NCBI RefSeq assembly: GCF_003334785.1
Contig: NZ_QOWV01000001.1
Origin: Escherichia coli
GTDB lineage: Bacteria > Pseudomonadota > Gammaproteobacteria > Enterobacterales > Enterobacteriaceae
DNA length: 64,000 bases
Strand: one strand, 5' to 3'
In this document: positions 1-64,000 of the stretch, one piece after another
Layout of the letters: the number at the start of each line of letters is the position of its first letter
Position numbering within the stretch: the stretch's first letter is position 1
Position numbers and translations under genes: made by a program
The notes under the pieces: generated by a model
Seen by the model: only the letters and a program-made list of their open reading frames with translations
Told to the model about the DNA's origin: nothing
Databases searched by the model: none

Positions 1-11599: not shown

Positions 11600-12385
11600 A
11601 TGCAGGATCGCAATTTTGATGATATTGCGGAAAAGTTTTCCCGTAACATTTACGGCACCACCAAAGGGCAGCTTCGACAGGCTATTCTGTGGCAGGATCT
11701 CGATCGCGTGCTGGCGGAAATGGGCCCGCAAAAACTGCGTGTGCTGGATGCTGGCGGTGGAGAAGGGCAGACCGCAATCAAAATGGCCGAGCGTGGGCAT
11801 CAGGTCATTTTATGCGATCTTTCTGCGCAGATGATCGACCGCGCAAAACAGGCGGCAGAAGCAAAAGGTGTGAGCGACAACATGCAATTTATACATTGCG
11901 CCGCTCAGGATGTTGCTTCGCATTTGGAAACGCCCGTTGATCTGATATTGTTCCATGCGGTGCTCGAGTGGGTGGCTGATCCCCGCAGCGTATTGCAGAC
12001 CCTGTGGTCAGTGTTGCGTCCAGGCGGCGTGTTGTCGTTAATGTTCTACAATGCGCATGGTTTGTTGATGCATAACATGGTCGCCGGGAATTTTGATTAC
12101 GTGCAGGCGGGAATGCCGAAAAAGAAAAAACGGACGCTTTCGCCAGATTATCCACGCGACCCGGCGCAGGTTTATCTGTGGCTGGAAGAAGCTGGTTGGC
12201 AAATTATGGGTAAGACAGGCGTTCGCGTGTTTCATGATTATCTGCGCGAGAAACACCAGCAGCGCGACTGCTATGAAGCATTACTTGAATTAGAAACGCG
12301 TTATTGCCGTCAGGAACCGTATATTACCCTGGGGCGTTATATTCATGTCACCGCGCGCAAACCGCAGAGCAAGGATAAAGTATGA
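11600..12385 (+). CDS. cmoM: SAM-dependent methyltransferase (tRNA cmo5U methyltransferase, formerly SmtA)
   Basis: SAM-binding motif VLDAGGGEG; start placed at ATG 11600 after SD ggtggag; first gene of the muk operon. Confidence 0.85.
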
Positions 12386-13704
12386 GTGAATTTTCCCAGA
12401 CAGTCCCCGAACTGGTTGCCTGGGCCAGAAAAAATGACTTCTCCATCTCGCTGCCGGTAGACCGACTCTCTTTTCTGCTGGCGGTTGCCACGCTGAACGG
12501 CGAGCGTCTGGATGGTGAGATGAGTGAAGGCGAGCTGGTGGATGCATTCCGCCATGTGAGTGATGCGTTTGAGCAAACCAGCGAAACCATCGGCGTGCGC
12601 GCCAATAACGCGATCAACGACATGGTGCGTCAACGTCTGCTGAACCGCTTTACCAGCGAGCAGGCGGAAGGGAACGCAATTTACCGTCTGACGCCGCTCG
12701 GCATCGGCATTACTGACTACTACATCCGTCAGCGCGAGTTTTCTACGCTGCGTCTTTCTATGCAGTTGTCGATTGTGGCGGGTGAGCTCAAACGCGCAGC
12801 AGATGCCGCCGAAGAGGGCGGTGATGAATTTCACTGGCACCGTAATGTCTATGCGCCACTGAAATATTCGGTAGCAGAAATTTTCGACAGTATCGACCTG
12901 ACGCAACGTCTGATGGACGAACAGCAGCAGCAGGTGAAGGACGATATCGCCCAGTTGCTGAACAAAGACTGGCGGGCGGCGATTTCCAGCTGTGAATTGT
13001 TGCTTTCGGAAACTTCCGGAACGCTGCGTGAATTGCAGGATACGCTGGAAGCGGCAGGCGACAAATTGCAGGCTAATCTGTTGCGCATTCAGGATGCGAC
13101 GATGACCCATGACGATCTGCATTTCGTCGATCGTCTGGTGTTCGATCTGCAGAGCAAACTCGATCGTATTATCAGTTGGGGCCAGCAATCCATCGACTTG
13201 TGGATTGGCTACGACCGCCACGTACACAAATTTATTCGTACCGCGATCGATATGGATAAAAACCGCGTCTTTGCTCAGCGGTTACGTCAGTCGGTACAAA
13301 CCTATTTTGATGAGCCGTGGGCGCTAACTTATGCCAATGCCGATCGTCTGCTGGATATGCGTGACGAAGAGATGGCACTGCGCGATGAAGAAGTGACTGG
13401 GGAACTTCCTGAGGATCTGGAATACGAAGAGTTTAACGAGATCCGCGAACAGCTGGCGGCGATCATCGAAGAACAACTTGCCGTGTACAAAACCAGACAA
13501 GTGCCGCTGGATCTTGGTCTGGTGGTACGCGAATATCTGTCACAGTATCCGCGTGCACGTCACTTTGACGTTGCGCGTATTGTTATTGATCAGGCGGTAC
13601 GTCTTGGCGTAGCGCAAGCAGATTTCACCGGACTGCCAGCGAAATGGCAGCCGATTAATGATTACGGAGCCAAGGTACAGGCGCATGTCATCGACAAATA
13701 TTGA
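12382..13704 (+). CDS. mukF: condensin kleisin subunit MukF
   Basis: 440-aa ORF matching MukF; ATGA overlap with cmoM. Confidence 0.95.
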
Positions 13705-14389
13705 ACAAGTGATGCCGGTTAAGCTGGCGCAGGCGCTGGCGAATCCGTTATTTCCGGCGCTGGACAGCGCCTTACGTTCAGGACGCCATATTGGCCTCGA
13801 CGAACTGGATAATCATGCATTCCTGATGGATTTTCAGGAATATCTGGAAGAGTTTTACGCGCGTTATAACGTTGAGCTTATTCGCGCACCAGAAGGGTTC
13901 TTCTATTTACGCCCACGTTCCACCACGCTGATCCCTCGTTCCGTCTTGTCGGAACTGGATATGATGGTCGGGAAAATCCTCTGTTATCTCTATCTCAGCC
14001 CGGAACGGCTGGCGAATGAGGGGATTTTCACCCAGCAGGAACTGTACGACGAACTGCTCACCCTGGCCGATGAAGCAAAACTGCTGAAACTGGTGAACAA
14101 CCGTTCAACCGGTTCAGACGTTGACCGTCAGAAGTTGCAGGAGAAAGTACGTTCTTCGCTCAACCGTCTGCGTCGTTTAGGCATGGTGTGGTTTATGGGC
14201 CACGACAGCAGCAAGTTTCGCATTACCGAATCGGTGTTCCGCTTCGGAGCCGATGTGCGTGCTGGCGACGATCCCCGTGAAGCACAGCGTCGCCTGATTC
14301 GTGATGGCGAAGCAATGCCGATTGAAAATCATCTGCAACTCAACGATGAAACCGAAGAGAATCAGCCAGATAGCGGAGAGGAAGAATAA
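13685..14389 (+). CDS. mukE: condensin subunit MukE
   Basis: 234-aa product from ATG 13685; overlaps mukF 3' end by 20 nt; acidic C-terminus. Confidence 0.9.
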
Positions 14390-17300
14390 TGATTGAACGC
14401 GGTAAATTTCGCTCACTGACGCTGATTAACTGGAACGGCTTTTTTGCCCGAACTTTTGACCTTGACGAGCTGGTCACGACGCTTTCTGGCGGTAACGGGG
14501 CGGGTAAATCCACCACCATGGCGGCGTTCGTTACGGCGCTGATCCCCGACCTGACCCTGCTGCATTTCCGTAACACTACGGAAGCCGGGGCCACCAGCGG
14601 TTCGCGCGATAAAGGTCTGCACGGTAAGCTGAAAGCGGGTGTCTGTTATTCGATGCTCGACACCATTAACTCGCGCCACCAGCGCGTGGTGGTCGGTGTG
14701 CGTCTGCAACAGGTTGCCGGACGCGATCGTAAAGTGGATATCAAGCCGTTTGCCATTCAGGGACTGCCGATGTCGGTGCAGCCGACACAGCTGGTGACCG
14801 AAACCCTGAACGAACGCCAGGCGCGCGTGCTGCCGCTTAACGAGCTGAAAGACAAGCTCGAGGCGATGGAAGGCGTGCAGTTTAAACAGTTCAACTCCAT
14901 TACTGATTACCACTCGCTGATGTTCGATCTGGGCATCATCGCGCGTCGTCTGCGCTCCGCATCTGACCGTAGCAAATTCTATCGTCTGATCGAAGCTTCG
15001 CTGTATGGCGGGATCTCCAGTGCCATTACCCGTTCTCTGCGCGACTACCTGTTGCCAGAAAACAGCGGCGTGCGTAAAGCGTTCCAGGACATGGAAGCGG
15101 CGCTGCGTGAAAACCGTATGACGCTGGAAGCGATTCGTGTCACCCAGTCGGACCGCGACCTGTTTAAGCATCTGATCAGCGAAGCCACCAACTACGTGGC
15201 GGCGGACTACATGCGTCACGCCAACGAGCGCCGTGTCCATCTCGACAAAGCCCTGGAGTTTCGTCGCGAGCTACATACTTCGCGTCAGCAACTGGCGGCT
15301 GAGCAGTACAAACACGTCGATATGGCGCGTGAGCTGGCAGAGCACAACGGTGCCGAAGGCGATCTGGAAGCGGATTATCAGGCGGCCAGTGATCACCTGA
15401 ACCTGGTGCAAACCGCACTGCGTCAGCAGGAGAAGATCGAACGCTACGAAGCGGATCTCGATGAGCTGCAGATCCGTCTGGAAGAGCAAAATGAAGTGGT
15501 GGCAGAAGCCATCGAACGCCAGGAAGAGAATGAGGCTCGTGCGGAAGCTGCCGAACTGGAAGTGGACGAGCTGAAAAGCCAGCTTGCTGACTACCAGCAG
15601 GCGCTGGACGTCCAGCAAACGCGCGCGATCCAGTATAACCAGGCGATTGCTGCGCTTAATCGTGCCAAAGAACTGTGCCATCTGCCGGACTTAACCGCCG
15701 ACTGCGCCGCCGAATGGCTGGAAACCTTCCAGGCGAAAGAGCTGGAAGCGACTGAAAAAATGCTCTCTCTTGAGCAGAAAATGAGCATGGCGCAAACCGC
15801 GCACAGCCAGTTTGAGCAGGCTTATCAGCTGGTGGTGGCAATCAACGGCCCACTGGCGCGTAACGAGGCGTGGGATGTCGCTCGCGAACTATTGCGCGAA
15901 GGGGTCGATCAGCGTCACCTGGCAGAGCAGGTTCAGCCGCTGCGGATGCGATTAAGCGAACTGGAACAGCGTCTACGCGAGCAGCAAGAAGCTGAGCGTC
16001 TGCTGGCAGATTTCTGCAAACGTCAGGGCAAGAATTTTGATATCGACGAACTGGAAGCCCTGCATCAGGAACTGGAAGCACGCATTGCCTCTCTTTCCGA
16101 TAGCGTGTCTAACGCCCGTGAAGAGCGCATGGCACTGCGCCAGGAGCAGGAACAGCTGCAGTCTCGCATTCAGAGTTTGATGCAGCGTGCGCCGGTTTGG
16201 CTGGCAGCGCAAAACAGTCTCAACCAGTTGAGCGAACAGTGCGGCGAAGAGTTTACCTCCAGCCAGGACGTCACCGAATATCTGCAACAGTTGCTGGAGC
16301 GTGAGCGAGAGGCGATTGTTGAACGCGATGAAGTGGGCGCGCGCAAAAACGCCGTCGATGAAGAGATCGAACGTTTAAGCCAGCCTGGCGGCTCTGAAGA
16401 TCAGCGTCTGAACGCGCTGGCGGAGCGTTTTGGTGGTGTGCTGCTGTCAGAAATTTATGACGACGTTAGCCTGGAAGATGCGCCGTACTTCTCAGCGCTG
16501 TATGGCCCGTCACGCCACGCCATCGTGGTGCCAGATCTGTCACAGGTAACTGAACACCTGGAAGGCTTGACCGATTGCCCGGAAGATCTCTATCTGATCG
16601 AAGGAGATCCGCAGTCATTCGATGACAGCGTGTTCAGCGTTGATGAGCTGGAAAAAGCGGTAGTGGTGAAAATCGCCGATCGTCAGTGGCGTTATTCACG
16701 TTTCCCGGAAGTGCCGCTGTTTGGTCGTGCTGCGCGTGAAAGCCGTATTGAAAGCCTCCATGCCGAGCGTGAAGTGCTTTCCGAACGCTTCGCCACGCTC
16801 TCCTTTGATGTACAGAAAACTCAGCGTCTGCATCAGGCGTTCAGCCGCTTTATCGGCAGTCATCTGGCGGTTGCGTTTGAGTCTGACCCGGAAGCAGAAA
16901 TCCGTCAACTGAACAGCCGTCGCGTCGAACTGGAGCGGGCGTTAAGTAATCATGAAAATGATAACCAGCAGCAGCGTATTCAGTTTGAGCAGGCGAAAGA
17001 GGGCGTTACGGCGCTGAACCGCATTCTGCCGCGTCTCAACCTGTTGGCTGATGACAGCCTGGCGGATCGCGTCGATGAAATCCGCGAACGTCTGGATGAA
17101 GCCCAGGAAGCCGCGCGTTTTGTTCAGCAGTTTGGCAATCAACTGGCGAAACTGGAACCGATTGTTTCGGTATTGCAGAGCGACCCGGAACAGTTCGAAC
17201 AGTTAAAAGAAGATTACGCGTACTCTCAGCAGATGCAGCGCGATGCCCGTCAGCAGGCGTTTGCCCTGACGGAAGTGGTGCAGCGTCGTGCGCACTTTAG

Positions 17301-18849
17301 CTATTCTGACTCGGCAGAAATGCTTAGCGGTAACAGCGATCTCAACGAAAAACTGCGTGAACGTCTGGAACAGGCGGAAGCGGAGCGTACCCGCGCTCGC
17401 GAAGCGTTGCGCGGTCACGCAGCGCAGTTGAGTCAGTACAACCAGGTGCTGGCTTCGCTGAAAAGTTCTTACGACACCAAAAAAGAGCTACTCAACGATC
17501 TGCAACGTGAATTGCAGGATATCGGCGTGCGTGCTGATAGCGGGGCAGAAGAGCGGGCGCGTATTCGCCGTGACGAGCTGCATGCGCAACTGAGCAATAA
17601 CCGTTCACGCCGCAATCAACTGGAAAAAGCGCTTACCTTCTGCGAAGCGGAGATGGACAACCTGACCCGCAAACTGCGCAAGCTGGAGCGGGATTACTTT
17701 GAGATGCGCGAGCAGGTAGTGACCGCCAAAGCGGGCTGGTGTGCGGTGATGCGCATGGTGAAAGATAACGGCGTTGAGCGCCGCTTACACCGTCGTGAGC
17801 TGGCTTATCTCTCCGCTGATGATTTGCGTTCCATGTCGGATAAGGCGTTAGGTGCGCTGCGTCTGGCGGTGGCGGATAACGAACATCTGCGCGACGTGCT
17901 GCGCATGTCGGAAGATCCGAAACGTCCGGAGCGTAAAATTCAGTTCTTCGTGGCGGTTTATCAGCATCTGCGTGAACGTATTCGTCAGGATATTATTCGT
18001 ACCGATGATCCGGTGGAAGCTATCGAACAGATGGAGATTGAACTTAGCCGTCTGACCGAAGAATTAACCTCCCGTGAACAGAAACTGGCGATCAGTTCCC
18101 GCAGCGTGGCGAACATCATTCGCAAAACCATTCAGCGCGAGCAGAACCGTATCCGTATGCTCAACCAGGGGTTGCAGAACGTATCGTTTGGTCAGGTGAA
18201 CAGCGTGCGTCTCAACGTGAACGTGCGTGAAACGCACGCCATGCTACTGGATGTGCTCTCTGAACAGCACGAGCAGCATCAGGATCTGTTTAACAGCAAC
18301 CGTTTGACCTTCTCGGAAGCGCTGGCGAAACTGTATCAACGTCTTAACCCGCAGATTGATATGGGGCAGCGCACGCCGCAGACCATCGGTGAAGAACTGC
18401 TGGATTACCGCAACTATCTGGAAATGGAAGTTGAGGTTAACCGTGGTTCCGATGGCTGGCTGCGCGCAGAGTCTGGTGCATTGTCGACCGGTGAGGCGAT
18501 TGGTACCGGTATGTCGATTCTGGTGATGGTGGTACAAAGCTGGGAAGATGAATCTCGCCGCCTGCGCGGTAAAGATATCTCTCCTTGCCGCCTGCTGTTC
18601 CTCGATGAAGCAGCGCGACTGGATGCTCGTTCTATCGCCACGCTGTTTGAATTGTGTGAGCGTTTGCAAATGCAACTCATCATCGCAGCGCCGGAAAATA
18701 TCAGCCCGGAGAAAGGCACCACCTATAAACTGGTGCGTAAAGTCTTCCAGAATACCGAACACGTTCATGTCGTCGGCCTGCGAGGATTTGCGCCGCAACT
18801 CCCTGAAACGCTTCCAGGAACTGACGAAGCGCCTTCTCAGGCGAGTTAA
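14389..18849 (+). CDS. mukB: SMC-like chromosome partition protein MukB
   Basis: 1486-aa ORF, N-terminal Walker [10 protein letters not shown], long coiled-coil arms, C-terminal LLFLDEA Walker B; TAATG overlap with mukE. Confidence 0.97.
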
Positions 18850-18854
18850 AATTA

Positions 18855-18885
18855 AGGCGGCAGCAATGCCGCCTTTTCTTTTTCC
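18855..18885 (+). terminator. rho-independent terminator of the muk operon
   Basis: Hairpin aaggcggc-agcaat-gccgcctt followed by ttctttttcc. Confidence 0.75.
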
Positions 18886-19109
18886 GAAAACTCCGTTTCT
18901 GCACTAAAAAAGTGGCACATTACGGCGCGCTTTTCTTTAAACTTCTTTACATTAGGTTATGTAAAAACGTATCGGCGTTTATATACTGAAGATAAGCCTG
19001 ATGAGTAACAGGCTTGCTCGTCATACTTTCGTGAGTATTGGCGTTGTACAGGCAAGTCGTAAAATAACAGCCTGGCTATTCAGAGTATGATAAAAACAGG
19101 GGGCAAGGG

Positions 19110-20957
19110 ATGTTGCTTAATATGATGTGTGGTCGTCGGCTGTCGGCAATCAGTTTGTGCCTGGCCGTAACATTCGCTCCACTGTTCAATGCGCAGGCCG
19201 ATGAGCCTGAAGTAATCCCTGGCGACAGCCCGGTGGCTGTCAGTGAACAGGGCGAGGCACTGCCGCAGGCGCAAGCCACGGCAATAATGGCGGGGATCCA
19301 GCCATTGCCTGAAGGTGCGGCAGAAAAAGCCCGCACGCAAATCGAATCTCAATTACCCGCAGGTTACAAGCCGGTTTATCTTAACCAGCTTCAACTGTTG
19401 TATGCCGCACGCGATATGCAACCCATGTGGGAAAACCGTGATGCTGTTAAAGCCTTCCAGCAACAGCTGGCAGAGGTGGCGATTGCCGGTTTCCAGCCGC
19501 AGTTTAATAAATGGGTAGAGTTACTGACCGATCCTGGTGTTAACGGGATGGCACGCGACGTGGTGCTCTCTGATGCGATGATGGGCTATCTCCATTTCAT
19601 TGCAAATATTCCGGTCAAAGGCACTCGCTGGCTATATAGCAGTAAACCTTATGCACTTGCAACGCCGCCGCTCTCGGTGATTAACCAATGGCAGCTGGCG
19701 CTGGATAAAGGTCAATTGCCTACGTTTGTTGCAGGACTGGCACCGCAGCATCCGCAATATGCGGCGATGCATGAATCGTTACTGGCCTTACTCTGTGACA
19801 CCAAACCGTGGCCCCAACTGACCGGCAAAGCAACGTTGCGCCCAGGGCAGTGGAGTAACGACGTACCGGCGTTGCGCGAAATATTGCAACGCACAGGCAT
19901 GTTGGACGGGGGGCCGAAAATTACTCTACCTGGCGATGACACGCCAACTGACGCGGTAGTCAGCCCATCCGCTGTTACTGTTGAAACAGCAGAAACTAAG
20001 CCGATGGATAAGCAAACGACGTCTCGTAGTAAACCTGCGCCTGCCGTTCGCGCCGCCTACGATAATGAACTGGTGGAAGCCGTTAAACGTTTTCAGGCAT
20101 GGCAAGGATTGGGGGCAGATGGTGCTATTGGCCCGGCAACACGTGACTGGTTAAACGTAACGCCCGCCCAGCGTGCTGGCGTGTTGGCTCTCAACATCCA
20201 GCGATTGCGCTTGCTGCCAACAGAGCTTTCTACCGGGATCATGGTTAACATTCCGGCCTATTCGCTGGTCTACTATCAGAACGGCAATCAGGTGCTGGAT
20301 TCGCGAGTCATTGTCGGTCGCCCCGATCGCAAAACGCCGATGATGAGCAGTGCCCTTAACAACGTAGTGGTAAACCCGCCGTGGAACGTACCTCCAACTC
20401 TGGCACGCAAAGATATTCTGCCAAAAGTGCGCAACGATCCGGGATATCTCGAAAGCCATGGCTATACGGTGATGCGCGGCTGGAACAGCAGAGAAGCGAT
20501 TGACCCATGGCAGGTTGACTGGTCTACAATCACGGCCTCGAATTTACCGTTCCGCTTCCAGCAGGCTCCAGGCCCACGGAACTCGCTGGGGCGCTATAAA
20601 TTCAATATGCCGAGTTCAGAGGCCATTTATTTGCATGACACGCCGAACCACAATCTGTTCAAGCGTGATACACGCGCATTGAGCTCAGGCTGTGTACGAG
20701 TGAATAAAGCTTCCGATCTGGCGAATATGCTGTTGCAGGATGCAGGCTGGAATGACAAACGTATTTCTGATGCGCTGAAGCAGGGTGATACACGTTACGT
20801 CAATATTCGGCAGTCGATTCCGGTGAATCTCTACTACCTGACGGCCTTTGTTGGTGCAGATGGTCGTACCCAGTATCGTACAGATATTTACAATTATGAT
20901 CTGCCTGCGCGATCCAGCTCGCAAATCGTATCGAAAGCGGAACAATTAATCAGGTAA
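19110..20957 (+). CDS. ldtD: L,D-transpeptidase (forms 3-3 peptidoglycan cross-links)
   Basis: 615-aa ORF with signal peptide and YkuD catalytic motif HDTPNHNLF...SSGCVRV. Confidence 0.9.
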
Positions 20958-21137
20958 ATGAAGTAGTTCGGGGAAATCAGTTGTCGTAATAATTAGCATG
21001 ATTGGGGGCGATTCTCTGCAGCCCCCGTCACTGCTGGGGTTGAGTCATCTTGACGTCTGCTTTACGGGCGGTTAAGGTGCCTCTTGTGCGCCAGAAGTGC
21101 ATATAAACGATAACATTGACCTGTAGACTTGATTATC

Positions 21138-21686
21138 ATGGACAAATTCGACGCTAATCGCCGCAAATTGCTGGCGCTTGGTGGCGTTGCACTCGGTGCC
21201 GCCATCCTGCCGACCCCTGCGTTTGCAACACTCTCTACCCCACGCCCGCGCATTTTGACACTCAATAATCTTCATACCGGAGAGTCAATCAAAGCGGAGT
21301 TTTTCGATGGCAGAGGCTATATTCAGGAAGAATTGGCAAAACTTAACCATTTTTTCCGCGATTACCGCGCGAACAAAATAAAGTCCATCGACCCAGGATT
21401 ATTCGACCAGTTGTATCGCCTGCAAGGGTTGTTAGGCACGCGCAAACCGGTGCAACTCATTTCCGGTTATCGTTCTATTGATACCAACAATGAACTACGC
21501 GCCCGCAGCCGTGGAGTAGCGAAGAAAAGCTATCACACTAAAGGCCAGGCGATGGATTTCCATATTGAAGGTATCGCGTTAAGCAATATTCGCAAAGCCG
21601 CGTTATCTATGCGCGCAGGTGGTGTAGGATATTATCCACGTAGTAACTTTGTGCATATTGATACCGGGCCAGCACGGCACTGGTAG
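21138..21686 (+). CDS. mepK: Tat-exported peptidoglycan L,D-endopeptidase (peptidase M15-like, DUF882)
   Basis: Twin-arginine signal NRRKLLALGGVALGAAILPTPAFA; 182-aa product from ATG 21138; formerly ycbK. Confidence 0.85.
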   Translation: MDKFDANRRKLLALGGVALGAAILPTPAFATLSTPRPRILTLNNLHTGESIKAEFFDGRGYIQEELAKLNHFFRDYRANKIKSIDPGLFDQLYRLQGLLGTRKPVQLISGYRSIDTNNELRARSRGVAKKSYHTKGQAMDFHIEGIALSNIRKAALSMRAGGVGYYPRSNFVHIDTGPARHW

Positions 21687-21712
21687 TAATTGCTTAACGA
21701 AACAGGGGCAGT

Positions 21713-22360
21713 ATGAACTATCGTATTATTCCGGTCACCGCATTCTCCCAGAACTGTTCATTAATCTGGTGTGAACAAACCCGTCTGGCCGCACTGGTCG
21801 ATCCTGGCGGCGATGCGGAAAAAATCAAACAGGAAGTTGATGACAGCGGCCTGACACTGATGCAGATCCTGCTGACGCATGGTCATCTGGACCACGTTGG
21901 CGCAGCGGCGGAACTGGCGCAACATTACGGCGTGCCGGTTTTCGGCCCGGAAAAAGAAGATGAGTTCTGGCTGCAAGGCTTGCCTGCGCAAAGTCGTATG
22001 TTTGGTCTGGAAGAGTGCCAGCCGCTGACGCCAGATCGTTGGCTGAACGAAGGCGATACCATCAGCATAGGGAATGTGACTTTACAGGTGTTACATTGCC
22101 CTGGGCATACGCCGGGTCATGTCGTGTTTTTTGATGATCGGGCAAAGCTGCTGATTTCTGGCGATGTTATTTTCAAAGGCGGAGTAGGGCGCAGTGACTT
22201 CCCGCGTGGCGATCATAATCAACTGATTTCTTCAATCAAAGATAAATTGCTGCCACTGGGGGATGACGTGATATTTATTCCGGGTCACGGACCATTATCC
22301 ACACTTGGTTATGAACGCCTGCATAATCCCTTCCTGCAAGACGAAATGCCCGTCTGGTAA
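21713..22360 (+). CDS. gloC: metallo-beta-lactamase-fold hydrolase (hydroxyacylglutathione hydrolase GloC / YcbL)
   Basis: 215-aa ORF with THGHLDHVG zinc-binding motif. Confidence 0.85.
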
Positions 22361-22372
22361 GGCACATAAAAA

Positions 22373-22393
22373 AGCCCGCTTTTAATGCGGGCC
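22373..22393. terminator. hairpin agcccgc-ttttaat-gcgggcc flanked by A-run (candidate bidirectional terminator after gloC)
   Basis: Inverted repeat with aaaaaa on the 5' side (T-run on minus strand). Confidence 0.5.
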
Positions 22394-22423
22394 TGGATTT
22401 CTGGCAAAGTGCGCTTTGTTTAT

Positions 22424-22457
22424 GCCGGATGCGGCACGAGCGCCTTATCCGGCCTAC
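22424..22457. repeat. REP (repetitive extragenic palindromic) element
   Basis: gccggatgcggc...gccttatccggcctac, canonical REP consensus. Confidence 0.8.
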
Positions 22458-22492
22458 AAAATCGTGCAAATTCAAAATATTGCAGGGGACGC

Positions 22493-22521
22493 GTAGGCCT
22501 GATAAGCGTAGCGCATCAGGC
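22493..22521. repeat. REP element in inverted orientation (with the previous one forms a BIME-like unit)
   Basis: gtaggcctgataagcgtagcgcatcaggc, reverse-complement-like to the first REP. Confidence 0.75.
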
Positions 22522-22581
22522 AATGTTGCGTTTGTCATCAGTCTCAGCCCGCTTTTCAGCGGGCTTCATTGTTTTTAATGC

Positions 22582-23772
22582 TTACAGCACTGCCACAATC
22601 GCTTCGCACAGCGGAGCCATGTTATCTGGTGTCATCCCGGCCACATTTACGCGACCAGAAGCAACCGCATATACGCCAAACTCTTCGCGCAGACGCAGCA
22701 CTTGTTCTTTTGTCAGGCCACTGAAGGAGAACATGCCGTTCTGTTTGATGATAAAGCTGAAGTCGCGGTTTGCGCCTTTTTCCTGCAGCGTATTGACGAA
22801 CAACTGACGCATACGCTGAATACGCTGGCGCATATCAGTCAGCTCTTGTTCCCAAATCGCACGTAACGCATCGTTGCTCAGGATGGTGGCAACAACAGAA
22901 GCGCCGTGTGCTGGTGGGTTAGAGTAGTTAGCGCGAATCGCCGCTTTCATTTGGCTGAATGCGCGATCAACGGTTTCACTGTCGGCAGCAACCAGAGTAC
23001 AAGCGCCAACACGCTCGTTGTACAGGCCAAAGTTTTTAGAGTAGGAACTGGCAACAATCAGCTCTTTATGCATAGCCGCGAAAGCGCGCAGTCCTTCAGC
23101 ATCTTCTTCCAGACCACGGGCAAAACCCTGGTAAGCGAAGTCAAACAGCGGTAACCAGCCTTTCTCAACGGAGAGTTGTGCCAGTGTTTGCCATTGTTCC
23201 AGCGTAGGGTCGATACCGGTTGGGTTATGGCAGCAGCCATGGAACAGCACTACGTCGCCAGCCTGAGCTTCATTCAGGCTGTTAATCAGTGCATCGAAGT
23301 CAAGAGTGTGATTTTCCGCATCATAATAAGCGTATTCACGAACTTCCAGACCTGCAGAGTTAAAGACGCTCTTATGGTTCGGCCAGCTTGGGTTGCTCAC
23401 CCACACACGCTTAACGCTGGTATTTTTTGCCAGGAAATCGGCAGCCACGCGTAGTGCGCCAGTGCCCCCCGGAGTCTGTGCCGTGCGAGCACGTTTGTCA
23501 TTGATCAGGGCGCTACCTTTACCAAACAGCAGTTCCTGAGTGCAGCGACCAAATTCAGGGATGCCGTCAATGCCGAGGTAATTTTTGGTGGTTTCATTTT
23601 CGAGCAGATACTGTTCAGCCTTTTTCACGCTGGTCAGTACCGGGGTTTTGCCCGTCTCATCTTTATAGACACCAATCCCGAGGTTAATTTTGCCGGGACG
23701 TTCATCGGCACGAAACAGATCGGCCAGGCCCAGAATCGGGTCGGCAGGAGCGGCGGTAATGTTCTCAAACAT
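22582..23772 (-). CDS. aspC: aspartate aminotransferase
   Basis: 396-aa ORF; PLP-lysine motif [14 protein letters not shown]. Confidence 0.97.
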
Positions 23773-23899
23773 GACGAGGTTCCATTATGGTTACAGAAGG
23801 GAAGTCCGCTATCAGGGTAACGGGAGATTTACAAAATTCCAACTATTACTGATGAAAACGCAGGCTGTTTTTGCAAGACGTGAGATTGCTCTGGAAGGT

Positions 23900-23932
23900 A
23901 TAAAAAAAACAGGACCAAAGTCCTGTTTTTTC
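23900..23932. terminator. bidirectional-type terminator downstream of ompF (hairpin flanked by A8 and T6)
   Basis: aaaaaaaacaggaccaaagtcctgttttttc, read directly. Confidence 0.75.
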
Positions 23933-23956
23933 GGCATTTAACAAAGAGGTGTGCTA

Positions 23957-25045
23957 TTAGAACTGGTAAACGATACCCACAGCAACGGTGTCGTCTGAAC
24001 CTACGCCCAGTTTGTTGTCAGAATCGATCTGGTTGATGATGTAGTCAACATAGGTGGACATGTTTTTGTTGAAGTAGTAGGTTGCGCCCACTTCAAAGTA
24101 GTTCACCAGATCAACATCACCGATACCTTCTACGTCTTTCGCTTTAGATTTGGTGTAAGCGATGGACGGACGCAGACCGAAATCGAACTGGTATTGCGCA
24201 ACTAACAGAACGTCTTGCGTTTTGTTGGCGAAGCCGCTGGTGTTTGTAAATTTATTAGTGATCGGCGTAGCGTTACGGGTTTCACCGTAGTTCGCTGCCA
24301 GGTAGATGTTGTTCGCGTCGTACTTCAGACCAGTAGCCCACTGTTCAGCTTTTTTACCGTTGCCAAGAGGTTGAGCTTCTTGCAGGTTGGTACGGTCAGC
24401 TGCACCATAAGCACCAACGATACCAAAGCCTTCGTATTCGTAGCTGATAGAACCGCCAACACCGTCGCCGTTAGAACGGCGTGCAGTGTCACGCTCGTTT
24501 TTACCCAGGTACTGAACAGCGAAGTTCAGGCCATCAACCAGACCAAAGAAGTTGGAGTTACGATAGGTAGCAACGCCGCCAACACGACCAACGAAGAAGT
24601 CATCGCTGTATGCAGTATCACCACCAAATTCTGGCAGCATATCGGTGTAACCCAGTGCATCATAAACCACACCGTAGTTACGGCCGTAATCGAAAGAACC
24701 AACGTCAGCGTATTTAAGACCCGCGAATGCCAGACGCGTTTTGTTACCAGTTTGAGCGTCAGCGCCTTCAGAGTTGTTACCCTGGAAGTTATATTCCCAC
24801 TGACCATAACCGGTCAGATCGGAATTGATTTGAGTTTCCCCTTTAAAACCAAGACGGGCATAGGTCATGTCGCCATTGCCACCGTAACTGTTTTCACCGT
24901 TACCCTTGGAAAAATAATGCAGACCAACAGCTTTACCGTACAGATCTACTTTGTTGCCATCTTTGTTATAGATTTCTGCAGCGTTTGCAGTACCTGCTAC
25001 TAACAGAGCAGGGACGATCACTGCCAGAATATTGCGCTTCATCAT
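23957..25045 (-). CDS. ompF: outer membrane porin F
   Basis: 362-aa ORF, signal peptide [23 protein letters not shown]-terminal ...GIVYQF; matches remembered OmpF. Confidence 0.97.
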
Positions 25046-25155
25046 TATTTATTACCCTCATGGTTTTTTTATGACACCTGCCACTGCCGTCAATAAGTTC
25101 TGTCAATAAAAATTTACGGAACTATTGATGAGAGTTTGGTGTCTTTATGTGTCTG
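25046..25155 (-). promoter_or_regulatory. ompF 5' UTR, including the MicF sRNA pairing region around the SD and start codon
   Basis: Position relative to ompF ATG; UTR length (about 110 nt) is from literature, not measurable from sequence. Confidence 0.5.
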
Positions 25156-25169
25156 CAGGCATCTTTCCA

Positions 25170-25260
25170 TTCAAACTAACGTTTCGCTACCGTGAAAGTG
25201 CTACAAAGATAAAGATTTGGTTTCAAAAAGAAAAAATATGTAACCAAAAGTAAAATTTAA
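25170..25260 (-). promoter_or_regulatory. ompF promoter with tandem OmpR-binding sites (F1-F3)
   Basis: Reverse strand reads TTTACTTTTGGTTACATATTTTTTCTTTTTGAAACCAAATCTTTATCTTTGTAGCAC..., the known GTTACA / GAAAC-rich OmpR boxes; exact box borders not resolved. Confidence 0.55.
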
Positions 25261-25602
25261 GGAACTTTGTGAACACCGTCATATTTCCATAGAGACGTGA
25301 TGATATTTACAGCAATTTTAATCTATTTATATGATTTCCTTATATTTAAATTAACTAAACGGAAATTTTGTTTCTGATGGAAACTTTATCGACCTGGCAC
25401 AAAATCTTCTTTCAGACATCCAGAATGCCAAAAAATAGTATGAAAATTGTGCTATTAGCTAAGAAAAAACTAATCCGCAATAAGAATGCGGATTAGTTTT
25501 TGCGCGTAAATGTTGCAATGTAATATTCCGTAACAGGATGATCGTTATGGCGGGGTTGCAAATAGATTGCTTGACTTAACAAACAGATAACTTGACAGAA
25601 AA

Positions 25603-25634
25603 GATAAAAAAAGAGCCAGCGGGCGCTGGCTCTT
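25603..25634 (-). terminator. rho-independent terminator of asnS
   Basis: Minus strand: hairpin agagccagc-gccc-gctggctct followed by tttttttatc. Confidence 0.75.
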
Positions 25635-25646
25635 GAAGACGCTAAA

Positions 25647-27047
25647 TTAGAAGCTGGCGTTACGCGGAGTACGTGGGAACGGAATCACATCACGTACGTT
25701 TTGCACGCCAGTTACGTAAGCAATCAGACGTTCAAAACCAAGACCGAAACCTGAATGCGGAACAGTACCGTAGCGACGCAGATCGCGATACCACCAGTAA
25801 TCTTCTTTATTCAGGCCCATTTCCAGCATACGCTCGTCCAGCACGTCCAGACGTTCTTCACGCTGGGAGCCACCAATGATCTCACCGATGCCCGGAGCCA
25901 GAACGTCCATAGCCGCAACGGTTTTACCGTCTTCGTTAAGGCGCATATAGAACGCTTTAATATCTTTCGGATAGTTTTTAACCACTACCGGTGCTTTAAA
26001 GTGTTCTTCCGCCAGATAACGCTCATGCTCAGAAGAGAGATCGACTCCCCAGTAAACCGGGTTTTCAAACTTCCTGCCGCAGTTTTCGAGAATGGTCACT
26101 GCGTCGGTATAATCCACCTGCGCAAAATCGGCTTCAATGAAGCGTTCCAGACGTGAAACGGCATCTTTATCTACGCGTTCAGCGAAGAATTTCATGTCGT
26201 CAGCGCGTTCTTCGAGAACCGCTTTGAAGACATATTTCAGCATGGCTTCAGCCAGACCCGCAATATCGTTCAGGTTAGCAAACGCCACTTCCGGCTCCAG
26301 CATCCAGAATTCCGCCAGGTGACGGCTGGTGTTGGAGTTTTCAGCACGGAAAGTCGGGCCGAAGGTATAAATTTTGGACAATGCGCAAGCGTAGGTTTCG
26401 CCGTTCAACTGGCCAGATACGGTCAGGAAAGACTCTTTACCAAAGAAGTCTTTGTCGAAATCCACTTTGCCCTGATCGTTACGCGGCAGGTTTTCCAGAT
26501 CCAGCGTAGAAACGCGGAACATTTCGCCTGCACCTTCGGTATCAGATGCGGTAATCAGTGGCGTTGAAACCCAGAAGAATCCCTGCTCGTTAAAGAAGCG
26601 ATGCAGCGCCTGCGCCAGCGTATGGCGAACGCGCGCGACGGCACCAATCAGGTTTGTGCGCGGACGCAGGTGAGCGACTTCACGCAGATACTCAATGCTG
26701 TGGCGTTTTGCCGCCATCGGGTAAGTGTCTGGATCTTCAACCCAACCAGCAACTTCAACCTTGCTGGCCTGAATTTCAAATTGTTGCCCCTGGCCCGGCG
26801 ACGCCACGACTTTACCCGTCACAATGACCGAGCAGCCGGTGGTCAGACGCAGGACGTCTTCATTGTAATTGGGCAGAGAATTATTGATGACAGCCTGTAC
26901 AGGATCAAAGCAGGAACCGTCATAAACGGCGAGGAAGGAGATGCCAGCTTTTGAATCTCGGCGGGTACGTACCCATCCGCGCACGGTGACTTCGCTGTCA
27001 ACGGCTACACGGCCCTGGAGTACGTCGGCTACAGGCACAACGCTCAT
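25647..27047 (-). CDS. asnS: asparaginyl-tRNA synthetase
   Basis: Class II aaRS; 466-aa product from ATG at 27047 ([13 protein letters not shown]...); the upstream in-frame extension in the ORF track is rejected. Confidence 0.95.
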
Positions 27048-27182
27048 AATATTCTCTCTGTTAATAGTCGGAAAAAATAAACACTTGTCCACCCGTAAAT
27101 GGGGGGATACCTATGTTACCTGGCATCTGCAATCAGACAAGCAGAATTCGCAAATGCAGCGAAAGATTTCGGAATTAAAGGT

Positions 27183-27207
27183 AAAAAAAGGGAGCCGATT
27201 AGCTCCC
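27183..27207 (-). terminator. rho-independent terminator of pncB
   Basis: Minus strand: hairpin gggagc-taatcg-gctccc followed by ttttttt. Confidence 0.6.
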
Positions 27208-27215
27208 TGATGATA

Positions 27216-28418
27216 TTAACTGGCTTTTTTAATATGCGGAAGGTCGAACGCTTTGCGCAGCGCCCGAACAAACGCTTTATCATGGCAGATAGTTTTGCCA
27301 GGGCTGTCAGAAAGTTTCGCCACCGGTTTACCGTTACACTCTACCAACTTAATGACAATATTCAGGGGTTTTACCTGGGGGATATCGCAGGTCAGGCGAG
27401 TCCCAATACCAAAACTTAATTGCACGCGGGAAGAGAAGTGGCGGTATAGCTCAACCGCTTTGCGTAAATCCAGATTGTCAGAGAAAACCAGCGTTTTACT
27501 CTGTGGATCAATTCCCAGCTTTTCATAATGTGCAATGGCTTTTTCACCCCATTCAACCGGGTCGCCAGAGTCATGACGCAGGCCCTGATACCGACTAGCG
27601 AACTCGACACCGAAATCACGCAGGAAAGCATCCATAGTGATGCAGTCGGTTAATGCAATGCCAAGTTGGTCGGGATACTCTTCCAGCCAGGCAGCAAGTG
27701 CAGCTCGCTGGCTGTTGGCTAGATCCGGGCTGATTTGCTGATGTGCCTGGAACCATTCGTGTGCCTGTGTTCCCATCGGCGTGAGGGAAAGCCGACGCGC
27801 CAGATCGTAGTTGCTGGTGCCCACAAACCAGGATTCCTGTTGCAGACGCTTAACGATGGTTTCTTGTACTTCGCGAGAAAAACGGCGACGGGTGCCAAAA
27901 TCCATCAGATGGAAGCGCGACATATCAAGACCGGCGGTTAACGCCGAGAAGTCGACTAATTTGCTTTCCAGCGTGTCGAGGGCTTGCGCAACGTCGGCCT
28001 GCGGTGAGCGATAGCGATGTACCATTTCACTGATAACCGCCAGCAAAGGAACTTCCCAGAGGATGACTTCACGCCACGGGCCGCTTAAACGAATATCCAG
28101 CTTGCCATTATCGTTGGACACGGTGACTTGTTCCGGGTTAAAGCGGAACTCGCGTAACCAGTTAAGATAGTCGGCCTTAAAGAAAGGCAGGGCAGAAAGC
28201 CACTGATATTCATCATCCTGCAGGCGCAGGTGCTGCATCGCCTGAACCTGTTCACGAATAGCATCGGCATAAATACCCAGCAGATCGTCACCTCGGCAAC
28301 GAAACTCCGCCGCGACATGCACATCGTAATAGTGATGAAACACGGCTTGCTGCATATGCAACTTATAAGCATCTGTATCCAGCAACGAGTGCAGAACAGG
28401 AGAAGCGAATTGTGTCAT
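27216..28418 (-). CDS. pncB: nicotinate phosphoribosyltransferase
   Basis: 400-aa product from ATG at 28418 ([24 protein letters not shown]...). Confidence 0.95.
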
Positions 28419-28683
28419 AGGTGCGCAGTAGCGTCCTCGTACAGGAGCGTTTAGTACAATAAACATCTTCAGGAACTGCTGGAGTATACCTTGTTTCGCA
28501 ATTTATTGAACCCCGATCACACCATATGCCACCTTTCTGGTCGATGGCATTACGCGGTGTATGTTATAAAAATGTAGCAATAAAGGCGTTTGTACCTGAA
28601 AAGATGAAGATTCTGCATAGCGCGATTTACGCAACAGGAATAGACTGAACACCAGACTCTATAAAAGATGCTAAAGGTTATTT

Positions 28684-31296
28684 ATGACTCAACAGCCACA
28701 AGCCAAATACCGTCACGATTATCGTGCGCCGGATTACCAGATTACTGATATTGACTTGACCTTTGACCTCGACGCGCAAAAGACGGTCGTTACCGCGGTC
28801 AGCCAGGCTGTCCGTCATGGTGCATCAGATGCTCCCCTTCGTCTCAACGGCGAAGACCTCAAACTGGTTTCTGTTCATATTAATGATGAGCCGTGGACCG
28901 CCTGGAAAGAAGAAGAGGGCGCACTGGTTATCAGTAATTTGCCGGAGCGTTTTACGCTTAAGATCATTAATGAAATAAGCCCGGCGGCGAATACCGCGCT
29001 GGAAGGGCTTTATCAGTCAGGCGATGCGCTTTGCACCCAGTGTGAAGCCGAAGGTTTCCGCCATATTACGTATTATCTCGACCGCCCGGACGTGCTGGCG
29101 CGTTTTACCACCAAAATTATTGCCGATAAAATCAAATATCCCTTCCTGCTTTCCAATGGTAACCGCGTTGCGCAAGGCGAACTGGAAAACGGACGCCATT
29201 GGGTACAGTGGCAGGACCCGTTCCCGAAACCGTGCTACCTGTTTGCGCTGGTGGCAGGCGACTTTGATGTACTGCGCGATACCTTTACCACGCGTTCTGG
29301 TCGCGAAGTAGCACTGGAGCTGTACGTCGATCGCGGCAACCTTGATCGCGCGCCGTGGGCGATGACCTCGCTGAAAAACTCCATGAAATGGGATGAAGAA
29401 CGCTTTGGCCTGGAGTATGACCTCGACATCTATATGATCGTCGCGGTGGATTTCTTCAATATGGGCGCAATGGAGAATAAGGGGCTGAATATCTTTAACT
29501 CCAAATATGTGCTGGCCCGCACCGACACCGCCACCGACAAAGATTACCTCGATATTGAACGCGTTATCGGCCATGAATATTTCCATAACTGGACCGGTAA
29601 CCGAGTGACCTGTCGCGACTGGTTCCAGCTCAGCCTGAAAGAAGGTTTAACCGTCTTCCGCGATCAGGAGTTCAGCTCTGACCTTGGTTCCCGCGCAGTT
29701 AACCGCATCAATAATGTACGCACCATGCGCGGATTGCAGTTTGCAGAAGACGCCAGCCCGATGGCGCACCCGATCCGCCCGGATATGGTCATTGAGATGA
29801 ACAACTTCTACACCCTGACCGTTTACGAGAAGGGCGCGGAAGTGATTCGCATGATCCACACCCTGCTTGGCGAAGAAAACTTCCAGAAAGGGATGCAGCT
29901 TTATTTCGAGCGTCATGATGGTAGTGCAGCGACCTGTGACGACTTTGTGCAGGCGATGGAAGATGCGTCGAATGTCGATCTCTCCCATTTCCGCCGTTGG
30001 TACAGCCAGTCCGGTACACCGATTGTGACCGTCAAAGACGACTACAATCCGGAAACCGAGCAGTACACCCTGACCATCAGCCAGCGCACGCCAGCCACGC
30101 CGGATCAGGCAGAAAAACAGCCGCTGCATATTCCGTTTGCCATCGAACTGTATGATAACGAAGGCAAAGTGATCCCGTTGCAGAAAGGCGGTCATCCGGT
30201 GAATTCCGTGCTGAACGTCACTCAGGCGGAACAGACCTTTGTCTTTGATAATGTCTACTTCCAGCCGGTGCCTGCGCTGCTGTGCGAATTCTCTGCGCCA
30301 GTGAAACTGGAATATAAGTGGAGCGATCAGCAACTGACCTTCCTGATGCGTCATGCGCGTAATGATTTCTCCCGCTGGGATGCGGCGCAAAGTTTGCTGG
30401 CAACCTACATCAAGCTGAACGTCGCGCGTCATCAGCAAGGTCAGCCGCTGTCTCTGCCGGTGCATGTGGCTGATGCTTTCCGCGCGGTACTGCTTGATGA
30501 GAAGATTGATCCAGCGCTGGCGGCAGAAATCCTGACGCTGCCTTCTGTCAATGAAATGGCTGAATTGTTCGATATCATCGACCCGATTGCTATTGCCGAA
30601 GTACGCGAAGCACTCACTCGTACTCTGGCGACTGAACTGGCGGATGAGCTACTGGCTATTTACAACGCGAATTACCAGAGCGAGTACCGTGTTGAGCATG
30701 AAGATATTGCAAAACGCACTCTGCGTAATGCCTGCCTGCGTTTCCTCGCTTTTGGTGAAACGCATCTGGCTGATGTGCTGGTGAGCAAGCAGTTCCACGA
30801 AGCAAACAATATGACTGATGCGCTGGCGGCGCTTTCTGCGGCGGTTGCCGCACAGCTGCCTTGCCGTGACGCGCTGATGCAGGAGTACGACGACAAGTGG
30901 CATCAGAACGGTCTGGTGATGGATAAATGGTTTATCCTGCAAGCCACCAGCCCGGCGGCGAATGTGCTGGAGACGGTGCGCGGCCTGTTGCAGCATCGCT
31001 CATTTACCATGAGCAACCCGAACCGTATTCGTTCGTTGATTGGCGCGTTTGCGGGCAGCAATCCGGCAGCGTTCCATGCCGAAGATGGCAGCGGTTACCT
31101 GTTCCTGGTGGAAATGCTTACCGACCTCAACAGCCGTAACCCGCAGGTGGCTTCACGTCTGATTGAACCGCTGATTCGCCTGAAACGTTACGATGCCAAA
31201 CGTCAGGAGAAAATGCGCGCGGCGCTGGAACAGTTGAAAGGGCTGGAAAATCTCTCTGGCGATCTGTACGAGAAGATAACTAAAGCACTGGCTTGA
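28684..31296 (+). CDS. pepN: aminopeptidase N (M1 zinc metallopeptidase)
   Basis: 870-aa ORF with GAMEN exopeptidase motif and HEYFHNWTGNRVT...E zinc-binding motif. Confidence 0.97.
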   Translation: MTQQPQAKYRHDYRAPDYQITDIDLTFDLDAQKTVVTAVSQAVRHGASDAPLRLNGEDLKLVSVHINDEPWTAWKEEEGALVISNLPERFTLKIINEISPAANTALEGLYQSGDALCTQCEAEGFRHITYYLDRPDVLARFTTKIIADKIKYPFLLSNGNRVAQGELENGRHWVQWQDPFPKPCYLFALVAGDFDVLRDTFTTRSGREVALELYVDRGNLDRAPWAMTSLKNSMKWDEERFGLEYDLDIYMIVAVDFFNMGAMENKGLNIFNSKYVLARTDTATDKDYLDIERVIGHEYFHNWTGNRVTCRDWFQLSLKEGLTVFRDQEFSSDLGSRAVNRINNVRTMRGLQFAEDASPMAHPIRPDMVIEMNNFYTLTVYEKGAEVIRMIHTLLGEENFQKGMQLYFERHDGSAATCDDFVQAMEDASNVDLSHFRRWYSQSGTPIVTVKDDYNPETEQYTLTISQRTPATPDQAEKQPLHIPFAIELYDNEGKVIPLQKGGHPVNSVLNVTQAEQTFVFDNVYFQPVPALLCEFSAPVKLEYKWSDQQLTFLMRHARNDFSRWDAAQSLLATYIKLNVARHQQGQPLSLPVHVADAFRAVLLDEKIDPALAAEILTLPSVNEMAELFDIIDPIAIAEVREALTRTLATELADELLAIYNANYQSEYRVEHEDIAKRTLRNACLRFLAFGETHLADVLVSKQFHEANNMTDALAALSAAVAAQLPCRDALMQEYDDKWHQNGLVMDKWFILQATSPAANVLETVRGLLQHRSFTMSNPNRIRSLIGAFAGSNPAAFHAEDGSGYLFLVEMLTDLNSRNPQVASRLIEPLIRLKRYDAKRQEKMRAALEQLKGLENLSGDLYEKITKALA

Positions 31297-31338
31297 TAAA
31301 TAACCGAATGGCGGCAATAGCGCCGCCATTCGGGGAAT

Positions 31339-32106
31339 TTACCCCTGTTTTCTCAGGCGAGTTTCAGATTCACCACGTTGCATCACCCGTTGCAACACCT
31401 CCGCTTCCAGCTCCGCTAATCGCACCGACCCTAATCGACGCGGACGGGGGATATCCACTGTCAAATCCAGACCAATTTTTCCCTCTTCAATTAACAGCAC
31501 CCGGTCAGCCATCGCTACCGCTTCGCTCACATCATGCGTCACCAACAGTACGGTAAAGCCGTGCTCCTGCCAAAGTGACACAATCAAATCCTGCATCTCG
31601 AGTCGCGTTAAGGCGTCCAGCGCCCCGAGCGGTTCATCAAGCAACAATAATCCCGGTCGATGAATCAACGCTCTTGCCAGCGCCACTCGCTGTTTCTGCC
31701 CGCCAGAAAGTGCGGCAGGCCATTCCCCTGCGCGATTCTCCAGTCCTACCGCAGCCAACGCTCGACGTGCGGCATCGCGCCACTGGCCTTTAAGGCCTAA
31801 CCCAACGTTATCAATCACCGATTTCCACGGTAGCAGACGCGCATCCTGAAACATCATTCGCGTGTCTTCCTGAATTTCAGCCAGCGGTGTGGTGCCCGCT
31901 AACACATCGCCTGCGGTTGGCGTTTCCAGACCTGCCAGCAGGCGCAGCAGGGTACTTTTGCCACCACCGCTGCGGCCCACCACCGCCACAAACTGACCTG
32001 CCGGAATATGTAAATCCAGTTGGTTCAGGACGATATTTTCCGCGTAATGTTTGCTTACTGCATTGAGCAACAATGGCGTGCCCTGGTTCAGACGAGCAGT
32101 ATTCAT
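31339..32106 (-). CDS. ssuB: aliphatic sulfonate ABC transporter ATP-binding protein
   Basis: 255-aa ORF, Walker [10 protein letters not shown], signature LSGGQKQR, Walker [13 protein letters not shown]. Confidence 0.93.
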
Positions 32107-32894
32107 ACCGTGGCCTCCTTCAAATGATAAGCCGGGTTCCAGCGCAACCAGAGGCGCTCTAACAGCTGCGCGCTGACGTCAGCCAGTTTGCCGAGCAGGG
32201 CGTAAAGAATAATAGCGACTACCACCACGTCCGTTTGCAAAAACTCCCGCGCATTCATCGCCAGATAACCAATGCCTGAATTGGCAGAAATGGTTTCGGC
32301 AACAATCAGCGTCAGCCACATCAGGCCCAACGCAAAACGCACGCCGACCATAATTGAGGGCAGGGCACCAGGCAGGATCACATGGATAAACAGCGGTATG
32401 CCGGATAATCCATAGCTACGCGCCATCTCCACCAACCCGCGATCGATATTACGGATGCCATGCCAGGTGTTGATATAAATGGGGAATAGCGTACCGAGCG
32501 CCACCAGAAAGATTTTTGCGGATTCATCAATGCCAAACCACAAAATCACCAGCGGGATCAGCGCCAGATGCGGCACGTTGCGCAACATCTGAATTGAGGT
32601 ATCCAGCAGCCGTTCTCCCCAGCGAGATAGCCCGCTAATCAGTCCCAAAATCAACCCCAGCGATCCGCCAATTGAAAAGCCAATCAGCGCCCGCCAGGAG
32701 CTGATCGCCAGATGCTGCCACAGTTCGCCGCTGGCGGAGAGCGTCCAGAACGCCGTCACCACTCCTTCCGGTGAAGGCAAAATACGCGTCGACAGCCAGC
32801 CAACCGAGGAGGCCAGTTGCCACACCGCCACGATGCCCACCGGTAAAAACCAGGGGGCAACGCGCAATAACCACTTCTTCACTGGCGTTGCCAT
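32103..32894 (-). CDS. ssuC: aliphatic sulfonate ABC transporter permease
   Basis: 263-aa polytopic membrane protein from ATG at 32894; ATGA overlap with ssuB. Confidence 0.9.
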
Positions 32895-32904
32895 TATTTC
32901 TTCC

Positions 32905-34050
32905 TTAGCTTTGCGCGACTTTACGGGGGATAAAATCATTCGCCACCGCTTCGCCTTGCGGATTCAGCGGCTGCGGCTGGGGAATTTCCGGGATGGCGAC
33001 ATCCAGAAGCGGGAACAGCAACTCGCCAACCCGATACGCTTCTTCCAGATGCGGATAGCCCGAAAGCACAAAACTGTCGATGCCAAGCGCGGCATATTCG
33101 TTGATTCGCGCAGCGACCGTAGGACCATCGCCCACCAGCGCCGTCCCGGCACCGCCGCGCACTAAGCCAACGCCCGCCCATAAATTGGGGCTGATCTCCA
33201 GATTGTCGCGCTTGCCGTTATGTAACGCCGCCATTCGCTGTTGCCCTACGGAATCCGTCCGGGCGAATGCGGCCTGTGCTTTGGCGATAGTTTCATCATC
33301 AAGATGCGAGATTAACCGCTCGGCGGCCTGCCACGCTTCGTCGTTAGTTTCACGAACAATCACATGCAGACGAATACCGAAACGAATTTTGCGTCCATGC
33401 GCGGCAGCTTTCGCCCGCACTTGTTCGATTTTCTCTTTAACCAGTTCCGGCGGTTCGCCCCAGGTGAGGTAGAGATCAACCTGTTCTGCCGCCAGCTCCT
33501 GGGCGACATCTGACGATCCGCCAAAGTAAAGTGGCGGATACGGCTGTTGAATCGCCGGGAAGAGCAGTTTTGCTCCGCGCACATGAATATGTTTACCGTT
33601 GAAATCGACGGTTTCTCTCTGCAATAAACGCCGCCAGACCTGGGTAAATTCCGCCGAGGCTTCGTAGCGCTCGCTATGATCAAGGAACACTCCGTCGCCT
33701 GCCAGCTCTTGTGGATCGCTGCCTGTGACCAGGTTAAACAACGCACGTCCATTTGAGAGACGGTCAAGCGTGGCGGCCTGGCGGGCGGCAACGGTAGGTG
33801 AGGTTACGCTGGGACGCAGGGCGACAAGAAACTTCAGCCGCTGCGTCACCGGGATCATCGATGCGGCAACCAGCCACGCATCTTCGCAGGAGCGCCCCGT
33901 TGGAATTAGCACACCGGTATAGCCAAGACGATCCGCCGCTTGCGCAATTTGTTGCAGATAACCGTGATCAACCGGGCGTGAACCTTCTTCCGTTCCCAGA
34001 TAATGCCCGTCACCGTGGGTCGGTAAAAACCAGAACATATTCAGACTCAT
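32905..34050 (-). CDS. ssuD: FMNH2-dependent alkanesulfonate monooxygenase
   Basis: 381-aa luciferase-like monooxygenase ORF. Confidence 0.93.
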
Positions 34051-35006
34051 AATTGTTTTCCTTCCAGTTGAGTGGGCTGCCAGATGCGCTGGCGAATATC
34101 GACTTTTTTCGGCACCAGACGATTTTCATAAAACAGATCTGCCGTTTGCTGCTGTAAGGCGGCAACCTCGGCGTTAACCGGTTTGATGGTGGTAGGAGGG
34201 CGATGATCTAAGTAAGAGGCAATCACCGGTGCCGGTAAGCCCATCGTTTTTGCCAGTAAAGCGATGCTTTGCTCGCGCTGGCTGCGGGTTAACGCATCGG
34301 CCTCACTAAAGGTTGCCAGTACGCCCTGAATAAAAGCGCCGTTTTTTTCTGCATAGGGACGAGCTGCCAGATAAAACGATCCAGTTTGATTGAGATCGGT
34401 GCCGTCTTTCAGCACCCGCACGCCGCCCTGTAATAATGCAGCAGAGTAGTAGGGATCCCAGATAGCCCAGGCGTCAACGTTACCTTGCTGGAACGCGGCG
34501 CGGGCATCAGCGGGCGTCAGGTAAGTGGGTTGGATATCGGTAAACTTAAGTCCGGCCTGACGCAGTGCACGCAGTAAAAGGTTGTGTGAACTGGAACCTT
34601 TCTGAAAGGCAACTTTGTGACCTTTAAGATCGGCTACGGTTTTGATCGGGCTGTTTTCTGCCACCAGAATCACTTCGGCTTTGGGCTTCGGTGGCTCGAC
34701 GCCCACGTACACCAAATCAGCCCCGGCAGCCTGGGCAAAGATTGGCGGAATATCCCCGGTACTGCCGAGATCAATACTGCCAACGTTTAACGCTTCCAAC
34801 ATTTGCGGACCCGCGGGGAACTCCACCCAGGAGATTTTTGATTCCGGATAGCGTTTTTCCAGTAACTGGTGGCTTTTTGCCAGCACCATACCAATACTGC
34901 CTTTCTGATAGCCTATACGTAACGCTTCAGGCGAGGATTCTGCAGCAACCGCAAAAGTAGAGACGCTAAGCAATCCCGCCAGCGCCAGTTTAATGATGTT
35001 ACGCAT
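34047..35006 (-). CDS. ssuA: aliphatic sulfonate periplasmic binding protein
   Basis: 319-aa product with signal peptide [25 protein letters not shown] overlap with ssuD. Confidence 0.9.
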
Positions 35007-35574
35007 GGGCATTACCTCGCAGAGACAGAAGGTCAGGAACCTGAACATCGCGGCGGTGCAATGCCTGCCAGAAAGTTTCTAGCGCGGTATCAAGACGGGT
35101 TTGCAGATTTGGCGTGAACTGGGGTCTGTGATGGTAATCAATTACTTGTGAGTCATCGGCAAACACGCCGTGCAGGATCTCCTGAGCTTTCAGTGCGCTT
35201 AAAACTGGTTTAAGGGCATAATCGACCGCCAGCAGATGGGCCACGGTACCGCCCGTCGCCAGCGGTAGCACCACTTTGCCTTGCAAAGCGCGTTCTGGCA
35301 GCAGGTCGAGCAGGGTTTTCAACGCACCGGAATAGGCGGCTTTATACACAGGCGTGGCGACAATCAGCCCATCGGCCTGTTGCAGCTGTTCGGTGAAGGT
35401 CTTGAGTGCCGGACTATCGAAACGAGCATAAAGTAGATCTTCCGGGGCGAAGTTTTGCAGATTCCAGTGATAAACCTCTACATCCAGGCCATTTAGTTTT
35501 TCCCGCGCATATTCCAGCAAGGAGCTGGAGCGAGAAGGAAAGCGAGGACTACCCGCCAGGGTGATGACACGCAT
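34999..35574 (-). CDS. ssuE: NADPH-dependent FMN reductase
   Basis: 191-aa ORF; first gene of ssuEADCB; overlaps ssuA start by 8 nt. Confidence 0.92.
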   Translation of the reverse strand: MRVITLAGSPRFPSRSSSLLEYAREKLNGLDVEVYHWNLQNFAPEDLLYARFDSPALKTFTEQLQQADGLIVATPVYKAAYSGALKTLLDLLPERALQGKVVLPLATGGTVAHLLAVDYALKPVLSALKAQEILHGVFADDSQVIDYHHRPQFTPNLQTRLDTALETFWQALHRRDVQVPDLLSLRGNAHA

Positions 35575-35929
35575 ACTCTCTCCTTATAACCAATTGTTCT
35601 TTTTTTGTTAACATTGATAACAATTCGGTCAGTCTGTCGGAGAGACAAGAAAATTCCAAATATAAATTTTGTGTATCTTTTTCTGAAAATAAACTAAAGA
35701 AAGGGCTTTATATATCACGCATATTTATTTATCGGATAGTCATTAGATGTTGAATCAATGAATTACTCGTTCAGTTAATATTTAAATATTCATGAAATCT
35801 ATAAATTAAAGATTTGTCACTTATTGGATTTAGTATGCTTGATTTAAATGGCGGACAATTATTGTTATTATTAAGTCTAATGTCATTTAAAGGCATTATC
35901 ATATTTACGAAGAGATCAGGATGATAACG
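35575..35929. promoter_or_regulatory. AT-rich divergent control region: ssuE promoter (sulfate-starvation, Cbl/CysB-dependent) and elfA fimbrial promoter
   Basis: 355-bp strongly AT-rich non-coding stretch between divergent ssuE and elfA; individual sites not resolved by eye. Confidence 0.45.
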
Positions 35930-36469
35930 ATGAAAAAAAGTGTATTGACGGCGTTTATAACTGTGGTATGTGCAACGTCCAGCGTTATGGCTGCTGATGA
36001 TAATGCTATCACGGATGGCTCAGTAACATTTAATGGTAAAGTTATTGCTCCAGCTTGTACCCTGGTAGCTGCGACGAAAGATTCCGTGGTGACTTTGCCA
36101 GATGTTAGTGCCACGAAGTTGCAAACCAATGGTCAGGTTTCTGGCGTGCAAATTGATGTGCCAATTGAATTAAAAGATTGTGATACTACCGTAACAAAAA
36201 ATGCAACGTTCACCTTTAATGGCACTGCGGATACTACTCAGATTACAGCGTTTGCTAACCAGGCCTCATCTGATGCTGCTACAAACGTGGCCCTGCAAAT
36301 GTATATGAATGATGGTACAACGGCCATCACGCCAGACACAGAAACCGGGAACATTTTGTTGCAGGATGGAGATCAGACGTTGACTTTTAAAGTTGATTAT
36401 ATCGCTACGGGGAAAGCGACTTCAGGTAATGTGAATGCGGTAACAAATTTCCATATTAACTATTATTAA
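35930..36469 (+). CDS. elfA: fimbrial major subunit (chaperone-usher pilin)
   Basis: 179-aa product with signal peptide MKKSVLTAFITVVCATSSVMA and pilin-like C-terminus; start at ATG 35930. Confidence 0.85.
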   Translation: MKKSVLTAFITVVCATSSVMAADDNAITDGSVTFNGKVIAPACTLVAATKDSVVTLPDVSATKLQTNGQVSGVQIDVPIELKDCDTTVTKNATFTFNGTADTTQITAFANQASSDAATNVALQMYMNDGTTAITPDTETGNILLQDGDQTLTFKVDYIATGKATSGNVNAVTNFHINYY

Positions 36470-36551
36470 TAGAACTCATTAATTGTTTTATTAATTAGTA
36501 CCCCTCCAGTGTTCTGGAGGGGATATTCATATTTTTTAAGAGTGACTATTT

Positions 36552-37253
36552 ATGAAAACTTGCATAACAAAGGGAATTGTGACCGTAAGTTTAACGGCAA
36601 TATTACTCAGCTGCTCATCCGCATGGGCGGCAGGTAAAGGCGGGATTGGACTTGCAGCAACACGTCTTGTTTATTCAGAAGGTGAAGAGCAAATTTCACT
36701 GGGTGTACGTAACACCAGTCCGGATGTTCCTTATCTTATTCAGTCATGGGTGATGACCCCAGATAATAAAAAATCAGCAGACTTTATTATTACACCACCG
36801 CTATTTGTGCTGAATCCGGCAAATGAGAATCTGTTACGCATTATGTACATTGGAGCGCCGTTGGCGAAAGACAGAGAAACCCTTTTCTTCACTAGCGTAC
36901 GGGCAGTCCCTTCAACAACGAAGCGGAAAGAGGGAAATACCCTGAAGATTGCCACACAAAGCGTCATCAAACTTTTCTGGCGACCAAAAGGTTTAGCGTA
37001 TCCCTTAGGCGAGGCTCCGGCGAAACTGCGTTGCACTTCGTCAGCTGACATGGTTACGGTCAGTAACCCAACACCTTATTTCATTACCCTGACAGACCTG
37101 AAAATAGGTGGAAAAGTAGTTAAAAATCAAATGATTTCCCCCTTTGATAAATACCAATTTTCTCTGCCAAAGGGGGCCAAAAATAGCAGCGTAACGTATC
37201 GAACCATCAATGACTACGGGGCGGAAACGCCGCAACTCAACTGTAAATCGTAA
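36552..37253 (+). CDS. elfD: periplasmic fimbrial chaperone (PapD-like)
   Basis: 233-aa ORF with signal peptide; chaperone-type fold inferred from position and length. Confidence 0.85.
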   Translation: MKTCITKGIVTVSLTAILLSCSSAWAAGKGGIGLAATRLVYSEGEEQISLGVRNTSPDVPYLIQSWVMTPDNKKSADFIITPPLFVLNPANENLLRIMYIGAPLAKDRETLFFTSVRAVPSTTKRKEGNTLKIATQSVIKLFWRPKGLAYPLGEAPAKLRCTSSADMVTVSNPTPYFITLTDLKIGGKVVKNQMISPFDKYQFSLPKGAKNSSVTYRTINDYGAETPQLNCKS

Positions 37254-37277
37254 GCCGTCTTCAGTTAAGAGAGCGAG

Positions 37278-40973
<3,696 letters not shown>

Positions 40974-40984
40974 CGCGTGAACGT

Positions 40985-41527
40985 ATGAAGAAAAAAACGA
41001 TATTTCAGTGCGTTATCTTGTTCTTTAGCATTCTTAACATCCATGTCGGGATGGCTGGGCCTGAACAAGTTAGTATGCATATTTATGGGAATGTGGTCGA
41101 TCAGGGCTGTGATGTCGCCACCAAAAGTGCATTACAAAATATTCATATTGGTGATTTTAATATCAGTGATTTTCAGGCCGCGAATACCGTAAGCACTGCT
41201 GCTGATTTGAATATCGATATCACCGGTTGTGCCGCTGGTATTACTGGCGCGGACGTCCTTTTTAGCGGCGAGGCTGACACCCTTGCGCCGACACTGCTCA
41301 AACTAACTGACACAGGCGGAAGCGGTGGTATGGCAACGGGGATTGCCGTGCAAATTCTTGATGCGCAAAGTCAGCAAGAAATCCCGCTCAATCAGGTCCA
41401 GCCTCTTACGCCCTTAAAAGCCGGGGATAACACACTCAAATATCAACTTCGTTATAAGTCCACAAAGGCGGGAGCAACGGGCGGTAATGCGACGGCGGTT
41501 CTCTATTTTGATCTGGTTTACCAGTGA
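40985..41527 (+). CDS. ycbU: fimbrial-like subunit
   Basis: 180-aa ORF with signal peptide and pilin-like C-terminus (...AVLYFDLVYQ). Confidence 0.8.
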   Translation: MKKKTIFQCVILFFSILNIHVGMAGPEQVSMHIYGNVVDQGCDVATKSALQNIHIGDFNISDFQAANTVSTAADLNIDITGCAAGITGADVLFSGEADTLAPTLLKLTDTGGSGGMATGIAVQILDAQSQQEIPLNQVQPLTPLKAGDNTLKYQLRYKSTKAGATGGNATAVLYFDLVYQ

Positions 41528-41534
41528 AGGAGTG

Positions 41535-42050
41535 ATGTTGAAACGGATAATCTGGATTCTGTTCTTATTGGGATTAACGTGGGGCTGTGAGCTATTTGCC
41601 CATGATGGCACGGTCAACATTAGCGGATCGTTTCGCCGTAATACATGCGTGCTGGCACAGGATAGCAAGCAAATCAATGTGCAGTTAGGCGATGTCTCGC
41701 TGACACGTTTTTCTCATGGGAATTATGGCCCGGAGAAATCTTTCATCATTAATTTGCAGGATTGCGGAACAGATGTCAGCACGGTTGACGTCACCTTTTC
41801 AGGAACCCCCGACGGAGTGCAGAGCGAAATGTTGTCCATTGAAAGTGGTACGGATGCAGCCAGCGGGCTGGCAATTGCGATTCTGGATGATGCGAAGATA
41901 TTGATTCCGCTTAACCAGGCGAGTAAAGACTACAGCCTACATAGCGGTAAGGTGCCATTAACTTTTTATGCGCAATTGCGACCTGTCAATAGCGATGTGC
42001 AGTCGGGTAAAGTGAATGCCAGCGCGACATTTGTACTTCATTATGACTAA
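41535..42050 (+). CDS. ycbV: fimbrial-like subunit
   Basis: 171-aa product from ATG 41535; pilin-like C-terminus (...ATFVLHYD). Confidence 0.8.
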   Translation: MLKRIIWILFLLGLTWGCELFAHDGTVNISGSFRRNTCVLAQDSKQINVQLGDVSLTRFSHGNYGPEKSFIINLQDCGTDVSTVDVTFSGTPDGVQSEMLSIESGTDAASGLAIAILDDAKILIPLNQASKDYSLHSGKVPLTFYAQLRPVNSDVQSGKVNASATFVLHYD

Positions 42051-42753
42051 TACGTGGAACAGATTGGCGCTCTTGATTTTCGCCGTTTTATCGCTGCTGG
42101 TGGCGGGTGAATTGCAGGCAGGAGTGGTGGTCGGCGGAACGCGATTTATCTTTCCGGCAGACAGAGAATCGATATCTATTTTACTGACTAATACCAGTCA
42201 GGAATCCTGGCTTATTAACAGTAAAATCAACCGCCCAACGCGTTGGGCCGGGGGGGAAGCGTCGACAGTGCCAGCACCATTACTGGCCGCTCCGCCACTT
42301 ATTCTCCTGAAGCCCGGTACGACAGGCACGTTGCGCTTGCTGAGAACGGAAAGCGACATCTTGCCTGTGGATCGCGAAACGCTATTTGAGTTAAGCATTG
42401 CCAGCGTGCCATCCGGCAAAGTTGAAAATCAGAGCGTAAAAGTGGCGATGCGCTCGGTATTTAAACTGTTCTGGCGACCCGAAGGTTTGCCGGGCGACCC
42501 GCTGGAAGCTTATCAACAATTACGCTGGACACGGAATTCGCAGGGTGTACAACTCACTAACCCAACGCCTTATTACATTAACCTGATTCAGGTGAGTGTA
42601 AATGGTAAAGCGTTAAGTAATGTGGGAGTTGTGCCGCCTAAAAGCCAGCGTCAGACAAGCTGGTGTCAGGCAATCGCACCGTGTCATGTCGCCTGGCGGG
42701 CGATAAATGATTACGGCGGGTTGAGTGCAAAGAAGGAGCAAAATCTGCCCTGA
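42043..42753 (+). CDS. ycbF: second periplasmic fimbrial chaperone-like protein
   Basis: 236-aa product from ATG 42043 with signal peptide; resembles elfD-type chaperones (FKLFWRPEGL motif shared with ElfD FKLFWRPKGL). Confidence 0.8.
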   Translation: MTNTWNRLALLIFAVLSLLVAGELQAGVVVGGTRFIFPADRESISILLTNTSQESWLINSKINRPTRWAGGEASTVPAPLLAAPPLILLKPGTTGTLRLLRTESDILPVDRETLFELSIASVPSGKVENQSVKVAMRSVFKLFWRPEGLPGDPLEAYQQLRWTRNSQGVQLTNPTPYYINLIQVSVNGKALSNVGVVPPKSQRQTSWCQAIAPCHVAWRAINDYGGLSAKKEQNLP

Positions 42754-42761
42754 AACAGGTT

Positions 42762-42777
42762 CGGAAAACGTTTGCGT
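42762..42777 (+). promoter_or_regulatory. candidate PurR operator (PUR box) upstream of pyrD
   Basis: cggaaaacgtttgcgt resembles the PUR-box consensus ACGCAAACGTTTGCGT (right half perfect); pyrD is a known PurR regulon member. Confidence 0.55.
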
Positions 42778-42799
42778 TTTTTTTGCCGCAGGTCAATTC

Positions 42800-42863
42800 C
42801 CTTTTGGTCCGAACTCGCACATAATACGCCCCCGGTTTGCACACCGGGAATCCAGGAGAGTTC
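42800..42863 (+). promoter_or_regulatory. pyrD leader with GC hairpin (cccgg-tttgcaca-ccggg) just 5' of the SD aggagag
   Basis: Inverted repeat read directly; consistent with reported start-site-switching translational control of pyrD. Confidence 0.4.
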
Positions 42864-43874
42864 ATGTACTACCCCTTCGTTCGTAAAGCCCTTTTCCAGC
42901 TCGATCCAGAGCGCGCTCATGAGTTTACTTTTCAGCAATTACGCCGTATTACAGGAACGCCGTTTGAAGCACTGGTGCGGCAGAAAGTGCCTGCGAAACC
43001 TGTTAACTGCATGGGCCTGACGTTTAAAAATCCGCTTGGTCTGGCAGCCGGTCTTGATAAAGACGGGGAGTGCATTGACGCGTTAGGCGCGATGGGATTT
43101 GGATCGATCGAGATCGGTACCGTCACGCCACGTCCACAGCCAGGTAATGACAAGCCGCGTCTCTTTCGTCTGGTAGATGCCGAAGGTTTGATCAACCGTA
43201 TGGGCTTTAATAATCTTGGCGTTGATAACCTCGTAGAGAACGTAAAAAAGGCCCATTATGACGGCGTCCTGGGTATTAACATCGGCAAAAATAAAGATAC
43301 GCCAGTGGAGCAGGGCAAAGATGACTATCTGATTTGTATGGAAAAAATCTATGCCTATGCGGGATATATCGCCATCAATATTTCATCGCCGAATACCCCA
43401 GGATTACGCACGCTGCAATATGGTGAAGCGCTGGATGATCTCTTAACCGCGATTAAAAATAAGCAAAATGATTTGCAAGCGATGCACCATAAATATGTGC
43501 CGATCGCAGTGAAGATCGCGCCGGATCTTTCTGAAGAAGAATTGATCCAGGTTGCCGATAGTTTAGTTCGCCATAATATTGATGGCGTTATTGCAACCAA
43601 TACCACACTCGATCGTTCTCTTGTTCAGGGAATGAAAAATTGCGATCAAACCGGTGGCTTAAGTGGTCGTCCGCTTCAGTTAAAAAGCACCGAAATTATT
43701 CGCCGCTTGTCACTGGAATTAAACGGTCGCTTACCGATCATCGGTGTTGGCGGCATCGACTCGGTTATCGCTGCGCGTGAAAAGATTGCTGCGGGTGCCT
43801 CACTGGTGCAAATTTATTCTGGTTTTATTTTTAAAGGTCCGCCGCTGATTAAAGAAATCGTTACCCATATCTAA
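42864..43874 (+). CDS. pyrD: dihydroorotate dehydrogenase (quinone), class 2
   Basis: 336-aa product from ATG 42864 ([21 protein letters not shown]...). Confidence 0.96.
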
Positions 43875-43906
43875 TTATTTCTTCGAATTCCTCTTTATAA
43901 GATAAT

Positions 43907-43936
43907 CAGGGCTTTATTTTCAGCCCTGGTTGTTTT
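43907..43936 (+). terminator. rho-independent terminator of pyrD
   Basis: Hairpin cagggc-tttatttt-cagccctg followed by gttgtttt. Confidence 0.65.
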
Positions 43937-44047
43937 ATATTCATCGCTGTTGCTTATTTAGACATTTTGTACTTTTATTGTTGAGGTTATTAAGCGAAGC
44001 GACAATGGATTGTGTTGCTGCGGTTTTATAGGGTAGGGGAGAGGCAG

Positions 44048-44590
44048 ATGCGAATTAAACCAGACGATAACTGGCGTTGGTATTACGATGAAGAGCACGA
44101 TCGAATGATGCTCGATTTAGCCAATGGTATGCTATTTCGCTCACGTTTTGCGCGCAAGATGTTGACTCCAGATGCCTTTTCTCCCGCAGGCTTTTGCGTT
44201 GACGACGCCGCGCTCTATTTCTCTTTTGAAGAAAAGTGCCGCGATTTTAATTTATCTAAAGAACAAAAAGCCGAACTGGTGCTGAATGCACTGGTAGCAA
44301 TTCGCTATCTCAAACCGCAAATGCCGAAAAGCTGGCATTTTGTTTCCCATGGTGAAATGTGGGTGCCCATGCCGGGCGATGCGGCCTGCGTTTGGTTGAG
44401 CGATACTCACGAGCAGGTCAATTTGCTGGTCGTTGAATCTGGCGAAAATGCCGCACTATGCCTGCTGGCACAACCCTGCGTTGTTATTGCGGGTCGCGCG
44501 ATGCAGTTGGGCGACGCCATTAAAATCATGAACGACAGGCTGAAACCGCAGGTTAATGTTGACAGCTTCAGCCTCGAACAGGCAGTCTAA
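44048..44590 (+). CDS. zapC: FtsZ-associated cell division protein ZapC
   Basis: 180-aa product from ATG 44048 ([24 protein letters not shown]...). Confidence 0.88.
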
Positions 44591-45696
44591 CGCGCCAACT
44601 TAAGTGCAGTCTTCGGTACACAGCTACAGCAAAGAATGGTGCCATCATCGCCCATTGCTGATTTTTTCAGCGGCGTGACTTCGCCTTCTAAAAGCTGAAC
44701 ACGGCAACTTCCACAAATGCCCGCGCGGCAAGAATAAGGGATACGAATTCCCTGATTTTCTAATTGCTCCAGCAACACCTGTTGGTTATTTCCACGAAAT
44801 GCCTGTCCCTGCCAGTCAATATCTACATTTGCGTCCGGTTGTTGCGTGATGTTGGCGGTATCATCAGCGGCAGCTGCGCCGTAAATTTTTGCCGGAGCCG
44901 TTGCCAGAATTTCCACCTCATCGCCAACGCGAATCACGCCGCTATTACGGGCAATTAAATTCTGACCAAAATCGACATCGCCGTTATCCTGGGCAGTGCG
45001 GAAAGATTGCAATGTTTTTAATGGTTCGCCTGCCGGATGTTTTTGCCCTTTTTCTGGGCTGACGGTGGTGAAAATACAGCGGCTACAAGGTTTAACCACA
45101 TCAAACACCACATCACCAATGCGAATCACTTTCCAGCGATCTTCTTCCCAGGCTGACGCGCCGGAAACCACCAGATTGGGGCGGAATTGCTCCATTTTTA
45201 CACTGGCCGGACAACGTTGTTGGAGATCACGTAACGAGGCTTCGTTAGCAAGAAGGTAAGGATAGCCATCAGCAAATGACAGAGGTACAGTGTTGTGGCG
45301 TTTCACGCGCCGGGTCATTTGTGGCCCCACCCAGCGTAATTGCACTTCGCGGGAGAAAAATCCACTTAGCCATTTGTTGATCGCGTCTGGCGCAATTCGC
45401 GCGGTAAAATGTGTGCCCCAAACTTCGGTTGGTGCGTCTTGTGTGGCGAAATCAGCAAAACGAACATATGCGCTACTGCCATCTGGTGCGGTGAGATGCA
45501 AGCCATCATGCACAGGTGAAGGAGTAAACCGTACCATCTGGGGAAACTGGCGAGCGGTAATAAACGTACCGTCAGGTTCCGTGATCATAAAGATGCGATC
45601 GAAGGCCAGACCACTGACATCTGCCAGAGCATGTGTAAGACCAATGCCGCGCATCGATTTAACAGGATGAATAAAAAGCCGGATTAATGTCGCCAC
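44587..45696 (-). CDS. ycbX: MOSC-domain protein with C-terminal 2Fe-2S ferredoxin domain
   Basis: 369-aa ORF; C-terminal cysteine cluster CRAGICGSC...C; 3' end overlaps zapC stop. Confidence 0.88.
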
Positions 45697-45939
45697 GGTG
45701 CGGTCCTCAAATGAAAATAAGCCCTCAACTTTATGACATGACGCGCTTATTAGCTATAATGCGCAACAATTTTCTTAGCGCCTGTCCCATTAGGCTATTT
45801 TATTTGTCAGTTTGGCCCTGGGTTATGCTCGAAATCCTCACGTACTTGTGTACGCTCCGGTTTCTCCGCGCTGTCCATGTCCAGACTGACTGCAACAATT
45901 ACGCCTACTGCGGTAGGCTCTTAGAGTAAAAGTGACGAT

Positions 45940-48048
45940 ATGAATTCTCTGTTTGCCAGTACGGCCCGTGGGCTGGAAGAGCTGTTAAAAACTGAACTGG
46001 AAAACCTGGGGGCCGTTGAATGCCAGGTGGTTCAGGGTGGGGTCCATTTCAAGGGCGACACACGGCTTGTTTACCAGAGCCTGATGTGGAGCCGCCTGGC
46101 CTCGCGTATTATGTTGCCGCTGGGCGAGTGTAAGGTTTACAGCGATTTAGACCTCTATCTCGGTGTTCAGGCGATCAACTGGACAGAGATGTTTAATCCT
46201 GGCGCGACCTTCGCTGTCCACTTCAGTGGTTTGAATGACACCATCCGCAACAGTCAGTACGGCGCGATGAAAGTGAAAGACGCGATCGTCGATGCTTTCA
46301 CGCGGAAAAATCTGCCGCGTCCAAATGTTGATCGCGATGCGCCGGATATCCGCGTTAACGTCTGGCTGCATAAAGAAACCGCCAGTATCGCTCTTGATCT
46401 GAGTGGTGATGGTTTACATCTGCGTGGCTATCGCGATCGTGCTGGTATTGCGCCGATCAAAGAAACCCTGGCAGCCGCTATTGTGATGCGATCCGGCTGG
46501 CAGCCAGGAACACCGCTGCTCGATCCGATGTGTGGTTCCGGTACGTTGCTGATTGAAGCAGCGATGCTGGCGACCGATCGCGCACCAGGCTTGCACCGTG
46601 GGCGTTGGGGCTTTAGCGGCTGGGCGCAGCATGATGAAGCTATCTGGCAGGAAGTGAAAGCGGAAGCGCAAACTCGCGCCCGTAAAGGCCTGGCTGAGTA
46701 TAGCTCTCATTTTTACGGTTCGGACAGCGACGCACGGGTGATTCAACGTGCACGCACTAACGCCCGTCTTGCGGGGATTGGTGAACTGATCACCTTTGAG
46801 GTGAAAGATGTCGCGCAACTGACCAATCCGCTGCCGAAAGGGCCGTACGGCACAGTGTTGAGCAACCCGCCATACGGGGAACGTCTGGACAGCGAACCGG
46901 CGCTGATTGCGCTGCATAGCCTGCTGGGTCGGATCATGAAAAACCAGTTTGGTGGCTGGAATCTCTCTTTGTTTAGTGCCTCGCCGGATCTGCTAAGCTG
47001 CTTGCAGCTGCGTGCAGACAAACAGTACAAGGCGAAAAACGGCCCGCTGGACTGCGTACAGAAAAATTACCACGTTGCCGAAAGCACTCCAGACAGCAAA
47101 CCGGCGATGGTAGCGGAAGACTACACCAACCGCCTGCGTAAGAACCTCAAAAAATTCGAGAAGTGGGCTCGCCAGGAAGGGATTGAATGTTACCGCCTGT
47201 ATGACGCCGATCTGCCAGAATATAACGTTGCCGTTGACCGTTATGCCGACTGGGTGGTGGTGCAGGAGTATGCGCCGCCAAAAACTATTGATGCTCACAA
47301 AGCGCGTCAGCGTCTGTTCGATATTATCGCTGCAACCATTTCGGTACTGGGGATTGCGCCAAACAAACTGGTGCTGAAAACCCGTGAACGCCAGAAGGGC
47401 AAAAACCAATACCAGAAACTGGGCGAGAAGGGCGAGTTTCTTGAAGTTACCGAATATAACGCTCACTTGTGGGTGAACCTGACGGATTATCTCGATACTG
47501 GTCTGTTCCTCGATCACCGCATCGCCCGTCGTATGCTCGGTCAGATGAGCAAAGGCAAAGATTTCCTCAACCTGTTCTCTTATACCGGCAGCGCCACCGT
47601 GCATGCGGGATTAGGCGGTGCACGCAGCACCACCACCGTGGATATGTCGCGTACTTATCTGGAATGGGCAGAACGCAACCTGCGTCTGAATGGCCTGACC
47701 GGGCGTGCGCATCGCCTGATTCAGGCCGATTGCCTGGCGTGGCTGCGTGAGGCAAATGAACAGTTCGATCTGATCTTTATCGATCCGCCAACCTTCTCTA
47801 ACTCAAAACGAATGGAAGATGCGTTTGATGTTCAGCGCGATCATCTGGCGCTGATGAAAGATTTGAAACGTCTGCTGCGTGCAGGTGGGACGATCATGTT
47901 CTCGAACAACAAACGTGGCTTCCGTATGGATCTCGACGGCCTGGCAAAACTGGGACTGAAAGCACAAGAAATTACGCAAAAAACGCTCTCCCAGGATTTC
48001 GCCCGTAACCGCCAGATCCACAACTGCTGGCTGATTACCGCAGCCTGA
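45940..48048 (+). CDS. rlmL: bifunctional 23S rRNA methyltransferase (m2G2445 / m7G2069)
   Basis: 702-aa two-domain ORF with methyltransferase motifs LDPMCGSGT and DPPTFS. Confidence 0.93.
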
Positions 48049-48059
48049 AAGGAATAGTA

Positions 48060-49967
48060 ATGTCATTAATCAGTATGCATGGCGCATGGCTGTCGTTCAG
48101 CGACGCGCCGCTTCTCGATAACGCAGAACTGCATATCGAAGATAACGAACGTGTTTGTCTGGTGGGCCGCAACGGCGCAGGCAAATCGACGTTAATGAAA
48201 ATCCTCAACCGTGAACAAGGGCTGGATGACGGTCGCATTATTTACGAGCAAGATTTGATTGTAGCGCGTCTGCAACAGGATCCGCCGCGTAACGTTGAGG
48301 GTAGCGTTTATGATTTCGTTGCCGAAGGCATTGAAGAACAAGCGGAATATCTGAAACGCTATCACGATATTTCGCGCCTGGTGATGAACGACCCGAGCGA
48401 GAAAAATCTCAACGAACTGGCGAAGGTTCAGGAACAGCTGGATCACCACAACCTGTGGCAGCTGGAAAACCGCATCAACGAAGTGCTGGCGCAACTGGGG
48501 TTAGATCCTAACGTTGCGCTGTCGTCGCTTTCCGGCGGCTGGTTGCGTAAAGCGGCATTAGGACGCGCGCTGGTGAGTAATCCGCGCGTGCTGTTGCTTG
48601 ATGAACCGACAAACCACCTGGATATTGAAACCATCGACTGGCTGGAAGGGTTTTTGAAAACTTTCAACGGGACGATTATTTTCATCTCCCACGACCGTTC
48701 GTTTATCCGCAATATGGCGACGCGCATTGTTGATCTCGATCGCGGCAAGCTGGTGACCTATCCAGGGAATTACGACCAGTACCTGCTGGAAAAAGAAGAA
48801 GCCCTGCGCGTGGAAGAATTACAAAATGCCGAGTTCGATCGCAAACTGGCGCAGGAAGAGGTGTGGATCCGCCAGGGGATCAAAGCACGCCGTACCCGTA
48901 ATGAAGGCCGCGTACGCGCCCTGAAAGCGATGCGTCGCGAACGTGGTGAACGTCGCGAAGTGATGGGTACCGCAAAGATGCAGGTGGAAGAGGCCAGCCG
49001 CTCCGGTAAAATCGTTTTCGAAATGGAAGACGTTTGCTACCAGGTTAACGGTAAGCAACTGGTGAAAGATTTTTCTGCCCAGGTTCTACGTGGCGACAAA
49101 ATTGCCCTGATTGGTCCGAATGGGTGCGGCAAAACCACGCTGCTAAAACTGATGCTCGGTCAGCTTCAAGCGGACAGCGGGCGTATTCACGTTGGCACCA
49201 AACTGGAAGTGGCTTATTTCGATCAGCACCGCGCGGAACTGGATCCCGATAAAACGGTGATGGATAACCTTGCCGAAGGTAAGCAAGAGGTGATGGTTAA
49301 CGGCAAGCCACGCCACGTATTGGGCTATTTGCAGGACTTTCTGTTCCATCCGAAACGGGCGATGACGCCGGTACGTGCGCTTTCTGGCGGTGAGCGGAAC
49401 CGCTTGCTGCTGGCGCGTTTGTTCCTCAAACCAAGCAACTTATTGATTCTTGACGAACCGACCAACGATCTTGATGTCGAAACGCTGGAACTGCTGGAAG
49501 AACTGATCGACAGCTATCAGGGCACGGTATTGCTGGTTAGCCACGATCGTCAGTTTGTCGATAACACCGTTACAGAATGTTGGATCTTCGAAGGCGGCGG
49601 TAAAATTGGTCGTTATGTCGGCGGTTATCATGATGCCCGTGGTCAGCAAGAGCAGTATGTGGCGCTCAAACAGCCTGCGGTGAAAAAAACCGAAGAAGCC
49701 GCCGCGGCAAAAGCAGAAACTGTAAAACGCAGCAGTAGCAAACTAAGCTATAAATTGCAGCGCGAACTGGAGCAGCTACCGCAATTGCTCGAAGATCTGG
49801 AGGCGAAGCTGGAAGCCCTACAGACGCAAGTGGCGGATGCTTCCTTCTTCAGTCAGCCGCATGAGCAGACGCAAAAAGTGCTTGCTGATATGGCTGCTGC
49901 AGAGCAGGAGCTGGAGCAAGCCTTTGAACGCTGGGAGTATCTTGAAGCGTTAAAAAATGGTGGCTGA
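48060..49967 (+). CDS. uup: ABC-F family ATPase Uup (two tandem ABC domains, C-terminal coiled coil)
   Basis: 635-aa ORF with two Walker A motifs (GRNGAGKST, GPNGCGKTT), two LSGG signatures, no membrane domain. Confidence 0.95.
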   Translation: MSLISMHGAWLSFSDAPLLDNAELHIEDNERVCLVGRNGAGKSTLMKILNREQGLDDGRIIYEQDLIVARLQQDPPRNVEGSVYDFVAEGIEEQAEYLKRYHDISRLVMNDPSEKNLNELAKVQEQLDHHNLWQLENRINEVLAQLGLDPNVALSSLSGGWLRKAALGRALVSNPRVLLLDEPTNHLDIETIDWLEGFLKTFNGTIIFISHDRSFIRNMATRIVDLDRGKLVTYPGNYDQYLLEKEEALRVEELQNAEFDRKLAQEEVWIRQGIKARRTRNEGRVRALKAMRRERGERREVMGTAKMQVEEASRSGKIVFEMEDVCYQVNGKQLVKDFSAQVLRGDKIALIGPNGCGKTTLLKLMLGQLQADSGRIHVGTKLEVAYFDQHRAELDPDKTVMDNLAEGKQEVMVNGKPRHVLGYLQDFLFHPKRAMTPVRALSGGERNRLLLARLFLKPSNLLILDEPTNDLDVETLELLEELIDSYQGTVLLVSHDRQFVDNTVTECWIFEGGGKIGRYVGGYHDARGQQEQYVALKQPAVKKTEEAAAAKAETVKRSSSKLSYKLQRELEQLPQLLEDLEAKLEALQTQVADASFFSQPHEQTQKVLADMAAAEQELEQAFERWEYLEALKNGG

Positions 49968-50096
49968 TCGCAAAATAGTCGATTTAAACAGAGACAGCTG
50001 ACAACGGTAAAATTGCCTGATGAACTGGGTTTATCAGGCATGAAAACCAACACTTTGTTAGTCATCTGTAAAATAGCGCATCATTAAGGAGTACCA

Positions 50097-51350
50097 ATGT
50101 GCGAACATCATCATGCCGCGAAGCACATCCTGTGCTCGCAGTGTGACATGCTGGTGGCGTTACCGCGCCTTGAGCATGGTCAGAAAGCGGCATGTCCCCG
50201 GTGTGGCACAACGTTAACCGTGGCGTGGGATGCCCCTCGGCAGCGTCCCACCGCCTATGCGTTGGCTGCACTGTTCATGCTGTTGCTGTCCAACTTGTTT
50301 CCTTTTGTGAATATGAACGTTGCAGGAGTTACCAGTGAAATTACATTACTGGAAATTCCCGGCGTGCTTTTTTCTGAGGACTACGCCAGCCTCGGCACCT
50401 TTTTCCTGTTGTTTGTGCAACTGGTTCCCGCGTTTTGTCTGATAACCATTCTGTTACTGGTGAATCGCGCGGAATTACCGGTCCGTTTAAAAGAGCAACT
50501 GGCACGGGTGCTTTTTCAACTCAAAACCTGGGGAATGGCGGAGATTTTCCTCGCGGGTGTGCTGGTCAGTTTCGTTAAACTGATGGCTTACGGCAGCATT
50601 GGGGTAGGCAGCAGCTTTCTCCCCTGGTGTTTATTTTGTGTCCTGCAACTGCGCGCTTTTCAGTGCGTTGATCGTCGCTGGTTATGGGACGACATCGCCC
50701 CGATGCCAGAACTGCGCCAGCCGCTAAAACCAGGCGTCACGGGGATACGTCAGGGGCTGCGTTCGTGCTCCTGTTGTACGGCAATCCTTCCTGCTGATGA
50801 ACCCGTGTGCCCGCGTTGTAGTACCAAAGGGTACGTTCGGCGTAGAAACAGCCTGCAGTGGACACTCGCGCTGCTTGTAACGTCCATCATGCTGTATCTT
50901 CCGGCTAATATTTTGCCCATCATGGTGACGGATTTATTAGGCTCGAAGATGCCGTCGACGATTCTCGCTGGGGTCATTCTGTTATGGAGCGAAGGCTCTT
51001 ATCCCGTCGCTGCGGTGATCTTTCTGGCCAGTATTATGGTGCCAACGTTAAAGATGATCGCCATCGCGTGGCTGTGTTGGGATGCCAAAGGGCATGGCAA
51101 GCGCGACAGTGAAAGAATGCATTTGATTTATGAAGTTGTTGAGTTTGTAGGCCGCTGGTCGATGATTGACGTTTTCGTTATCGCGGTGCTCTCGGCGCTG
51201 GTGCGTATGGGAGGTTTAATGAGTATTTATCCGGCAATGGGTGCATTAATGTTTGCTTTAGTCGTCATAATGACAATGTTTTCTGCTATGACGTTTGACC
51301 CGCGTTTGTCGTGGGATCGTCAACCTGAATCAGAGCATGAGGAGTCCTGA
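50097..51350 (+). CDS. pqiA: paraquat-inducible inner membrane protein A
   Basis: 417-aa polytopic membrane protein with duplicated CxxC zinc-ribbon-like motifs. Confidence 0.9.
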   Translation: MCEHHHAAKHILCSQCDMLVALPRLEHGQKAACPRCGTTLTVAWDAPRQRPTAYALAALFMLLLSNLFPFVNMNVAGVTSEITLLEIPGVLFSEDYASLGTFFLLFVQLVPAFCLITILLLVNRAELPVRLKEQLARVLFQLKTWGMAEIFLAGVLVSFVKLMAYGSIGVGSSFLPWCLFCVLQLRAFQCVDRRWLWDDIAPMPELRQPLKPGVTGIRQGLRSCSCCTAILPADEPVCPRCSTKGYVRRRNSLQWTLALLVTSIMLYLPANILPIMVTDLLGSKMPSTILAGVILLWSEGSYPVAAVIFLASIMVPTLKMIAIAWLCWDAKGHGKRDSERMHLIYEVVEFVGRWSMIDVFVIAVLSALVRMGGLMSIYPAMGALMFALVVIMTMFSAMTFDPRLSWDRQPESEHEES

Positions 51351-51354
51351 CAGT

Positions 51355-61997: not shown

Positions 61998-62444
61998 TTA
62001 TTCAAAACGACGACGTGCATTGGCTTCACGCGCAGCTTGCGCTGTTTCTACCGATACCACGCGACGACCAACCGGCCATAGTGCAATAGCGGCAATTTTA
62101 AAGTTCGCAATGCCGACAGGAATGCCAATGATTGAAATACATTGTGCGATGCCCGTTGCAATGTGCATCAGGCATAACCACCAGCCAAAGAAAATCAGCC
62201 AGAAAATATTCAATACCGTACCGCCAGTATTCAGCAGCACATTTTTGCCAGCCGGGTTCAGTTCATCGACATGAATAGCTTCATTGCCATAAGGCACCAG
62301 AGACAGTTTAGTGATCTCCCAGCAGGATCGTGTCAGCGGTAAGGTAAAAATCAGCACAATACTGACCAGAGTCGCCAACAGCCAGCCCAGAGTGGTGGCA
62401 AATCCGCCAAGCACAAAGTTCAGAATGTTCAAAACGGTACGCAT
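61998..62444 (-). CDS. yccF: small inner membrane protein (DUF307)
   Basis: 148-aa hydrophobic ORF. Confidence 0.82.
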   Translation of the reverse strand: MRTVLNILNFVLGGFATTLGWLLATLVSIVLIFTLPLTRSCWEITKLSLVPYGNEAIHVDELNPAGKNVLLNTGGTVLNIFWLIFFGWWLCLMHIATGIAQCISIIGIPVGIANFKIAAIALWPVGRRVVSVETAQAAREANARRRFE

Positions 62445-62566
62445 AAAACCTCGCTTTACTGTGGTTTTCAGTAATGGGCGGCAATTGTAACGTTTTTTTG
62501 GGCTGGAGCACGTTTTCTCTGACGGTTACACTGATAAGAAATAATTTCGTGTGGATCTACAGAGTC

Positions 62567-64000
62567 ATGGAACTGAAAGCGACAACGCTTGGAAAACGTC
62601 TGGCACAGCACCCTTACGATCGGGCGGTGATCCTCAATGCCGGGATTAAAGTCTCCGGCGATCGCCACGAATACCTTATTCCTTTCAATCAATTACTGGC
62701 GATTCACTGTAAGCGCGGTCTGGTATGGGGCGAGCTGGAATTTGTACTGCCGGACGAAAAAGTGGTGCGTCTGCACGGCACCGAATGGGGCGAGACGCAG
62801 CGTTTTTACCATCATCTTGATGCTCACTGGCGGCGGTGGAGTGGCGAGATGAGCGAAATTGCGTCTGGTGTTTTACGCCAGCAACTGGATTTGATTGCCA
62901 CGCGCACTGGGGAAAATAAATGGCTGACGCGTGAGCAAACCTCTGGCGTGCAGCAACAAATCCGCCAGGCTTTGTCGGCGTTGCCGTTGCCGGTTAACCG
63001 ACTGGAAGAATTCGATAACTGCCGTGAGGCGTGGCGTAAATGTCAGGCCTGGTTGAAAGATATTGAAAGCGCTCGGTTGCAGCATAACCAGGCGTATACC
63101 GAAGCCATGCTTACCGAGTATGCGGATTTTTTCCGCCAGGTCGAGTCTTCACCGCTGAATCCGGCGCAGGCCCGGGCAGTCGTTAATGGCGAGCATTCTC
63201 TGTTAGTGCTGGCAGGTGCAGGAAGCGGAAAAACGTCGGTGCTGGTGGCCCGTGCAGGCTGGTTGCTGGCGCGTGGTGAAGCGTCCCCTGAGCAAATTTT
63301 ATTGCTGGCGTTTGGTCGCAAAGCCGCTGAAGAGATGGACGAGCGGATTCGCGAACGGCTACATACCGAAGACATTACCGCACGCACGTTTCATGCGCTG
63401 GCGCTGCATATTATTCAGCAGGGCAGCAAAAAAGTTCCGATAGTCAGCAAACTGGAAAATGATACCGCTGCCCGTCATGAACTCTTTATTGCTGAGTGGC
63501 GCAAGCAATGCAGCGAAAAGAAAGCGCAGGCGAAGGGCTGGCGGCAATGGCTGACGGAAGAAATGCAGTGGTCAGTGCCAGAAGGTAACTTCTGGGATGA
63601 TGAAAAATTACAGCGTCGCCTTGCCTCTCGCCTCGATCGCTGGGTAAGTCTGATGCGGATGCACGGTGGTGCACAGGCAGAAATGATTGCCAGTGCACCC
63701 GAAGAGATTCGCGATCTGTTCAGTAAACGTATCAAGTTGATGGCCCCGTTATTAAAAGCCTGGAAAGGTGCGCTGAAGGCAGAAAACGCTGTCGATTTTT
63801 CGGGCCTTATTCATCAGGCGATTGTGATTCTGGAGAAAGGTCGCTTTATCAGCCCGTGGAAGCATATTCTGGTTGATGAATTTCAGGATATCTCGCCGCA
63901 GCGGGCAGCGTTGTTAGCGGCATTACGCAAGCAAAACAGTCAGACGACGTTGTTCGCTGTTGGTGATGACTGGCAGGCGATTTACCGATTCAGCGGTGCG
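62567..64000 (+). CDS. helD: DNA helicase IV (UvrD-like), 5' partial; continues beyond window
   Basis: Open frame from ATG 62567 to window end (not in the ORF track because it has no stop); MELKATTLGKRLAQHPYDRAV..., Walker A GAGSGKTSV at about 63220. Confidence 0.9.
   Translation, partial: MELKATTLGKRLAQHPYDRAVILNAGIKVSGDRHEYLIPFNQLLAIHCKRGLVWGELEFVLPDEKVVRLHGTEWGETQRFYHHLDAHWRRWSGEMSEIASGVLRQQLDLIATRTGENKWLTREQTSGVQQQIRQALSALPLPVNRLEEFDNCREAWRKCQAWLKDIESARLQHNQAYTEAMLTEYADFFRQVESSPLNPAQARAVVNGEHSLLVLAGAGSGKTSVLVARAGWLLARGEASPEQILLLAFGRKAAEEMDERIRERLHTEDITARTFHALALHIIQQGSKKVPIVSKLENDTAARHELFIAEWRKQCSEKKAQAKGWRQWLTEEMQWSVPEGNFWDDEKLQRRLASRLDRWVSLMRMHGGAQAEMIASAPEEIRDLFSKRIKLMAPLLKAWKGALKAENAVDFSGLIHQAIVILEKGRFISPWKHILVDEFQDISPQRAALLAALRKQNSQTTLFAVGDDWQAIYRFSGA

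Follow-up and report, generated by a model that had tools for sequence, protein, structure and literature searches.

The window, by which we mean the whole 64,000-nucleotide stretch of Escherichia coli DNA that was analysed, carries four co-directional genes in the order cmoM (smtA), mukF, mukE and mukB. The features of the locus are collected in Table 1. Each of the four products passed the equivalog cut-off of its NCBIfam model and RefSeq concurs, so the gene identities proposed in a preliminary description made from the sequence alone were confirmed. PDB entry 3EUH is identical to the encoded MukE over residues 1-234. Positions 11400-14600 are 100% identical to annotated E. coli strains or chromosomes, and one such RefSeq-annotated strain is collinear with the window over positions 1-25600 with 3 mismatches; its CDS limits equal the coordinates first read from the sequence exactly, and a mechanical ORF list gave the same ORF ends. 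The locus was found in all 5426 of the 5426 complete E. coli genomes. The region is the long-known cmoM(smtA)-mukF-mukE-mukB operon of E. coli, and it is already known: every E. coli annotation contains it with this gene order and these CDS boundaries, and with them the overlaps.

Table 1. Features of the cmoM-mukF-mukE-mukB locus (positions counted from the first nucleotide of the window)
Feature	Position	Strand	Description
GGAG, SD-like motif for cmoM	11590..11593	+	6 nt before the cmoM ATG; anti-SD duplex -6.4 kcal/mol
cmoM (smtA)	11600..12385	+	tRNA cmo5U34 methyltransferase, 261 aa, first gene of the operon; NCBIfam NF008264 equivalog, 504 bits vs cut-off 366; RefSeq CDS
AAGGA, Shine-Dalgarno motif for mukF	12371..12375	+	within the cmoM 3' end, 6 nt before the ATG; duplex -5.2 kcal/mol
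ATGA, mukF start over cmoM stop	12382..12385	+	spacing -4; read from the sequence
mukF codons 1-17	12382..12432	+	near-zero synonymous variation; ten-codon windows 0.07-0.14 vs operon mean 0.57-0.62
mukF (kleisin)	12382..13704	+	440 aa; NF003615 equivalog, 844.9 bits vs cut-off 407; RefSeq CDS
Second, out-of-frame TGA in ATGAGTGA	12387..12389	+	cmoM stop in species with spacing -8; junction alignment and spacing counts
Conserved block centred on the mukE start	13645..13714	+	about 70 nt, about -40 to +30; exceeds the 20-nt dual-coding stretch; synonymous entropy 0.00-0.13
GGAGCCAAGG, SD-like motifs for mukE	13666..13675	+	GGAG 15 nt and AAGG 9 nt before the ATG; duplex -5.8 kcal/mol, long spacing
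20-nt mukF/mukE overlap	13685..13704	+	read from the sequence; spacing -20 with ATG in 77/77 Enterobacteriaceae loci
mukE (KITE subunit)	13685..14389	+	234 aa; NF003602 equivalog, 412.3 bits vs cut-off 250; RefSeq CDS
Alternative in-frame ATG (Met10)	13712..13714	+	if used, yields a 225-aa MukE and a +7 gap; not regarded as the main start
GGAGAGGAAG, purine-rich SD region for mukB	14375..14384	+	also encodes the acidic MukE tail; duplex -6.6 kcal/mol
TAATG, mukE stop over mukB start	14387..14391	+	spacing -1; read from the sequence
mukB (SMC-like ATPase)	14389..18849	+	1486 aa; NF003422 equivalog, 2646.7 bits vs cut-off 699; RefSeq CDS
Intrinsic-terminator-like hairpin	18854..18885	.	9 bp, 6 of them G-C, with T-run; 5 nt after the mukB stop; scores on the minus strand too

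In reviews and in primary papers, smtA-mukF-mukE-mukB is described as a single operon (PMC4255302, PMC3871593, PMC9239193). In the published work, nanopore native RNA reads of Dickeya formed one transcription unit, and substitution of Para for the promoter upstream of smtA raised MukB-mYpet 6.3-fold. A published MukB-repletion strain carried T1-T2 terminators ahead of mukB, limiting readthrough from the smtA promoter. A scan for consensus promoters found none inside the operon; because it found none upstream of cmoM either, its silence on internal promoters is weak evidence. Co-transcription rests on this literature, which, together with the terminator-like hairpin at 18854-18875 after mukB and the scan of the operon, supports the earlier placement of cmoM at the operon head. 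Transcription would start from a promoter upstream of cmoM and end at the hairpin past mukB. In such a unit cmoM is probably a co-transcribed passenger whose product stays outside the complex; CmoM has been shown to act as a tRNA methyltransferase (PMC4737166) and is not a MukBEF subunit.

The three overlaps reported in the preliminary description proved correct to the base when the sequence was read directly, and RefSeq agrees. The cmoM TGA (12383-12385) and the mukF ATG (12382-12384) share ATGA, the mukE ATG (13685-13687) precedes the mukF TGA (13702-13704) within a 20-nt overlap, and the mukE TAA (14387-14389) and the mukB ATG (14389-14391) share TAATG. All three junctions are compact, with the ribosome-binding site of each downstream gene lying within the 3' end of the preceding one, and the SD-like motifs before mukF, mukE and mukB form duplexes of -5.2 to -6.6 kcal/mol. 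Spacings of -4, -1 and -8 are enriched in prokaryotes, and -4 overlaps evolve easily (PMC12548453). By hand count, 11 of about 38 co-directional junctions in the annotation of this window overlap, six of them by 4 nt. Thus the finding is ordinary, because the overlaps are of the commonest bacterial kind; as such they are unremarkable against chance, and what exceeds chance is their evolutionary retention.

Junction spacings were compared over 77 Enterobacteriaceae species. The cmoM/mukF spacing was -4 in 9 species, -8 in 32 and +3 in 36, and the ATGA is not conserved, being specific to Escherichia and a few others. Despite these frame changes, the cmoM stop fell within -8 to +3 of the mukF start in all 77 species. 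The stop codon of the +3 species corresponds to the TAA at 12376-12378, in the mukF frame; with this codon and the TGA at 12387-12389, each of the three frames meets a stop inside a 17-nt span around the mukF start. Keeping the cmoM stop near the mukF start is the pattern that selection for coupling would produce. The AAGGA motif was invariant in all distinct sequences of the 77 loci, while the surrounding cmoM codons varied. Control 5' ends scored 0.32-0.63 in ten-codon synonymous windows, above mukF codons 1-17, in which a search for an RNA fold found none that was significant.

The mukE/mukB spacing was more uniform, at -1 in 72 of the 77 species, -4 in 3 and -8 in 2, and it was also -1 in two distant lineages (L084 and L086). 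The mukB site had a predicted opening energy of 5.0 kcal/mol, a value within the lowest 5% for the region, and the mukF site one of 5.4 kcal/mol; with the background averaging 11.3 kcal/mol, both sites are predicted to be unusually open.

The mukF/mukE junction was invariant. Beyond the 77 species its -20 spacing holds in Erwinia, Rahnella and the fast-evolving symbiont Ca. Symbiodolus, in all three of which the junction was recognisable; loci L093, L094 and L087 show this spacing with ATG. Nucleotide alignment of 52 distinct sequences at the mukE start delimited the conserved block of Table 1. Among 2385 synonymous-entropy windows, the 21 lowest all fell at the two ends of mukF, and no similar constraint was found in neighbouring genes, including the -4 junction of ycaR/kdsB. 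These data showed that the -20 arrangement and the block of about 70 nt are under strong purifying selection across Enterobacterales. The block is read as the mukE translation initiation region; its span around ATG 13685 would roughly match that of a 30S binding site. Within it, GGAGCCAAGG is near-invariant, including third-codon positions of mukF; the sole variable position is 13672, where A/G exchanges Lys and Arg in mukF. The SD-like motifs of mukE stand at non-optimal distances, and the openness of the site as predicted by plfold (10.5 kcal/mol) is no better than average, which would be easier to reconcile with a need for translation from upstream than with free de novo initiation. A search for structures that could sequester the mukE site found none that was stable, significant or covarying.

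The 20-nt overlap depends on the mukE start chosen, for which the in-frame alternatives are ATG 13658, GTG 13709 and ATG 13712. ATG 13658 is lost in many species through AAT/AAC variation. Were ATG 13712 the true start, MukE would have 225 aa and a 7-nt gap would follow the mukF stop in place of the overlap. This codon is invariant in Enterobacteriaceae, solved structures exist of an expressed 225-aa form (7V8P, and 3RPU with its tag at Met10), and a +7 gap falls among the coupling-compatible spacings (PMC12548453). However, ATG 13712 has no SD motif (-0.2 kcal/mol), and the conserved block centres on 13685, whose ATG is invariant even though the overlapping His codon could be CAC. Ca. Symbiodolus, moreover, retains ATGTCATCGA in the overlap and lacks a Met where Met10 would be, other, more distant homologues have N-termini of similar length without Met10, and the longer form is used by RefSeq, by the 234-aa 3EUH and by the Photorhabdus 7NYW chain. 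The field uses two MukE lengths, 234 and 225 aa; the comparative data favour ATG 13685, and initiation at 13712 in its stead is highly improbable. The same comparisons bear on whether the overlaps are merely neutral by-products of genome compaction and stop-codon drift, with no role in expression and with each gene translated independently. The drift of cmoM/mukF among -8, -4 and +3 next to a variable cmoM C-terminus would agree with neutrality, as would the ease with which -4 overlaps evolve (PMC12548453), the neighbouring ycaR/kdsB junction with its -4 overlap free of synonymous constraint, and the looser spacings outside Enterobacterales (-32 to +85 for mukF/mukE and -17 to +138 for mukE/mukB). 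Nevertheless, neutrality is very unlikely to account for a -20 spacing that held in 77 of 77 species and in Erwinia, Rahnella and Ca. Symbiodolus, for synonymous constraint as extreme as that near the starts of mukE and mukF, or for a cmoM stop that strays more than 8 nt from the mukF start in no sampled species.

The preliminary description took the three junctions as a sign of tight translational coupling suited to a stoichiometric MukBEF complex. In its strict form this would be termination-reinitiation at all three, with ribosomes passing from cmoM to mukF, mukE and mukB and delivering fixed, stoichiometric amounts of the subunits. A literature search found neither experiments nor publications that address translational coupling of these genes. 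On the sequence, coupling at the muk junctions is plausible: -4 and -1 are classic coupled configurations, and efficiency is highest between -4 and +3 (PMC12548453). Short overlaps are associated with heteromeric complexes, and in E. coli, complex subunits are over-represented 4.5-fold among pairs spaced -8 to +10 (PMC10666635). The confinement of the cmoM stop to within 8 nt of the mukF start in every species and the mukE initiation site predicted not to be open point the same way. Tight, stoichiometric coupling is doubtful, however, because of the subunit ratio, the drop of coupling at longer overlaps and the SD-like motif that each downstream gene has of its own. MukBEF is 4:4:2 in B:E:F (PMC8602292), so equal output by 1:1 reinitiation from mukF gives the wrong ratio; mukE and mukB would have to yield about twice the output of mukF, which pure reinitiation presumably could not supply. 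While cmoM/mukF and mukE/mukB lie within the spacing of the termination-reinitiation class (about -8 to +10, typically -4 or -1), mukF/mukE lies outside it, in the range where reporter work found coupling strongly reduced as the overlap grows from -4, with none at -25 (PMC12548453). In addition, CmoM is no complex subunit, the ATGA occurs in just 9 of 77 species, SD-like motifs before every start make independent initiation at least possible, and profiling under RRF depletion has been used to argue that reinitiation is not the main route of coupling in E. coli (PMC7538156). Tight coupling throughout is thus unlikely. Rather improbable, too, is that the blocks at 12382-12432 and 13645-13714 represent cis-acting RNA elements not yet described, instead of plain ribosome-binding sites, and perhaps set a MukF:MukE:MukB ratio of about 1:2:2 post-transcriptionally; such elements could bind a regulator or MukEF itself, or could serve as a standby or processing site.

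The best explanation, to which we give a probability of roughly 0.8, is a known operon with ordinary coupling at the -4 and -1 junctions, mukE initiated mainly de novo, and output set by the initiation regions. Where the spacing is -4 or -1, ribosomes that complete the upstream gene probably aid the downstream start by keeping its site unfolded, by local re-use of ribosomes, or both. For the -20 junction, the likeliest picture is that mukE relies mainly on de novo initiation at a conserved region of its own, with upstream ribosomes doing no more than opening the RNA. Given the 4:4:2 complex, it is probably the individual initiation regions, and not 1:1 reinitiation, that determine relative output. 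The finding matters little insofar as bacterial operons are by default built with short overlaps; nonetheless, the mukF/mukE junction is unusually strongly conserved. When the locus is engineered, whether by tagging, deletion or promoter exchange, 12371-12432 and 13645-13714 should be left intact, as both are strongly constrained at the nucleotide level.

Compared with the smtA(cmoM)-mukF-mukE-mukB operon of Yamanaka et al. 1995/1996 (cited in PMC4255302, PMC3871593 and PMC9239193), the genes, their order and their strand are alike, and the overlaps are identical because the CDS boundaries are. There is no difference, as it is the same locus; what this analysis adds is a comparison of the junctions across species and the blocks of synonymous constraint. 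In the same window, ssuEADCB likewise shows a run of short spacings in one operon (-8, -4, +10 and -4), and msbA/lpxK, ycaR/kdsB and pqiB/pqiC each stand at -4; ycaR/kdsB, the sole such junction tested, has no unusual synonymous constraint, whereas the mukF ends do. With the coupled pairs of Huber et al. 2019, 2023 and Brown and Wade 2025 (-4 ATGA, -1 TAATG/TGATG), cmoM/mukF and mukE/mukB share canonical motifs and an SD-like motif inside the upstream gene. That class is enriched for complex subunits, and MukE and MukB belong to one complex, whereas CmoM is no complex partner of MukF, the 20-nt mukF/mukE overlap falls beyond the -8 to +10 range, the subunit ratio needed is 2:2:1 (B:E:F) and not 1:1:1, and coupling at the muk junctions is putative. 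Among pairs with longer overlaps, MS2 coat/lysis (-50; RNA unfolding or backward scanning; PMC12548453) resembles mukF/mukE in that the second gene begins well within the first, so that ribosomes finishing mukF must traverse and unfold the mukE initiation region; it differs in that no sequestering structure was found at mukE, where the plfold evidence is weak.

The limits of the four genes of the cmoM-muk locus and of their junctions were read from the sequence and compared with a mechanical ORF list and with the RefSeq annotation of a reference strain that is collinear with window positions 1-25600 (3 mismatches). The ORF list gave the same ends for all four genes, and the ATGA, 20-nt and TAATG overlaps put forward in the preliminary description matched the sequence exactly, in agreement with the ORF list and the RefSeq limits. 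CmoM, MukF, MukE and MukB all passed their NCBIfam equivalog cut-offs over the full length. Several complete E. coli chromosomes match the segment 11400-14600 with 100% identity, and 5426/5426 complete E. coli genomes carry the locus. Relative to strain 300709, the window showed +1 nt in a hairpin downstream of asnS (~25622), +1 nt within elfC (~37750-37800), which is frameshifted in the 300709 annotation and possibly intact in the window, and, around elfG (~39400-39475), an indel of about 34 nt.

Coordinates of genes, junctions, initiation signals and constrained blocks at the cmoM-muk locus
Feature	Position	Strand	Detail
cmoM	11600-12385	+	RefSeq annotation, collinear strain
mukF	12382-13704	+	RefSeq annotation, collinear strain
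mukE	13685-14389	+	RefSeq annotation, collinear strain
mukB	14389-18849	+	RefSeq annotation, collinear strain
cmoM/mukF ATGA	12382-12385	+	sequence; mukF ATG 12382-12384, cmoM stop TGA 12383-12385
mukF/mukE 20-nt overlap	13685-13704	+	sequence; mukE ATG 13685-13687, mukF stop TGA 13702-13704
mukE/mukB TAATG	14387-14391	+	mukE stop TAA 14387-14389; its last A is the first base of mukB ATG 14389-14391
Stops in all three frames within 17 nt at mukF start	12376-12378, 12383-12385, 12387-12389		TAA, TGA, TGA
mukE in-frame start candidates	13658, 13685, 13709, 13712	+	ATG, ATG, GTG, ATG
mukF SD-like motif	12371-12375	+	AAGGA
mukE SD-like motifs	13666-13675	+	GGAG/AAGG
mukB SD-like region	14375-14384	+	GGAGAGGAAG
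Constrained block 1	12382-12432	+	mukF codons 1-17; among 21 lowest windows
Constrained block 2	13645-13714	+	last 20 mukF codons and first 10 mukE codons; among 21 lowest windows

The cmoM-mukFEB locus is already known. Its placement of cmoM as first gene agrees with the smtA-mukF-mukE-mukB single operon attributed to Yamanaka et al. 1995/1996 (PMC4255302, PMC3871593), SmtA being CmoM, the cmo5U34 tRNA methyltransferase (PMC4737166). Replacing the promoter upstream of smtA with Para raised MukB-mYpet 6.3-fold (PMC7163298), and a MukB-repletion strain was given T1-T2 terminators before mukB, meant to reduce transcription reading through from the smtA promoter (PMC4738335). Furthermore, native long RNA reads gave one transcription unit in Dickeya (PMC9239193), and Vibrio fischeri, too, has a predicted smtA-mukFEB operon. 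A terminator-like hairpin (18854-18875 within 18854-18885; 9 bp, G+C-rich) lies 5 nt past the mukB stop; it is terminator-like on both strands, with a T-run on the plus strand and more weakly on the minus strand, and stands ahead of a 260-nt gap to ldtD. A consensus promoter scan gave no match inside the operon and none upstream of cmoM either, and was thus uninformative on internal promoters. Directly upstream of the cmoM promoter region, ycbJ (+) and elyC (-) converge with a 24-nt overlap (10685-10708). The gene matP (56581-57033; ORF confirmed, 150 aa) lies about 38 kb downstream of mukB; MatP displaces MukBEF from the terminus region.

Junction spacing was then determined in 80 Enterobacteriaceae loci, one per species, in which the four genes were located by tblastn; the set came from a scan with a 6-sequence MukE alignment that matched only Enterobacteriaceae, and 77 complete loci were counted. 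As listed in the spacing table, the mukF/mukE junction did not vary. The cmoM/mukF ATGA was limited to Escherichia and a few others (9/77 species), and in all 77 loci the cmoM stop stayed within 8 nt of where mukF starts. The junction alignment indicated that ATGAGTGA gives TGA in two frames and GGATAA gives TAA in the third, and the cmoM stop differs by genus among these three stops (+3, -4, -8). The mukF ribosome-binding site is therefore where the variable CmoM C-terminus stops, whichever frame it is read in. One species had MukF Ser2 changed to Asn (AGT to AAT) with both TGAs kept.

Junction spacing in nt (negative, stop/start overlap; positive, gap) in Enterobacteriaceae and in 11 homologous muk loci from lineages outside that set (L084-L096; fetched singly, starts as set by gene callers)
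Locus	cmoM/mukF	mukF/mukE	mukE/mukB
Enterobacteriaceae, 77 loci	-8 in 32, -4 in 9, +3 in 36 species	-20 with ATG in 77 species	-1 in 72, -4 in 3, -8 in 2 species
L093 Erwinia-type	-8	-20	0
L094 Rahnella	-4	-20	-4
L087 Ca. Symbiodolus	-8	-20	-7
L084, MukE identity 69%	no cmoM upstream	+34	-1
L086		+85	-1
L095		+52	-17
L096		+56	+138
L089		-8	-4
L090		-32	-11
L091 Psittacicella		+1	-8
L092		-4	-4

The spacings across the 11 distant loci therefore confine the -20 overlap to Enterobacterales lineages within this sample, in which mukE/mukB junctions were close or overlapping in many lineages. [quoted passage not shown] Metagenome MukE homologues of 450-574 aa (L096 798-2303; P0127, P0130, P0133, P0136) carried the MukE domains N-terminally, followed by a long C-terminal extension; the 138-nt gap to mukB follows the long homologue of L096.

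The in-frame start candidates of mukE were compared in the same alignment. ATG 13658 was missing in many species owing to AAT/AAC variation in the mukF frame, and some had ATG, GCG or TTT in place of GTG 13709. ATG 13685 and ATG 13712 were both invariant in the Enterobacteriaceae alignment; SD-like GGAG and AAGG occurred upstream of the former and none upstream of the latter. A block of nucleotide conservation was centred on ATG 13685, and the overlapping His codon was always CAT and never CAC. Moreover, the ATGTCATCGA...TGA overlap was kept in Ca. Symbiodolus clandestinus, an Enterobacterales symbiont that evolves fast and whose MukE identity is about 55%; its MukE lacks a Met where E. coli has Met10, the residue encoded by ATG 13712. 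Other MukE homologues had N-termini of comparable length. This evidence suggests that ATG 13685 is the mukE start. In the PDB, E. coli MukE has 234 aa in 3EUH, 9GMB and 9GMD, whereas 7V8P has 225 aa from Met10 and 3RPU is tagged there; evidently, structural work has treated the start as ambiguous, and inconsistently.

Synonymous-site constraint was measured as the normalised entropy of synonymous codons in codon alignments of the four genes from the same species. Gene means were 0.57-0.62. The 21 lowest of the 2385 ten-codon windows (0.00-0.14; 1st percentile, 0.198) all fell in two places, the constrained blocks. In the first, mukF codons 1-17 had entropies of 0.07-0.14, where the operon averaged about 0.6 (76 Enterobacteriaceae species), and only 4-8 nt of these codons overlap cmoM. 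The second goes beyond the 20 nt that code in two frames, by 40 nt on the upstream side and 10 nt on the downstream side, and dual coding alone is therefore insufficient to account for it. No comparable constraint was found at the control 5' ends (cmoM, mukB, ycaR, kdsB, ycbJ, elyC and ldtD; 0.32-0.63), and the ycaR/kdsB -4 control junction (0.46 and 0.61) showed no unusual synonymous constraint. The mukE/mukB junction was only mildly constrained (0.33-0.46).

Several explanations of the two blocks were weighed. The second is read as the translation initiation region of mukE; it runs from about -40 to +30 relative to the ATG, a span that would roughly equal the expected 30S binding site. No alternative ORF accounts for the mukF 5' block: ORFs in the other forward frames were rejected since TGA closes these at once, and antisense ORFs were rejected since the minus-strand ORFs (12343-13227 and others) far exceed the 50-nt block. 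As for RNA structure, single-sequence folding of the mukF/mukE (z = -0.61) and cmoM/mukF (z = +1.04) junctions did not surpass that of shuffled sequence. Alignment folding with RNAalifold (60 and 69 distinct sequences) yielded weak helices and, with so little variation in the blocks, zero compensatory changes. Rfam gave no match at the gathering threshold in 11400-19000; elsewhere in the window it matched the ES036 (CssrF) sRNA between gloC and aspC (22458-22500) and, ahead of pyrD, the PyrD leader (42796-42869). The extreme nucleotide-level conservation of both blocks, as it appears in the alignments, is the noteworthy residue. Both could be nothing beyond demanding ribosome-binding sites or, less probably, cis-regulatory elements, so far undescribed, that balance the condensin subunits.

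In the literature on the muk genes, we found no paper on translational coupling or ribosome profiling of this operon. Reinitiation coupling weakens strongly with distance as the overlap lengthens from -4, and is absent at -25 (PMC12548453). The cmoM/mukF (-4) and mukE/mukB (-1) junctions belong to the spacing class of most efficient coupling, so some coupling is likely there. The mukF/mukE overlap would fall in the range where reinitiation coupling declines, and a ribosome terminating at the mukF stop would partly occlude the site of mukE initiation. Opening energies of the plfold type (background mean 11.3, 5th percentile 6.6 kcal/mol) indicated unusually open mukF (5.4 kcal/mol) and mukB (5.0 kcal/mol) regions and an average mukE region (10.5 kcal/mol), hinting that mukE initiation might gain from unfolding by ribosomes finishing mukF. 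The junctions are compact, every downstream start (mukF, mukE and mukB) is preceded by an SD-like motif, and the start regions of mukE and mukF are under strong selection. The Keio/pKD13 design reportedly retains the last codons and supplies a ribosome-binding site and start, and a short ORF ends at the native stop. Given this design, the fact that the Keio delta-cmoM::Km strain grows in LB at 37°C (PMC4737166) is not decisive and was dropped as an argument against cmoM-to-mukF coupling.

The overlaps had been taken to suggest tight coupling suited to a stoichiometric complex. The general idea has partial support (PMC10666635), but for this operon it is probably too strong, in view of the -20 spacing and the 4:4:2 B:E:F stoichiometry of MukBEF (PMC8602292). 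Because of that ratio, the required levels of MukE and MukB would be about double that of MukF, and a 1:1 hand-over would not supply this. Furthermore, RRF-depletion profiling in E. coli argues against reinitiation as the main coupling route (PMC7538156). Together, the falling coupling at -20, the 4:4:2 ratio and the RRF data point to an ordinary operon architecture in which each initiation region would be tuned separately and upstream translation may help, without dictating, downstream initiation.

By a hand count from annotation tables, 11 of about 38 co-directional neighbour pairs in the window overlap: msbA/lpxK, ycaR/kdsB, three ssu junctions, elfC/elfG, ycbV/ycbF, pqiB/pqiC and the three muk junctions. 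ATGA-type -4 overlaps also occur at msbA/lpxK (6429-6432) and ycaR/kdsB (8915-8918). Evolutionary retention of the muk junctions, as judged from the aligned loci, exceeds chance. Overlap per se is unremarkable; among prokaryotic spacings -4 leads by a wide margin, with -1 and -8 next in frequency (PMC12548453), and the muk overlaps are of the commonest kind.

Follow-up and report, generated by a model that had tools for sequence, protein, structure and literature searches.

The window analyzed here, a stretch of 64,000 nucleotides of Escherichia coli DNA, encodes side by side a writer and an eraser of 3-3 peptidoglycan cross-links, LdtD and MepK. Taken together, the data make it very probable that this is a standard locus in which ldtD and mepK-gloC are two adjacent units on the same strand, with the eraser placed beside the writer. 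LdtD would be a Sec-exported YkuD L,D-transpeptidase making the 3-3 cross-links, and MepK a Tat-exported zinc peptidase of the M15/LAS type cutting them. The first unit, ldtD, which is reported to be Cpx-controlled, would end at a conserved stem-loop (21003-21027), and the second, mepK-gloC, reported as sigma-E-inducible, would start from a promoter-like module, TTGACG-17-TAAGGT (21050-21078). With this arrangement, the hydrolase would be on hand whenever 3-3 cross-linking rises. Genes, motifs, fold, synteny, hairpin conservation and invariance of the promoter module come from the present analysis; enzyme activities, Tat export, synthetic lethality and regulon membership are taken from published papers.

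The three open reading frames, all on the plus strand, coincide with the coordinates of the first-pass annotation: ldtD (ycbB) at 19110..20957 (615 aa), mepK (ycbK) at 21138..21686 (182 aa) and gloC (ycbL) at 21713..22360 (215 aa). In RefSeq, an identical E. coli genome carries these three CDS with matching boundaries and gene names, and the profile scores of LdtD and MepK lie far above chance. Many E. coli chromosomes match the stretch at 100% identity, and it was found, annotated under these gene names, in 5422 of the 5426 complete genomes. The window is a standard E. coli chromosomal segment of the order mukB, ldtD, mepK-gloC, aspC. This locus is already described and the adjacency of the 3-3 maker and cutter is established knowledge, as had been recognized from the start. 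The gap between ldtD and mepK measures exactly the 180 nt that had been claimed, and that between mepK and gloC 26 nt. A canonical terminator-like hairpin following the mukB stop codon at 18849 (18854..18875, plus strand; 9-bp stem, T-rich tail; terminator scan) delimits the ldtD transcription unit on its upstream side. Directly 3′ of the gloC stop codon, a GC hairpin (22372..22394; recorded without a strand, called by the terminator scan on the minus strand, A-run and T-rich flanks) likely closes the mepK-gloC unit. The Rfam search of positions 18850-22400 gave no family match; the only match close by was ES036, within a REP-like element at 22458-22500. PADLOC matched none of the LdtD, MepK and GloC proteins.

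LdtD scored 1201.4 bits against the NCBIfam equivalog NF007891 (cutoff 425) over its full length (residues 1-615), and the YcbB structure PDB 6NTW matched residues 31-615 with E=0. The catalytic-cysteine pattern (S/T)xGC(I/V)R is present as SSGCVRV (aa 525-531, Cys528; 20682..20702, plus strand) and recurs as S(H/S)GC(V/I)RV in the distant LdtD-type neighbours of MepK homologues. The equivalog score and this motif bear out the initial assignment of LdtD, together with the RefSeq annotation, to the periplasmic YkuD-family L,D-transpeptidases. According to the literature, LdtD forms 3-3 (mDAP-mDAP) cross-links (bioRxiv 10.1101/2021.02.12.430937; PMC12729407), its production is lethal without MepK (bioRxiv 10.1101/2021.02.12.430937), and the gene is under Cpx regulation (PMC12729407). 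A pattern search for CpxR-type half-sites gave candidates, ATAAC-N5-GTAAA-N5-TTAAA, some 160 nt ahead of ldtD (18936..18960, minus strand; matches with one and two mismatches). This box is plausible, but the assignment is weak and we did not retain it, the window-wide count of 65 matches being only modestly above the 49 expected by chance.

MepK was identified by its score against the MepK equivalog NF053624 (274.9 bits, cutoff 185) and by a match to Pfam Peptidase_M15_2 (PF05951; DUF882) at 3.3e-61 covering model positions 2-153 of 153; the open reading frame, the RefSeq annotation and a fold model are in keeping with a Tat-exported zinc L,D-endopeptidase of this family. The start codon is the ATG at 21138, an in-frame TTG being present at 21129. 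The twin-arginine signal peptide MDKFDANRRKLLALGGVALGAAILPTPAFA (21138..21227, plus strand) has its RR at nt 21159-21164. It reads MDKFDANRRKLLALGG…AFA, with RRKLLALGG at aa 8-16 (from nt 21159), and the N-terminus N-RR-KLLALGGVALGAAILPTPAFA combines the RR motif, the hydrophobic core and the AxA cleavage site. Among 54 diverse homologues R9 never varies, and the conservation of R8 reaches at least 90%. The identical peptide has been listed as a Tat signal (PMC7549933) and MepK is a reported Tat substrate (PMC8262268; PMC7549933), so that the twin-arginine signal noticed in the first-pass annotation is well founded. The zinc-ligand/catalytic residues H133 (codon 21534-36), D140 (21555-57) and H173 (21654-56; the whole 21534..21656, plus strand) show no variation among 12 close and 54 diverse homologues, and the H133A mutant was reported to be inactive (bioRxiv 10.1101/2021.02.12.430937). 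The cleavage of 3-3 cross-links ascribed to MepK is likewise reported, with a nuance: the enzyme markedly prefers 3-3 cross-links, and this specificity is a preference and not exclusive because the purified protein showed dual 4-3/3-3 activity (bioRxiv 10.1101/2021.02.12.430937).

The predicted structure of MepK has a pLDDT of 90.9. The top PDB matches of this model in Foldseek were 1LBU, LdcB, VanY/VanXY (VanXYc), Hedgehog N-domains and phage L-Ala-D-Glu peptidases, at probabilities of 0.99-1.00 and TM-scores of only 0.33-0.39; searching the PDB with the MepK sequence detected no relative. The Peptidase_M15_2 profile and the structural matches confirm, at the level of a predicted model, the M15/LAS (Hedgehog/DD-peptidase) fold, as had been anticipated in looser terms (M15-like). 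Many MepK homologues are 540-730 aa long and were considered as possible writer-eraser fusions, but they consist of the MepK domain and a low-complexity tail without a YkuD domain.

The neighbour gloC was rightly taken to encode a metallo-beta-lactamase-fold hydrolase, by name a type II glyoxalase II: the HxHxDH metal motif is present as THGHLDH, the bla_class_B_core domain matched at 3.1e-17, and MBL and GloB models as well as the RefSeq annotation point in the same direction. The scores against the glyoxalase II equivalogs stayed below their cutoffs (110.3 vs 200.8 for TIGR03413 GloB, 73.1 vs 421 for PRK10241), and the name GloC rests on the gene being identical to the one annotated in RefSeq for E. 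coli.

The ldtD-mepK spacer is 174-188 nt long in 73 of 75 cases. Its most prominent structure is a stem-loop (20994..21036, plus strand) with a GC core at 21003-21027 (TGGGGGC / 11-nt loop / GCCCCCG). Folding each sequence separately showed that every one of the 73 aligned Enterobacteriaceae spacers forms a stem-loop here; there are 57 distinct stem sequences, and the median z versus shuffles is -2.75. When RNAalifold was run on the MAFFT alignment of the 73 sequences, the hairpin was missed and 2 pairs only emerged, because the stems are out of register in the alignment; its conservation is thus a result of per-sequence folding and not of a formal covariation test. In E. coli the U-tract is degenerate, the tail TCACTGCT having, in the 8 nt that follow the stem, just 3 scattered T, and the terminator scan did not call the 21003-21027 hairpin; other genera mostly have 3-5 T in these 8 nt. 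The structure is probably the 3′ end of ldtD or a terminator. With an 11-nt loop and no U-tract, it is a poor intrinsic terminator in E. coli, and this loop and the scattered T make it likely that some transcription continues from ldtD into mepK. The GC hairpin singled out initially is therefore real and conserved, but without a T-run and uncalled by the scan it is weaker evidence for termination than had been implied. The E. coli minimum free energy structure also contains a long-range pairing of TTGTCGT (20981-87) with ACGATAAC (~21106-13), which was discarded; by inspection, the partner is absent in Kosakonia and Buttiauxella spacers.

Downstream of the hairpin lies the promoter-like module (21050..21078, plus strand), found by spacer alignment and pattern search and composed of TTGACG (21050-55), a variable spacer of 17 nt and TAAGGT (21073-78). 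In the form TTGAC(G/T)-17 nt-TA(A/T)(G/T)GT, with fixed spacing, it occurs in 75 of 75 distinct spacers, and just once in the 64-kb window when both strands are counted. Compared with the sigma-70 consensus, TTGACG agrees at 5/6 positions and TAAGGT at 3/6 (T1, A2 and T6 kept), which is below the 4/6 rule of the scan. From this invariance we infer that the module may serve as the mepK-gloC promoter, with transcription predicted to start near 21085-21087. A small conserved hairpin, TGTGCGC-CAGAA-GTGCATA (21085..21103, plus strand), seen in the minimum free energy structure and conserved as CGTGCGC…GTGCATA, sits where the mepK leader is predicted to begin. Just before the ATG, the leader block TGTAGAC(C/T)TGATTATC (21122..21137, plus strand) corresponds to the nearly invariant alignment columns 183-200 and contains no recognisable Shine-Dalgarno sequence. 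Speculatively, this block could be a regulatory or sRNA target site; a link between SdsR and mepK has been reported (bioRxiv 10.1101/2023.10.02.560498).

The partition into two units has to be weighed against a single ldtD-mepK-gloC operon, in which the hairpin would be an mRNA-stabilising or processing structure and mepK would be expressed mainly through read-through from the ldtD promoter. Such an operon would fit three same-strand genes with short gaps, a tightly conserved spacer length, an E. coli hairpin devoid of U-tract and uncalled as a terminator, and the persistence of the pair in distant taxa. However, ycbK-ycbL was listed as a sigma-E-induced operon of its own, with ldtD not co-listed (PMC2731931), and in Salmonella a sigma-E ChIP-seq peak was reported at ycbK (PMC4577112). 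The invariant -35/-10-like module, present at fixed spacing 3′ of the hairpin in all 75 spacers, and the T-rich stretch after the stem in most other genera also speak against a single operon, which we regard as unlikely. Separate transcription had originally been deduced from the hairpin; it is supported by the sigma-E and Cpx literature and by the promoter-like module, but the hairpin itself is weak evidence for it. The reported sigma-E control could not be located in the sequence, because scanning the E. coli ldtD-mepK spacer for the consensus (GGAACTT, 15-19 nt, TCAAA; PMC1312014) as GGAACTT-15..18 followed by a TC-type -10 pentamer (TCAAA/TCTAA/TCTGA/TCAGA) gave no match within 4 mismatches. 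The one good match of a consensus scan, GGAACTC-17-TCAAT at 20578 inside ldtD, was rejected; its synonymous positions vary freely when 75 orthologues are compared, and even another genome of the E. coli group has lost it.

Adjacency of the two genes might also be neutral inherited synteny with no functional coupling of writer and eraser. The order mukB-ldtD-mepK-gloC-aspC was held in all Enterobacteriaceae loci with enough upstream DNA (80 loci, of which 75 were complete, 1 was partial and 4 ran into a contig end). Since the whole mukB-aspC block is collinear, conservation within Enterobacteriaceae alone does not show selection on the pair, and a YkuD neighbour is lacking for two of the distant MepK homologues, as neutrality would allow. 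Against it, 4 of the 6 informative distant loci have an LdtD-type gene as the immediate upstream neighbour of the MepK homologue despite different flanking genes, and the production of YcbB/LdtD is the very condition reported to be lethal without MepK (bioRxiv 10.1101/2021.02.12.430937). A purely neutral origin thus appears highly improbable. Judged from these gene orders, the synteny check suggested at the outset indicates that the LdtD-type/MepK pairing is old and extends well past the Enterobacteriaceae.

Within the two-unit arrangement, the spacer might also harbour a regulatory RNA element. Two conserved non-coding blocks, TAAATGAAGnAGTTC (20955-69) and TTGTCGTAA (20981-89), lie directly 3′ of the ldtD stop (20955..20989, plus strand), with at least 90% column conservation in 73 Enterobacteriaceae spacers; they match the sigma-E consensus poorly (AGTAGTT-15-TCGTA). 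These 35 nt and the hairpin at 21003-21027 could conceivably form a leaky terminator/attenuator or an ldtD 3′-UTR-derived small RNA, although we hold this to be doubtful. If true, a leaky terminator/attenuator would pass a set fraction of the Cpx-driven ldtD transcription into mepK and so couple the eraser to the writer. No published description of an attenuator or of an ldtD 3′-UTR small RNA at this spacer was found in the literature examined.

LdtD-mediated 3-3 cross-linking enables E. coli to bypass the penicillin-binding proteins and to resist most beta-lactams, and MepK is needed for growth when this mode of cross-linking replaces them, which makes the pair medically relevant. LdtD and MepK are not the sole writer and eraser in E. 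coli. The medical relevance is already established, and the present analysis adds modestly to it: a writer/eraser gene pair whose conservation reaches well outside Enterobacteriaceae, and a strongly conserved spacer layout consisting of the hairpin, the invariant promoter-like module and a leader without Shine-Dalgarno sequence. This layout offers precise targets for transcript mapping and mutagenesis.

Compared with known systems, the window carries the same locus as E. coli K-12, ldtD (ycbB, b0925), mepK (ycbK, b0926) and gloC (ycbL, b0927), with no difference of substance. MepK resembles the M15/LAS zinc peptidases (the Streptomyces albus Zn D-Ala-D-Ala carboxypeptidase 1LBU, VanY/VanXY, LdcB, phage L-Ala-D-Glu endopeptidases and the Hedgehog N-domain) in its predicted fold and in the metal-ligand pattern H-x6-D…H (H133, D140, H173). 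Unlike these enzymes, it belongs to a separate Pfam family, Peptidase_M15_2 (DUF882), and carries a Tat signal, and unlike the carboxypeptidases of the group it is an L,D-endopeptidase acting on cross-links. With AmiA, AmiC and SufI/FtsP of E. coli and Salmonella, MepK shares a twin-arginine signal and a periplasmic peptidoglycan-related role, the four proteins being listed as the Tat substrates that account for the beta-lactam sensitivity of tat mutants (PMC8262268). Sec-targeted AmiA, AmiC and SufI complemented the tat mutant whereas Sec-targeted MepK did not, a failure that the authors put down to its zinc cofactor (PMC8262268).

The ORF list and the raw sequence place ldtD (ycbB; 19110-20957, 615 aa), mepK (ycbK; 21138-21686, 182 aa, with an in-frame TTG at 21129) and gloC (ycbL; 21713-22360, 215 aa) all on the plus strand, flanked by mukB upstream and by aspC and ompF on the opposite strand downstream. 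The three CDS boundaries are exactly those of RefSeq in an identical genome. By megablast, the segment 18850-22600 is 100% identical in many E. coli chromosomes, and at least 80% of it is covered in 5422 of 5426 complete genomes, with annotated ldtD, mepK, gloC and aspC. The query hit around 18 places per genome, which is probably explained by a REP/BIME-like repeat in the gloC-aspC interval. Inside this repeat, the Rfam model of the sRNA ES036 (CssrF) matched at 22458-22500 (53 bits); elsewhere in the window, a PyrD leader (RF02373) was detected on the plus strand at 42796-42869 (97.9 bits).

The first-pass annotation had described a writer and an eraser of 3-3 cross-links encoded side by side; the observation was confirmed and its interpretation is supported. 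LdtD scores 1201 bits against the NCBIfam LdtD equivalog (cutoff 425), its residues 31-615 match the solved YcbB structure 6NTW, and the SSGCVRV motif lies at residues 525-531 (nt 20682-20702) with Cys528. MepK scores 274.9 bits against its equivalog (cutoff 185) and matches Pfam Peptidase_M15_2/DUF882 at 3.3e-61. Because MepK has no sequence relative among PDB chains, the proposed M15-like fold was checked on an AlphaFold2 model that drew on 54 diverse homologues (mean pLDDT 90.9). The best PDB matches of this model by Foldseek belong to the M15/LAS group, which supports the predicted fold; they comprise the Zn D-Ala-D-Ala peptidase 1LBU, LdcB, VanXYc/VanY, Hedgehog N-domains and phage L-Ala-D-Glu peptidases, with a Foldseek probability of about 1.0 but TM-scores of just 0.33-0.39. 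In the family alignments H133, D140 and H173 are invariant; the H133A mutant is inactive, and production of YcbB/LdtD is lethal without MepK (bioRxiv 10.1101/2021.02.12.430937). The twin-arginine motif RRKLLALGG was found at residues 8-16, R9 being invariant and R8 at least 90% conserved. A published list of Tat signals includes the identical signal peptide, MDKFDANRRKLLALGGVALGAAILPTPAFA (PMC7549933). Tat substrates including MepK account for the beta-lactam sensitivity of Salmonella tat mutants, and Sec-targeted MepK failed to complement such a mutant (PMC8262268). GloC carries the metallo-beta-lactamase (MBL) motif THGHLDH and matches the MBL and GloB models with scores under the GloB cutoffs; it is named GloC because it is identical to the annotated E. 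coli gene.

The 180-nt gap between ldtD and mepK folds into an unusually stable structure as a whole (-67.2 kcal/mol, z = -4.4). The GC hairpin previously noted there is indeed present at 21003-21027 (TGGGGGC / GATTCTCTGCA / GCCCCCG), but it is a poor intrinsic terminator in E. coli. Its loop has 11 nt, three T are scattered over the 8 nt after the stem (TCACTGCT), and it was not among the calls of the terminator scan. For comparison, 80 Enterobacteriaceae loci were retrieved using a MepK alignment, and their ldtD-mepK spacers were extracted. When each was folded separately, a hairpin was found at the same position in 73 of 73 aligned spacers, with free energies of -11.7 to -29.3 kcal/mol and 57 different stem sequences (e.g. 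GGGGC/GCCCC, CCAGCC/GGCTGG, CGCCCC/GGGGCG). The median z against dinucleotide shuffles was -2.75, with values below -2 in 50 of the 73, and in most genera 3-5 T occur in the 8 nt after the stem. RNAalifold on the sequence-based spacer alignment did not recover the hairpin, the conservation being that of per-sequence folding and not a formal covariation statistic. The shared position, the varied stems and the T-tracts are consistent with an RNA structure that has been conserved; the simplest reading is an ldtD terminator whose U-tract is degenerate in E. coli.

Downstream of the hairpin, all 75 distinct spacers contain TTGAC(G/T) followed, always after 17 nt of variable sequence, by TA(A/T)(G/T)GT. 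The window's copy of this module consists of TTGACG (21050-55) and TAAGGT (21073-78) on the plus strand, and the pattern occurs only once on both strands of the 64 kb. Conserved hexamers around a spacer fixed in length and variable in sequence are the usual promoter signature; on these grounds we infer that the module is the mepK-gloC promoter, with a predicted start near 21085-87. Such a start would give mepK a leader of about 52 nt, opening with a small conserved hairpin (21085-21103, plus strand) and ending in the nearly invariant block TGTAGAC(C/T)TGATTATC (21122-21140, plus strand), in which no recognisable Shine-Dalgarno sequence precedes the mepK ATG. The up-regulation of MepK in an sdsR mutant (preprint, bioRxiv 10.1101/2023.10.02.560498) hints at sRNA control of this leader. 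Of 75 loci, 73 have an ldtD-mepK gap of 174-188 nt; in two subspecies of Salmonella enterica, diarizonae and arizonae (loci L019, 5739-6003, and L027, 5740-6003), the gap is 258-259 nt. Here about 80 nt are inserted in the predicted leader, and hairpin, promoter-like module and pre-ATG block are all retained. The mepK-gloC gap is 26 nt (21687-21712), and a hairpin at 22372-94, called by the terminator scan on the minus strand, likely ends the unit. The tight linkage of the cytoplasmic MBL-fold gloC to a periplasmic endopeptidase gene, with a 7-nt overlap in a 56%-identity relative (L082, 4549-5205), has no evident functional reason.

LdtD is a member of the Cpx regulon (PMC12729407). A published sigma-E regulon lists ycbK-ycbL as one operon, induced 9.7- and 6.6-fold (PMC2731931), and sigma-E ChIP-seq in Salmonella assigned a peak to ycbK (PMC4577112). 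No sigma-E consensus within 4 mismatches was found in the spacer, and the published control was not located there; a match at 20578, within ldtD, was rejected for lack of conservation. Two non-coding blocks directly 3' of the ldtD stop, TAAATGAAGnAGTTC (20955-69) and TTGTCGTAA (20981-89), are at least 90% conserved in 73 Enterobacteriaceae spacers and match the sigma-E consensus weakly. Three roles are conceivable: the blocks may act as a weak sigma-E promoter, provide an upstream site for a regulator of mepK, or belong to an ldtD 3' UTR with a function of its own.

The gene order mukB-ldtD-mepK-gloC-(aspC reversed) was kept across the 80 loci (75 complete, one partial, four cut by a contig end) wherever upstream DNA sufficed. 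The eraser is the more conserved protein (MepK 88-98% identity to the window, LdtD 69-94%). In E. coli strain SW070917 (L090, 345-1691; NZ_CM129862.1), an IS4 element lies in the mukB-ldtD intergenic region just upstream of ldtD and could alter its expression. At E <= 0.001, an exhaustive search for the MepK family returned 6125 cluster representatives. Seven distant homologues were looked up, six informatively, and an LdtD-type gene lies directly upstream in four of the six loci and not in the other two. At the 56%-identity locus mukB and the MBL gene are retained as well; the 48% and 43% homologues have the LdtD-type neighbour amid different flanking genes. The fourth homologue is 730 aa long and 48% identical across the MepK domain, and its upstream neighbour is 39% identical to the catalytic half of LdtD and has SHGCVRV. 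From these four loci, ldtD-mepK looks like an old, selectively retained pair rather than inherited collinearity only. Long family members of 540-730 aa (P0148, P0158, P0162, P0165 and about 30 others) were considered as writer-eraser fusions and rejected: an N-terminal MepK domain is followed by a low-complexity Ala/Pro/Thr-rich tail of about 450 aa that matches nothing in Pfam or NCBIfam.

The conserved spacer architecture is the only slightly new material here, and could help to examine how expression of the two enzymes is coupled or kept separate. The locus itself is well known as the ldtD-mepK-gloC region of E. coli, and its functions and side-by-side arrangement are both established in the literature, as the first-pass annotation had conceded.

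Follow-up and report, generated by a model that had tools for sequence, protein, structure and literature searches.

The spacer between the convergent genes gloC and aspC of Escherichia coli holds two inverted REP sequences and two GC-rich hairpins, which raises the question of what kind of repeat this is, how it came to lie between the hairpins and what it does to the two genes. Catalogues of E. coli repeats have included BIME-1 since the early 1990s; the RefSeq feature table of strain MG1655 is without any repeat feature at the gloC-aspC spacer. We analysed a 64,000-nucleotide stretch of E. coli DNA (the window), in which the open reading frames (ORFs) around the spacer give the gene order ldtD-mepK-gloC, then convergent aspC-ompF; several E. 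coli chromosomes match this part with 100% identity. The spacer (22361-22581, 221 bp) runs from the gloC stop codon (22358-22360) to that of aspC (22582-22584, minus strand) and is likewise 221 bp long in MG1655, where a single base differs, in hairpin 1 (G in the window to T in MG1655 at window position 22389); an MG1655 coordinate minus 961,937 gives the window coordinate. The first-pass annotation had placed two REP elements and two hairpins in this spacer, which it put at 220 bp, and all four were confirmed by the REP pattern search and the terminator scan. The features of the locus are as follows.

21713-22360, plus strand: gloC (ycbL) coding sequence, the upstream convergent gene; a 215-aa ORF, annotated gloC in matching E. 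coli records
22373-22394, no strand assigned: hairpin 1, the left terminator copy, AGCCCGCTTTTAATGCGGGCCT; found by the minus-strand terminator scan at 22394-22372 and a direct repeat of 22546-22566
22395-22545, plus strand: complete BIME-1 (RIP/RIB), 151 bp; boundaries shared with other copies in the paralogue alignment
22395-22423, plus strand: left outer motif of the BIME-1; kept across loci; its partner in the long-hairpin fold is the right outer motif
22424-22457, plus strand: Y-type REP (palindromic unit), GCCGGATGCGGCACGAGCGCCTTATCCGGCCTAC; exact REP consensus, inverted repeat I1, partial naRNA4/REP325 match
22458-22492, plus strand: L linker, 35 nt, with an IHF-type motif, ATTCAAAATATTG, at 22470-22482; ES036 match at 22458-22500, one mismatch to the IHF consensus
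22493-22522, minus strand: Z1-type REP, inverted (plus strand GTAGGCCTGATAAGCGTAGCGCATCAGGCA); exact REP consensus on the minus strand, inverted repeats I2 and I3 with the Y REP
22523-22545, plus strand: right outer motif of the BIME-1, ATGTTGCGTTTGTCATCAGTCTC; kept across loci, with a hairpin copy directly after its right boundary
22546-22575, no strand assigned: hairpin 2, the right terminator copy, AGCCCGCTTTTCAGCGGGCT with the T-rich tail TCATTGTTTT; found by the plus-strand terminator scan
22582-23772, minus strand: aspC coding sequence, the downstream convergent gene; a 396-aa ORF, annotated aspC

The classical REP pattern, GATGCG-N(4-14)-CTTATCMGGCCTAC, has two exact matches in the 64 kb, one at 22428-22457 on the plus strand and one at 22493-22517 on the minus strand, where none is expected by chance (100 shuffles); both inverted REPs of the earlier annotation are thereby borne out. 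Its term "REP/BIME cluster" was right as to the kind of repeat; the arrangement, however, is not a loose cluster but one ordinary, already catalogued full BIME-1 (RIP/RIB), made up of Y, L linker and Z1. When the best paralogues (at tkt-prohibitin and fepA-entD) were aligned, similarity reached past the REPs on both sides, and the Y and Z1 REPs, in inverted orientation, aligned base for base with other BIME-1 copies. The element ends in imperfect terminal inverted repeats (GGATTTCTGGCAAAG... and ...GTCATCAGTCTC) and sits between the stop codons of the two convergent genes. BIME-1 has been defined by Y plus Z1, a long conserved L linker, a frequent IHF site and occurrence in single copy (PMC3333891), with a length of about 140 bp (PMC1187871); here we found one non-tandem unit of 151 bp, as against the roughly 140 to 150 bp of a typical unit. 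Paralogous copies covering at least 80% of the block were present in every complete E. coli genome examined (5426/5426).

The gloC-aspC repeat has the same inverted Y and Z1 and the same long L linker with an IHF-type motif as the family described by Gilson (1991), Oppenheim (1993) and Boccard and Prentki (1993), as these works are summarized in PMC3333891 and PMC1187871. It is a regular member and differs only by a few private substitutions, namely, GGATTTCTGG at the left end, where others have AGATTGCTGA, and the Y loop CACGAG. In the minimum-free-energy fold of the spacer, Y pairs with Z1 and the outer motifs pair with each other, giving the single long hairpin typical of REPINs; the plus strand folds at -90.3 kcal/mol, compared to -68.0 +/- 4.4 in shuffled sequences (z = -5.1), and the minus strand gives z = -5.4. 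The BIME-1 at this locus is thus a known kind of element with no exceptional property. Two ORFs that cross the spacer (22275-22538 on the minus strand and 22385-22807 on the plus strand) consist of repeat DNA and were not taken as genes. Elsewhere in the window, 32396-32409 on the minus strand matches the REP foot with two mismatches (ATTATCCGGCATAC) and is either a degenerate REP or chance (0.42 such matches expected).

The hairpins on either side of the element proved more informative. On the plus strand, 22546-22565 resembles a terminator, with 8 pairs (6 GC) and the tail TCATTGTTTT; on the minus strand the same holds for 22394-22372, with 8 pairs and the tail TTTTTATGTGC (T6). A U-tract is missing from hairpin 1 on the plus strand and from hairpin 2 on the minus strand, and the GC hairpin followed by a U-tract that marks an intrinsic terminator is therefore found only for hairpin 2 on the plus strand and hairpin 1 on the minus strand. 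Hairpins 1 and 2 repeat each other in direct orientation: they share an 11-nt exact repeat, AGCCCGCTTTT, within 21 to 22 nt that differ by 2 mismatches and 1 indel, so that AGCCCGCTTTTAATGCGGGCCT (22373-22394) and AGCCCGCTTTTCAGCGGGCTT (22546-22566) have about 19/22 positions in common. The ancestral upstream A-tract (22365-22372) was retained by the left copy and the T-tract by the right copy, and because the two tracts stayed on opposite sides, the hairpins score as terminators on different strands.

This arrangement is explained by the alleles that have no repeat. The spacer is filled in 2811 of the 5426 complete E. coli genomes and lacks the element in about 48%; a genome was called filled if its match covered 80% or more of a 451-bp query spanning the spacer, and the others matched over a span about 171 to 173 bp shorter. 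In strains Santai and AVS0362 the empty spacer is 49 to 50 bp long and has a single hairpin, ...CATAAAAA-AGCCCGCTTTTCAGCGGGCT-TCATTGTTTTT...; judged by its sequence, the empty allele is a classic predicted bidirectional terminator (A-tract, GC hairpin, T-tract). Spacers of 44 to 54 bp, each with one A-tract, hairpin and T-tract, were also found in Escherichia marmotae, in two other enterobacterial contigs and in Enterobacter kobei. Since these outgroups have the short form, it is ancestral, and the filled allele was ruled out as the ancestral state. Hairpin 1 is not present in empty alleles, hairpin 2 is the sole hairpin in empty alleles and outgroups, and the filled allele exceeds the empty one by 173 bp, made up of the 151-bp element and the second hairpin copy. 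The two GC hairpins had been noted earlier as bracketing the REPs, which is correct as to position; they are not independent structures, however, but both derive from a single ancestral bidirectional terminator, of which a second copy was made as the BIME-1 inserted. The duplication is direct rather than inverted because the loops keep their polarity; an inverted duplication of the palindrome was ruled out at gloC-aspC and at four other loci (L009, L017, L020 and L031), where loops and stem asymmetries have the same orientation in both copies. Position 22389, G in the window and in most close relatives and T in MG1655, lies in the 3' arm of hairpin 1, where the MG1655 base creates a mismatch; this stem mismatch suggests that the left copy is under weak constraint.

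The same architecture recurs at other BIME-1 loci. A scan for the linker motif in one genome per species returned 40 loci, nearly all from Escherichia species, plus Pseudocitrobacter. Where both ends could be located, the element measured exactly 151 bp, from (A/G)GATTG... to ...CAGTCTC, in 17 of 21 copies (10 of 13 distinct loci). At tkt-prohibitin the 151-bp unit of the filled allele lies between two copies of AAGGGCCGCGAAAGCGGCCCTT, each flank reading AAGGGCCGC(A/G)AA(T/A)GCGGCCCTT; the empty allele of strain GPEC1209 is 173 bp shorter and has one hairpin copy and then a T-tract. Hairpin direct repeats flank the element at 11 of the 13 distinct full-length loci from Escherichia spp. in the scan, with flank-to-flank local alignment scores of 10 to 24, compared to a cross-locus null of 5.9 +/- 1.7; one high null value of 18 came from the pair L005/L047, which have similar hairpins and may be orthologous. 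The flanking repeats are 16 to 30 bp long and differ in sequence from locus to locus, and each falls on a strong local hairpin (-10 to -23 kcal/mol). They start at base 0 to 1 of the right flank in 10 of 11 loci (base 7 at the truncated L043) and end 0 to 3 nt before the left end of the element; a T-tract often lies just beyond the right copy and an A-tract just ahead of the left one. Hairpin-flanked copies include L005, L009, L012, L017, L023, L027, L031, L042, L043 and L047, from E. coli, E. albertii, E. whittamii and other Escherichia. The exceptions are the fepA-entD copy, which has no flanking repeat, and the Pseudocitrobacter copy, which also lies just after a stop codon.

On this evidence, we put the probability at about 0.85 that the BIME-1 inserted into a single bidirectional terminator of gloC and aspC and in doing so duplicated the whole 21- to 22-bp hairpin. 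Two other histories of the hairpins were weighed. That the T-tract of each hairpin lies on a different strand might suggest two independent, pre-existing terminators, one per gene, between which the BIME-1 landed without any duplication; this is barely credible, however, given that a single hairpin bears both tracts in empty alleles and outgroups, that the two hairpins share 11 exact nucleotides and about 19/22 positions overall, and that the same pattern appears with locus-specific sequences at 11/13 loci. It is also conceivable that the flanking repeats arose after insertion, by local slippage or gene conversion, and were selected to restore a terminator on each side, as both copies are usable terminators on opposite strands and selection for termination can be imagined. 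We regard such a later origin as very improbable, although slightly less so than independent terminators: the repeats adjoin the ends of the element within 0 to 3 nt at 10/11 loci in several species, and in each of the two pairs of filled and empty alleles the difference is exactly 173 bp, the element and one copy of the hairpin, a precision that independent events would not produce.

Insertion into a shared terminator does not by itself account for the present distribution of the filled allele. The E. albertii type strain (L010, NBRC 107761) and the divergent E. coli strain E69 (L019) carry an orthologous filled allele with identical private substitutions, whereas E. marmotae (L049) and many E. 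coli lineages (L001/L002) are empty. One clean insertion into a recent common ancestor does not explain this patchiness, which calls for old polymorphism, transfer by recombination or repeated precise loss of the element between its direct repeats. Within E. coli, secondary precise losses may have occurred. The 1997 abstract of Bachellier et al. reportedly refers to "excisions of a whole BIME-1". Presence and absence of BIME-1 among isolates has already been reported, according to the account of Bachellier (1997) given in PMC1187871. The first-pass annotation did not extend to the direct repetition of the hairpins, the 151-bp unit, the minus-strand T-tract of hairpin 1 or the absence of the block from about half of E. 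coli.

The arrival of the element can be outlined as follows. gloC and aspC originally shared one bidirectional intrinsic terminator; a 151-bp nonautonomous REP doublet inserted into it, the hairpin being duplicated with one copy on each side, and the left copy kept the A-tract (the U-tract for the minus strand) and the right copy the T-tract. Mobilization may have been due to the REP-associated Y1 transposase (TnpA-REP/RAYT), and a duplication of hairpin length would result if cutting was staggered between the two feet of an extruded target hairpin or cruciform and the gaps were then filled. TnpA-REP binds REPs with a GTAG foot on single-stranded DNA and cuts at nearby C/T dinucleotides (the slash marking the cut), and most E. 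coli strains have a single tnpA-REP locus (PMC3333891). Both 3' ends of the 151-bp unit carry TC/T; the tnpA-REP gene itself is absent from the 64-kb window. The link between TnpA-REP and the duplication is nevertheless weak, because known Y1 transposition of the IS200/IS605 type makes no target duplication.

Like REPINs mobilized by RAYT/TnpA-REP (Bertels and Rainey 2011; Nunvar 2010, PMC2817692; Ton-Hoang 2012, PMC3333891), the gloC-aspC element consists of two inverted REPs and a spacer that form one long hairpin, with GTAG feet and, at both ends, the C/T dinucleotide that TnpA-REP cleaves in vitro. In the models for REPINs and BIMEs, movement is by single-strand "peel and paste" or by rolling amplification and leaves no target duplication, whereas here direct repeats of 16 to 30 bp are found. 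MITEs (reviewed in PMC3184786) are likewise small and noncoding, with imperfect terminal inverted repeats, target direct repeats and a long stem-loop; however, their target duplications are short and of fixed length, whereas the repeats flanking BIME-1 are long (16 to 30 bp), variable and coincident with a hairpin, and the element does not qualify as a MITE. In comparison with the bidirectional intrinsic terminators reproduced in Table 16 of bioRxiv 10.64898/2026.03.23.713779, in which hairpin 2 is listed, the empty allele would be a textbook case, whereas the filled allele has its A-tract and T-tract on two hairpin copies 173 bp apart.

The hairpin-sized repeats at 11/13 loci and the two filled and empty pairs constrain how BIME-1 gets in. 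Whether BIME-1 as a family inserts specifically at intrinsic-terminator hairpins, through duplication of a whole hairpin whose extent (16 to 30 bp) is set by structure, is a broader proposition that we advance only tentatively and regard as doubtful in this general form. Were it true, each insertion would split a bidirectional terminator into two one-directional halves and place the repeat inside a 3' untranslated region (3'UTR), which would conflict with the duplication-free single-strand model borrowed from IS200/IS605. Full-text literature searches returned no description of hairpin duplication at BIME-1 ends, the papers likeliest to contain one being those of the 1990s that lie outside such searches. 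If true and undescribed, this would be the first sequence-level footprint of the mechanism by which REP, BIME or REPIN elements insert in vivo. The hairpin-sized target duplication is possibly an underdescribed clue to BIME-1 insertion and may merit systematic follow-up.

The consequences for the two transcripts can be read from published MG1655 data. Table 16 (row 69) of bioRxiv 10.64898/2026.03.23.713779 gives overlapping convergent transcripts for ycbK:ycbL:aspC at MG1655 984478-984506, which is 22541-22569 in the window, in both log and stationary phase, with the listed hairpin AGCCCGCU....AGCGGGCU. This overlap covers hairpin 2 only, and both convergent 3' ends flank it; therefore, the ycbK-ycbL (gloC) operon mRNA crosses hairpin 1 and the entire BIME-1 before ending at hairpin 2. 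By these 3'-end data, the filled allele therefore adds about 173 nt of highly structured 3'UTR, with the BIME-1 inside, to gloC, whereas the stable mRNA of aspC reaches five nucleotides beyond hairpin 2 and leaves the BIME-1 out; the aspC end reflects either termination without a U-tract or exonuclease trimming. An arrangement of crossed terminators, in which both mRNAs traverse the BIME-1 to reach their own U-tract hairpin, is accordingly true for gloC only, the overlap being confined to hairpin 2. In the filled allele the aspC side of the formerly shared terminator has lost its U-tract. In the window strain, hairpin 1 may act as a back-up minus-strand terminator that catches aspC read-through before gloC; in MG1655 its stem is mismatched.

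Two functional readings of the repeat have to be set against these transcript ends. The earlier proposal, that this is a typical site of REP-mediated 3'-end stabilization, taken as the claim that the REP pair mainly stabilizes the 3' ends of both the gloC and the aspC mRNA by blocking 3'-to-5' exonucleases, is unlikely. REP stem-loops are established exonuclease barriers (background in PMC6061677), REP-containing convergent pairs are more highly expressed genome-wide and the gloC transcript does include the BIME-1, as the 3'-end mapping that had been recommended as a check shows; however, the mapped 3' ends lie at hairpin 2, so that gloC ends at a terminator hairpin rather than at a REP, and the stable aspC mRNA contains no REP. 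Moreover, the element is missing from about 48% of E. coli genomes and from all outgroups, so that half of the species manages without a BIME-1 at this locus. Stabilization by the REPs is plausible for gloC only, within whose 3'UTR the REP stem-loops and hairpin 1 may, as RNA, act as internal barriers to 3' exonucleases. The filled and empty gloC-aspC alleles form a natural pair for testing the effect of BIME-1 on expression. The other reading, that the linker is a discrete small RNA gene (Rfam RF02751, ES036/CssrF) with its own function, draws on an ES036 match at 22458-22500 that scores 53 bits against a gathering threshold of 37.6. It is improbable, and more so than stabilization: the model also matches 7/7 other loci that contain a BIME-1 and 0/2 empty loci, as expected of a repeat linker rather than a unique gene, no promoter-like site was found in the gloC-aspC spacer, and the 43-nt matching stretch lies inside the gloC 3'UTR.

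Accordingly, the ES036 family appears to model a BIME-1 linker that is present many times per genome and not one small RNA gene; linkers matched by it were seen at window 22458-22500 and at L005, L006, L010, L011, L019, L029 and L030. ES036 was the sole above-threshold Rfam match in the window besides an unrelated PyrD leader (RF02373, 42796-42869, 97.9 bits), which is expected in this region of E. coli. The Y REP partially matches naRNA4 (CssrE, RF02564), a family derived from REP325, at 29.7 against a gathering score of 59.5, and is not a member; a Trp_leader match (25.8 versus 41) is merely hairpin 1 plus its T-tract, and the remaining Rfam matches are below threshold.

The L linker, which is kept in all family members aligned, probably binds IHF as DNA. 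Its motif ATTCAAAATATTG matches the consensus WATCAANNNNTTR with 1 mismatch; however, the window contains 59 matches to the IHF consensus, compared to 55.5 expected, and the motif, which alone is not above chance, was dropped as independent evidence. The case for an IHF site therefore rests on family identity, IHF binding having been shown for BIME-1 by Boccard and Prentki (1993) and Oppenheim (1993), as cited in PMC3333891.

The scan also returned several loci of another kind. Tandem BIME-1 units, at odds with the usual single-copy description of the family, occur at L047 (Escherichia sp. MOD1-EC7003), where a hairpin copy lies between the units, and at L040 (9480-9740). A typical Escherichia BIME-1 on a 262-bp contig assigned to Desulfosporosinus sp. 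OT (L013) is probably assembly contamination, and a match to the linker pattern in a Nitrospira metagenome-assembled genome (L039) lies in unrelated sequence and looks like chance.

Finally, the gloC-aspC BIME-1 has itself been a target for insertion. In E. coli MS6193 (NZ_CP047405.1), IS621, a member of the IS110 family, occupies positions 3240-4530 of locus L003, which places the insertion between 22496 and 22497 of the window, at the GTAG foot of the Z1 REP, with the dinucleotide AG (CT on the other strand) at both junctions. This allele was present in at least two genomes of the sample (H28 and H29). IS621 is the "bridge RNA" recombinase reported to target REP sequences, and the MS6193 insertion fits that preference.

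Follow-up and report, generated by a model that had tools for sequence, protein, structure and literature searches.

The 601-bp spacer between asnS and ompF (positions 25046..25646) in the analyzed window, a stretch of 64,000 nucleotides from Escherichia coli, is almost certainly the cis-regulatory region and the 5' leader of the porin gene ompF. The region is a textbook one and already known; the proposed two-layer structure of the spacer and the CRP-like and −180 elements found across the order are minor additions. Osmoregulation of ompF and ompC is a textbook case of a two-component system acting together with an antisense RNA. The genes in this part of the window follow the order aspC-ompF-asnS-pncB, all on the minus strand, and the two that border the spacer are located as follows:

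23957..25045, minus strand, ompF
25647..27047, minus strand, asnS

The spacer is non-coding and has a GC content of 34.1%, compared to 50.9% for the whole window, with a minimum of 0.275-0.28 at 25200-25500 in a 200-bp profile. Its preliminary description as an AT-rich non-coding region of about 600 bp upstream of ompF is borne out by these figures and by the confirmed identities of the flanking genes. It had been listed among the longest intergenic regions in the window; in a crude gene map of the window it is the longest gap and, in fact, the longest true spacer. Two other gaps of nearly the same length were considered, but one contains ihfB (1891..2175) and the other the start of an open reading frame that runs off the window end, so neither is a true spacer. 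The ihfB gene, ∼23 kb from the spacer, codes for the β subunit of IHF, which is among the regulators of ompF. No tRNA was detected in the spacer, no Rfam family was found in the region 23500-27500 at E ≤ 1, and there is no RefSeq annotation inside the spacer in E. coli K-12, in strain 720632, or in any of 25 sampled genomes. In a genomic SELEX study of the RpoE holoenzyme, a peak was listed in the asnS-ompF spacer (PMC5493296).

In a sense-strand alignment with the corresponding region of K-12 MG1655 (NC_000913.3, 986983-987584), 601 of the 602 positions are the same, the sole difference being a run of seven instead of eight A residues in the leader (25064-25070). The two strains otherwise agree throughout the locus, in OmpR sites F1 to F4 as well as in the −10 hexamer, the leader, and the MicF site, so the experimentally mapped K-12 sites apply here as well. 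This identity should be regarded as stronger evidence than any motif scan, and both the earlier gene identifications and the regulatory reading of the spacer prove to be correct. The K-12 identity, the site positions, the complementarity to MicF, and the conservation pattern are all observed directly in the sequences compared here. The segment 24900-25800 is 100% identical to that of E. coli strain 720632, and the 901-bp query found matches in 5,425 of the 5,426 complete E. coli genomes; the remaining genome had no match at all. In one of the matching genomes (NZ_OZ121091.1, hit H12), the match is limited to the asnS-side 38% of the query, so in that genome the part with the ompF promoter has been lost or replaced. 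For comparison with more distant relatives, a scan of species-representative genomes for AsnS provided 25 further loci from the order Enterobacterales that carry a porin gene downstream of asnS.

The transcription start of ompF, which we take to be position 25154 on the minus strand (110 nucleotides before the ATG in K-12), serves here as the reference point for all negative and positive numbering. The core promoter and the proximal OmpR boxes are as follows:

25166..25161, minus strand, −10 hexamer AAAGAT, upstream of the presumed start at 25154
25254..25235 (−100..−81), minus strand, OmpR box F1, assigned from K-12 identity and a C1-like match
25234..25215 (−80..−61), minus strand, OmpR box F2, assigned from K-12 identity and a C1-like match
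25212..25193 (−58..−39), minus strand, OmpR box F3, assigned from K-12 identity and the known site scheme

With the start at 25154, the F1 box falls exactly at −100..−81. As an independent test, the spacer was scanned with the C1 20-mer of the ompC promoter. The best matches were F1 (14 of 20 positions), F2 (13 of 20, exactly 20 bp downstream), and a segment at −372..−353 (12 of 20), all three on the sense strand. A single C1 score is weak in AT-rich DNA, with 22% of shuffled sequences reaching 14. More generally, OmpR, IHF, Lrp, Fur, and Fis matches taken singly are no better than those in shuffled AT-rich sequence, and consensus scans of the spacer for Lrp, Fur, Fis, CpxR, and IHF produced nothing above chance. 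The site assignments therefore rest on the K-12 identity and the literature and not on the scan; a literature search for the exact site sequences found nothing. Tandem OmpR boxes had been expected near the promoter within 25170-25260, which is where F1 to F3 (25254..25193) are found, in agreement with the published ompF site scheme (PMC1489923, PMC3050692). The ompC region is similar in having tandem 20-bp OmpR boxes just upstream of the −35 region, and its C1 box has the above 14 and 13 positions in common with F1 and F2, respectively. However, a distal site for repression is absent from ompC, where the effect of OmpR-P is activation only (PMC3050692).

Unlike ompC, ompF has an additional OmpR site in the distal part of the spacer:

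25534..25507 (−380..−353), minus strand, distal OmpR site F4, GTTACGGAAT ATTACATTGC AACATTTA, assigned from K-12 identity, the C1 match, and spacing

The exact limits of the F4 footprint are presumed here. With the start set at 25154, the sequence GTTACGGAATATTACATTGC occupies −380..−361 (25534..25515), and the half-sites GTTAC/ATTAC are found at −380..−353, in the region of the third-best C1 match of the spacer on the sense strand. The F4 sequence is the same as in K-12, and its TGTTAC segment is unchanged in 12 members of the Enterobacteriaceae. F4 has been described as a weak site 260 bp upstream of F1-F2-F3 (PMC3050692), and the position −380..−353 fits this distance. The preliminary description was right in predicting a distal OmpR site but placed it at 25450-25520, a range that the actual site merely touches at its edge, so that the guess was 15 to 60 bp too close to the promoter. 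In the published model, F1 to F3 are activating, whereas F4 and a DNA loop are responsible for repression at high osmolarity (PMC3050692, PMC3050693, PMC1489923, PMC543474). In E. coli GF60, an IS200C element (L087, 1796-2500) is inserted into the A-run beside the palindrome described below (25464-25469), so that F4 and the ompF promoter are split apart. The spacer has also been reported to acquire IS1 insertions and a point mutation in evolved laboratory lines under antibiotic selection (PMC5818497).

At the other end of the spacer, the ompF leader contains the following elements:

25046..25154, minus strand, ompF 5' leader, 109 nucleotides here and 110 in K-12
25059..25055, minus strand, Shine-Dalgarno sequence GAGGG
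25062..25035 (mRNA +93..+120), minus strand, MicF pairing site, covering the Shine-Dalgarno sequence and the AUG

A stem-loop is predicted within the leader. The duplex of nucleotides 1-33 of the annotated K-12 MicF with the ompF mRNA has a calculated ΔG of −27.1 kcal/mol, compared to −14.0 ± 2.7 kcal/mol for shuffled MicF (z = −4.8); this 5' segment was used in place of full-length MicF, for which the duplex fold was uninformative. The ompF 5' untranslated region had been named as the MicF target, and the complementarity is indeed real, extending over the last 17 nucleotides of the leader and the first codons. The leader A-run at 25064-25070 directly precedes the MicF duplex and the Shine-Dalgarno sequence. 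It consists of seven A residues in this strain, APEC O2:K1, NRZ96052a, and E. albertii and of eight in K-12, O55:H7, and PI24. The length of the run is recurrently polymorphic, and the one additional A by which K-12 differs from the strain analyzed here is part of this variation among E. coli lineages.

Two stem-loop-forming elements are present in the asnS-proximal half of the spacer:

25634..25601, minus strand, asnS intrinsic terminator, with a stem-loop at 25634..25611 followed by a T-run
25465..25501, no strand assigned, perfect palindrome with 15-bp arms and the core CTAATCCGCA-N7-TGCGGATTAG, flanked by A5/T5 runs

The asnS terminator was recognized by both the terminator scan and folding (ΔG of −17.8 kcal/mol, z = −4.1); its stem, GGCCAGC/GCTGGCC, is retained in 11 of the 12 Enterobacteriaceae, and its loop is variable. 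The palindrome, located between F4 and the proximal sites, is terminator-like on both strands in this strain (ΔG of −21.2 kcal/mol, z = −6.5). Here and in K-12, it combines a perfect stem of 10 to 15 bp with a minus-strand U-run ∼110 bp past the first terminator, and it might accordingly be viewed as a back-up to that terminator, keeping transcription that reads through from asnS out of the ompF control region. That role appears rather improbable, given that uncompensated changes in the left arm are seen in APEC O2:K1, O55:H7, PI24, E. albertii, and other genera, whereas the right arm together with the loop (ATTCTTATTGCGGATTAG) is the only part to stay constant in both E. coli and E. albertii. 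A conserved RNA hairpin or terminator maintained by selection was rejected as an interpretation of the palindrome because the pairing is lost in other lineages. The uncompensated changes in the left arm and the invariance of the right arm point to a constraint on the DNA sequence and not on RNA pairing, which suggests that the right arm and the loop are a candidate DNA-level site. The palindrome does not represent a repeated element either: it is found in a single copy in the window, and the distal 300 bp that contain it have no second copy in E. coli genomes.

The same hairpin could also be assigned to a small plus-strand gene in divergent orientation, hidden in the distal half of the spacer, with a promoter-like site at 25306-25335, an open reading frame of 39 to 42 amino acids (25368/25377..25496), and the palindrome as its terminator. 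The promoter-like site matches 10 of the 12 consensus positions, and the reading frame ends within the hairpin, which is followed by a T-run on the plus strand. However, shuffled sequences contain 2.5 ± 1.5 promoter-like sites, more than the single one in the spacer, the hairpin pairing is not kept among relatives, and there is neither an Rfam match nor any annotation at this position in K-12, strain 720632, or the sample of 25 genomes. In 2 of the 5 E. coli lineages, the reading frame is interrupted by an in-frame stop; non-synonymous changes in it are numerous, and in E. albertii it is scrambled. It was rejected as a gene because of these stop codons, and the existence of a divergent gene in the spacer is highly improbable.

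The part of the spacer between F1 and the palindrome contains several additional elements:

25265..25286, minus strand, CRP-like site region, with the core TATGA-N6-TCACA at 25283..25268 (−129..−114)
25325..25346 (−192..−171), minus strand, conserved block AATATAAGGAAATCATATAAAT, mean identity of 0.88 in 12 Enterobacteriaceae
25331..25319, minus strand, IHF-like 13-mer, matching 7 to 8 of the 9 IHF consensus positions
25383..25392, minus strand, H-NS-like TCGATAAAGT, matching 9 of the 10 positions of the motif TCGATAAATT

The CRP-like core matches 9 of the 10 defined positions of TGTGA-N6-TCACA, a score reached by 2.3% of shuffled sequences. It is located inside the conserved block −133..−103, and the TCACAAAGTTCC part of the site is invariant or nearly so across 24 members of the Enterobacterales. 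In Yersinia pestis, ompF is reported to be directly stimulated by CRP, and a CRP consensus-like site has been predicted at −131..−109 of this gene (PMC3050693); the E. coli CRP-like site is its positional equivalent. In the model proposed in the same work, CRP control of the E. coli porins is indirect, via ompR-envZ (PMC3050693). Searches of the open-access literature turned up no report that ompF of E. coli has a direct CRP site.

The conserved block at −192..−171 is probably the region of the upstream IHF site. The best matches to the IHF consensus (8 of 9 positions) are at −177..−165 and −68..−56, next to which the IHF footprints are presumably located, although 81% of shuffled sequences score equally well. 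This block is also found in the families with short asnS-porin spacers; its location there, directly after the asnS stop codon and ahead of the terminator, would make it part of the transcribed asnS 3' end. The function of this block is independent of F4. The motif matched by the H-NS-like sequence is taken here to be the H-NS high-affinity motif; since 11% of shuffled sequences reach the same score, this match is only a lead. A direct repeat, AGTTCC(G/T)TAAATTTT, is found at 25109-25123 (+33) and 25252-25266 (−112), with both copies inside conserved blocks. The pair of GTTCCnTAA sequences, 142 to 144 bp apart, is present in most Enterobacteriaceae and in several other families, and both copies of the direct repeat match 8 of the 10 positions of the H-NS motif.

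The length of the spacer differs between the two groups of Enterobacterales, being 544 to 618 bp in 11 of the 12 Enterobacteriaceae genomes and 245 to 324 bp in the members of Erwiniaceae, Pectobacteriaceae, Yersiniaceae, and Morganellaceae. The twelfth of the Enterobacteriaceae, Superficieibacter electus, has a spacer of 786 bp (L025, 4402-5187), ∼180 bp longer than in the others. Among the 12 Enterobacteriaceae, conserved blocks are found at −192..−171, −133..−103, −90..−69 (F1b-F2a), −53..−27 (F3b and the −35 region), and −17..+106. The last of these, which comprises the −10 hexamer and the whole leader, has a mean identity of 92%. The distal half retains an identity of 0.4 to 0.7 per 20 bp, its invariant parts being the F4 segment TGTTAC and the short islands TTGCGGATTAG, ATAGCAC, and GGCAnTCnGGA. 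In Pseudocitrobacter, Phytobacter, Leclercia, Kluyvera, and other genera (L006-L013, ∼4400-6200), the porin itself is 52 to 57% identical to OmpF, compared to >90% identity of the promoter and leader. The ompF control region is thus far more conserved than the porin protein.

The order of the elements is also different in the two groups. In the families with short spacers, the asnS stop codon is followed by the −180 block, the terminator, the CRP-like site, and F1 to F3. In the Enterobacteriaceae, it is followed by the terminator, ∼250 bp that include F4, the −180 block, ∼40 bp, the CRP-like site, and F1 to F3. The terminator beside asnS in the Enterobacteriaceae has the same GGCCAGC/GCTGGCC stem as the one in the short-spacer families, and the ∼40 bp between the −180 block and the CRP-like site contain a decayed GCTGnTTT remnant. 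Among the compared families, the distal ∼290 bp, including F4, are found only in the Enterobacteriaceae. Based on these element orders, parsimony suggests that the distal ∼290 bp are an Enterobacteriaceae-specific insertion, which would fit the published absence of F4 and of repression at high osmolarity in Yersinia (PMC3050692). The Y. pestis ompF upstream region resembles that of E. coli in having F1 to F3, a CRP-type site at about −120, and a homologous leader; in contrast to E. coli, its asnS terminator is not beside asnS but separates the −180 block from the CRP site. No second copy of the distal ∼300 bp was found in E. coli genomes. The possibility that the distal half is a duplicate of the proximal half was rejected because their local alignment was no better than those of shuffled sequences.

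Taken together, these comparisons are tentatively interpreted as two layers, a reading that is plausible but falls somewhat short of being probable. The first layer would be a proximal module of ∼200 bp, common to the whole order and consisting of the −180 block, the CRP-type site at −121, F1 to F3, the promoter, and the leader. The second would be the ∼290-bp F4 segment, inserted in the ancestor of the Enterobacteriaceae between the asnS stop codon and the −180 block; this insertion would have placed a terminator copy beside asnS and created the OmpR repression loop. If true, this reading would also imply that CRP acts on E. coli ompF through a direct site, as opposed to the indirect model (PMC3050693).

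The AT-rich composition of the spacer raises the question of DNA shape. Long A and T tracts at 25200-25460 had been taken as a sign of intrinsic curvature. The tracts are present, with 15 runs of at least 4 bases in the spacer, which is the level set by composition (16.4 ± 2.6 in shuffled sequences). Curvature was calculated with our own implementation of a wedge model, using parameters after Bolshoy and Trifonov. The mean predicted curvature of the spacer is 23 to 24 degrees per 31 bp, compared to 16 for the window, with peaks (97th to 99th percentile) near −86, −150..−170, −270..−290, and −430..−450. The mean of 24.2 exceeds the 19.8 ± 2.3 of spacer dinucleotide shuffles, 3% of which reach it, but neither the maximum curvature nor the 10- to 11-bp periodicity is above such shuffles. 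The suggestion of intrinsic curvature thus holds for the modestly elevated mean and not for the maximum, the run count, or the periodicity, and curvature is plausible but for the most part a consequence of base composition.

These observations bear on an alternative view of the spacer, in which most of its length has no site-specific function and the distal ∼290 bp are a lineage-specific AT-rich insertion, coated with H-NS, in which only F4 matters. In Erwiniaceae, Pectobacteriaceae, Yersiniaceae, and Morganellaceae, the ompF spacer is 245 to 324 bp long and lacks the distal segment; conservation in that segment is low; curvature, A/T-run count, and periodicity are all close to the level expected from composition; and IS200 and IS1 insertions in the spacer are tolerated. 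Nevertheless, the spacer length is held within 544 to 618 bp in 11 of the 12 Enterobacteriaceae genera, three islands besides F4 are conserved in the distal half, and the published looping model requires this spacing (PMC3050692). A largely functionless distal segment therefore seems unlikely, albeit less so than a back-up terminator at the palindrome.

With the spacer read as the ompF control region, the following sequence of events can be proposed, in which protein occupancy, looping, and the regulatory outcome are deduced from the literature. A weak promoter that depends on an activator would direct ompF transcription from about 25154 on the minus strand. At low osmolarity, OmpR-P would bind cooperatively to F1 to F3, the three tandem 20-bp boxes, and activate this promoter. 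At high levels of OmpR-P, the weak distal site F4 (25534-25507) would be occupied as well, and the ∼260 bp between F4 and F1-F3 are thought to form a loop that represses ompF. IHF, and probably also CRP and H-NS, would be bound in the AT-rich DNA between or beside the OmpR sites. The MicF antisense RNA would pair over the ribosome-binding site and the start codon (25062-25035), blocking translation, and the asnS terminator (25634-25601) would close the upstream gene.

The practical value of the spacer analysis lies in its correct annotation. Its applied relevance stems from the spacer being a target of insertion sequences and point mutations under antibiotic selection (PMC5818497) and from its use as an intergenic SNP and source-tracking marker for wastewater-adapted and host-specific E. 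coli (PMC9189398). As a small evolutionary footnote, the comparison of Enterobacterales suggests how a repression loop may have joined an older activator-dependent promoter.

Follow-up and report, generated by a model that had tools for sequence, protein, structure and literature searches.

A probable NadR operator (NAD box) ahead of pncB in Escherichia coli

The NAD box between pncB and pepN

The DNA considered here, referred to as the window, is a stretch of 64 kb of E. coli K-12-type DNA. Around the site, 1 kb of sequence is 100% identical to MG1655 and was found in 5426 of 5426 complete E. coli genomes. The interval from 28419 to 28683 (265 bp, 42% G+C) corresponds exactly to the divergent intergenic region of two genes, which were both assigned from the RefSeq annotation of identical DNA. 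The regulated gene pncB (27216-28418, minus strand) encodes nicotinate phosphoribosyltransferase, and its divergent neighbour pepN (28684-31296, plus strand) encodes aminopeptidase N. The nadR gene itself is absent from the 64-kb window.

The element of interest is a candidate NadR operator (NAD box) at 28448-28465, an imperfect palindrome of 18 bp that reads CGTTTAGTACAATAAACA on the plus strand and TGTTTATTGTACTAAACG on the pncB strand and is composed of two inverted hexamers with a 6-bp spacer between them. An earlier sequence-only reading of this DNA had drawn attention to an inverted TGTTTA/TAAACA motif. The string that it quoted, gtttagtacaataaacatc, is indeed present at 28449-28467, and the full element occupies 28448-28465. 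Its placement near the pncB start, between the divergent genes pncB and pepN, is likewise accurate, as the box lies within the intergenic region, with 29 nt between it and the pncB ATG. According to the literature, NadR operators follow an 18-bp palindromic consensus, TGTTTA-N6-TAAACA (PMC2330246, PMC2330245), and the pncB box agrees with it at 11 of the 12 specified positions. The promoter-proximal half-site TGTTTA (28460-28465, minus strand) matches perfectly and shows no variation among the 37 unique box-bearing upstream sequences that were compared. The sole departure is located in the ATG-proximal half-site TAAACG (28448-28453, minus strand; consensus TAAACA), namely the C at 28448, which represents the outermost G on the pncB strand (G for A). 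This terminal G is part of a sequence block, AAACGCTCC, that is kept in box-free genera too, which explains why the mismatch is fixed. The match had been described as approximate, and this holds insofar as a mismatch exists, but the agreement is closer than the wording implied.

The rarity of the box was assessed by scanning both strands of the window for the consensus. With at most one mismatch the pncB box is the single match, compared with an expectation of 0.10 in dinucleotide shuffles, of which 10 in 100 contained one match. Mononucleotide shuffles of the 265-bp intergenic region reached the same level in 310 of 200,000 cases (0.16%). These figures bear on the explanation that an AT-rich intergenic region has produced an AT-rich palindrome by chance. 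The base composition of the region is in line with a chance origin, as is the outcome of a relaxed scan, in which five matches with up to two mismatches were found in the window versus 2.25 expected, a difference that is not significant. However, the uniqueness of the box at one mismatch, the low frequency with which shuffled intergenic regions equal it, and its fixed position across many genera while the neighbouring columns vary make a mere coincidence very improbable.

The box was also scored with a symmetrised weight matrix built from four training sites (the nadA box, both nadB boxes and the niaP site of Proteus) and no pncB sequence. It obtained 16.4 bits, ranking second among the approximately 64,000 positions of the window and lying about 4.9 standard deviations above the mean, versus 18.0 to 27.6 bits for the training sites. 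Taken alone this matrix is weak evidence, because the training sites are few and a site in a coding region scores slightly higher. The latter, TCTTTAGCATTCTTAACA at 41022-41039 (plus strand), reaches 16.7 bits, is located within an open reading frame of 180 amino acids (40985-41527) and deviates from the consensus at two positions; it is probably a chance match. No papers were retrieved by a full-text literature search for exact matches to the 18-mer in either strand orientation.

Promoter geometry and related operators

Published transcription starts given in U00096.2 coordinates were transferred to the window by subtracting 961161. The underlying offset from U00096.2 to U00096.3, which we take to be +777 in this region, is supported by the resulting purine starts, i.e. 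an A at 28477, a G at 28577 and an A inside the box of nadA; a further start, at 28653, falls on a C and is non-discriminating. The pncB transcript begins with the A at 28477 (minus strand), as determined by dRNA-seq (Romero et al. 2014, PMC4681348), and has a 5' UTR of 59 nt. In the supplementary table that underlies this assignment, the start is entered as the reverse-strand start RVS_(II)-989638 in U00096.2 coordinates and flagged 'YES', a flag that, judged from the main text, apparently designates starts already contained in RegulonDB (PMC4681348).

The -10 hexamer of pncB, read from the sequence, is TATACT (28483-28488, minus strand); it is located 6 nt upstream of the mapped start and does not vary among the 75 unique upstream sequences. 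The putative -35-like hexamer TTCAAT (28505-28510, minus strand), which lies in a conserved GGGGTTCAATAAA block, matches the consensus at three of six positions and is separated from the -10 by a spacer of 16 nt. A scan of 28300-28800 for consensus promoters and terminators gave no calls. The promoter was missed by the scanner because its -35 is weak, the -10 being good, and it was therefore placed by conservation and the published starts.

Relative to the pncB start, the box extends from +13 to +30 with its centre at +21.5. Its location inside the leader is the basis of a reading in which the palindrome acts as an RNA hairpin of the pncB 5' UTR that controls translation or stability. The box does lie within the 59-nt leader, and the part of the leader downstream of the box is conserved. 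Nevertheless, the predicted fold of the leader (-11.7 kcal/mol) is indistinguishable from the shuffled mean of -11.65 kcal/mol (z = -0.02), the arms of the palindrome are unpaired in both the MFE and the centroid structure, an Rfam search of the leader matched no family, and the invariant box sequence offers no covariation. A functional RNA structure is accordingly regarded as highly improbable, and this reading was rejected on the basis of the shuffles and the Rfam search.

The comparison with the nadA and nadB operators that the sequence-only reading had proposed was carried out with the upstream regions of MG1655, and it bore out the suggested kinship: half-sites, 6-bp spacing and a spacer start of GTA are all common to the pncB box. 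The nadA box, TGTTTAGCATATAAAACA, deviates from the consensus at one position. The proximal nadB box, TGTTTAGTAAATTAAACA (NC_000913.3 2710396-2710413), is located just before the ATG and shows no mismatch, and a second, weaker nadB box with two mismatches, TGTTTAGCAACTGTAACA, is found 74 bp upstream. If these three sites are aligned with the plus strand of the pncB box, the half-sites, the spacing and a spacer start of G(T/C)A are shared by all of them.

The correspondence with nadB is particularly detailed. The proximal nadB box and the pncB box are both 18-bp palindromes whose 6-bp spacer begins with GTA, and each is placed directly downstream of a -10-like hexamer and ahead of a gene for NAD synthesis. 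They differ in that the nadB box is a perfect consensus and ends 6 nt before the ATG, whereas the pncB box has its one mismatch and the larger distance of 29 nt; moreover, nadB has the second, weaker box, whereas pncB has at most one extra half-site. The nadA-pnuC box follows the same consensus as the pncB box, also with one mismatch, and overlaps the region of the transcription start. It spans -8 to +10 of the nadA start mapped by Cappable-seq (U00096.2 781226), thereby indicating that NadR boxes coincide with start sites or follow them closely, whereas the pncB box at +13 to +30 is situated further downstream. Both positions fall inside the footprint of promoter-bound RNA polymerase or at its margin, as is expected for the site of a repressor.

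Further equivalents are known from other genera. The pncB operators of Salmonella, Citrobacter and Enterobacter have the identical sequence TGTTTATTGTACTAAACG at the same distance from the ATG (e.g. Salmonella enterica arizonae, locus L021). The predicted niaP site of Proteus mirabilis, TGTTTAGTATACTAAACA (PMC2330245), shares half-sites and spacing with the pncB box and likewise precedes a niacin-related gene; it differs in being a fully symmetric 18-mer in a different genus, ahead of a transporter gene, and in being predicted only.

Some additional features of the pncB promoter and leader were noticed in the course of this analysis. A TGTGATC motif is present at 28515-28521 (minus strand; -44 to -38), directly ahead of the pncB -35. 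Wherever this promoter segment is retained, in box-bearing and box-free sequences alike, the motif hardly varies; Klebsiella, Raoultella and Trabulsiella differ upstream. The motif looks like one half of a CRP-type site, with a poor second half (TTCAA). The leader downstream of the box (28419-28447, minus strand) is conserved in all genera. Its sole Shine-Dalgarno-like element, GAGGA (28438 to 28434, minus strand), is located unusually far from the ATG, at a distance of 15 nt, and the centroid fold contains a small CGC-UACU-GCG hairpin between this element and the ATG. A very strong RNA 3' end has been reported at NC_000913.3 990303 (Adams et al. 2021, PMC7815308 supplement), which corresponds to window position 28365 (minus strand), 53 nt into the pncB open reading frame. 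In combination with the start at 28477, this end points to an abundant 5' fragment, about 113 nt in length, that originates from premature termination or processing.

Distribution of the box in Enterobacteriaceae

The conservation of the box was investigated in 80 Enterobacteriaceae loci, which were obtained by a scan for the PncB protein with one genome per species. The sequence TGTTTA-N6-TAAACG is present at 28-29 nt from the pncB ATG in 54 of these 80 other species, and in 46 of the 54 the spacer TTGTAC is also identical to that of the window. The genera with the box include Escherichia, Salmonella, Citrobacter, Enterobacter, Lelliottia, Leclercia, Kluyvera, Kosakonia, Phytobacter, Pluralibacter and Pseudocitrobacter. 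When the 37 unique upstream sequences with a box are compared column by column, 16 of the 18 box columns are invariant (mean column identity 0.99), in comparison with only two of the 17 columns between the -10 and the box (mean identity 0.69), a segment in which indels occur as well. Within the species, 5407 of 5426 complete E. coli genomes match the 61 nt around the box with at least 99% identity, which amounts to practically identical sequences.

The spacer of the pncB box is as invariant as its half-sites, and part of the conservation may therefore stem from something other than the half-sites. Alternative sources may be contacts of NadR with the spacer, for which other boxes show a preference for GTA/TAC, or a -10 element of the plus strand that is embedded in the spacer (see below).

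The box is missing in the remaining 26 of the 80 species, among them Klebsiella, Raoultella, Trabulsiella, Atlantibacter, Franconibacter, Siccibacter, Mangrovibacter, Superficieibacter and Pseudescherichia vulneris. All 26 retain the TATACT -10 hexamer and the downstream leader. This patchy distribution is in agreement with a comparative-genomics reconstruction that assigns pncB to the NadR regulon in six of 11 Enterobacteriales genomes (PMC5343134 supplement).

Several variants of the control region deserve mention. In four loci, which represent Enterobacter spp. and one "Proteobacteria bacterium" MAG (L026, L027, L028, L030), the box follows the -10 after 7 nt instead of 17 nt, corresponding to a deletion of 10 bp or one helical turn; this distance measures 15-20 nt in other genera. 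Box-free genera possess an alternative control region, ATAAAC(C/A)GATAATCAGGGTATACTCCTGCGTCTTTATCTGC, about 80 nt upstream of pncB (loci L029, L050, L052, L054, L063, L065, L069, L070, L074, L076, L078, L080 and L084). A GATAA...TTATC inverted repeat flanks the -10 in this alternative region and may serve another regulator. In Enterobacter sp. Ag1 (L077, approximately 1304-1321), a perfect TGTTTAGTACTCTAAACA precedes pncB by 179 nt, and the upstream neighbour there is not pepN. A common TGTTCAATATATTAAACT with two mismatches is located about 137 nt upstream of pncB in Klebsiella, Raoultella and Trabulsiella (L037, L040, L051, L055, L056, L058, L059, L062 and L064). The TGTTTAGTACTCTAAACA and TGTTCAATATATTAAACT sites may be relocated NadR boxes.

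Control by NadR and the pepN-ward start

NadR has been described as a repressor of nadB, nadA-pnuC and pncB (PMC12421817), and the E. coli regulon in a RegulonDB-derived table consists of nadA, pnuC, pncB and nadB (PMC3224099). The assertion of the sequence-only reading that pncB is subject to NadR repression is thus found in the literature, in the former source with citation of earlier work. Repression requires the N-terminal helix-turn-helix domain of NadR, which is restricted to Enterobacterales, and binding to the operator is promoted by NAD and released by ATP (PMC12421817, PMC2330246), with c-di-GMP as an additional effector of release. The most conserved member of the regulon, its conserved core, is nadA-pnuC (PMC5343134). 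Binding of NadR at nadA has been demonstrated by EMSA and ChIP in Salmonella, in a study whose assays comprised the nadB and nadA-pnuC promoters only (PMC12421817). A literature search for NadR ChIP-exo in E. coli returned nothing useful.

The consensus match, the likeness to the nadA and nadB boxes, the conservation, the position relative to the start site and the regulon listing are concordant, and they support the original proposal of a NadR-type operator. The palindrome at 28448-28465 is very probably the operator by which NadR exerts its repression of pncB. A different regulator of the helix-turn-helix type might conceivably use a similar AT-rich inverted repeat, but the half-sites and the 6-bp spacing equal those of the NadR consensus and of the nadA and nadB boxes, and pncB is a documented NadR target (PMC12421817, PMC3224099), so that this alternative appears extremely remote.

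The regulatory scheme would be as follows. At high NAD concentrations, a NAD-bound NadR protein, presumably a dimer, would occupy 28448-28465 with one helix-turn-helix on each half-site; at low NAD, binding of ATP would free NadR from the operator, following the published ligand logic (PMC12421817, PMC2330246). Since the box is located at +13 to +30, just past the -10, bound NadR would overlap the downstream edge of RNA polymerase, and it would probably act sterically by blocking open-complex formation or promoter escape at pncB. Repression would switch off the salvage of nicotinate together with nadA-pnuC and nadB. The operator is an already known, ordinary and well conserved feature. It is part of the textbook feedback loop by which salvage and de novo synthesis of NAD are coordinated, and nothing new follows from it in this respect. 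What the present analysis provides are the exact coordinates and the promoter geometry of the pncB operator in the window, as well as an example of an operator that was correctly recognisable from sequence alone.

The same stretch of DNA also contains signals that point towards pepN. A fairly strong plus-strand transcription start with a score of 39.4 has been mapped by Cappable-seq at U00096.2 989629 (PMC4782308 supplement; the evidence from this source comprises the plus strand only, among the starts listed), which corresponds to window position ~28468, 3 nt beyond the box. A -10-like hexamer, TACAAT (28455-28460, plus strand), is located inside the operator spacer, 8 nt upstream of this start. 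The pepN starts determined by Cappable-seq lie at ~28577, 28653 and 28684 (plus strand). The start at ~28468 faces the pncB start at 28477, and the 5' ends of the two transcripts would consequently share an overlap of about 10 nt.

These signals give rise to the suggestion that the element is chiefly the -10 region of a pepN-ward promoter and that its likeness to a NadR box is secondary. The start at 28468, preceded by TACAAT at a distance of 8 nt, is one argument in favour, its score being 39.4 versus 59.9 and 70.1 for the main pepN starts; another is that the spacer variants of other genera (TACATT, TAAAAT, TAGATT, TACAGT) all keep the A at the second and the T at the sixth position. However, a -10 hexamer leaves the invariance of both inverted TGTTTA/TAAAC half-sites unexplained, and the same type of palindrome occurs at nadA and nadB, where a divergent promoter is not needed. 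Moreover, the pepN-ward promoter has neither a -35 nor a TG extension, and its start does not appear in the dRNA-seq list of Romero et al. (PMC4681348). A primary role as a pepN-ward promoter element is therefore rated as unlikely. An embedded -10 of the plus strand and a NadR operator are compatible with each other and not exclusive.

A candidate auxiliary half-site for NadR is located in the spacer between the -35 and the -10 of pncB, at 28492-28497 (minus strand; -20 to -15), where Escherichia has GAAACA and the majority of the other genera, among them Salmonella, Citrobacter and Enterobacter, have TAAACA. A hexamer of the type (T/G)AAAC(A/G) is present at this position in all 55 box-bearing sequences and in none of the 26 box-lacking ones. 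The former comprise 50 times TAAACA, four times the weaker GAAACA (Escherichia) and once TAAACG; TAATCA, TAATAA and similar hexamers are found in the 26 latter. On a neighbour-joining tree of pncB, the presence of the box requires at least five changes of state. This co-occurrence suggests that the spacer hexamer represents an auxiliary half-site that is coupled to the box. The box-free regions resemble one alternative 'haplotype', and replacement of the whole segment could therefore yield the same co-occurrence.

If the operator and the spacer hexamer at 28492-28497 are considered jointly with the pepN-ward start, a more far-reaching scenario can be tentatively put forward, which we consider doubtful: NadR may engage the palindrome together with the spacer half-site, and one complex may gate the two face-to-face promoters, thereby coupling the upstream pepN transcript to the NAD status of the cell.

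Two further observations concern the pepN leader. The Rfam family of the PepN 5' UTR thermometer (RF02779) gives a weak full-length match at 28586-28713 (plus strand), with 21.3 bits versus a gathering score of 83 (E = 0.2). An 'orphan' RNA 3' end of the plus strand has been reported at NC_000913.3 990599 (PMC7815308), which corresponds to window position 28661, 23 nt before the pepN ATG.

Follow-up and report, generated by a model that had tools for sequence, protein, structure and literature searches.

The interval from position 42754 to 42863 of the window, by which the whole 64,000-nucleotide stretch of DNA analysed here is meant, is in all probability (about 93%) the promoter and 5' leader of the Escherichia coli gene pyrD, equipped with two separate controls which have both been described already. 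One of them is an operator (PUR box) for the regulator PurR, and the other a switch between neighbouring transcription start sites, on which the formation of a hairpin at the very 5' end of the transcript depends. This dual control by PurR and by start-site-dependent translation had been put forward in an initial annotation made from the letters of the stretch, and it is borne out by the motif under a ChIP-chip peak, by the Rfam family RF02373, by RNA folding, by a map of transcription start sites, and by reviews of the field.

Publications on all three pyrD features, namely PUR box, start-site switch, and leader hairpin, go back to about 1990–1993. With a curated Rfam entry, ChIP-chip data, and start site maps available as well, they are of little value as a discovery. 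What was established here by computation comprises the sequence elements and their statistical weight, the conservation, and the way in which the hairpin depends on the 5' end; the literature documents in vivo occupancy by PurR, the weak purine repression, switching of the start in response to nucleotides, and the mapping of a start to the G. Small additions are a geometry of hairpin and Shine-Dalgarno sequence which is unlike that of pyrC, an architecture which is fixed in 81 species of Enterobacteriaceae, an invariant and unexplained AGGTCAATT block, and a PUR box which is placed in helical-turn steps.

Locus and Elements of the Leader

The stretch is part of the E. coli chromosome. Translation of its open reading frames yielded fimbrial proteins followed by a 336 amino acid protein starting at the ATG at 42864, and the resulting gene order ycbF, pyrD, zapC, and then ycbX is also that of strain MG1655. 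DNA matching a 1-kb stretch around the leader was present in each of the 5426 complete E. coli genomes, and the annotated features beneath the matches, where given in the RefSeq genomes, were ycbF and pyrD, the latter as quinone-dependent dihydroorotate dehydrogenase. The interval is therefore the 110-nt intergenic region between ycbF and pyrD. At least 80% of positions 42300–43300 was covered in only 4064 of the 5426 genomes, and a 116-nt region was found at 95% identity or more in every one of them. In three divergent E. coli examples which were aligned, the sequence from the -10 hexamer through the ATG was identical and all differences lay upstream. In strain VL40 an IS1A element interrupts ycbF at about window position 42570, which leaves two pseudogene fragments of this gene and the pyrD promoter untouched; strain 23CRST021 carries the same IS1 annotation beneath its match.

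For comparison beyond E. coli the best 80 loci obtained by scanning genomes with the PyrD protein sequence were used, which come from 80 Enterobacteriaceae species or metagenome-assembled genomes and have 91–99% protein identity. Together with the window they give 81 aligned upstream sequences, to which all counts out of 81 refer. The following features were assigned:

42762–42777, no strand: PurR operator (PUR box) CGGAAAACGTTTGCGT, assigned by identity to the ChIP-chip motif, matrix score, and consensus match; centred at -64.5 with respect to G42834
42777–42785, plus strand: T-tract of eight T followed by G, abutting the PUR box (-57 to -49); candidate UP element
42790–42804, plus strand: conserved block AGGTCAATTCCCTTT between the PUR box and the -10 hexamer, holding the best -35-like hexamer
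42820–42825, plus strand: -10 hexamer CATAAT; ATAAT invariant in 81/81, located within the promoter sequence printed with the mapped start site
42831–42834, plus strand: alternative start sites C42831–C42833 (6–8 nt after the -10 hexamer) and G42834 (9 nt after it), assigned by CCCGG invariant in 81/81, the mapped start site, and a review
42831–42848, plus strand: 5'-terminal RNA hairpin with stem 42831–42836/42843–42848 and loop 42837–42842, assigned by the structure line of RF02373, folding, and conservation
42854–42860, plus strand: Shine-Dalgarno sequence AGGAGAG, invariant in 81/81, 4–10 nt upstream of the ATG and in no fold paired with the 5' hairpin
42864–43874, plus strand: pyrD coding sequence for 336 amino acids, quinone-dependent dihydroorotate dehydrogenase, assigned by open reading frame, RefSeq pyrD annotation, and MG1655

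The PurR Operator

The likeness of positions 42762–42777 to a PurR operator, which had been noticed in the initial annotation, turned out to be an identity. The letters at exactly these positions are cggaaaacgtttgcgt, and CGGAAAACGTTTGCGT is letter for letter the motif given under the pyrD peak in a ChIP-chip study of PurR, a peak which extends from 1,003,618 to 1,004,017 and was detected only with adenine added (PMC3159470). The reverse complement ACGCAAACGTTTTCCG differs from ACGCAAACGTTTTCNT by one mismatch, which makes it a match on the minus strand, and a consensus match with at most one mismatch is unique in the 64 kb, with 0.02 expected by chance. Scoring against a PurR motif had been proposed as a check on the operator, an insignificant score counting against it. 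Table 1 of Cho et al. 2011 (PMC3159470) gives 27 PurR motifs besides that of pyrD, and with a log-odds matrix made from these the pyrD box scored 20.7 bits. The training sites scored 12.0–24.7 bits, with the median at 20.0, and none of five million random 16-mers reached the value of the pyrD box. The 16-bp palindrome thus matches the consensus ACGNAAACGTTTGCNT at the level of verified sites, and it is the best site in the window. The runner-up, ACGACCACGATTTCGT at 6320–6335 on the minus strand, scored 14.1 bits, which is above the weakest training site (12.0 bits); it is located inside the 3' end of msbA and is probably a chance match.

A PUR box was present in all of the 81 species with scores of 13.0–24.6 bits. 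Within E. coli, strains R7 and R32_14_1F have another sequence upstream of the PUR box which lacks the end of ycbF, and Escherichia sp. MOD1-EC7003, E. albertii, and E. whittamii resemble them in this part. The PUR box of the strains without the ycbF end is the weaker AAGAAAACGTTTGCTA, with 14.5 bits as compared to about 20.7–20.8 bits. The boundary of this polymorphism of the fimbrial operon adjoins the edge of the operator (window 42734–42778).

Wilson and Turnbough in 1990 are said to have put the repression by PurR at about two-fold. Repression of pyrD by PurR is described as direct and weak, and for pyrC and pyrD together a weak effect is stated, on the scale of the three- to four-fold one at carAB P1 (PMC6245113). 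PurR loaded with hypoxanthine or guanine would bind to 42762–42777, upstream of the core promoter, and transcription would drop a few-fold. From its position at about -64 the repressor might bend the DNA or disturb contacts made at the T-tract next to it.

Promoter Elements

No sigma-70 site was found by a consensus promoter scan of 42600–43000, which is due to the weak -35 region. The best -35-like hexamer, TTCCCT at 42797–42802, agrees with the consensus in three of six positions and is spaced by 17 bp from the -10 hexamer. Directly upstream of this weak -35 lies the block AGGTCAATT (42790–42798), of which GGTCAATT (42791–42798) was invariant in 81/81 species, and the spacer that follows at 42805–42814 varies freely. 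The literature searched offered no explanation and no regulator for this block. Its GGTCAA resembles the right half of the RutR box (consensus TTGACCAnnTGGTCAA), but the left half does not fit, and no link between RutR and pyrD regulation was found in the literature searched.

The T-tract next to the operator is likewise preserved, with positions 42779–42781 and 42783–42785 invariant in all 81 species whichever gene is located upstream. It is retained with a co-directional ycbF as well as with a divergent open reading frame (about 194 amino acids, about 165 nt away), which is the arrangement in most genera. That the tract is kept whatever its upstream neighbour argues for a role in the promoter, such as that of an UP element, and not for a terminator tail. 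Measured from the G start, the centres of the PUR boxes form two clusters, one between -62.5 and -64.5 with 31 species and one between -72.5 and -75.5 with 50. The clusters differ by about one turn of the helix, and in most genera there is an insertion of 10–11 bp between the box and the T-run.

Taken together, the invariant AGGTCAATT block, the conserved T-tract, and the two-cluster position of the PUR box could mean that the promoter receives a further input. A third, undescribed input, in which an activator or RNA polymerase's alpha subunit would occupy a fixed face of the DNA and PurR would compete with it in a phase-dependent manner, is a speculative and rather improbable extension of the two known controls.

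Start Sites and the Leader Hairpin

A first indication of the second control is the match of RF02373 (PyrD leader) to positions 42796–42869 on the plus strand, which covers the model from 1 to 74 of 74 with 97.9 bits (E = 5e-17), well above the gathering threshold of 47 bits, and reaches 3 nt into the coding sequence of pyrD, a class 2 dihydroorotate dehydrogenase gene on the same strand. The consensus structure of the family is a single stem of 6 bp with a loop of 6 nt, and its pairs are those of the window, where the arms CCCGGU (42831–42836) and ACCGGG (42843–42848) enclose the loop UUGCAC. The cccgg/ccggg hairpin which the initial annotation had placed at 42832–42848 is therefore real, with the correction that its 5' arm begins one base earlier, at 42831.

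The 5' arm coincides with the stretch in which transcription starts. Three Cs and the G follow the -10 hexamer at a distance of 6–9 nt, as is found in nucleotide-sensitive start switches, and the spacing ATAAT-N5-CCCGG is fixed in the 81 species, so that the end of ATAAT is always exactly 9 nt before the G start. Control of translation by the choice of the start site in pyrC and pyrD of E. coli and Salmonella is set out in a review (PMC6524683, citing Sorensen et al. 1993). At a high ratio of CTP to GTP both genes start with C, 6-7 nt past the Pribnow box, and the two extra Cs allow a stable structure at the 5' end of the transcript, by which the initiation of translation is inhibited; at a low ratio transcription begins at G, two bases further on (PMC6524683). 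The shift of the start with the CTP/GTP ratio and the difference in translation between the two classes of transcript are thus documented in the literature.

A single start site for pyrD, at position 1,003,961 of NC_000913.2 with 421 reads and a 5' UTR of 30 nt, is listed in Table S1 of Kim et al. 2012 (PMC3415461). It corresponds to G42834 of the window, and the promoter sequence printed with it ends in ...CATAATACGCCCCCG. The cells had been grown in M9 glucose without pyrimidines (PMC3415461). Since pyrimidine-free minimal medium is the condition for which the model predicts G starts, the mapped site agrees with it; the map kept the strongest signal per 10-bp window and is silent on minor C starts (PMC3415461).

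Folding of transcripts with alternative 5' ends, which had been named as a check in the initial annotation, made the dependence of the hairpin on the start site evident. Its free energy was -10.3 kcal/mol for a start at C42831, -7.2 kcal/mol at C42832, and -3.9 kcal/mol at C42833, with a probability of the G34-C45 pair of 1.0, 1.0, and 0.74, respectively. A transcript starting at G42834 adopted a different, marginal fold of -2.3 kcal/mol in which the probability of this pair was 0.28. For all starts at or before 42832 the hairpin had a probability of 1.0, and a stable 5' hairpin was thus confined to the longer, C-started transcripts. The folding energy as such is unexceptional for the base composition (z = -1.09; 29 of 200 shuffled sequences fold at least as well), so that the significance of the hairpin rests on its position, its conservation, and the literature.

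RNA polymerase at the CATAAT promoter would accordingly choose between C (42831–42833) and G42834 by the CTP/GTP ratio. C-started transcripts with the 5' end CCCGG would fold a G+C-rich hairpin of 5-6 bp at their extreme 5' end and be translated poorly, and G-started transcripts, which lack the Cs and cannot hold the stem, would be translated.

Conservation in Enterobacteriaceae

Besides the promoter positions mentioned above, the alignment of 81 sequences is invariant in the PUR-box core G-AAACG-TTGC, most of the T-run, GGTCAATT, ATAAT, CCCGG, both arms of the stem, the spacer bases A42849, A42850, U42851, and C42853, the Shine-Dalgarno sequence, and the ATG. Variation is found in the spacer 42805–42814, in the five bases between the -10 hexamer and CCCGG, and in the loop, where four of the six positions show substitutions or 1-nt deletions across the species. 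The distance from the G start to the ATG is 30 nt in 70 sequences, 29 nt in 10, and 28 nt in one. RF02373 matched all of 20 orthologous loci sampled, with 78–98 bits.

A formal count of pairs in the 81 species yielded no covariation in the stem. As the stem never varies, the comparative data support a constraint on it and neither prove nor disprove an RNA structure. At least 120 homologues were obtained for the PyrD protein; the matches listed were near-identical E. coli PyrD proteins and added nothing on covariation.

How the Hairpin Could Inhibit Translation

A Shine-Dalgarno sequence aggagag just behind the hairpin had been noted in the initial annotation and is confirmed at 42854–42860; five unpaired nucleotides (AAUCC) separate it from the end of the stem, and the ATG follows at 42864. 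Pairing of the Shine-Dalgarno sequence with the 5' arm, which is not a defining property of the pyrD family, was absent in every fold from every start, and the structure of RF02373 leaves the Shine-Dalgarno sequence outside the stem as well. The initial annotation had made its proposal depend on occlusion of this sequence for at least one plausible start. Taken literally, such occlusion does not occur, as the hairpin never pairs with the Shine-Dalgarno sequence; a start-dependent stem is nonetheless present five nucleotides upstream.

Opening of the Shine-Dalgarno sequence alone was calculated to cost 3.4–6.6 kcal/mol, with no trend across the starts. This cost stems from a weak, start-independent predicted pairing: a stem-loop at 42854–42876, in which the Shine-Dalgarno sequence (AGG.AGAG) pairs with codons 2–4 (CU.ACCCCU) and the AUG lies in the loop, was predicted for every start, adds about 3 kcal/mol, and may be a folding artefact. 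A dependence on the start was seen when the region from -20 to +13 was considered as a whole, the opening of which required 13–15 kcal/mol for starts at 42829–42831 and 8.4–9.1 kcal/mol for G42834, a difference of about 5-6 kcal/mol. The 3' arm of the hairpin occupies -21 to -16, counted from the A of the AUG, and hence lies inside the region bound by the ribosome. Structures upstream of the Shine-Dalgarno sequence can alter translation more than 100-fold (PMC3936740).

As the hairpin of pyrD does not touch the Shine-Dalgarno sequence, blocking of the upstream landing region fits better than sequestering of the Shine-Dalgarno sequence itself. Most likely the hairpin keeps the ribosome away by occupying the stretch directly upstream of the Shine-Dalgarno sequence and not by pairing with it. 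Inhibition would come about by loss of the single-stranded landing stretch in this place and by the hairpin reaching into the 5' edge of the footprint of the ribosome. With the Shine-Dalgarno sequence not sequestered by the hairpin, this step draws on the published genetics and on inference.

Alternative Explanations

The same hairpin could be thought to act mainly on the lifetime of the mRNA, by shielding C-started transcripts from decay which depends on the 5' end. In E. coli, 5' stem-loops do stabilise mRNAs, and with starts at C42831 or C42832 the stem is located at the very 5' terminus, not preceded by any single-stranded tail; such a role would also go along with a hairpin which leaves the Shine-Dalgarno sequence unpaired. 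Stabilised C-started transcripts would, however, raise expression at high CTP, which is the opposite of the documented repression by pyrimidines (PMC6524683), and the published model puts the effect at translation, so that an action mainly on mRNA lifetime is very unlikely. Another possibility is that the CCCGG...CCGGG repeat acts as DNA, either as a protein site or as a determinant of start choice or promoter escape, with the RNA hairpin being incidental. Invariant arms without compensatory changes are what a constraint on the DNA would also give, and the 5' arm does coincide with the start sites, but the loop tolerates substitutions and 1-nt deletions with both arms fixed, the 3' arm at +10 to +15 is outside the initiation region, and the literature and Rfam treat the repeat as an RNA element. 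A mere DNA function of the repeat is accordingly given a very small probability.

For the upstream part of the interval it has to be considered that the PUR-box-like palindrome and the T-run might be the terminator of the ycb/elf fimbrial operon, or that the palindrome might be due to chance. The palindrome begins 9 nt past the stop codon of ycbF and is followed by eight T, as would be expected of a terminator. No terminator-like site was called on the plus strand near the leader, however; there were two calls, both on the minus strand, and that at 42850–42829 is the leader palindrome read backwards. In addition the palindrome AAAACGTTTT leaves no loop, no consistent hairpin was found across the 81 species, and the box and the T-run are kept in genera where the upstream gene is a divergent reading frame about 165 nt away, which is the case in most of them. 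ChIP-chip places PurR at the motif (PMC3159470), with a matrix score at the median of true sites, and both the terminator, which was rejected as a candidate, and the chance palindrome are practically negligible. A PurR operator followed by a start-site switch with a leader hairpin is thus the preferred description of the interval.

Comparison with Known Systems

The PurR operators of the purine regulon (consensus ACGNAAACGTTTGCNT) are, like the pyrD box, imperfect palindromes of 16 bp with a central CG, and the matrix score of the pyrD box is at the median of the ChIP sites. Strong repression from a position within the core promoter region is the usual case among pur operators. In contrast to most of them the pyrD box is located upstream of the -35 region and represses weakly. 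In this it resembles the box of carAB P1, which is positioned at -128.5 (PMC6245113).

The leader corresponds over its full length to the Rfam family RF02373, the PyrD leader of E. coli and Salmonella, and is the same element as that ascribed to Sorensen et al. 1993 and Frick et al. 1990 in the account of PMC6524683. As the model starts at 42796, the PUR box, the T-tract, and the GGTCA part of the conserved block fall outside it.

The closest functional relative is the leader of pyrC, which in MG1655 matches RF02372 and for which translational control by CTP/GTP-sensitive start selection is attributed to Wilson et al. 1992 and Liu and Turnbough 1994. Like pyrD, pyrC has a PUR box upstream, a run of Cs followed by G at 7-9 nt past the -10 region (TATCCT-TTGTGT-CCGG in pyrC, CATAAT-ACGCC-CCCGG in pyrD), and a CCGG-based 5' hairpin which forms on the longer transcripts only. 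The two differ in the arrangement of these parts. In pyrC the 3' arm GCCGG is followed without a gap by AG, which places part of a GGAG motif within the stem, whereas the pyrD stem ends 5 nt before AGGAGAG; the loop has 15 nt in pyrC and 6 nt in pyrD; and the PUR box of pyrC ends 1 nt before TATCCT in the -10 region, whereas that of pyrD is centred at -64.5. The two leaders are not alignable and form separate Rfam families, so that pyrC and pyrD work alike with a different geometry.
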